NCBI RefSeq assembly: GCF_000012905.2
Contig: NC_007493.2
Location: forward strand, 1,290,001-1,322,000
Reading direction: 5' to 3'
Length of the DNA: 32,000 nucleotides
Origin: Cereibacter sphaeroides 2.4.1
GTDB taxonomy: Bacteria; Pseudomonadota; Alphaproteobacteria; Rhodobacterales; Rhodobacteraceae
The number at the start of each line of letters is the position of its first letter. Position 1 is the stretch's first letter. Both the position numbers and the translations under genes were made by a program. The notes below the pieces were generated by a model. It had not been told where the DNA came from and searched no databases. It was given only the letters and a program-made list of their open reading frames with translations. This document shows positions 1 to 32,000 of this stretch, piece by piece.

Positions 1-78
1 GAGGGCTTTGCCGCCCTGCGCACGATCCTCGCCCGTCGCTTCGCAGGCTTCGGACGCGGCACGGCGCGCGCCCACTGA
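1..78 (+). CDS. 3' end of an unidentified CDS entering from the left edge (...EGFAALRTILARRFAGFGRGTARAH*)
   Basis: Frame +1 is open from base 1 to the TGA at 76-78. About 21 of 25 codons end in G/C, more than in the other frames. It is too short to name a product. Confidence 0.35.
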   Translation, partial: EGFAALRTILARRFAGFGRGTARAH

Positions 79-143
79 GGCAGGCCCTTCGGGGCATGAG
101 CGCACGAGGATAGTCGGCTGAGGCAGTCATTGTCGCAGCATGG

Positions 144-177
144 AAAGGGCTCCGCCGCGTCGGAGCCCTTTTTCTTT
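144..177 (+). terminator. Intrinsic terminator downstream of the left-edge CDS
   Basis: AAAGGGCTCCG (144-154), loop ccgcgt, CGGAGCCCTTT (161-171) form an 11-bp stem. It is followed by TTCTTT. Confidence 0.6.
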
Positions 178-260
178 GGGGCCACCTTCGGGACCCGAGC
201 CTTTTCCCGGCGCGCAGAAGCGGCTAGAGGAGGGGCCGACCCCAACAGCGGAAGCTCCCG

Positions 261-1451
261 ATGACCAGACCCACCGTCCGCCTGCGTCCCAAGGCCGAGG
301 CCCGCGCCCTTCGGCACGGCTTTCCCTGGGTCTATGCCGACGAACTCGTGACCGACCGGCGCACGCAGGCACTCGCGCCCGGCACGCTCGCCGTGCTCGA
401 GGATGCCGAGCGGCGCGCACTGGGCCTCGTGACCGTCAATGTGAGCTCGAAGATCATCGCGCGGATGCTCGACCGCGATCCCGAGGCCGTCATCGACGAA
501 GGCTGGTTCGCCGAACGGCTGACGCGGGCGTTGGCGCTCCGCGAGCGGCTGTTCGACCAGCCCTTCTACCGGCTGGTCCATGCCGAGGCCGACGGGCTGC
601 CCGGCGTCGTGATCGACCGGTTCGGAGAGGCGGCGGTGATTCAGCCCAATGCCGCCTGGGCCGAGACGCATCTGTCCGAACTGGAGGCCGCGCTCGTGCG
701 GGTGACCGGTGTGACGACGGTGGTCAAGAACGGCACCGGCCGGGCGCGGGGCCTGGAGGGGCTGGCCGAGGAGACGGTGGTGCTGCGCGGCGGCCTCAGT
801 GCGCCGGTGCCGGTTCCGATGAACGGCGCGACCTACATGGCGGATCTCACCGGCGGGCAGAAGACGGGGCTCTTCTACGACCAGCGGCCGAACCATGCCT
901 TCGCCGCGCGCCTCGGCCGCGGCGGCTCGGTGCTCGATGTCTTCACCCATGTCGGGGGCTTCGCTCTCGCGGCCCTCGCAGGCGGCGCCGAGCGGGCGCT
1001 CGCGGTCGATGCCTCGGGCCCGGCGCTGGCGCTGGCCGAGGCGGGGGCGAAGCTCGCGGGTCTCGGCGATCGGTTCGAGACCCGGCAGGCCGATGCCTTC
1101 CAGGCGCTCGAGGCGCTGGGAGCCGAGGGGGCCCGCTTCGATCTCGTGATCTGCGACCCTCCCGCCTTCGCCCCCGCGAAGCCCGCGCTCGAAGCGGGGC
1201 TGCGGGCCTACGAACGGCTCGCGCGGCTGGCGGCGCCGCTGGTGGCGCCGGGCGGGTATCTCGTCCTCTGCTCCTGCTCGCATGCGGCCGATCTCTCCGC
1301 CTTCCGCAATGCCTCGGCGCGCGGCATCGGGCGGGGCGGGCGGCGCGGCCAGCTGATCCACACGGGCTTTGCCGGGCCGGACCATCCGATCCTGCCGCAG
1401 CTGGCGGAATCCGGCTATCTCAAGTCGCTCTTCTTCCGGCTCGACGGGTGA
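261..1451 (+). CDS. rlmI: Class I SAM-dependent rRNA (cytosine-C5) methyltransferase, RlmI-like (PUA-like N-terminus plus Rossmann MTase)
   Basis: 396-aa ORF. It carries the SAM-binding stretch VLDVFTHVGGFAL, the motif IV sequence DLVICDPPAF and the catalytic-Cys region VLCSCSH. The size matches RlmI-type enzymes. Confidence 0.8.
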   Translation: MTRPTVRLRPKAEARALRHGFPWVYADELVTDRRTQALAPGTLAVLEDAERRALGLVTVNVSSKIIARMLDRDPEAVIDEGWFAERLTRALALRERLFDQPFYRLVHAEADGLPGVVIDRFGEAAVIQPNAAWAETHLSELEAALVRVTGVTTVVKNGTGRARGLEGLAEETVVLRGGLSAPVPVPMNGATYMADLTGGQKTGLFYDQRPNHAFAARLGRGGSVLDVFTHVGGFALAALAGGAERALAVDASGPALALAEAGAKLAGLGDRFETRQADAFQALEALGAEGARFDLVICDPPAFAPAKPALEAGLRAYERLARLAAPLVAPGGYLVLCSCSHAADLSAFRNASARGIGRGGRRGQLIHTGFAGPDHPILPQLAESGYLKSLFFRLDG

Positions 1452-1990
1452 GGGTCGTCCTCGACGCCTGTGTGCTGTTCCCGACCGTGCTGCGCGAGAT
1501 CCTTCTGGGTTGCGCGGCGCGAGGGCTCTTCGTGCCGCTCTGGTCCGAGCGGATCCTCGAGGAGTGGGCGCGCGCCACCCGCCGCCTCGGGCCGCTGGCC
1601 GAGGTGCAGGCCCGGGGCGACGGTGCCACGATCCGCGCGGCCTTCCCCTCGGCCATGATCCCGCCCCAACCGGGGCTCGAGGCGCGGCTGCATCTGCCCG
1701 ACGAGGCCGACATCCATGTGCTGGCGGTGGCCATCGCCGGCCATGCCGATGCGATCCTGACCTTCAACGCGGCCGACTTTCCGCGCGGCACGCTCAGCGC
1801 CGAAGGGCTGGCCCGGCGCGATCCAGACGGCTTCCTGTGGGAGCTCTGGTCCTTCCACCCCGAGGCGGTGGCCGCGGCGGTGGAAGAGGTGCGCGCCCGC
1901 GCCGAGGCGATCTCGGGCGCGCCGGTTGCGCTGAAGGGGCTTCTGAAGCGCGTGCGGCTGCCGAAGCTCGCCAAGGCCCTGCAGGCCTGA
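1448..1990 (+). CDS. PIN-domain protein (putative ribonuclease), 180 aa, no cognate antitoxin gene
   Basis: This is the C-terminal 180 codons of the 140-1990 ORF. The GTG start at 1448 overlaps the rlmI stop (GTGA). The N-terminus VRVVLDACVLFP, plus later PDEADIHVLAVA and ILTFNAADF, give the acidic residues of a PIN fold. The upstream part of the long ORF is an Arg/Pro-rich shadow of rlmI. Confidence 0.7.
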   Translation: MRVVLDACVLFPTVLREILLGCAARGLFVPLWSERILEEWARATRRLGPLAEVQARGDGATIRAAFPSAMIPPQPGLEARLHLPDEADIHVLAVAIAGHADAILTFNAADFPRGTLSAEGLARRDPDGFLWELWSFHPEAVAAAVEEVRARAEAISGAPVALKGLLKRVRLPKLAKALQA

Positions 1991-2009
1991 CATTTCCACA
2001 GCTTGGCCG

Positions 2010-2038
2010 CCTGTCCTTCGCGCTTCGTGAAAGACAGG
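2010..2038. terminator. Weak bidirectional hairpin between convergent PIN and M48 genes
   Basis: CCTGTC (2010-2015) pairs with GACAGG (2033-2038), with extra T-A pairs. It fills the 50-nt gap between the stops at 1990 and 2041. There is no clear U tract. Confidence 0.35.
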
Positions 2039-2040
2039 GC

Positions 2041-2727
2041 TCACCCCTCGATCCAGCGCGCCTCGCGTTCCTCGATGCGGCGGATGCGCTCATCGGTGAC
2101 GGGATGGCTCATGAGCCAGGCGGGCACGGCCGAGCTGTTCATGCCCGACCAGCGGTGGAGCTTGCGGAACAGCGATTTCTGCGGCTCCGTCCCGATCCCC
2201 GCCTTGACCAAGAGCGCCGAGGCATAGGCGTCCGCCTCGTGCTCGTCGCGCCGCGACAGGCGGGCCGACAGCGCCGAGGTCAGCAGCCGCGCGATCCAGA
2301 TGCCCGCGAAGGGCACGAAGCGGTTCAGCACCGCCCCGAGCATCATCAGCACCGCATTCTGGCCGGTGAAATCGATCATCCGCCGCCGCGAATGGCCGAG
2401 CGCCACATGGCCCAGCTCATGCGCGATGACCGAGGCCAGTTCTTCCGCCGTCACCTCACCCGCGCGATACTTCTTCAGAAACCCGCGGGTGAGGAAGATG
2501 CGCCCGTCGGGGGCGGCAAGGCCATTCACCGGATCCACCTCGAAGACCGAGACCTTCACGGTGGGCAGGTCGAGGGCCGCGGCCATCCGCCGGGCCAAGG
2601 CCAGGATCTCGGGCTCGTCGAGCGGGCGCGACTGGGCGTCAAGCATCCGCTTCGTTCTCCAGACGGAGAACTGGTACATGAGAAACCCGTAGGCGATGGC
2701 GAGAAGCAGCGGCGTCAGCTTGAGCAT
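2041..2727 (-). CDS. M48-family Zn metalloprotease (HtpX/Ste24-like), one N-terminal TM helix
   Basis: 228 aa starting at MLKLTPLLLAIAYGFLMY (ATG at 2727). It has the HEXXH motif as IAHELGHVALGH and a downstream EHEADAY glutamate typical of M48. The longer 2041-3576 ORF upstream part overlaps the VWA gene and is Arg-rich shadow. Confidence 0.85.
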   Translation of the reverse strand: MLKLTPLLLAIAYGFLMYQFSVWRTKRMLDAQSRPLDEPEILALARRMAAALDLPTVKVSVFEVDPVNGLAAPDGRIFLTRGFLKKYRAGEVTAEELASVIAHELGHVALGHSRRRMIDFTGQNAVLMMLGAVLNRFVPFAGIWIARLLTSALSARLSRRDEHEADAYASALLVKAGIGTEPQKSLFRKLHRWSGMNSSAVPAWLMSHPVTDERIRRIEEREARWIEG

Positions 2728-2789
2728 GGGCCCAATATGGAGGCCGCGGGCGGGCAGGGAAAGGGTCCGTCGCCGGCAGGGCGCAGCGA

Positions 2790-3974
2790 TCAGCGCGAGA
2801 GGGTCTTCACCCCGGCCGTGATCCCCTCCAGCGTCATCGGCACCATGCGACCCTCGAAGATCTCGCGGATCAGGCGGATCGACTGGGTATAGCCCCAGTG
2901 CTTCTCGGGCACCGGATTGATCCAGAGCGTCGAGGGCCACTGCGCGCGGGCGCGGCGGAGCCAGACTTCGCCCGCCTCGGCGTTCCAGTGCTCGTTGGCG
3001 CCGCCCGGATGCAGGATCTCGTAGGGGCTCATCGAGGCATCGCCCACAAAGATGCATTTGTAATCCGGCCCGTAGGTGCGGATGACCTGATCGGTCGGGG
3101 TCCGTTCGTCCCAGCGGCGGCGGTTGTCGCGCCACACGCCCTCGTAGAGGCAGTTGTGGAAGTAGAAATGCTCGAAATGCTTGAACTCGGCGCGGGCGGC
3201 CGAGAAAAGCTCCTCGACCACCTTCACATGATCGTCCATCGAGCCGCCGATATCGAGAAAGAGCAGCACCTTGACCGCATTGTGCCGCTCGGGCCGGGTC
3301 TTGACGTCCAGATAGCCGTGCTCGGCCGTGGCGCGGATCGTGCCGTCGAGGTCGAATTCCTGCGCCGCCCCCTCGCGCGCCCAGCGGCGCAGGCGGCGCA
3401 GCGCCACTTTGAGGTTGCGGGTGCCGAGCTCGACCTGATCGTCGAGATTGCGGAACTCGCGCCTGTCCCAGACCTTGACCGCGCGGCGGTGGCGGCTTTC
3501 GTCCTGCCCGATGCGCACGCCTTCCGGGTTGTAGCCATAGGCGCCGAAGGGTGAGGTGCCGGCCGTGCCGATCCACTTGCTACCGCCCTGATGGCGGCCC
3601 TTCTGCTCGGCCAAGCGCTCCTTCAGCGTCTCCATCAGCTTGTCGAACCCGCCGAGGGCCGCGATCTCCGCCCGCTCCTCGGGGCTCAGATGTTTCTCGG
3701 CCAGCTTCTCGAGCCACTCGCGCGGCAGATCCACCGCGGCCAGCACCTCGTCGGCCGTGATCGTCTCGAGCCCGCGGAAGCTCTCGGCGAAGGCGCGATC
3801 GAACCGGTCGAGATGCCGCTCGTCCTTGACCATGGCCGTGCGCGCGAGATGGTAGAAGCCCTCGACGTCCCAGGTCACGAGGCCTGCGGCCATCCCTTCG
3901 AGAAAGCTCAGATATTCCCGGAGCGAGACCGGCACCCCGGTCCGGCGGAGCGTGTCGAAGAAGGGCAGGAACAT
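2790..3974 (-). CDS. VWA domain protein, CoxE-like partner of MoxR ATPases
   Basis: 394-aa ORF. The N-terminus MFLPFFDTLRRTGVPVSLREYLSFLEG is typical of CoxE-type VWA proteins. The VWA core is VLLFLDIGGSMD ... IFVGDASM. A GGGAG Shine-Dalgarno lies 7 nt upstream of the ATG at 3974. Confidence 0.85.
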   Translation of the reverse strand: MFLPFFDTLRRTGVPVSLREYLSFLEGMAAGLVTWDVEGFYHLARTAMVKDERHLDRFDRAFAESFRGLETITADEVLAAVDLPREWLEKLAEKHLSPEERAEIAALGGFDKLMETLKERLAEQKGRHQGGSKWIGTAGTSPFGAYGYNPEGVRIGQDESRHRRAVKVWDRREFRNLDDQVELGTRNLKVALRRLRRWAREGAAQEFDLDGTIRATAEHGYLDVKTRPERHNAVKVLLFLDIGGSMDDHVKVVEELFSAARAEFKHFEHFYFHNCLYEGVWRDNRRRWDERTPTDQVIRTYGPDYKCIFVGDASMSPYEILHPGGANEHWNAEAGEVWLRRARAQWPSTLWINPVPEKHWGYTQSIRLIREIFEGRMVPMTLEGITAGVKTLSR

Positions 3975-3996
3975 CAGCAGCTCCCGCGCCGGACCA

Positions 3997-4161
3997 TCAG
4001 GCCAGCCGCTCGATCAGGATGGTCAGGAACAGGCCCCCCAGCGCGAAGGCGATGGCGAAGGCCGCGCCATACTGGGCCATGTCGAGGCGCTGCCCGCCAT
4101 GGCGGCGCGCGGTGGCCACGCCGAGGATGGCTCCGAGAAGGGCGCCGGCCAGAACGATCAT
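3997..4161 (-). CDS. 54-aa two-helix membrane peptide
   Basis: MIVLAGALLGAILGVATARRHGGQRLDMAQYGAAFAIAFALGGLFLTILIERLA. Its ATG overlaps the upstream stop (ATGA at 4158-4161). It lies 22 nt before the VWA start and has two hydrophobic segments. Confidence 0.55.
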   Translation of the reverse strand: MIVLAGALLGAILGVATARRHGGQRLDMAQYGAAFAIAFALGGLFLTILIERLA

Positions 4162-5558
4162 CCGCTGTCTCCGTTGTCGGTCACGGCCAGGGCGAGCGAT
4201 GGCCGGCTCGGAGTGAGAGCGGCGATCTCGCTCATCCGGCTGCGCACCTCGGCCTCGTCGCCGAAGCCATAGCGCGCCCAGGCGAGGCTGTCGAGGCGCG
4301 ACGCCCGCGCTTCGGCCGCATGACCCGAGAGGCGCAGCGCCTCGGAGCGGATCATGAGGAGCGTGGCGAGCAGCGCGGCATTCTCGGCACGCGAGGCCAC
4401 GGGAATGGCGCGGTTGCAGAGCAGGATCGCCTCGGGCGCCTGACCCGAGGAGAGCGCCAGCGCGGCCATCTGCATGTCGATATGGGCGGTGTGGATCTCG
4501 CCGCCGGGCAGGGTCAGGTAGATCCGAACCGCCTCGATGAAGGCCGCAACGGAGAGATCCATCTCGTCGGCGACCCCGAGGCGGCCGAAGCCGAAGAGGC
4601 TGAAGCCCATCCGCGCATCCTGCCACCCTTCGGCCCGGGCGATCCCGAGGGCGCGCACCGCGGCCGCGTGACGGCGCCGGTCGCTGCCGGTGGGGCCGAG
4701 CGCCTCTTCGATGGCCTCGATCCAGGGGCGCGGCGTCGGATCCTCGGGCGCCGGGGCCGTGGCGCGGCCCCCCTTCGGATTGATCCGCGCGAGCAGCTTC
4801 GGCAGAACGGCCGCGACCTCGGCGCGTGTCATGCCCGAGCGCAGCTCGGGCGCGTAAGTCGCGCGCAGGATCAGCATGTCGAAGCCGGTCAAGACCGTGT
4901 GGAAATTGTCGTCGTTGAACACGCTGTCGGACAGCCGGTAGAGGTCGTTGAGCGGGCCGATGGCCTGGGCCAGCTCCTCGTGCAGGCAGTCGCGCACCTC
5001 CTGCGGGCTCGTGTCGGCCGGGATGAAGATGGCCACCTGCTCGCGCTCTTGCAGCGTGGCCCAGTCGACCTGCGCCTCACGGCGGACGCGGCGGTAGGTC
5101 TCGAACGAGGTCACGCGCGGCACAACGAAACAGGCGGCGGTGGGCACCAGCGCCTGCATCCGCCGCCGCTCGACGAATTCGATGGAGACGGCCGCGGGGC
5201 CCTCGGTCTCGTGGATGTCGATCCGGGCCTCGTGGCGCAGGCGCGTCAGCAGGCGCGCCAGATCGGCCTCGGCGGTGGCGGGAACGGGACCCGTCATCGA
5301 GACGGTGATCGGCCCCTCGAAGCGCGAGAACCGCTCGAGTCTGCGGCCGCTCTCCATCTGGAAGGTGAGTTCGAGGAAGTCGCGCGCGATCTCGGCATTC
5401 GGACGCTGCGGCCGCGTCGCCGCGCTGTCGGAAAACACTTTCATCTGCGGCAGAGGGTCGATCACCAGCCAGTGTGGCCGCTCCATTGCGACTTCGGCCT
5501 CGGGCATCCCGCCACAGGCCGACAGGAACAGGCCCGCCGCGAACAGCCAGTGCCGCAT
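4158..5558 (-). CDS. Lipoprotein, DUF2927-like N-terminal domain plus helical C-terminal half
   Basis: 466 aa from MRHWLFAAGLFLSACGG, a lipobox with Cys at the LSAC position. Its start overlaps the GNAT stop (TGATG). The family assignment is from memory of the DUF2927 sequence pattern and is not verified. Confidence 0.7.
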   Translation of the reverse strand: MRHWLFAAGLFLSACGGMPEAEVAMERPHWLVIDPLPQMKVFSDSAATRPQRPNAEIARDFLELTFQMESGRRLERFSRFEGPITVSMTGPVPATAEADLARLLTRLRHEARIDIHETEGPAAVSIEFVERRRMQALVPTAACFVVPRVTSFETYRRVRREAQVDWATLQEREQVAIFIPADTSPQEVRDCLHEELAQAIGPLNDLYRLSDSVFNDDNFHTVLTGFDMLILRATYAPELRSGMTRAEVAAVLPKLLARINPKGGRATAPAPEDPTPRPWIEAIEEALGPTGSDRRRHAAAVRALGIARAEGWQDARMGFSLFGFGRLGVADEMDLSVAAFIEAVRIYLTLPGGEIHTAHIDMQMAALALSSGQAPEAILLCNRAIPVASRAENAALLATLLMIRSEALRLSGHAAEARASRLDSLAWARYGFGDEAEVRSRMSEIAALTPSRPSLALAVTDNGDSG

Positions 5559-6010
5559 CACAGCACCCGGTTGTAGCGGATGAAGGGCGACTTGCGGGCG
5601 ATCCGGTCGTAGACGGCGCGGGCGCGGGCATTGTTCTCGGCCGTGTGCCAGTAGACGGCGGGCGCGCCTTCGGCATCGGCGGCCCGGTAGACGGCAGAGA
5701 TCAGCGCGGTCGCCACGCCGCGGCCGCGCGCTTCGGGCAGGGTGAACAGGTCCTGCAGGTAGCAGATGTTCTCGATCCTCCAGCAATGCCGGTGGAAGAG
5801 GTAATGGACGAGCCCCACCGCCGCGCCGCCGCGCCAGGCGAGGAGGCCGCGCGGCTCGGACGGCGCACCCGAGGTCAGGCGCGCGAAGGTCGAGGCCAGC
5901 ACCTCTTCGGGCAGCTCGGTCTCGTAAAACCGCAGGTAGGCCTGCCAGACGGGGCGCCAGGCGGCCTCGTCCTCGGGGGTGATGGGGCGCAGGACGAGGT
6001 CTTCGGACAT
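5558..6010 (-). CDS. GNAT family N-acetyltransferase
   Basis: 150 aa from MSEDLVLRPITPEDE. The acetyl-CoA motif A is LPEARGRGVATALISAVY. The longer 5558-6589 ORF upstream part is shadow over moxR. Confidence 0.85.
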   Translation of the reverse strand: MSEDLVLRPITPEDEAAWRPVWQAYLRFYETELPEEVLASTFARLTSGAPSEPRGLLAWRGGAAVGLVHYLFHRHCWRIENICYLQDLFTLPEARGRGVATALISAVYRAADAEGAPAVYWHTAENNARARAVYDRIARKSPFIRYNRVL

Positions 6011-6048
6011 GGAAATCCCGGATTGGAGAAAGGCGAGGGGCGCGGGCC

Positions 6049-6888
<840 letters not shown>

Positions 6889-7020
6889 TTACGCTGCGTC
6901 AGGTTGGGGGAAATTGCTGAGGCAGAATAGCACAGGTTGACTCCGTCGCAAGCTCCGCGACGCAGCTAGTGACAAAGGGTCCCGCTTGCGATAGATGAGC
7001 CGCATTGAAGGGAGCGCCGG

Positions 7021-7497
7021 ATGACTGTGAACCACATTTCGGAGCCTGCCGGCCTGCAACAGAGAGCAGCAGCCATGAAAGCAGAGATCTTTCTGCCTGA
7101 AGATTATCGCCCCGCCGAAAACGAACCTTTCATGAATGAGCGGCAGCTGGAGTATTTCCGCCGCAAACTCCTCAACTGGAAACAGGAACTGCTGGATCAG
7201 AGCGCCGAGACCATCGAGGGGCTTCAGGAATCCGGCCGCAACGTCCCCGACATCGCCGACCGTGCCAGCGAAGAGACGGACCGGGCGCTCGAACTGCGCA
7301 CCCGCGACCGGCAGCGCAAGCTGGTGGCCAAGATCGACGCCGCGCTGCGGCGGATCGAGGCCGGCGAATACGGCTATTGCGAAGTCACGGGCGAGCCCAT
7401 CTCGCTCAAGCGCCTGGATGCGCGGCCGATCGCGACCATGACGCTCGAGGCGCAGGAACGCCACGAGCGCCGCGAGCGCGTGCACCGCGACGAGTAA
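7021..7497 (+). CDS. dksA: RNA polymerase-binding transcription factor DksA (Cys-poor, zinc-finger-less type)
   Basis: 158-aa ORF with the coiled-coil tip motif DIADRAS (DxxDxA). The C-terminal region YGYCEVTGEPISLKRLDARPIATMTLE aligns to the DksA Zn-finger region. A GGGAG lies upstream of the ATG at 7021. An alternative start is the ATG at 7075 (MKAEIF). Confidence 0.9.
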   Translation: MTVNHISEPAGLQQRAAAMKAEIFLPEDYRPAENEPFMNERQLEYFRRKLLNWKQELLDQSAETIEGLQESGRNVPDIADRASEETDRALELRTRDRQRKLVAKIDAALRRIEAGEYGYCEVTGEPISLKRLDARPIATMTLEAQERHERRERVHRDE

Positions 7498-7548
7498 GCG
7501 CATCTGCGCCTCCCGGCTTGCCCTCCGGCCGCCCGGGCGCAAAAACTG

Positions 7549-7573
7549 ACGCCGGACCCGTTCGGTCCGGCGT
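7549..7573 (+). terminator. Hairpin downstream of dksA
   Basis: ACGCCGGACC (7549-7558), loop cgttc, GGTCCGGCGT (7564-7573) form a perfect 10-bp stem. The U tract is weak (TTC). Confidence 0.45.
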
Positions 7574-7592
7574 TCGCATGTGGAGGAACCCG

Positions 7593-8768
7593 ATGAGCCT
7601 GAAGGATTCCGAGGTCACCGTCCTCGGGGCCGGCGTTGCCGGTCTGGCGGTGGCTCGGGCGCTCGCGCTCCGCGGGGCCGAGGTCACAGTGCTCGAGCAG
7701 GCCGAGGCGATCCGCGAAGTGGGCGCGGGCCTGCAGATCTCGCCGAACGGTGCGGCCGTGCTGCGCGCCCTGGGCCTCGGCGACGCGCTCGAGGCGGCCT
7801 CGATGCGCGCGCAGGCGGTGGAGCTGCGCAACGGCGTCGGCGGCGATCTGGTGCTGAAGCTCGATCTCGCGCGGCTCCGGCCCGGGCAGGGCTACCATCT
7901 CATGCACCGCGCCGACCTGATCGACCTTCTGGCCCAAGGCGCGCGCGAGGCGGGCGTGCAGATCCGGCTGCTCCAGAAGATCGAGGCGGTGGATCTGGGC
8001 GGGCCGCGCCCGCGATTGGTTACGGCGCAGGGTGCGGAATATGCGCCGAACCTGCTCATCGGCGCGGACGGGCTGCATTCGCTGGTGCGGGCCGAGCTGA
8101 ACGGGCCGGCGCAGCCCTTCTTCACCAATCAGGTGGCGTGGCGCACGGTGATCCCCGCCACACCGGGCGAGCCGGTGGTGGCCGAGGTGCATATGGGCGA
8201 GGGCCGCCATCTCGTGAGCTACCCCATGCGCGGCGGCACCGTGCGCAATATCGTGGCCGTCGAAGAGCGGAAACGCTGGGTGCAGGAGGGCTGGAACCTG
8301 CGCGACGATCCGGTGGATCTGCGCCTCGCCTTCGCAGGCTTCAACGGCCGGGTGCGCCATTGGCTCGAGCAGGTGCCCGACGTGTGGCTCTGGGGCCTCT
8401 TCCGCCATCCGGTCGCCCACACCTGGTATCGCGGCCATGCGGCCATCCTCGGCGACGCCGCCCATCCGACGCTGCCCTTCCTCGCGCAGGGTGCCAACAT
8501 GGCGCTCGAGGATGCCTGGGTGCTGGCCGAATGTCTCGCGCGGCACTCCAACATCAAGGGCGGGCTCGCCGACTATCAGGCCCGGCGCGTGCCGCGCTGC
8601 TGCCGCGTGGTGCAGGCCGCCAACAACAACGCCTGGGCCTATCACCTGCGCAGCCCGATCCGCGAGATCGCCCATCTGGGCCTGCGCCTCGGCTCGCGCC
8701 TGCTGCCGGGGCCGACGCTGCGGCGCTTCGACTGGCTCTATGGCTACGACGTGACGGCGGCGAGCTAG
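7593..8768 (+). CDS. Class A FAD-dependent monooxygenase (salicylate/3-hydroxybenzoate hydroxylase-like, UbiH family)
   Basis: 391 aa from MSLKDSEVTVLGAGVAGLAVA (GxGxxG). It also has GADGLHSLVR and GDAAHPTLPFLAQGANMALEDA. A GGAGGA Shine-Dalgarno sits at 7583-7588. The upstream part of the 7377 ORF overlaps dksA. Confidence 0.85.
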   Translation: MSLKDSEVTVLGAGVAGLAVARALALRGAEVTVLEQAEAIREVGAGLQISPNGAAVLRALGLGDALEAASMRAQAVELRNGVGGDLVLKLDLARLRPGQGYHLMHRADLIDLLAQGAREAGVQIRLLQKIEAVDLGGPRPRLVTAQGAEYAPNLLIGADGLHSLVRAELNGPAQPFFTNQVAWRTVIPATPGEPVVAEVHMGEGRHLVSYPMRGGTVRNIVAVEERKRWVQEGWNLRDDPVDLRLAFAGFNGRVRHWLEQVPDVWLWGLFRHPVAHTWYRGHAAILGDAAHPTLPFLAQGANMALEDAWVLAECLARHSNIKGGLADYQARRVPRCCRVVQAANNNAWAYHLRSPIREIAHLGLRLGSRLLPGPTLRRFDWLYGYDVTAAS

Positions 8769-9226
8769 GCGGCCGGCGGCGCGTCCAGCTTCTCGGGGCG
8801 CGCATGCATCACCATGATGGTCTGCTGCATGAGCGCGCAGAGCCGTTCCGCCCCGTCGCGCAGGGCCAGCACCTCGGCGCGGGTCACGATGAGCGTGCGG
8901 CCCGCCCGCACCACCTCGCCCCGCGCGATCAGCCGCTCGCCCTCGGCCGGGGCCATCAGATTCATCTTGTATTCCACCGTCAGCACCGAGGCCTCGGCCG
9001 GCACCAGCGTCATCGCGGCATAGCCCGCCGCCGAATCCGCGATCATGCCGACCACGCCGCCGTGGATGAATCCGTGCTGCTGCTCGATCCCGTCCCAGTG
9101 CGGCAGGTGGATCTCGGTCCGGCCGGGCTCCACCACCGGCAGCGTCGCCCGGATCAGCGCCATCGCCGCCTGCCGGCCGAAACTTGTGCGAACGCGGTCA
9201 AGAGCGGGGGAAGGGGGCCTGTCCAT
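8765..9226 (-). CDS. PaaI-family hotdog-fold thioesterase
   Basis: 153-aa ORF. The motif QQHGFIHGGVVGMIADSAAGYAA and the C-terminal GRTLIVTRAEV are typical of PaaI/YdiI thioesterases. The start is uncertain, with an alternative ATG at 9163. Confidence 0.8.
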   Translation of the reverse strand: MDRPPSPALDRVRTSFGRQAAMALIRATLPVVEPGRTEIHLPHWDGIEQQHGFIHGGVVGMIADSAAGYAAMTLVPAEASVLTVEYKMNLMAPAEGERLIARGEVVRAGRTLIVTRAEVLALRDGAERLCALMQQTIMVMHARPEKLDAPPAA

Positions 9227-9305
9227 GCCGGAAGGCTAGAAGGCAGGCCGCCCCTGCGTCAACGCGGGCGCGACCGGACGTTGCGTCACGGCCGTTCGTT
9301 CGGGG

Positions 9306-10085
9306 TCAGGCCGCCAGCTCGACCCAGACCGGCACATGGTCCGAGGGTTTCTCGCCCGAGCGGACCTCGCGGTCGATGCGGACATCGGTCATCAGGTCCG
9401 CCGCCTGCGGCGAGAGCAGCAGATGGTCGATGCGGATGCCGTTGTTCTTCTCCCAGGCACCGGCCTGATAGTCCCAGAAGCTGTAATGGCCCGGCCCGAA
9501 GGTGCGGGCGCGGAAGGCCTCGGTATAGCCGAGGTTCACGATCCGGCGGAAGGCGGCCCGGCTCTCGGGCAGGAACAGCGCATCCGTCACCCAGACCTCG
9601 GGCCGCGCCGCATCCTCGGCCTGCGGAATCACGTTGTAGTCGCCGGCCAGCACCACGGGCTCCTCGGTGGCGAGAAGCTCGGCCGCGCGCGCCTTCATCC
9701 GCTCCATCCAGCCGAGCTTGTAATCGTATTTCGGTCCCGGCGCAGGGTTGCCGTTGGGCAGGTAGAGCCCGCAGACCCGCACCGCGCGCTCGCCCACAAC
9801 GGTGGCCTCGATCCAGCGCGCCTGCACATCCTCCGGGTCGCCCGGCAGGCCGCGCACCACATCCTCGAGCGGCAGGCGCGACAGGATCGCCACGCCGTTG
9901 AAGCCCTTCTGCCCGTGCGTCTCGAGATGCCAGCCCTTGTCCTCGAAGGCGGCACGGGGGAAGCCCTCGTCGACCGACTTGATCTCCTGCAGCAGCACCA
10001 CGTCAGGCTCCGCCGCCTCCAGCCAGGCCAGCAGCGCCTCGAGGCGCGCCTTGACGCCGTTGATGTTGAAGGTAGCGATCTTCAT
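9306..10085 (-). CDS. xthA: Exodeoxyribonuclease III
   Basis: 259 aa from MKIATFNINGVKARL ... LLQEIK ... SDHVPVWVEL. A GAGGAG Shine-Dalgarno lies upstream of the ATG at 10085. Confidence 0.9.
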   Translation of the reverse strand: MKIATFNINGVKARLEALLAWLEAAEPDVVLLQEIKSVDEGFPRAAFEDKGWHLETHGQKGFNGVAILSRLPLEDVVRGLPGDPEDVQARWIEATVVGERAVRVCGLYLPNGNPAPGPKYDYKLGWMERMKARAAELLATEEPVVLAGDYNVIPQAEDAARPEVWVTDALFLPESRAAFRRIVNLGYTEAFRARTFGPGHYSFWDYQAGAWEKNNGIRIDHLLLSPQAADLMTDVRIDREVRSGEKPSDHVPVWVELAA

Positions 10086-10161
10086 GGGCAGAGGCTCCTC
10101 GGCGCAAAGCATCGGCTCCGGGGCGCGGGCCGTGGGACAGGGCGCCGCGGCGCCATGGGGA

Positions 10162-10488
10162 TCAGATCGAGAAGGAGGTGCCGCAGCCGCAGGAACTCGA
10201 CGCGTTCGGATTGTGGATCACGAAGCGCGAGCCGATCAGCTCGTCGGTATAATCGATCTCGGCATTGGCGAGGAACGGCAGCGAGACCTGATCGATCAGC
10301 ACCTTCTGCCCGTCCTTCTCGAGCACGAGATCGTCCGATCCCGGATCGTCGAGCTTGATCTCATATTGAAAGCCCGAGCAGCCGCCGCCCTCGACCGCGA
10401 CGCGCAGCGCGCGCGTCTCGCCCGAAGCTTCGGCGATCTCGGCAAGGCGGGCAAAGGCCCGGTCGGTAACCCGCGGCGGAAGGTTCAT
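10162..10488 (-). CDS. erpA: Iron-sulfur cluster insertion protein (ErpA/IscA/HesB family)
   Basis: 108-aa ORF with GGGCSGFQY and the C-terminal CGCGTSFSI cluster-ligand cysteines. Confidence 0.85.
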   Translation of the reverse strand: MNLPPRVTDRAFARLAEIAEASGETRALRVAVEGGGCSGFQYEIKLDDPGSDDLVLEKDGQKVLIDQVSLPFLANAEIDYTDELIGSRFVIHNPNASSSCGCGTSFSI

Positions 10489-10562
10489 CAGAAACCCCGT
10501 GTCAAATCAGTCATGCACCCATATAGGATGGGGCAAAACAGGTCACAAGAACAGGCAAACTG

Positions 10563-11699
10563 ATGTTGGCTCCCTTCGCCTGCCAGCCCGGCGAGAGCCG
10601 CGGCCGGCAAAAGCCCGAGAGCATGTCCACGTTCCGCTCTCCCTTCCAGCGGGACCGCGACCGGATCATCCACTCCTCCGCCTTCCGCAGGCTGAAGCAC
10701 AAGACCCAGGTCTTCGTCGAGCATGAGGGCGACTATTACCGCACGCGGCTCACCCATTCCATCGAAGTGGCGCAGGTCGCGCGCACCATCTCGGGCGTGC
10801 TCGGGCTGAACACCGATCTGGCCGAATGTATCGCGCTCGCCCACGATCTCGGCCACACGCCCTTCGGCCATACCGGCGAGGATGCGCTGGCGCGGCTCAT
10901 GGAGCCCTTCGGCGGGTTCGACCACAATGCGCAGGCCATGCGGATCGTGACCCGGCTGGAGCGCCATTACGCCGAGTTCGACGGGCTGAACCTCACCTGG
11001 GAGTCTCTCGAGGGCATCGCCAAGCACAACGGCCCGGTCGAGGGGCCCTTGCCCTATGCGCTGGCCGAGGCCAATGCCCAGTGGGATCTGGAACTCCATA
11101 CCTATGCCTCGGCCGAGGCGCAGGTGGCGGCCATCGCCGACGACGTGGCCTATTCGCACCACGATCTGCACGACGGGCTCCGCTCGGGCCTCTTCACCGA
11201 GGCGGATCTGATGGAGCTGCCCGTCACCGCCCCCGCCTTCGAGGAGGTGGACGCGCTCTATCCGGGGCTGGAGCCGATGCGGCGGCGGCACGAGGCGCTG
11301 CGCCGCGTCTTCGGCCGGATGGTCGAGGATGTGATCGCGGTGGCGCAGGGCCGGCTCGAGGCGGCACAGCCGAAGTCGGTCGAGGAGATCCGCCAGATGG
11401 GCGCCACGGTCATCCGCTTCTCGAAGCCGCTCTATCAGGAGCTGAAGGTGATCCGCAGTTTCCTCTTTCACCGGATGTATCGCGCGCCCTCGGTGATGAA
11501 GGAGCGGGCCAAGGTCACGGCGGTGGTGAACGATCTCTTCCCGCTCTTCATGGCACGTCCCGAGCTTCTGCCGCAGGAATGGCGGCGCGACGTGGAGGCC
11601 GCCGCCGACGAAACCACGCTTGCCCGCATCGTGGCCGACTATGTCGCGGGCATGACCGACCGCTTCGCCCTGCAGGAACACGCGCGGCTCTGCGGCTGA
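10563..11699 (+). CDS. dgt: dGTP triphosphohydrolase-like HD-domain protein (type 2 dGTPase family)
   Basis: 378-aa ORF with the conserved N-terminus SRGR...FQRDRDRIIHSSAFRRLKHKTQVF. The HD motif appears as THSIEVAQVAR and HDLGHTPFGH. Confidence 0.88.
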   Translation: MLAPFACQPGESRGRQKPESMSTFRSPFQRDRDRIIHSSAFRRLKHKTQVFVEHEGDYYRTRLTHSIEVAQVARTISGVLGLNTDLAECIALAHDLGHTPFGHTGEDALARLMEPFGGFDHNAQAMRIVTRLERHYAEFDGLNLTWESLEGIAKHNGPVEGPLPYALAEANAQWDLELHTYASAEAQVAAIADDVAYSHHDLHDGLRSGLFTEADLMELPVTAPAFEEVDALYPGLEPMRRRHEALRRVFGRMVEDVIAVAQGRLEAAQPKSVEEIRQMGATVIRFSKPLYQELKVIRSFLFHRMYRAPSVMKERAKVTAVVNDLFPLFMARPELLPQEWRRDVEAAADETTLARIVADYVAGMTDRFALQEHARLCG

Positions 11700-11723
11700 C
11701 ACGCACGGCGCCCCTGTGGAGAC

Positions 11724-11746
11724 GAGGTCCGCGCGGCGCGGACCTC
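11724..11746 (+). terminator. Hairpin after dgt
   Basis: GAGGTCCGCG, loop cgg, CGCGGACCTC form a perfect 10-bp stem 25 nt after the stop. A second weak stem, CCTCTG (11794-11799) with CAGAGG (11809-11814), is followed by CTTTTC. Confidence 0.45.
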
Positions 11747-11868
11747 GGGCCCGCGGGCGGAGACCAGGTCTCGCCCTTCGGACGGGAAGGAGACCTCTGC
11801 GCCCACGACAGAGGCTTTTCGGGAACATCTTCTGCGGCCGGGGAATTTGGTCGGGGAAGGAGAGAGCC

Positions 11869-12837
11869 ATGCAGGATGCCACCCCCGACGATCCCGGCCG
11901 CGGCCGCGACGCCCGGACGCCGCTCGATATCCCCGTCAAGGGATGGAAGGACATCGCCCTGCGGGTCTGGCGGTCCATCGACGAAGACCGGGTGATGCTG
12001 GTGGCTGCCGGGGTCACCTTCTACCTGCTGCTGGCGCTCTTTCCGGCGCTCGCGGCCTTCGTCTCGCTCTATGGCCTCTTCGCCGATCCCGCCGTCATCG
12101 CGGAACAGGCGGAATCGCTCCGCGGCGTGATCCCCGCCGAGGGGCTCGACCTGCTCACCGAACAGCTGCGCACACTCGCGAGCGGCGAAAGCTCCTCACT
12201 CACCTTCAGCTTCGTGCTGTCGTTCCTCATCGCCTTCTGGAGCGCCAATTCCGGGATGAAGGCGCTGATCGAGGCCATGAACATCGCCCATGAAGAGCGC
12301 GAGAAACGGTCGTTCGTGAAGCTGACGCTGCTCTCCTTCGCCCTGACGCTGGGCGCGATGGTGCTGGCGGTGACGATGATCGTGGCCGTGGCGGTGGTGC
12401 CTGCGGTGCTCGCCGTCTTCGATCTGGGATCGGTGGCCACGGCCGTGGTCTGGCTGGTGCGCTGGCCGCTCCTCCTCCTTCTCGTGGCCACGGCCATGGC
12501 GGGCCTCTACCGCTGGGCGCCCTCGCGAAATGCGCCCGAATGGCGCTGGGTGACATGGGGCAGCGGCATCGCCACGCTGGTCTGGCTGATCGCCTCGATT
12601 GCCTTCACCATCTATCTCGAGAATTTCGCCAACTATTCCGCCACCTACGGCTCGCTCGGCGCGCTGGTGGGCCTGTTGCTCTGGGTCTGGATCGCGGTGA
12701 TGATCCTGATCGTCGGCGCCGAGGTGAATTCCGAGATGGAGCATCAGACCGCGCGGGACACCACTGTCGGTCCCGAAAAGCCGATGGGCCGGCGCGGCGC
12801 CGTGGTGGCCGACACGCTGGGCGAGACCGCGGACTGA
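11869..12837 (+). CDS. YihY/BrkB-family integral membrane protein
   Basis: 322 aa from MQDATPDDPG. The GGAAGGAGAG Shine-Dalgarno sits at 11856-11865. It has the motif AAGVTFYLLLALFPAL and about six hydrophobic helices. Confidence 0.85.
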   Translation: MQDATPDDPGRGRDARTPLDIPVKGWKDIALRVWRSIDEDRVMLVAAGVTFYLLLALFPALAAFVSLYGLFADPAVIAEQAESLRGVIPAEGLDLLTEQLRTLASGESSSLTFSFVLSFLIAFWSANSGMKALIEAMNIAHEEREKRSFVKLTLLSFALTLGAMVLAVTMIVAVAVVPAVLAVFDLGSVATAVVWLVRWPLLLLLVATAMAGLYRWAPSRNAPEWRWVTWGSGIATLVWLIASIAFTIYLENFANYSATYGSLGALVGLLLWVWIAVMILIVGAEVNSEMEHQTARDTTVGPEKPMGRRGAVVADTLGETAD

Positions 12838-12842
12838 GGCCC

Positions 12843-13981
12843 TCAGGCCGCGCGCATCGCCGCCACCAGCGCGGAAGGCGCAAGGCCCACCGGGTTACCC
12901 TTCATCGACGACGAGGCGAGCGAGGCTTCGGCCACCGCCGCATGGTCCGCGGGATCGAGCCCCATGTCCGCAAGCCGGGGCAGGCCCGCCTGCCGCACCC
13001 AGTCCGCGAGCGCCTCGGGCGCCTCGGCCGGGGGGGCGCCCAGCACACCGCCGATCAGCCCGCAGACCTCGGTTAGCCGCGCCCGCGCCGTGCTGCCCGG
13101 CGCCGAGGCTGTCAGGTTCGCCCGCAGGATCGGCGCGAGCAGCGCCCCGCAGATCGCCCCGTGCGGCGCGCCCGACAGCCCGCCGATCACGCCGGCAAGC
13201 CCATGCACCGCGCCGAGCCCGCCATTCGCCAGCGCAAGCCCGCCCGAAAGGCTGACCCACGCGATCTTGTCCCGCGCCGCCCCGTCCTCGCCCCGCATGA
13301 GCCGCCTCAGCGCCGCAAGCCCCTCCGAGATGGCGGGCCGGGCGATCGCATCGGTGAAGGGAGTGGCGCGGGCCGAGACATAGGGCTCGATCACCTGCGT
13401 CACAGCATCGAGGCCCGAGGCCAGGGTCACGCCCCGCGGACAGCCGTCGGTCAGCGCCGGGTCGACAAGGGCGATCCGCGCGAGCATCCGCGCGTCGCGC
13501 AGGCTCACCTTGCGCCCGTGCTCGGGCACGCCGATCACCGCGTTTCGGGTGGCCTCGGCTCCGGTGCCCGCGGTGGTGGGCAGGGCCACGAAGGGCAGGG
13601 GCGGCGCGGTCAGCGGCAGGCCGTGGCCGACCACCTCCAGATGCGCCATCGGCCCCTCGGGCGCGGGCACCAGGGCCGCCAGCGCCTTCGCCAGATCGAG
13701 CGCTGCCCCGCCGCCCAGACCCGCCACCACCTGCGGCGCGAAGGGGCGTGCGCCCGCCAGCCCCGCCTCGAGCATCGCGAGATCGGGCTCGGAGGGACCG
13801 CCCACGGTCAGCACCTCTGCCCCCTCCGCCTCGAGCGCTTTGCAGAGCCATGCGGCCCGGCCCGGGTCGCGCCCATGCACCAGAAGCACGCGCCGCCCGA
13901 GCCCCGCGATGAGCCCCGCCGCCTGCCGCGCCTCGCCCCGGCCGAAGAGGATGCGCCCCGGCGCCGCGATGCCGAAGGGGG

Positions 13982-13985
<4 letters not shown>
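12843..13985 (-). CDS. Iron-containing (group III) alcohol dehydrogenase family oxidoreductase
   Basis: 380 aa from [15 protein letters not shown]. The NAD/Fe-ADH motifs are [13 protein letters not shown] and [11 protein letters not shown]. The ATG overlaps the glpK stop (ATGA at 13982-13985). Confidence 0.85.
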
Positions 13986-15463
<1,478 letters not shown>

Positions 15464-15532
15464 GTGTCTCTTCCCGATGCGTCTTGCGCGAATCCTCCCG
15501 GCCGCGCCGCGCATGATGCACGGCCGGAAGGG

Positions 15533-15727
15533 CTCCCGGAAGACGGGGGTCTTCGTCCCGCCTCGATGCGACGGGTCTTGGGCACGAATGCCCACCCTGT
15601 GCAGCCATGACCCGACCGGGCGGACCTTGGATCGTGACGGCCCGTCGAGGGGTCGGGCCTCCGGAAGACGGGGCGCTCTCCCCGGCTCGAGGGGTGGGCC
15701 TGCTGTGCGAAGGCCCACCTTGCAGCC
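15533..15727. repeat. Two copies of a structured element of about 70 nt, in the spacer between the binding-protein gene and glpK
   Basis: Copy A is 15533-15606 and copy B is 15659-15727. Both start CTCC(C)GGAAGACGGGG and end with a GGGC-stem hairpin (15580-15593; 15693-15719). That is followed by CCCACC(C)T(G)TGCAGCC. Confidence 0.5.
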
Positions 15728-15821
15728 GTAACTTCGCCGCGCTGCGCCTGGCCGGCACGGCCGGGCAGGTGGAGAAGTTCTTTCCTTGCGGACAGCTCTT
15801 CTGCCGTCGCCGCGGGCGGGT

Positions 15822-15843
15822 GGGGGCGGGCGGAGCCGCCCCC
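15822..15843 (-). other. GC-only stem-loop just downstream of the binding-protein stop codon
   Basis: GGGGGCGG (15822-15829) pairs with CCGCCCCC (15836-15843) across a 6-nt loop, 9 nt after the stop at 15852. No U tract follows on the transcribed strand. It is more likely an mRNA-stabilising or processing hairpin than a terminator. Confidence 0.4.
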
Positions 15844-15851
15844 CTTTCGTG

Positions 15852-17576
15852 TCAGCCCTTCTGCCAGGACTTGATGAGCTCGTCATAGGAGATGGTCTCG
15901 CCCTGCGGCTTCTCGTTCTCGAGCTTGGCCACCGGGGCTCCGGGGGCGTCGAGCCATTCCTGCGGGTCCTTCTCCTCGTTCAGCTTCGGGCCGAGATCGC
16001 CCTGCACGCCCGCGCGCTCGAGCCGGGCCAGCACCTTCTCCTGCTCGGCGCAGAGCGCGTCGAGCGCCTCCTGCGGCGACTTGGCGCCCGACATGGCGTC
16101 GCCGATGTTCTGCCACCAGAGCTGGGCGAGCTTGGGATAGTCCGGCACGTTGGTGCCCGTGGGCGACCACTGCACCCGGGCGGGCGAGCGGTAGAATTCC
16201 ACGAGTCCGCCGAGCTTCGGCGCACGGTCGGTGAAGCTCTGGTGCTGGATGGTGGATTCGCGCACGAAGGTCAGGCCCACATGGCTCTTCTTCACGTCGA
16301 CCGTCTTCGAGGAGACGAACTGCGCATAGAGCCAGGCGGCCTTGGCCCGCTCGTCGGGAGTGGATTTCAGCAGCGTCCAGGAACCCACGTCCTGGTAGCC
16401 GACCTTGGTGCCCTCCGACCAGTAGGCGCCGTGCGGCGAGGGGGCCATGCGCCACTTGGGCGTGCCGTCCTCGTTCATCACCGGCAGACCCTCCTTGACC
16501 ATGTCGGCGGTGAAAGCGGTGTACCAGAATATCTGCTGGGCCACCTCGCCCTGCGCCGGCACCGGGCCCGATTCCGAGAAGGTCATGCCGGCCGCCTGCG
16601 GCGGGGCGTATTTCTGCAGCCATTCGATCGATTTGGTGATCGCATAGACCGCGGCCGCATCGTTGGTGGCCCCGCCGCGCGCCACGCAGGAGCCCACGGG
16701 GCGCGAGTTCTCGTCCACCCGGATGCCCCATTCGTCGACCGGCAGCCCGTTCGGATCGCCCTTGTCGCCCATGCCCGCCATCGACATCCAGGCGTCGGTG
16801 TAGCGCCAGCCGAGGCTCGGGTCCTTCTTGCCGTAATCCATGCTGCCATAGGCGCTCTTCGGCCCGCCGAGCGCGCTCATGTCGCGCCCGGTGAAGAATT
16901 CGGCGATGTCCTCATAGGCCGACCAGTTCAGCGGCACGCCCAGATCGTAGCCGTACTTCTCCTTGAACGCGGCCTTGGTGTCGGCATCGTCGAACCAGTC
17001 GGCGCGGAACCAGTAGAGGTTGGCGAACTGCTGGTCGGGCAGCTGGTAGAGCTCGCCGTCGGGGGCGGTGGTGAATTTCAGCCCGATGTAATCCTGCAGG
17101 TCGAGGCCGGGGTTGGTGACGTCCTTGCCCGCATTGGCCATCCAGTCGGTGAGGCTGCGCGCCTGCTTGTAGCGCCAGTGGGTGCCGATCAGGTCGCTGT
17201 CGTTGATATAGGCGTCGTAGATGTTCTCGCCCGACTGCATCTGGGTCTGCAGCTTCTCGACCACGTCGCCCTCGCCGATCAGGTCGTGGCTGATCTTGAT
17301 CCCGGTGATGGCGGAGAAGGCGGGGGCGAGGACCTTGCTCTCATATTCGTGGGTGGTGATGGTCTCGGAGACGACCTTGATCTCCATCCCGGCGAAGGGC
17401 TGGGCCGCGTCGATGAACCATTGCATCTCGGCTTCCTGCTCGGCGCGCGACAGCGAGGAGAGATCCCCGATCTCGGCATCGAGGAACTTCTTCGCGGCCT
17501 CCATGTCGGCCCAGGCGGGCGCGGCCACGGCCATCAGGCACAGGGCCGTCGCGGTGGCTGTCGTACGGTATCTCAT
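15852..17576 (-). CDS. ABC transporter periplasmic substrate-binding protein (glycerol-uptake type, large 574-aa form)
   Basis: It starts at [23 protein letters not shown] (signal peptide). The GGGAGGAGAC Shine-Dalgarno lies upstream of the ATG at 17576. Its position matches that in the rhizobial glycerol ABC operon. Confidence 0.9.
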
Positions 17577-17637
17577 GCAGGTCTCCTCCCAAAGACATTG
17601 AACAGTTGGCCGGGCTCCTCCCCCCGGCACGGGTCGG

Positions 17638-17910
17638 TCACACCCAGCGGAACACCGCCGCGGCGTAGATCAGGCAGAGCGCGAGCGCGCCCCAGAGCGG
17701 CGGCCCCATCACCGCCAGCCAGCCAAGGCACAGGAAGGCCGAGCCCAGAAGCGAGATGAACAGCCGGTCCCCCCGTGTCGTCTCGATCCGGAGGATCCCC
17801 ACACGCGGAACCTCGGGCCGCAGGATCGCAAGCGCGGTCATCAGCACGAGAAGCGCCGCGATTGCGCAGAAGAAGGCCGCCGTGGGCCAGGTCCAGGCCA
17901 TCCACTCCAT
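17638..17910 (-). CDS. DUF2160-like small integral membrane protein
   Basis: 90-aa ORF with MEWMAWTWPTAAFF...TTRGDRLFISLLG. It has three hydrophobic segments. It begins 1 nt after the permease stop. Confidence 0.8.
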   Translation of the reverse strand: MEWMAWTWPTAAFFCAIAALLVLMTALAILRPEVPRVGILRIETTRGDRLFISLLGSAFLCLGWLAVMGPPLWGALALCLIYAAAVFRWV

Positions 17911-17911
17911 C

Positions 17912-18715
17912 TCACACCCTCCCCAGGGCGAAGCCCTTCGCGATGTAGTTGCGCACGAACCAGATCACGAGCCCGCCCGGGATCAGCGTCAGCACCCCGG
18001 CCGCCGCCAGCACGCCCCAGTCGAGCCCCGAGGCCGAGACGGTCCGCGTCATGGTGGCCGCGATGGGCTTGGCGTTCACCGAGGTCAGCGTGCGCGAGAG
18101 CAGAAGCTCGACCCAGGAGAACATGAAGCAGAAGAAGGCCGCGACCCCGATGCCGCTTGCGATCAGCGGCATGAAGATCTTCACGAAGAAGCGGGGGAAG
18201 GAATAGCCGTCGATATAGGCGGTCTCGTCGATCTCCTTCGGCACGCCCGACATGAAGCCCTCGAGGATCCAGACCGCGAGCGGCACGTTGAAGAGGCAAT
18301 GGGCCAGCGCCACGGCGATATGGGTGTCGAAGAGCCCGACCGAGGAATAGAGCTGGAAGAAGGGCAGCGCGAAGACCGCCGGCGGCGCCATCCGGTTCGT
18401 GAGCAGCCAGAAGAACAGATGCTTGTCGCCGAGAAACCGGTAGCGCGAGAAGGCATAGGCCGCGGGCAGCGCCACGGTGATCGAGATCGCCGTGTTCAGC
18501 ACCACATAGGTCAGCGAATTCACATAGCCCATGTACCAGGACGGGTCGGTAAGGATCGTCCGGTAGTTCTGGAACGTCAGGTCGTGCGGAAAGAGCGTGA
18601 AGCTGCGCGTGATCTCGGCATTGGTCTTGAAGCTCATGTTCACGAGCCAGTAGATCGGGATCAGCAGGAACAGCAGATACAGCACCATCACGATCGCAGA
18701 GCCGGGGCGTTTCAT
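17912..18715 (-). CDS. ABC transporter permease (MalG/UgpE-like)
   Basis: 267-aa ORF with the EAA loop EIDETAYIDGYSFPRFFVKIFMPL. A GAGGAGGAC Shine-Dalgarno lies upstream. Confidence 0.9.
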   Translation of the reverse strand: MKRPGSAIVMVLYLLFLLIPIYWLVNMSFKTNAEITRSFTLFPHDLTFQNYRTILTDPSWYMGYVNSLTYVVLNTAISITVALPAAYAFSRYRFLGDKHLFFWLLTNRMAPPAVFALPFFQLYSSVGLFDTHIAVALAHCLFNVPLAVWILEGFMSGVPKEIDETAYIDGYSFPRFFVKIFMPLIASGIGVAAFFCFMFSWVELLLSRTLTSVNAKPIAATMTRTVSASGLDWGVLAAAGVLTLIPGGLVIWFVRNYIAKGFALGRV

Positions 18716-18752
18716 GCGCGGTCCTCCTCGGGCGGGCAGACGGGCAGGGCGG

Positions 18753-19625
18753 TCACGGGCGGTCCTCCCGGTCGAGGTTGGTCATCACGGTGTAGAACAC
18801 CCACGAGATCAGCAGGATGACGAGGAAGTAGATGATCGAGAAGGCGGCGGCGGGGCCGAGGTCGAACTGGCCGATGGCCATCTTCACGAGATCGATCGAG
18901 AGGAAGGTGGTCGAGTTGCCGGGGCCGCCGCCCGTCACCACGAAGGGCTCGGTATAGATCATGAAACTGTCCATGAAGCGCAGCAGCACCGCGATCAGCA
19001 GCACGCCCCGCATCTTCGGCAGCTCGATGTAGCGGAACACGGCCCAGCGGCTGGCCTGATCGATCTTGGCCGCCTGATAATAGGCCTCGGGGATGGATTG
19101 CAGCCCGGCGTAGCAGAGGAGCGCCACCAGCGAGGTCCAGTGCCAGACATCCATCACGATGACCGTGACCCAGGCATCGAGCCAGTCGTTCGTGTAATTG
19201 TAGTCGACCCCGAGCGCAGTCAGCGTGCGGCCCAGAAGGCCGATGTCCACCCGGCCGAAGATCTGCCAGATCGTGCCCACCACGTTGAAGGGGATCAGAA
19301 GCGGCATCGCCATCAGGATCAGGCAGAGGCTGGCCCAGAAGCCCTTCTTCGGCATGTGGAGCGCCACGAAGATCCCGAGCGGCACCTCGATGGCAAGGAT
19401 GATCGCGGTGAAGAGCACCTGACGCCCGAGGGCGGCATGGATGCGCTCGGAGGTGACGGTCTCCTCGAACCATTCGAGGCCGGCCCAGAAGAACTCGTTA
19501 TTCCCGAACGTGTCCTGCACCGAATAGTTGACAACTGTCATCAGCGGCACGACGGCCGAGAAGGCCACGAGCGCCAGCACCGGCAGCACGAGGAACCACG
19601 CGCGGTTGTTCCAGCTCTTCTCCAT
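18753..19625 (-). CDS. ABC transporter permease (MalF/UgpA-like)
   Basis: 290 aa from MEKSWNNRAWFLVLP, with the EAA loop PEAYYQAAKIDQASRWAVFRYIELP. Its start overlaps the upstream ATPase stop (TGATG). Confidence 0.9.
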   Translation of the reverse strand: MEKSWNNRAWFLVLPVLALVAFSAVVPLMTVVNYSVQDTFGNNEFFWAGLEWFEETVTSERIHAALGRQVLFTAIILAIEVPLGIFVALHMPKKGFWASLCLILMAMPLLIPFNVVGTIWQIFGRVDIGLLGRTLTALGVDYNYTNDWLDAWVTVIVMDVWHWTSLVALLCYAGLQSIPEAYYQAAKIDQASRWAVFRYIELPKMRGVLLIAVLLRFMDSFMIYTEPFVVTGGGPGNSTTFLSIDLVKMAIGQFDLGPAAAFSIIYFLVILLISWVFYTVMTNLDREDRP

Positions 19626-20710
19626 CAGGCGGCCCTCCGGGCGCCGACCGGCAGCACGCGCCAGTCGTCGGCATAGACATTGATCTTCTCGGGCGCGAGC
19701 CGCAGGAAGGCGGGCCCCGTGGCGGCGGGGATCTCCTCGGGCAGAAGCAGGTTCACGGGCTGGCCGAAGGCCTCGCCGCGCAGGATGCGGTGGCGGCCCA
19801 CATCCTCGACCCGGGTGATGACCACGGGCAGGCCCTCGTCGGCGAGCTGCACGAACTCGGGCCGGATCCCGATCTGCACCCGGCCGCGCGTCGCCGGGTA
19901 GCTTTCCGAGAGCGGCACCGGATGGCCCATCACGCGCGCCATGGGGCCCTCGACCTCGGCCTCGAACAGGTTCATGCCCGGCGAGCCGATGAAATAACCC
20001 ACGAACGTGTGCTCGGGCGTCTCGAACAGTTCCTCCGGGGTGCCGGTCTGCACGACGCGGCCCTCGTGCATGACGACCACCTTGTCGGCGAAGGTCAGCG
20101 CCTCGGTCTGGTCGTGGGTCACATAGATCATCGTGTGACCGAACTCGCGGTGGAGCTGCTTCAGCTGGGTCCGCAACTCCCACTTCATGTGCGGGTCGAT
20201 CACCGTCAGCGGCTCATCGAAGAGGATCGCGTTCACATCCTCGCGCACCATGCCGCGCCCGAGGCTGATCTTCTGCTTGGCATCCGCCGTGAGGCCCCGC
20301 GCCTTCGAGGAGAGCATCGCCTCCATGCCGATCATCGCCGCGATCTGCTCGACGCGCGCCGCGATATAGGCCGCGTCCCGTCCGCGGTTGCGGAGCGGGA
20401 AGGCCAGGTTCTCGCGCACGGTCATCGTGTCGTAGACCACGGGAAACTGGAATACCTGCGCGATGTTGCGCGCGGCGGTGGGAGCATCCGTCACGTCGGT
20501 CTCGCCGAAGAGCACGCGGCCCTGGCTCGGGCGCAGAAGGCCTGAGATGATGTTCAGAAGCGTGGTCTTGCCGCAGCCCGAGGCGCCGAGCAGCGCATAG
20601 GCGCCGCCGTCCTGCCAGACATGATCCATCTCCTTCAGCGCATAGTCGGCCGGAGCCTTCGGCTTCGGCAGGTAGCTGTGGGCGAGGTTCGAGAGGGTGA
20701 TCCGGGACAT
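19625..20710 (-). CDS. ABC transporter ATP-binding protein, second ATPase (degenerate signature motif)
   Basis: 361 aa from MSRITLSNLAHSY. It has Walker A GASGCGKTT, Walker B ILFDEPLT and H-loop YVTHDQ. The LSGGQ position reads LTADAKQ. Confidence 0.9.
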   Translation of the reverse strand: MSRITLSNLAHSYLPKPKAPADYALKEMDHVWQDGGAYALLGASGCGKTTLLNIISGLLRPSQGRVLFGETDVTDAPTAARNIAQVFQFPVVYDTMTVRENLAFPLRNRGRDAAYIAARVEQIAAMIGMEAMLSSKARGLTADAKQKISLGRGMVREDVNAILFDEPLTVIDPHMKWELRTQLKQLHREFGHTMIYVTHDQTEALTFADKVVVMHEGRVVQTGTPEELFETPEHTFVGYFIGSPGMNLFEAEVEGPMARVMGHPVPLSESYPATRGRVQIGIRPEFVQLADEGLPVVITRVEDVGRHRILRGEAFGQPVNLLLPEEIPAATGPAFLRLAPEKINVYADDWRVLPVGARRAA

Positions 20711-20720
20711 CGGTGCCTCC

Positions 20721-21809
20721 TCAGGCCGCGAGCGCATAGGCCGCGGGGGCGGCCAGCGCGCCCTCGGCATCGAAAAGATAGACATGCGCCGGATCGAGCC
20801 AGACCGACACCTCGCTGCCCGGCGGCAGATCGTGGATCCCCGGCACGAGGCCCACCCAGAGGTCCGAGCCATGCGCCAGATGCAGGAAGGTCTCGGAGCC
20901 GGTGATCTCGGTGGCCGTCAGCCGGCAGGAGAATTCCACCGCCCGCCCGGAATGGCGGTTCAGCGCCAGATGGTTCGCCCGGAAGCCCGCCAGATAGCGC
21001 CCGTCGGCGAGACCCGCGAGGGCGCCCTCGGCCGGGGCATGGGCGAGATGGCCGAAGGTCAGCCGCGCGCCGGTCTTGGTGACGGGCAGGAAGTTCATCG
21101 GCGGATCGCTGAAGACGCGCGCGGTCGTGGCATCGACCGGCTGCCGGTAGACCTGCGGCGTCGGGCCGAACTGCGTCACGCGGCCCTCCCAGAGCGTGGC
21201 CGTATGGCCGCCGAGGAGGAGCGCCTCCTCGGGCTCGGTGGTGGCATAGACGAAGATCGCGCCCGAGGCCTCGAAGATCTTCGGGATCTCGAGCCGCAGC
21301 TCCTCGCGGAGCTTGTAGTCGAGGTTCGCCAGCGGCTCGTCGAGAAGCACGAGACCTGCGCCCTTCACCAGCGCCCGGGCCAGAGCGCAGCGCTGCTGCT
21401 GGCCGCCCGACAGCTCCAGAGGCTTGCGCCGCAGCATCGGCGTGAGCTTCAGCATCTCGGCCACCTCGCCCACCGCCCGCTCGATATCGGTGCGGCTCCG
21501 GCCTTGCAGCCGCAGCGGCGAGGCGATGTTCTCGTAAACGCTCATCGAGGGGTAGTTGATGAACTGCTGGTAGACCATCGCCACGCGGCGGTCCTGCACC
21601 CTCTGGCCCGTGACGTCCTGACCGTTCCAGAGGAGACGGCCCGAGGAGGGCGCATCCAGCCCCGCCATCAGCCGCATGAGGCTCGTCTTGCCCGCAAGCG
21701 TGGGGCCAAGGAGCACGTTCATCGTGCCGCCCTGAAGCGCGAGGTCGGTGGGGTGGATATGCACCCGGCCGCCGACCATGCGCGAAACCCCCTGGAGTTC
21801 CAGCGTCAT
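20721..21809 (-). CDS. ABC transporter ATP-binding protein, first ATPase (degenerate H-loop)
   Basis: 362 aa from MTLELQGVSR, with a GGGGGGAG Shine-Dalgarno upstream. It has Walker A GPTLAGKTS, signature LSGGQQQR and Walker B LLDEPLA. The H-loop position reads YATTEPEEA. Confidence 0.9.
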   Translation of the reverse strand: MTLELQGVSRMVGGRVHIHPTDLALQGGTMNVLLGPTLAGKTSLMRLMAGLDAPSSGRLLWNGQDVTGQRVQDRRVAMVYQQFINYPSMSVYENIASPLRLQGRSRTDIERAVGEVAEMLKLTPMLRRKPLELSGGQQQRCALARALVKGAGLVLLDEPLANLDYKLREELRLEIPKIFEASGAIFVYATTEPEEALLLGGHTATLWEGRVTQFGPTPQVYRQPVDATTARVFSDPPMNFLPVTKTGARLTFGHLAHAPAEGALAGLADGRYLAGFRANHLALNRHSGRAVEFSCRLTATEITGSETFLHLAHGSDLWVGLVPGIHDLPPGSEVSVWLDPAHVYLFDAEGALAAPAAYALAA

Positions 21810-21938
21810 TCTCCCCCCTGACATCGCGTCCGGCTGTGGCCGGATCTTCTTCACCCGCCCGGACCGCCCCTCCTCGAGCCGCCCGTCCGGTTTCCCTGCC
21901 GGGCTGTGCGCCCGGCCTTTGTTCGCTTCCTCCGGGCC

Positions 21939-23558
21939 TCAGCCCGTGTCGGCGCGGGCTTCCATCGCCCCGCCCGCATCCTTCATCCAGCCATCGAGCG
22001 CCGCGATTTCTTCGGGCGTGAGCCGCAGGCCCAGCTTGCTGCGCCGCCAGACCACATCCTCGGCCCGCTCGGCATATTCGCGATCCATCAGCCAACGCAC
22101 TTCGGCCTCGGTGAGGGTAGCACCGAAGTCCCGTCCCAGATCAAGCGCGCTGCGCGCCGGGCCGAGCAGATTTCGCGCGTCCGTCCCGTAGGCCCGCACC
22201 AGCCGCATCGCCCAGCGTTCGGTGAGGAACGGATAGTCCCGCCGCAGCCCCTCGGCCAGCGCAGGCGCCCCGTCCCAGGGGAAGTCTCCTCCGGGCAGCG
22301 GCACCCGGGCCGTCCAGGCGCCCCGCGCCTGCGGGAAATGCCCCGCGAGCTTGGCCATCGCGCTTTCGGCCAGCCGCCGATAGGTGGTGATCTTGCCCCC
22401 GAACACGTTCAGAAGCGGCGCGCCCCGGCTGTCGAGCGAGAGCACATAATCCCGCGTCGCCGCCGTGGCCGAGCGTGCCCCGTCGTCATGAAGCGGCCGG
22501 ACCCCGGAATAGGTCCAGACGATGTCCTCGCGCGTGACGGGCTTGCGGAAATAGTCCGAGGCGAAGGTGCAGAGATAGTCCTGCTCTTCCGGCGTGCAGC
22601 GCGCCTCGTCCGGGGCGCCGCGATGGTCCTGATCGGTGGTGCCGATCAGGGTGAAATCGGTCTCGTAGGGGATGGCGAAGATGATCCGCCCGTCCGTCCC
22701 CTGGAAGAAATAGCAGCGGTCATGGTCGAAGAGACGCTTCGTCACGATATGGCTGCCGCGCACGAGGCGCACGCCCTCGGTCGTGGGCAGGGCCAGCGTC
22801 TCGCGGATGATCCGCGCGACCCATGGCCCGCCCGCATTGACGAGGGCGCGGGCGCGATGCACCTGCCGTCCGCGCGCGCCCTCGGTCGTCACATGCCACA
22901 GATCGCCCCGCCGCTCGGCCCCGACCACCTTCGTCCGGGTCAGGATCGTGGCGCCGCGGATCTCGGCGTCGCGGGCGTTCAGCACCACGAGGCGCGAATC
23001 CTCAACCCAGCAATCGGAATATTCCCAGCCCTTGGTGAAGCGCGGCTGCAACGCACGGCCCGCCGGATCGCGGGTCAGATCGACGGAGCGCGCCGGCGGC
23101 AGGATCTTGCGCCCGCCCAGCCGGTCGTAGGTCTCGAGCGCGAGCCGGATGAGCCAGGCCGGGCGGCGGCCGCGGGCCCAGGGCATCAGCCGGCCGAGGA
23201 GCCGCGCGGTGGGCGTGTCGCCCGCAAAGCGCATCTCCGGCTGCCAGGGCAGAACGAAGCGCATCGGCCAGGAGATGTGCGGCATGGCGACGAGCAGCGT
23301 CTCGCGCTCTTCCAGCGCCTCGCGCACGAGGCGAAACTCGAAATATTCGAGATAGCGCAGCCCGCCGTGGAAGAGCTTGGTCGAGGCCGAGGAGGTGGCC
23401 TGCGCGAGATCGCCCATCTCGGCGAGCGTCACGCTCAGCCCGCGGCCGGCGGCATCGCGGGCGATCCCGCAGCCGTTGATCCCGCCGCCGATGATGAAGA
23501 GATCGACCGGATCGCTTCCGGTCCCCCGCTCAGTCACGCGCTCGCCTCCCGCTGTCAT
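21939..23558 (-). CDS. glpD: Aerobic glycerol-3-phosphate dehydrogenase (FAD)
   Basis: 539 aa from MTAGGERVTERGTGSDPVDLFIIGGGINGCGIARDAAGRG. The 26-codon extension to 23636 runs through an AT-rich patch with atypical codons and was not used. Confidence 0.9.
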   Translation of the reverse strand: MTAGGERVTERGTGSDPVDLFIIGGGINGCGIARDAAGRGLSVTLAEMGDLAQATSSASTKLFHGGLRYLEYFEFRLVREALEERETLLVAMPHISWPMRFVLPWQPEMRFAGDTPTARLLGRLMPWARGRRPAWLIRLALETYDRLGGRKILPPARSVDLTRDPAGRALQPRFTKGWEYSDCWVEDSRLVVLNARDAEIRGATILTRTKVVGAERRGDLWHVTTEGARGRQVHRARALVNAGGPWVARIIRETLALPTTEGVRLVRGSHIVTKRLFDHDRCYFFQGTDGRIIFAIPYETDFTLIGTTDQDHRGAPDEARCTPEEQDYLCTFASDYFRKPVTREDIVWTYSGVRPLHDDGARSATAATRDYVLSLDSRGAPLLNVFGGKITTYRRLAESAMAKLAGHFPQARGAWTARVPLPGGDFPWDGAPALAEGLRRDYPFLTERWAMRLVRAYGTDARNLLGPARSALDLGRDFGATLTEAEVRWLMDREYAERAEDVVWRRSKLGLRLTPEEIAALDGWMKDAGGAMEARADTG

Positions 23559-23580
23559 GACGGAAGGAAGCCCTCGGTGC

Positions 23581-23640
23581 GGCGTTTTGTCAATCCGGTT
23601 TTTCGAAAATGTGCGAAATGGAGAAAAAACGAACATGCGC
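23581..23640 (-). promoter_or_regulatory. AT-rich promoter/operator patch upstream of glpD
   Basis: This is the only strongly AT-rich stretch I saw in the window. It contains the perfect 10-bp palindrome TTTTCGAAAA (23600-23609). It has phased CGAA half-sites at 23604, 23614 and 23630. It also has AACGAACATG (23628-23637), resembling the E. coli GlpR operator half-site, and a TTGACA on the minus strand (23593-23588). Confidence 0.4.
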
Positions 23641-23969
23641 CGCCGCGCGTCGCGCTCTTGGGCGGGCGGGAAGCGCCGAGGGTGCCTGCGCGGCCCGGGC
23701 CGGCTGAGCGTTAGTTCACCCCGGACAGGCCAAGGGTCCGCGGCGATAGCCTTTTATCGAAGAGATGCCCGACCGGCGCTTCTCCTGTCGGGAAGGGGAG
23801 CCAGTGGGCCTCCTGTGCCTTGGCTCGCGCGTCAGAGCGTTGCACATCGCAAGGGGGGCGCGGCCGGGGCGGAGAGGCGGCGGTCCCCTCGTGCCGCGGG
23901 CCGTGATCGCAGGGGGTCTCGGCCCGCGCGGAGAGGTGGCTGCATCCCGGTGCAGGGGCACGAACGGGA

Positions 23970-23993
23970 ACGGCCGCCCCACAGGGCGGCCGT
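23970..23993 (-). terminator. Hairpin downstream of the 91-aa membrane protein gene
   Basis: ACGGCCGCCC, loop caca, GGGCGGCCGT form a perfect 10-bp stem 26 nt past the stop at 24019. The U tract is weak. Confidence 0.5.
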
Positions 23994-24018
23994 CTGCGGA
24001 GCGGGAAGATCCGTCCGG

Positions 24019-24294
24019 TCAGTTGGCGGGGGCGGTCACCGGAGGCGCCGGAGCATTGTCGGCCGAGGCCGGATCGCCTCCGCCGATGCTGCCCTGCTGC
24101 GCATCGGTCTCGACCTCGCCCGTGCGTCCGTCGATCTGGACGGCACTTCCTTCCGGGGCGTTGCCCTCTGACACCTCATGGCCGAACCACCAGACCATGT
24201 ATCCCAGCGCGAAGATGACGACGACGGCGATGCCGATCAACGGACCCCGGTGGCGACGCTTCTGCTTCTCGATGTCATTGTCGGATGCCGACAT
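24019..24294 (-). CDS. 91-aa single-pass membrane protein of unknown function
   Basis: It has a strong Shine-Dalgarno (GAGGAGGAG) followed by cga and the ATG. A basic N-terminus is followed by the TM helix LIGIAVVVIFALGYMVWWF and an acidic Gly/Ala/Pro-rich tail. Confidence 0.7.
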   Translation of the reverse strand: MSASDNDIEKQKRRHRGPLIGIAVVVIFALGYMVWWFGHEVSEGNAPEGSAVQIDGRTGEVETDAQQGSIGGGDPASADNAPAPPVTAPAN

Positions 24295-24341
24295 TCGCTC
24301 CTCCTCGGGGCTGGGCCGGCGCAGGCCGGCGTTCCGATCTT

Positions 24342-24366
24342 AACCGGCGCGGCAGCCAATGGTTCC
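24342..24366 (-). promoter_or_regulatory. ECF-type promoter candidate, GGAAC-N16-GGTT
   Basis: On the minus strand, GGAAC is at 24366-24362 and GGTT at 24345-24342. There are 47 nt to the ATG at 24294. Confidence 0.5.
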
Positions 24367-24405
24367 GGGCCTTGCGCCATCGTCGCCGGGGAGGCCCGCG
24401 CGCGG

Positions 24406-24430
24406 GGAACAAGGAGCCTCTCCGCCGGTT
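24406..24430 (+). promoter_or_regulatory. ECF-type promoter candidate, GGAAC-N16-GGTT
   Basis: GGAAC is at 24406-24410 and GGTT at 24427-24430. There are 30 nt to the ATG at 24461. It mirrors the divergent box at 24366-24342. Confidence 0.5.
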
Positions 24431-24460
24431 GCCACTGCCACCGATCAGCAGGAGCATCCC

Positions 24461-24820
24461 ATGGCCCAGACCCCGCCCGAGCGTCCGACAGAGGACCGCG
24501 TCCCGCCCGCCGGCTACACCAGCGACCGGCTCCGCCACGACATCGACCGGGGCGGGGCGGCCGACAAGGTGCCGTTCATGGACCCTGCCGCGGCGCCTTT
24601 GGGCACCGACGACGAAGCGGCCGGCACGCCGCCGAGCGCCGAGCAGATTGCCCGTGCCCGCGAGATGGAAGCGCGGCCCGCGGACCGGTCGGCCAATGCC
24701 GCGGCCCGGCCGCGCACGGTGGGCGAGCTCGCGGGCAATCAGGAGCGCCGCGGCATGCGCCCGATCCTGATCTTCGGCGCGATCATGGTCGTGGTGGTGA
24801 TCCTCGTCGTGGCCCTCTGA
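24461..24820 (+). CDS. 119-aa C-terminally anchored protein of unknown function
   Basis: It starts at MAQTPPERP, with an AGGAG Shine-Dalgarno 6 nt upstream. It has the conserved-looking block DRGGAADKVPFMDPAAAPLGTDDEAAG and the C-terminal TM helix ILIFGAIMVVVVILVVAL. The earlier ATG at 24359 would run through the promoter boxes. Confidence 0.7.
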   Translation: MAQTPPERPTEDRVPPAGYTSDRLRHDIDRGGAADKVPFMDPAAAPLGTDDEAAGTPPSAEQIARAREMEARPADRSANAAARPRTVGELAGNQERRGMRPILIFGAIMVVVVILVVAL

Positions 24821-24851
24821 CGGCAGGCGACGCTGCAGGACGACAAGCGAA

Positions 24852-24876
24852 AGGCCGGCAGATCCTCTGCCGGCCT
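24852..24876. terminator. Bidirectional terminator between the 119-aa protein gene and gcd
   Basis: AGGCCGGCAG, loop atcct, CTGCCGGCCT form a perfect 10-bp stem. TTTCG follows on the minus strand and TTCG on the plus strand. Confidence 0.65.
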
Positions 24877-24914
24877 TCGCCATGATGGAGACGAGGTTCC
24901 GCCAAGCTCCGGGA

Positions 24915-27260
24915 TCAACCCTCCGAGCCGTCGGGCAGGGCGTAGGCGATCACATAGTCGCCCGGTTTCGTGCCGACCGAGCCGTGCCCGCCCGCCACGA
25001 TCACCACGAACTGCCGGCCGTCCTGCTCGTAGGTCATCGGCGTCGACTGGCCGCCCGCGGGCAGCCGCGCCTGCCAGAGCTGATCGCCCGTGGTCACATC
25101 GTAGGCGCGCAGGTAGTCGTCGACCGCCGCTCCGAGGAAGGCCACGCCGCCGCGCGTGACGATCGGCCCGCCGATCCCCGGCACGCCCACCTTGAAGGGC
25201 AGCGGCAGGGGCGTCATGTCGCGCACGGTGCCGTTGCGGTGCATGTAGGCGATCTCTCCGGTGCGGAGGTCCGCCCCCGCGACGAAGCCCCACGGCGGCG
25301 CCGAGCAGGGCACGCCGAGCGGCCCGAGGAAGGGCCCCATGATGACGCCGTAGGGCGCGCCCTCGTTGCGGTTCAGGCCCTGTTCGCTGGCCTTCTGATC
25401 TGCGCCGGGCGGCGGGATGTCCTCGGCCGGAACCAGCTGGCTCGTGAAGGGCAGGTAGGTGGGCATGCCGAACATCACCTGCCGCTCGGGATCGACGGCG
25501 ACGGAGCCCCAGTTGAAGGTGCCGAAATTGCCCGGATAGACGATGGTGCCGTTCAGCGACGGGGGCGTGTAGCGGCCCTCGTAGTTCAACCGGTGATACT
25601 GGATCCGGCAGGCGAGCTGGTCGTAGAGCGTGACGCCCCACATGTCCTTCTCGCGCAGCGCCTCGGGTTTGAAGCTCAGCGCCGAGGTGGGCTGCGTCGG
25701 GGCAGGGGTCTCTTCGCGCAGAGCGCCCTCCTGCGGGGCGGGCTCTTCGGTGACGGGCAGGATCGGCTCGCCCGTCTCGCGGTTGAGCACATAGATGTCG
25801 CCCTGCTTCGTCGGCTGCACGAGCGCGGGCACCGTCTGACCGTCGATGTCGAGATCGATCAGAACGGGCTGGGCGGGCACGTCCATGTCCCACAGGTCAT
25901 GGTGCACGGTCTGGAACACCCAGGCCTTCTGACCCGTCGCCACGTCGAGCGCCACGACCGAGGAGGAATGTTCCTCGACGGCGGGCGAGCGGTTGAAGCC
26001 CAGCTGGTCGGGGACCTGGTTGCCGAGCGGGATGTAGACGAGGCCGCGTTCCTCATCGACCGAGAAGACCGACCAGGAGTTGGGCGAATTTGCGGTATAG
26101 GTCTCGCCGTTCATCCAGTCGATGGGGGCGGTCTTGTCGGGGTTGGCGCTGTCCCAGTTCCACAGGAGCGCCCCGGTGTTGGCATCGAAGGCCCGGATCA
26201 CGCCCGACTGCGAATAGACCGAGAAATTGTCGTTGACCGCGCCGCCGATGATGATCCGGCCTCCGACCGCCACGGGCGGGGAGGTGGAATAGTAGAAGCC
26301 TGCCGGGGTGTAGGGCATCCCGTTCTCGAGATGGAGCGTACCCTCGTCGGCGAAGAAGGTGCAGACCGCGCCGGACTTTGCGTCGAGCGCGATCAGCCGC
26401 GCATCGGCCGTCGGCAGATAGACCCGCTCGGCGCAGAGCTCTCCCTCGGCGCGTGCCGGATCCCGCCAGTAGGTCACGCCGCGGCAGGTCTGGTGCTGCC
26501 GGTCGGACTCGAGCCCGGAGCGCGCGTCGAAGCGCCAGGCTTCCTTGCCGGTCGCCGCATCGAGCGCGATGGCCAGATCGTGCGGGGTGCAGATGTAGAG
26601 ACGGTCGGCGACCTTCAGCGGCGTGACCTGATAGGTGGTCTCGGTCACGTCCTGCGGCAGCTTCACATCGCCGGTCTGATACTGCCAGACCTGCTCGAGC
26701 TCGGCGACATTCTGGATGTTGATCTGTTCGAGCGGGCTGTAGCGCTGCCCGTACTGCGTGCGGCCGTACTGGTGCCACTCGCCGGGAGGCGCGGAGGGGC
26801 CGAGATCGGGCTCGGCGCTGACCACTTCCGTCGGCAGCGAGCCTGCATGTCCCGCTTCGTCTCCGGTCCATGACCAGATGGCGGCCCCGATGGCCGCCAG
26901 AAGGGGCAGGGCCAAGGGCAGGCCGGGCGCGGGGCGGCCGTCCTCGGTCAGCAGCTGCCGCCGCATGAAGGGCAGGTAGAGCCAGATGCCCAGAAGCGCG
27001 ATGATGCCGCCGCGGGGAATGAGTTCCCACCAGTCGAAGCCCACTTCCCAGACGGACCAGACGAGCGCGCCGAGGATGAGGCCGCCATAGATCCATTCGG
27101 CGGAGGAGGAGCGGCGGAACACCTGCCATGCCGTCAGCAGCATGAGGGCTCCGGCCACGAGGTAGAACCAGCTCCCGCCCAGAACGGCCAGCCAGGCGCC
27201 CGGGATGAGGAGGCCCAGCCCGGCGAGGGCAAGGACGATGGCGGTCAGGGTAGCGGTCAA
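24915..27260 (-). CDS. gcd: Membrane-bound PQQ-dependent glucose (aldose) dehydrogenase
   Basis: 781-aa ORF. Five N-terminal TM helices align with E. coli Gcd (GGSWFYLVAG..., VWEVGFDWWELIPR). A PQQ beta-propeller follows. The start codon is TTG at 27260, preceded by GAGGAG 6 nt upstream. Confidence 0.92.
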   Translation of the reverse strand: MTATLTAIVLALAGLGLLIPGAWLAVLGGSWFYLVAGALMLLTAWQVFRRSSSAEWIYGGLILGALVWSVWEVGFDWWELIPRGGIIALLGIWLYLPFMRRQLLTEDGRPAPGLPLALPLLAAIGAAIWSWTGDEAGHAGSLPTEVVSAEPDLGPSAPPGEWHQYGRTQYGQRYSPLEQINIQNVAELEQVWQYQTGDVKLPQDVTETTYQVTPLKVADRLYICTPHDLAIALDAATGKEAWRFDARSGLESDRQHQTCRGVTYWRDPARAEGELCAERVYLPTADARLIALDAKSGAVCTFFADEGTLHLENGMPYTPAGFYYSTSPPVAVGGRIIIGGAVNDNFSVYSQSGVIRAFDANTGALLWNWDSANPDKTAPIDWMNGETYTANSPNSWSVFSVDEERGLVYIPLGNQVPDQLGFNRSPAVEEHSSSVVALDVATGQKAWVFQTVHHDLWDMDVPAQPVLIDLDIDGQTVPALVQPTKQGDIYVLNRETGEPILPVTEEPAPQEGALREETPAPTQPTSALSFKPEALREKDMWGVTLYDQLACRIQYHRLNYEGRYTPPSLNGTIVYPGNFGTFNWGSVAVDPERQVMFGMPTYLPFTSQLVPAEDIPPPGADQKASEQGLNRNEGAPYGVIMGPFLGPLGVPCSAPPWGFVAGADLRTGEIAYMHRNGTVRDMTPLPLPFKVGVPGIGGPIVTRGGVAFLGAAVDDYLRAYDVTTGDQLWQARLPAGGQSTPMTYEQDGRQFVVIVAGGHGSVGTKPGDYVIAYALPDGSEG

Positions 27261-27293
27261 GGTGGGCTCCTCATCTGGCGGCGTCGCCTCTGC

Positions 27294-27319
27294 AACGGGC
27301 CTCGGGGCGACTGGGTTCC
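27294..27319 (-). promoter_or_regulatory. ECF/EcfG-type promoter, exact GGAAC-N17-CGTT, upstream of gcd
   Basis: On the minus strand, GGAAC is at 27319-27315 and CGTT at 27297-27294. There are 33 nt to the TTG start. Confidence 0.65.
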
Positions 27320-27404
27320 GCTACGGAGCTTCTTCCGGCTGATCCGAGAGAAGAACGAGATGCGCCTTGCAGAGAGTGCCCTGCTCTCCCGGCCACACCG
27401 TCTT

Positions 27405-27442
27405 CCCCAAAAGGAAATGGCGCGCGGTTTCCCGCGCGCCAT
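27405..27442 (-). terminator. Intrinsic terminator of the PRC-barrel gene
   Basis: ATGGCGCGCGG, loop tttc, CCGCGCGCCAT form an 11-bp stem (27417-27442). On the minus strand it is followed by TTTCCTTTTGGGG. Confidence 0.7.
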
Positions 27443-27462
27443 CCGTCACCCTAGGGAAGGGA

Positions 27463-28032
27463 TCACTCGGCCGCCGTATATTCCGGCAGGGCCTCGAGTT
27501 CCTCGCGCGACATGGGCACATAGACCCGGACGTCGCTCTGGTCCTCGTTGGTGTAGATCTTCAGATCCTCGAAGGGCACGGCGACGTTGCGCGCGCCGAT
27601 GCCGAGGAAGCCGCCGACATCGAAGATCACCTGTTCGACCTTGCCGTCCTCGGCCAGAACGAAGTCCGAGATGTCGCTCACGGATTCATCGTTCATCGAG
27701 TAGACATCGGCGTCCTGCAGGTCTTCGGCCGTCATCGGCTCGCCGGCATAGGCCGTGTAGCCTTCCGGGATCTGCATGCCTTCAGCCATGCCGGTGTCCG
27801 TGCCGGTCATGCCCGTGCCGGTGGCGCCGTCGGTCGCGGCCGGCGCAGTGTCGCCCGCAGCCGGAGCCATCGTGTCGGTGCCGGTCGCATCCATGCCGGT
27901 GGCCGGCGGGGTGGTTTCGGTCGTCGCCGCGGGCGGAGTGGTCGCGTCAGGGGTGGTCGTCGCATCCTGAGCCAGGGCGGCGTAAGCGGTGGTGGAAGCC
28001 AGAAGTGCCGAGAGGGCAATAACTTTTTTCAT
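27463..28032 (-). CDS. Secreted PRC-barrel domain protein with a Thr/Ala/Pro-rich linker
   Basis: 189-aa ORF with the signal peptide MKKVIALSALLASTTAYA. The PRC-barrel core is DADVYSMNDESVSDISDFVLAEDGKVEQVIFDVGGFLGIGARNVAVPFEDL. Confidence 0.85.
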   Translation of the reverse strand: MKKVIALSALLASTTAYAALAQDATTTPDATTPPAATTETTPPATGMDATGTDTMAPAAGDTAPAATDGATGTGMTGTDTGMAEGMQIPEGYTAYAGEPMTAEDLQDADVYSMNDESVSDISDFVLAEDGKVEQVIFDVGGFLGIGARNVAVPFEDLKIYTNEDQSDVRVYVPMSREELEALPEYTAAE

Positions 28033-28095
28033 TGTAGCGATCCTTTCGCCTTGGGAGACTAATTGGACAGAGCCGTTTGGGCCTGCTGCATGTCC

Positions 28096-28120
28096 AACGG
28101 GTCCCGGCGAGGTTGGTTTC
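28096..28120 (-). promoter_or_regulatory. ECF-type promoter candidate, GAAAC-N16-CGTT, upstream of the PRC-barrel gene
   Basis: On the minus strand, GAAAC is at 28120-28116 (one mismatch to GGAAC) and CGTT at 28099-28096. There are 63 nt to the ATG at 28032. Confidence 0.4.
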
Positions 28121-28252
28121 CCCTCTCAAAGCGACGAATCCGGGTAAGGGAGGGTGGGGCGGAAACCCGCCGAAAGTCGCCCGTGAGATCGGCGAAAAGA
28201 CGCCGATATGCCGCCTTCGGGGCAAGGCGGCAGCCTGTATCGGGATCGCGTG

Positions 28253-28276
28253 GGAACCACCGGGCCCTTGCCCGTT
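28253..28276 (+). promoter_or_regulatory. Orphan ECF-like box, GGAAC-N15-CGTT, with no annotated gene downstream
   Basis: GGAAC is at 28253-28257 and CGTT at 28273-28276 on the plus strand, inside a non-coding region of about 400 nt. The spacer is one nt short of consensus. Confidence 0.25.
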
Positions 28277-28390
28277 GCGGAGCGCTCGGCAGCGGCGTCC
28301 CCACGGTCCTTCTCCTACCGGCTTGCCGAGGGCTCTCAATGCGTGCCGTCGTTCTGACGGGAACTTTCTGCGGCACAGACGGCGAAGGAT

Positions 28391-28422
28391 GAAAAAAGCG
28401 GCGCGCCCGGAGGCGCGCCGCT
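28391..28422 (-). terminator. Intrinsic terminator of the BON / secreted-protein transcription unit
   Basis: AGCGGCGCGCC, loop cgga, GGCGCGCCGCT form an 11-bp stem (28397-28422). On the minus strand it is followed by TTTTTTC, 25 nt after the stop at 28447. Confidence 0.8.
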
Positions 28423-28446
28423 CAAGCCCTGCGCAATGTGCGAGGA

Positions 28447-29241
28447 TCAGAAGGACTCGACCATCTGGCAGATCTGCGTCCAGGAGGTGAGCGAGACCGA
28501 CGCCTGGTCGAATTCCCGCGTGCCAGGCGTCGCATCGGTGCCGGCCTCGCTGCCTGCCGCCGTGCCCGTGTCATTGGATGCGGCGAGGCTGCCTTCGCCG
28601 GTGCTTGTGGTGGCGGTGTCGGCGGCCGGGTTGGTGCTGCCTCCGGTGCCCTGCTCGGCGGGGGTTCCGCTGGCGGCCTGGTCGGCGACCGTCACGCGTT
28701 CATCCGAGGTGCCGGGGCCCGCGGTGGTGCCGGTCTCGCTTTCGACGACATTGCCGCCCGCATCGGCATCGGTGACGGTGCTGCTGCCGGACTGGGCCGC
28801 GCGGTCGCCCGTGGGCTGGCCGACGGGGCTAGCCGCGCCGCCGCTCGGGGCCGCGCCGGCCTCTGCCTCCTGATCCGAGAGGCCGCCCTCGGCCCCTGTG
28901 GGTGTCGTGTCAGAGGTGCCGCCCTCGCCGCCGGAGGTCGCGGCGCCCGAGCCGGCGGCCGCATCCGGGGCCGAACCGGCGGTCGCGCCCTCGGTGCCGA
29001 AGGCTGCGCAATCGTCGCGCACCTGCTGCTTCTGATCTTCCGACAGCGACTCCCAGCTCGACCGCACCTCGCCGTCGGTGCGCAGGGTCATGGTCCCGCC
29101 CGGGTTGAAGAACGTGTCGACGATCGGCGCGTCCCAGTCGCGCCCCATCGTCGTGCCTTGCGCCGTCGTGGTCTGGGCCGTGGCGGCGCTGGCAAGAAGC
29201 GCAGCGGCGCCGGCGAGGGTCAGGGGTCGGAACAGGATCAT
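28447..29241 (-). CDS. Secreted low-complexity (Gly/Thr/Ala/Ser/Asp-rich) protein with conserved-looking termini, unknown function
   Basis: 264-aa ORF with the signal peptide MILFRPLTLAGAAALLASAATAQ. An ordered N-terminal segment contains DDCAAF and the C-terminal segment contains WTQICQMVESF, one Cys each. A GAGAGGA Shine-Dalgarno lies upstream. Confidence 0.75.
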   Translation of the reverse strand: MILFRPLTLAGAAALLASAATAQTTTAQGTTMGRDWDAPIVDTFFNPGGTMTLRTDGEVRSSWESLSEDQKQQVRDDCAAFGTEGATAGSAPDAAAGSGAATSGGEGGTSDTTPTGAEGGLSDQEAEAGAAPSGGAASPVGQPTGDRAAQSGSSTVTDADAGGNVVESETGTTAGPGTSDERVTVADQAASGTPAEQGTGGSTNPAADTATTSTGEGSLAASNDTGTAAGSEAGTDATPGTREFDQASVSLTSWTQICQMVESF

Positions 29242-29363
29242 GTCTCATCCTCTCTGTCTGGGGTGAGCCCGACGGGGTGTCGTCCGGGCAAAGCGGCCCT
29301 CCGGGCCATCATTCTCTGTCGGCTCCGGGCCGGGCCATGCCGCCCCGCCCGGAACCGAGCGGG

Positions 29364-30275
29364 TCAGGCCTGCGTGCCGCGCTTGCCGCTCTGGTCGCCG
29401 AGACCGGCGTCGGTGCCGCCGGAGCCCGAGAGCCCGCTGCCCGACTGACCGGACGAGCTTCCGCCGAGCGGGGCCGTTCCTGAGCCGCCCGTGCCGCTCT
29501 CGCGGACGCGCAGGTTGTTCTGCACATGGCGCACGCCCGAGACCGTATCCGCGCAATCTTCTGCACGGCGCTTGTCAAACTTCGTCGAAACGTGACCGTT
29601 GAGCGTGACTTCGCCGCCCGCCACCGAGACGTCGATGTCGGAGGCGTCGAGGCGCGGATCGTCGCTGAGCCGGTCGTTCACATCGTCGTGGATGCGCGTG
29701 TCCGACCGCTGGTAACCGCGCGGACCCTTGCCGCGGTGATCCTCCTCGCGGCGACGGCCCGCCTCGTCGTCGCCCATCCAGGACATGACCTCGTCCGCCG
29801 CACGATCCATGAAGCCGCGTTCGCCGGCGGAATCGTAGAAGCGGGGGCCGCCCCGTCCGTGGCGCTCGTCATAGCTCTGGCCGCGGCGGTCCCATTCCCG
29901 GCCGATCTGCGGGCCGTAGCCCCAGGAGCGCTCGTCCTGCGACCGGCGCTCCGATCCGTAGTCGCGATCCGAGCGGTCGCTGCCGCCGCGCCGGTCGTCG
30001 CGGTCGCGCGGATCGAACCCGGCGGCGCCGAAGCCGTAGCCGCTCGCGGCATCCATTCCGCCGCCGGAAGAGCGGTCGCGCTCTGCCCCGCGCGCCTCGT
30101 CCTGACCCCGGTCCTGATACCGGGCATCGAAGCGATCGCGATTGCGATCCTCGGGGCCGCCGCGCATGCGCGGGTCGTCTTCGCGGTTGCCCCGTGACCG
30201 GTCGCCACCATAGCGCTGCATGTCGGCATCCTCGTCCCAGTTCCGGTTCCGGGCGTCAAATCTCGATTGTGCCAT
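29364..30275 (-). CDS. BON-domain protein with an SWFGD-like motif and an Arg/Asp/Gly-rich disordered N-terminal half
   Basis: 303 aa from MAQSRFDARNRNWDED, with the Shine-Dalgarno GGAGGAGGA. The motif is MSWMGDDEAGRRREEDH. The BON domain is DDVNDRLSDDPRLDASDIDVSVAGGEVTLNGHVSTKFDKRRAEDCADTVSGVRHVQNNLRV. The upstream part of the 29364-30545 ORF was not used. Confidence 0.85.
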   Translation of the reverse strand: MAQSRFDARNRNWDEDADMQRYGGDRSRGNREDDPRMRGGPEDRNRDRFDARYQDRGQDEARGAERDRSSGGGMDAASGYGFGAAGFDPRDRDDRRGGSDRSDRDYGSERRSQDERSWGYGPQIGREWDRRGQSYDERHGRGGPRFYDSAGERGFMDRAADEVMSWMGDDEAGRRREEDHRGKGPRGYQRSDTRIHDDVNDRLSDDPRLDASDIDVSVAGGEVTLNGHVSTKFDKRRAEDCADTVSGVRHVQNNLRVRESGTGGSGTAPLGGSSSGQSGSGLSGSGGTDAGLGDQSGKRGTQA

Positions 30276-30341
30276 GTCTGATCCTCCTCCGAGTTGCGCG
30301 GGAGAGACGGCACGGTCTCCGCGTGTTGAAACGGCTCGGGA

Positions 30342-30366
30342 AACGGACGGTCGAAGCGAATGTTCC
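30342..30366 (-). promoter_or_regulatory. ECF/EcfG-type promoter, exact GGAAC-N16-CGTT, upstream of the BON gene
   Basis: On the minus strand, GGAAC is at 30366-30362 and CGTT at 30345-30342. There are 66 nt to the ATG at 30275. Confidence 0.7.
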
Positions 30367-30672
30367 CTCGCGGGCCGCGCGGCGGGGGCGGCTCCGGGCC
30401 CGGGACAGCGACTGCCGTCAACCGCAGGCACGGTCTGCAACCTCGCATGTGCGAGTATGTCGAGCAGCCACAGCGCCCCGCGTTGCAAGGAGGAACGGCC
30501 GGAGTGCCGGGACGGGGGAGGGAGCGGCGGCCTCTTCCCATGCAAGCGGCGGCTCGCATCCGGTCACTCTTCGGTGAAGGCTGAAGGGAACCATCGGCGG
30601 AGGCTCTGCATTGACGGCCAGAGAGCAGGAGCCGGCATCGGCTCTTTCCGAAAAAGTCGCAGAGGACTTCCC

Positions 30673-30846
30673 ATGACCTCGTCAGTATCCCGGCCGCCGC
30701 CGGGCCAGATGCCCGAGCCTCCCCCGGGCCCGGGTCCGGATGTAACGCCCGGCCCGCTGCCCGTCCCGGGCGAAAGCCCCGACCTGCCGCCGACCGAGCC
30801 GGATCTTCCGGGCGGTCCCGGCGTCCCGCCGACCCTTCCCGTTTAA
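30673..30846 (+). CDS. 57-aa proline-rich small protein (candidate)
   Basis: The ATG at 30673 is preceded by AGAGGA with a 6-nt spacer. The product is MTSSVSRPPPGQMPEPPPGPGPDVTPGPLPVPGESPDLPPTEPDLPGGPGVPPTLPV with a TAA stop. It is the tail of the 30220-30846 ORF. GC3 is high, but that is weak evidence in this genome. Confidence 0.45.
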   Translation: MTSSVSRPPPGQMPEPPPGPGPDVTPGPLPVPGESPDLPPTEPDLPGGPGVPPTLPV

Positions 30847-30880
30847 TCGATCCTCTCGTCAACCTACCAAGGAGCTACCA

Positions 30881-30955
30881 GTGAACAGCATCATTTATAT
30901 CGTGGGCCTCGTGGTCATCGTCATTGCGATCCTCTCTTTCCTCGGCCTGCGCTGA
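30881..30955 (+). CDS. 24-aa hydrophobic single-TM micro-protein (candidate, below the ORF-track cutoff)
   Basis: The GTG at 30881 is preceded by a perfect AAGGAG (30869-30874) with a 6-nt spacer. The product is VNSIIYIVGLVVIVIAILSFLGLR with a TGA stop. It begins 35 nt after the Pro-rich ORF. Confidence 0.55.
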   Translation: MNSIIYIVGLVVIVIAILSFLGLR

Positions 30956-31280
30956 GGCAGGGGAACCGCCCTATCCGTGCCAGTGACCGGCGCCAAACTG
31001 CCGGAGACGAGTGTTCTATTGTCAGTGTTTGAGTAGCGAGTGACCGGGCCCTGCGACCATCGCGGGGCCTTCGGCGTTGAAGCCGACGGCCGCTCGGGAG
31101 GCTTGTTGCGAGACCTCCGGCACCGAGGCCACGGCCTAGTCAGGGAGGCTCGCTGCGAGGCTCCGAAAAGGATTTCGTCTGCTTGGCATGCGGATGGAAC
31201 CTTGGCCTTGTCCCTCACCTGAAAAAATCCACCGGCGTGGCGCGTGCCTGATGCGGTAGGCGCGACGCGGGCGGAAGACG

Positions 31281-31661
31281 TCAGCCTTGCAGCAGCTTGT
31301 CGAGCAGCGTTGCAAGAAGCACCGCCGTGACGGGCTTCTGGAGGACGTCGATCTGCTGGAACTGCTCCGGGATGGCATCCGCACTTTCGCCGGTCACGAA
31401 GGCGAAGGGGATCCCGCGCGTCCCGAGCGTGCGGGCGAGCGCGAAACAGGTGCCATCGTCGAGCCGCAGATCCAGAAGGGCCGCATCCACGGTCTGATGG
31501 GCGATCAGGCGCAGCGCCTCGGCTTCGGTCCGCGCCGGGCCGACCGTTTCGAACCCCGATGCCGTCAGCTCGTCCACCATCGTCATGGCGAGGATCAGAT
31601 CGTTCTCGGCCACGAGGATGCGGGGCAGTCCGGTTTTCGCGCCCGAGGCGGTCTGGGTCAT
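31281..31661 (-). CDS. Single-domain response regulator (CheY-like receiver only)
   Basis: 126 aa from MTQTASGAKTGLPRILVAENDL, with a GGAGA Shine-Dalgarno 8 nt upstream of the ATG at 31661. The phospho-acceptor context is AALLDLRL. The conserved FVTG (Thr) and QKP (Lys) are present. There is no output domain. The ORF-track start at 31688 is a GTG. Confidence 0.85.
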   Translation of the reverse strand: MTQTASGAKTGLPRILVAENDLILAMTMVDELTASGFETVGPARTEAEALRLIAHQTVDAALLDLRLDDGTCFALARTLGTRGIPFAFVTGESADAIPEQFQQIDVLQKPVTAVLLATLLDKLLQG

Positions 31662-31884
31662 GGCGAAAATCTCCGTCGCTTTGCCCACAAGGGTCCGTAA
31701 GGCGACATGGTTCCCGTCTCGGCCCCGCTTTCGGCGCTTTTGCGCGGCCGGGATTCAGCAGGAGTCTCCCTTCTCCGGAGCCTGATGCGCGGGCGCGCCG
31801 AGGCTGCCTCGGTCGCGCGGACTGCCGTCGTTCGTACTCCTCGCAAATCGCATCCCTGCCTGCGGGACTGAAGCGCGCCCGCGG

Positions 31885-31910
31885 GGGAACGGTTCGGGTC
31901 CGCGGTACGT
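31885..31910 (+). promoter_or_regulatory. ECF/EcfG-type promoter, exact GGAAC-N17-CGTT, facing the right edge
   Basis: GGAAC is at 31885-31889 and CGTT at 31907-31910. There are 61 nt to the ATG at 31972. It is divergent from the response-regulator gene. Confidence 0.65.
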
Positions 31911-31971
31911 TTGCCCGAGAGGCGGCGGCGGAGTTTCCGGTCAGACGCTCACGCTTGATGCATGGAATGAC

Positions 31972-32000
31972 ATGGCGGAATTGCTTCAGGACTTTCTCAG
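31972..32000 (+). CDS. 5' end of an unidentified CDS leaving the window (MAELLQDFL...)
   Basis: The ATG at 31972 is open to the window end. Only 9 codons are visible and the Shine-Dalgarno is weak. It is called mainly because an exact ECF promoter lies upstream. Confidence 0.3.

Follow-up and report, generated by a model that had tools for sequence, protein, structure and literature searches.

Does a dense group of short sequence motifs in the genome of Cereibacter sphaeroides 2.4.1 mark promoters for a stress-related sigma factor, and if so, which sigma factor reads them? The window analyzed here, a stretch of 32,000 nt, covers about RSP_2673-2677, and a preliminary description of it had proposed that six EcfG-like promoter boxes head a general-stress-type regulon. 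We consider it very probable that RNA polymerase bearing an EcfG-type (ECF15-like) sigma factor uses the boxes as promoters, and that the island they form is read by RSP_1272, by RSP_2681 or by both. With similarly high confidence, 7.6 kb of the window would hold seven candidate EcfG-type transcription units: the genes for a 91-aa TM protein and a 119-aa TM protein, gcd, the PRC-barrel gene, the BON gene with the gene for a 264-aa protein, the pair of 57-aa and 24-aa ORFs, and mgtC (Table 1).

Exactly three matches to GGAAC-N16/17-CGTT are present on the two strands of the 32-kb window, the number originally reported. All of them are intergenic and stand upstream of a same-strand start codon, and the measured distances of 33, 66 and 60 nt bear out the earlier range of 33-66 nt. 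When the window was subjected to dinucleotide-preserving shuffling (n = 100), the mean was 0.16 exact matches, in keeping with the previous estimate of fewer than one, and none of the 100 shuffles reached three; a rough Poisson estimate of P(≥3 given 0.16) is about 6e-4. Moreover, the 100-nt stretches ahead of same-strand starts make up only about 5% of the two strands, and three such placements have a roughly estimated probability of about 1e-4. Two of the exact boxes are located where the preliminary description had put them, but the box at the right edge had been given as 31885-31910 and is one nucleotide further along, at 31886-31911.

Searches of the window that allow one mismatch return 11 + 11 matches, against about 5.4 + 4.8 expected. 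Four of these are as well placed as the exact matches, so that seven good boxes can be recognized (three exact, and four with GGTT twice, CATT or GAAAC), each with a spacing of 16-17 nt and each intergenic, on the same strand as its gene, with the -10 block 30-66 nt from the start codon. The six boxes noted originally are all among them, including the three one-mismatch examples at the positions first given, but the box in front of the small-ORF pair had been overlooked, and a doubtful eighth precedes the response-regulator gene. When placed against the gene map, nearly all remaining one-mismatch matches are inside coding DNA or point toward no gene, and therefore the island boxes account for the excess. 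Two matches were set aside individually. One, at 19587-19612 on the minus strand with a CGTG -10, lies between two transporter genes of a glycerol-3-phosphate transporter operon, at the permease start, and is read as chance; the other, at 29351-29376 on the plus strand, has no gene in front of it.

Table 1. Promoter boxes, genes and terminators of the island, in window coordinates.
Feature	Position	Strand	Basis or remark
91-aa protein, one predicted TM helix, no family match	24019..24294	-	Orthologues 76-89% identical in C. johrii / C. azotoformans
Box GGAAC-N16-GGTT, 91-aa single-TM protein gene	24342..24366	-	Ends 47 nt before ATG at 24294
Box GGAAC-N16-GGTT, divergent 119-aa C-terminal-TM protein gene	24406..24430	+	Ends 30 nt before ATG at 24461
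119-aa protein, C-terminal hydrophobic helix, no family match	24461..24820	+	ORF and family search
gcd, membrane-bound PQQ glucose/quinate dehydrogenase	24915..27260	-	Pfam PF01011, 7e-224; strain 2.4.1 accession ABA78827
Exact box GGAAC-N17-CGTT, gcd	27294..27319	-	-10 block ends 33 nt before TTG at 27260
Terminator-like hairpin after PRC gene	27420..27437	-	Hairpin
Secreted PRC-barrel protein, 189 aa, N-terminal signal-like sequence	27463..28032	-	Pfam PF05239, 4.9e-10
Box GAAAC-N16-CGTT (alternatively GGAAA-N17-CGTT from 28121), PRC-barrel gene	28096..28120	-	Ends 63 nt before ATG at 28032
Intrinsic terminator, 12-bp stem and T run, closes BON/264-aa unit	28396..28423	-	Strong terminator
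264-aa secreted low-complexity protein	28447..29241	-	Pfam/NCBIfam searches: no family match
303-aa hydrophilic protein, SWFGD and BON domains	29364..30275	-	Pfam BON 6e-20; NCBIfam SWFGD 2e-13
Exact box GGAAC-N16-CGTT, BON/SWFGD gene	30342..30366	-	Ends 66 nt before ATG at 30275
Seventh box GGAAC-N17-CATT, 57-aa and 24-aa small-ORF pair	30587..30612	+	60 nt before 57-aa ORF
57-aa proline-rich ORF	30673..30846	+	81-95% identical in C. johrii / C. azotoformans
24-aa hydrophobic peptide gene (VNSIIYIVGLVVIVIAILSFLGLR), AAGGAG ribosome-binding site	30881..30955	+	Conserved translation
Single-domain response regulator, SdrG-like, RSP_2677 or else RSP_6064 (tag inferred)	31281..31661	-	Pfam receiver domain
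Doubtful weak box GGAAC-N17-CCTT, before response-regulator gene	31689..31714	-	One-mismatch search
Exact box GGAAC-N17-CGTT, MgtC-family gene	31886..31911	+	Ends 60 nt before ATG at 31972
MgtC-family gene, 5' end (250 aa in full)	31972..32000	+	PF02308, 1.4e-36, full protein from L004

The island extends past the right edge of the window, where two further exact boxes stand just beyond it in six C. sphaeroides genomes, one before ligD (RSP_2679) and one before the sigma factor gene RSP_2681. Nine boxes thus surround RSP_2681 in a span of about 14 kb, and the remaining 24 kb of the window has none. C. johrii and C. azotoformans retain all nine promoters in register, with diverged spacers, which indicates that the boxes are under selection. 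Between C. sphaeroides and C. azotoformans, 80 of 81 box positions are identical, compared with 82 of 147 spacer positions (56%; Fisher p 1.6e-14), a count that is biased in that several orthologous boxes were found with the motif pattern itself, although alignments anchored on start codons independently place the orthologous boxes in register. The comparison of promoters covers the genus Cereibacter and three loci of sigma factor orthologues, and a search of genome contigs with the BON protein gave two species.

The individual boxes follow this pattern. At the 91-aa gene, C. johrii and C. azotoformans preserve both the -35 and the -10 block across a diverged spacer, and the box of its divergent neighbor is conserved in the same two species. 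The PRC-barrel blocks are invariant in three Cereibacter species, the BON/SWFGD box is conserved in all three, and so is that of the small-ORF pair (GGAACC..TC..CG...GCTCTGCATTGAC). The gcd blocks are identical in C. johrii, and C. azotoformans has TGTT as its -10. The mgtC blocks are kept in three species and six strains, with one strain having a spacer of 16 rather than 17, and such a change between 16 and 17 is tolerated between orthologous boxes. The weak box of the response regulator retains GGAAC in register in three species, with CCTT or TCTT rather than GTT as its -10.

These data also bear on a further reading, in which the boxes are coincidental matches, sequence without function, or operators bound by a regulatory protein. 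With only nine bases specified, the motif often turns up in coding DNA once one mismatch is allowed, about 10 such matches being expected per window. However, we regard this possibility as highly improbable in view of the shuffling results and the promoter-like position of every island box. Moreover, three species share invariant blocks separated by spacers that vary freely, the 16/17 tolerance is typical of sigma recognition, and no sigma-70-like promoter site for the island genes was seen in a search of positions 23600-32000.

Family searches with Pfam and NCBIfam confirm the PQQ dehydrogenase, PRC-barrel and BON plus SWFGD identities first assigned from the sequence alone, and also identify the receiver domain. 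Motif searches found no box belonging to the 264-aa protein gene itself, which is probably co-transcribed with the BON gene, such that the box at 30342..30366 would head a two-gene operon. The 24-aa peptide has identical amino acids in three species although the DNA differs by synonymous changes. The leader of the PRC gene is very conserved, and its predicted folding is no better than that of shuffled sequences (z -0.21); an Rfam scan of the whole window at gathering thresholds gave no match. An apparent deletion of the PRC-gcd-TM genes in strain L004 is a scaffold gap of 100 Ns and not a polymorphism.

The kinds of proteins encoded are consistent with EcfG control. The EcfG consensus and regulon content have been described for Sphingomonas melonis, Rhizobium etli and Sphingopyxis granuli, and the experimentally defined S. 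melonis regulon lists PRC-barrel, Ku/NHEJ and small secreted or membrane proteins and also uses GGTT and CATT as -10 variants. The earlier claim that the products resemble those of PhyR/EcfG regulons is therefore sustained by the PRC-barrel and small secreted or membrane proteins within the window, and by an NHEJ function (LigD) beyond its edge. In strain 2.4.1 the canonical phyR, nepR and ecfG genes are RSP_1274, RSP_1273 and RSP_1272, in a locus (RSP_1271-1274) elsewhere in the genome (PMC5830050). Mutation of phyR in R. sphaeroides makes cells vulnerable to membrane stress and, in darkness, to UV, without a broad stress phenotype (PMC5830050), and the PhyR cascade of this organism is reported to be specialized for these conditions. 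The designation as EcfG-type promoters stands, but given these narrow phenotypes, "general stress" may overstate the role of the regulon. The two phenotypes are compatible with envelope proteins and LigD as targets, and the island may be a reason for them.

The EcfG regulon of C. sphaeroides has not been experimentally defined, and a 2018 study states that the same holds throughout the Rhodobacterales. Among the expression and sequence clusters of Imam et al. 2015, RSP_2673-2676, RSP_2679 and RSP_2680 occur in none, RSP_2677 and RSP_6064 belong to an unrelated cluster with a T-rich motif, and RSP_2681 is tied to clusters with unrelated T-rich motifs. Co-expression clusters of RSP_1272 in the same network consist of trehalose genes and the phyR locus, and do not include island genes. 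Because the island genes looked up are missing and the RSP_2681 clusters are unrelated, this network holds no prior description of the island.

A promoter of this kind calls for a matching sigma factor, and the preliminary description had accordingly looked to an EcfG-type sigma gene somewhere in the genome. There are two, the published RSP_1272 and RSP_2681, the latter about 5 kb beyond the right edge and for which the literature reports no role. RSP_2681 has Sigma70_r2, PhyR_sigma2 and Sigma70_r4_2 domains, and its match to PF22029 PhyR_sigma2 (7e-16, 58 bits) is well above the cutoff of 27. Its best relative of solved structure is 5uxx_A (1.6e-35), which we take to be the Bartonella EcfG-NepR complex, and it also matches 9by5_A (7e-6), a 271-aa response-regulator chain that is PhyR-like by its length and domain order. 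The gene is itself preceded by an exact GGAAC-N16-CGTT box, within GGAACCCGCCCGGTCAGGCGGCGTT directly upstream, and a box of this type also precedes its orthologues in C. johrii, C. azotoformans, Martelella, Roseivivax and Falsirhodobacter. The RSP_2681 group is 62-72% identical across the Rhodobacterales and some Hyphomicrobiales. No PhyR-type gene was found within 10 kb of RSP_2681 in six strains or at three orthologous loci, and from this lack of an adjacent phyR, RSP_2681 can be classed as a non-canonical EcfG copy, as described in other species.

Two small conserved ORFs flank RSP_2681. The one upstream, of 56 aa, matches NepR (PF18557) with an E value of 2.4e-4 and 21 bits, under the cutoff of 25.7; the divergent one, of 71 aa, has no Pfam match and resembles a NepR-like ORF of Martelella. 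Neither has a meaningful match in the PDB. A short ORF is also present upstream at two of the three sampled orthologue loci, divergent in Falsirhodobacter and co-directional in Roseivivax.

Within the window, the response regulator consists of 126 aa with a receiver domain alone. Its best relatives among solved structures are SdrG (5ieb, 2e-13) and then a two-component response regulator (2lpm), and it carries PFAFVTGE where SdrG has PFVFATGG. By these features the protein can be classed as a putative SdrG-type (FAT GUY) single-domain response regulator, a type to which Sma0114 of S. meliloti also belongs. However, its motif is not a perfect PFxFATGY, and its own promoter box is weak, with a CCTT -10. 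[quoted passage not shown]

Could a different ECF sigma factor, outside the EcfG group, read these boxes? AAC in the -35 element and CGT or GTT in the -10 element are common to many ECF groups, and GGAAC/GTT-like elements are used by groups such as mycobacterial SigE/SigH; the motif alone therefore does not identify the sigma factor. Several other ECF-type sigma genes of the genome, which the supplement of Imam et al. lists as sigma24 (RSP_1014, RSP_3095 and RSP_4275) or as RNA polymerase sigma factor (RSP_0415), might serve. Nevertheless, this reading is very unlikely, since the neighborhood contains a single sigma gene, which is EcfG-like and has the same box in front of it, the regulator beside it is of a type, SdrG, that is tied to the EcfG pathway, and the full GGAAC-N16/17-CGTT form and the types of product fit EcfG regulons.

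Under EcfG-type control, the firing of the boxes, the stress that induces it and the part played by each of the two sigma factors are what we infer by analogy with characterized alphaproteobacteria. Stress-activated kinases would phosphorylate PhyR (RSP_1274), and PhyR~P would capture NepR (RSP_1273), freeing EcfG (RSP_1272) to transcribe from GGAAC-N16/17-(C/G)GTT promoters, including that of RSP_2681. The paralogue probably reads the same motif and would reinforce or specialize the response, and its NepR-like small ORFs together with the SdrG-like regulator would modulate the RSP_2681 response.

Alternatively, RSP_2681 might be the only reader of these promoters, in a PhyR-independent module with one or more NepR-like partners and the SdrG-like regulator and without RSP_1272. 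The clustering of the boxes around RSP_2681, the two small flanking ORFs, and the box carried by RSP_2681 and by three sampled orthologues, none of which has an adjacent phyR, would all suit such an arrangement. So would the lack of island genes in the RSP_1272 co-expression clusters, and the non-canonical EcfG2 of R. etli acts largely independently. However, the R. etli paper cites work on Caulobacter and Sphingomonas in which the paralogue functions downstream of the primary EcfG, and the two paralogues of S. granuli transcribe from a shared set of promoters. Moreover, the boxes are the exact general EcfG consensus, and nothing in their sequence separates the two EcfG-like sigma factors as readers of the island. 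We thus consider exclusive reading by RSP_2681 possible but unlikely, and find it rather doubtful that RSP_2681, the two NepR-like ORFs and the SdrG-like regulator constitute a second partner-switch module without PhyR that controls the island instead of the canonical cascade. If real, a PhyR-independent RSP_2681 module would explain the mild phenotypes of the R. sphaeroides phyR mutant, and it may be widespread in the Rhodobacterales because the Falsirhodobacter, Roseivivax and Martelella orthologues also lack an adjacent phyR. Reading by RSP_2681 alone is a narrower version of EcfG-type control and is contained within it.

Whichever of the two EcfG-like sigma factors is responsible, the island represents a known type of system, newly annotated, and offers no new mechanism. 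It adds at least nine conserved candidate EcfG targets, among them envelope and periplasmic proteins, gcd, MgtC and LigD, and a candidate regulatory module made up of RSP_2681, the NepR-like ORFs and the SdrG-like regulator. As in the regulons of S. melonis EcfG, Caulobacter SigT, Sinorhizobium RpoE2 and R. etli EcfG1, GGAAC-N16/17-(C)GTT is located within about 100 nt of start codons, the sigma gene itself lies behind the motif, and similar kinds of target recur (PRC-barrel, small secreted or membrane proteins, and NHEJ, with Ku there and LigD here). In contrast to those regulons, the C. sphaeroides targets are unusually densely packed around a paralogous sigma gene, and gcd and mgtC are not among the targets in the published lists compared. 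For RSP_2681 the relevant comparison is with non-canonical EcfG paralogues, such as Caulobacter SigU, R. etli EcfG2, EcfG1/EcfG2 of S. granuli and the multiple EcfG and NepR proteins of Methylobacterium extorquens. Although its NepR-like partners resemble NepR only weakly, RSP_2681 fits the widespread extra EcfG copies described with R. etli, and it matches nepR2-ecfG1 of S. granuli in being a second EcfG-like gene located away from phyR and behind an EcfG-type box.

Candidate EcfG-type promoters (GGAAC, a spacer of 16 or 17 nt, then CGTT) cluster in the right part of the window, where the preliminary description had placed six of them. A pattern search of both strands of the whole window recovers the same three exact matches, against a mean of 0.16 in 100 dinucleotide-preserving shuffles, none of which contained three. 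The three one-mismatch boxes named there are all present as well, and the coordinates were correct except for the third exact box, which is shifted by one base. With one mismatch allowed, the window holds 11 matches per spacer length versus about 5 expected for each. Apart from the tabulated boxes, nearly all of these lie in coding DNA or face no gene when placed on the gene map, and their number is close to the chance prediction. One of them, GGAAC-N17-CGTG at 19587-19612 (-), falls inside the glycerol-3-phosphate ABC transporter operon, between two of its genes and at a permease start, and is probably a chance match. The window's opening 23.6 kb, with housekeeping genes plus a glycerol-3-phosphate transport/glpD cluster, yielded no credible box.

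Candidate promoter boxes and genes of the island (window coordinates, or those of L004, the neighbourhood from C. sphaeroides GCA_009767555.1)
Feature	Position	Strand	Basis
Exact box	27294-27319	-	pattern search
Exact box	30342-30366	-	pattern search
Exact box	31886-31911	+	pattern search
One-mismatch box, named earlier	24342-24366	-	one-mismatch search
One-mismatch box, named earlier	24406-24430	+	one-mismatch search
One-mismatch box, named earlier	28096-28120	-	one-mismatch search
Additional box GGAAC-N17-CATT, intergenic, correct orientation	30587-30612	+	one-mismatch search
Additional weaker box GGAAC-N17-CCTT, intergenic, correct orientation	31689-31714	-	one-mismatch search
Small TM protein, divergent pair	24019-24294	-	ORF listing, Pfam/NCBIfam
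Small TM protein, divergent pair	24461-24820	+	ORF listing, Pfam/NCBIfam
Membrane-bound PQQ dehydrogenase, gcd	24915-27260	-	ORF listing, Pfam/NCBIfam
Secreted PRC-barrel protein	27463-28032	-	ORF listing, Pfam/NCBIfam
264-aa low-complexity secreted protein	28447-29241	-	ORF listing, Pfam/NCBIfam
Hydrophilic SWFGD+BON protein	29364-30275	-	ORF listing, Pfam/NCBIfam
57-aa proline-rich ORF	30673-30846	+	ORF listing, Pfam/NCBIfam
24-aa hydrophobic peptide gene VNSIIYIVGLVVIVIAILSFLGLR, unannotated, 3' of 57-aa ORF	30881-30955	+	
Stand-alone receiver protein	31281-31661	-	ORF listing, Pfam/NCBIfam
71-aa ORF, conserved, flanks RSP_2681 promoter	L004 4906-5121	+	NepR-like by eye
56-aa ORF, conserved in genus, flanks RSP_2681 promoter	L004 5155-5322	-	NepR-like by eye

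Gene calls from the ORF listing, confirmed by Pfam/NCBIfam scans, bear out the gene identities proposed earlier; the ORF at the right edge belongs to the MgtC family. Start codons lie 30-66 nt beyond the ends of the -10 blocks. With no sigma-70-like promoter found in 23600-32000 and intrinsic terminators after the PRC gene and after the 264-aa gene, the region appears to be a series of short units, each with a single box at its head. The 24-aa peptide gene has a good ribosome-binding site, is probably co-transcribed with the 57-aa ORF, and encodes identical residues in three species despite synonymous substitutions in the DNA. Ahead of the PRC-barrel coding sequence, the 5' leader at 28033-28095 (-) is near-invariant in three Cereibacter species, with the protein only 64% identical in C. 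azotoformans; the leader has no Rfam match and folds no better than shuffles.

The species recovered for comparison were C. johrii and C. azotoformans only, in which the BON protein is 90% and 68% identical, respectively. When upstream regions are aligned from the start codons, the boxes are in register at every unit. Between C. sphaeroides and C. azotoformans, 80 of 81 box positions are identical (nine promoters, nine positions each) versus 82 of 147 spacer positions (Fisher one-sided p 1.6e-14); several orthologous boxes were initially found via the motif pattern, yet none of the nine is missing. Only at gcd does a box differ, with TGTT in place of CGTT, and spacers of both 16 and 17 nt occur at ligD and, between strains, at mgtC. 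Judged from these alignments, fixed boxes, free spacers and tolerance of either length are as expected of sigma recognition elements.

Proteins of the window are identical to C. sphaeroides 2.4.1 entries (accessions ABA78827-ABA78836). Within 10 kb either side of the receiver gene in six C. sphaeroides genomes, the full MgtC gene is followed to the right by an 84-aa ORF, LigD (RSP_2679; PMC7183636), the 56-aa ORF, the 71-aa ORF on the opposite strand and an ECF sigma gene whose product has Sigma70_r2, PhyR_sigma2 and Sigma70_r4_2 domains. This last, RSP_2681, has RpoE as an alternative annotation and, according to PMC5830050, has so far no reported part in stress responses. In each of the six genomes, both ligD and the sigma gene stand behind an exact GGAAC-N16-CGTT. 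The supplement of Imam et al. gives upstream sequences for RSP_2677 and RSP_6064 that equal window 31700-31880, and these tags therefore denote the receiver/MgtC pair. Between the 56-aa ORF and ligD lies a conserved palindrome (L004 5598-5623), GGAAC-N17-GGTT when read on the strand of ligD and GGAAC-N17-TGTT on that of the nepR-like and sigma genes; it may serve as promoter for the nepR-like ORF, a small RNA, or both. In GCA_009767555.1, the gene tables suggest a deletion from the 91-aa TM protein gene to the PRC gene, which was rejected: the stretch (window 23933-28138) is covered by a 100-N scaffold gap at L004 6759-6858 in window orientation.

The preliminary description had asked for an ECF15-type sigma factor in the genome; RSP_2681 is present, scoring 58 bits against Pfam PhyR_sigma2 (cutoff 27), and RSP_1272 is published. 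The closest solved relative of RSP_2681 is 5uxx_A (E 1.6e-35), presumably a Bartonella EcfG-NepR complex, and a further match is to a 271-aa response-regulator chain, PhyR-like in appearance. Rhodobacterales commonly carry homologues at 62-72% identity, and some Hyphomicrobiales have them too. At all three orthologous loci sampled (Martelella, Roseivivax and Falsirhodobacter), GGAAC-N16/17-CGTT lies upstream of the sigma gene, neighbours are of stress type (gcd, BON, HWE kinases or topoisomerase IB), and no phyR is adjacent. The Martelella mediterranea locus (L009, 3400-7600) has eight GGAAC-N16/17-(C/G)(G/A)TT matches within 12.5 kb around the sigma gene, adjoining DUF892, topoisomerase IB and small ORFs, which suggests a comparable promoter-dense island in a different order. 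The 56-aa ORF has a sub-threshold Pfam NepR match; the 71-aa ORF has no Pfam match and resembles a NepR-like ORF of Martelella. A similar short ORF lies upstream of the Falsirhodobacter and Roseivivax sigma genes. For the receiver protein, the top alignment is with S. melonis SdrG (5ieb, 2e-13), where the receiver's PFAFVTGE faces PFVFATGG of SdrG, and the second is with the two-component response regulator 2lpm, presumably S. meliloti Sma0114.

Motif count, placement, conservation and a sigma gene with the same box thus support the proposed EcfG-type promoters, densely packed into an island about a non-canonical paralogue of ecfG. We infer that these promoters fire under inducing conditions, with RSP_1272, RSP_2681 or both as the responsible sigma factor. 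The canonical locus of R. sphaeroides 2.4.1 comprises phyR RSP_1274, nepR-like RSP_1273, ecfG RSP_1272 and kinase RSP_1271; the phyR mutant was impaired only in membrane stress and dark UV survival, and that study defined no regulon (PMC5830050). For C. sphaeroides, the label "general stress" calls for caution. We found no published description of the island in the literature, and the six island genes looked up (RSP_2673-2676, 2679, 2680) are absent from the genome-scale network of Imam et al. The result is a sound, testable annotation of a kind of system that is already well known. Non-canonical additional EcfG copies are widespread, with a hierarchy that varies by species, and the motif agrees with the EcfG consensus invoked in the preliminary description, which has been published as GGAAC-N16(-17)-CGTT for S. 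granuli and R. etli. The S. melonis EcfG regulon uses GGTT and CATT -10 variants and includes PRC-barrel, Ku and small secreted proteins; the island likewise encodes a PRC-barrel protein, an NHEJ enzyme (LigD in place of Ku) and small secreted or membrane proteins.
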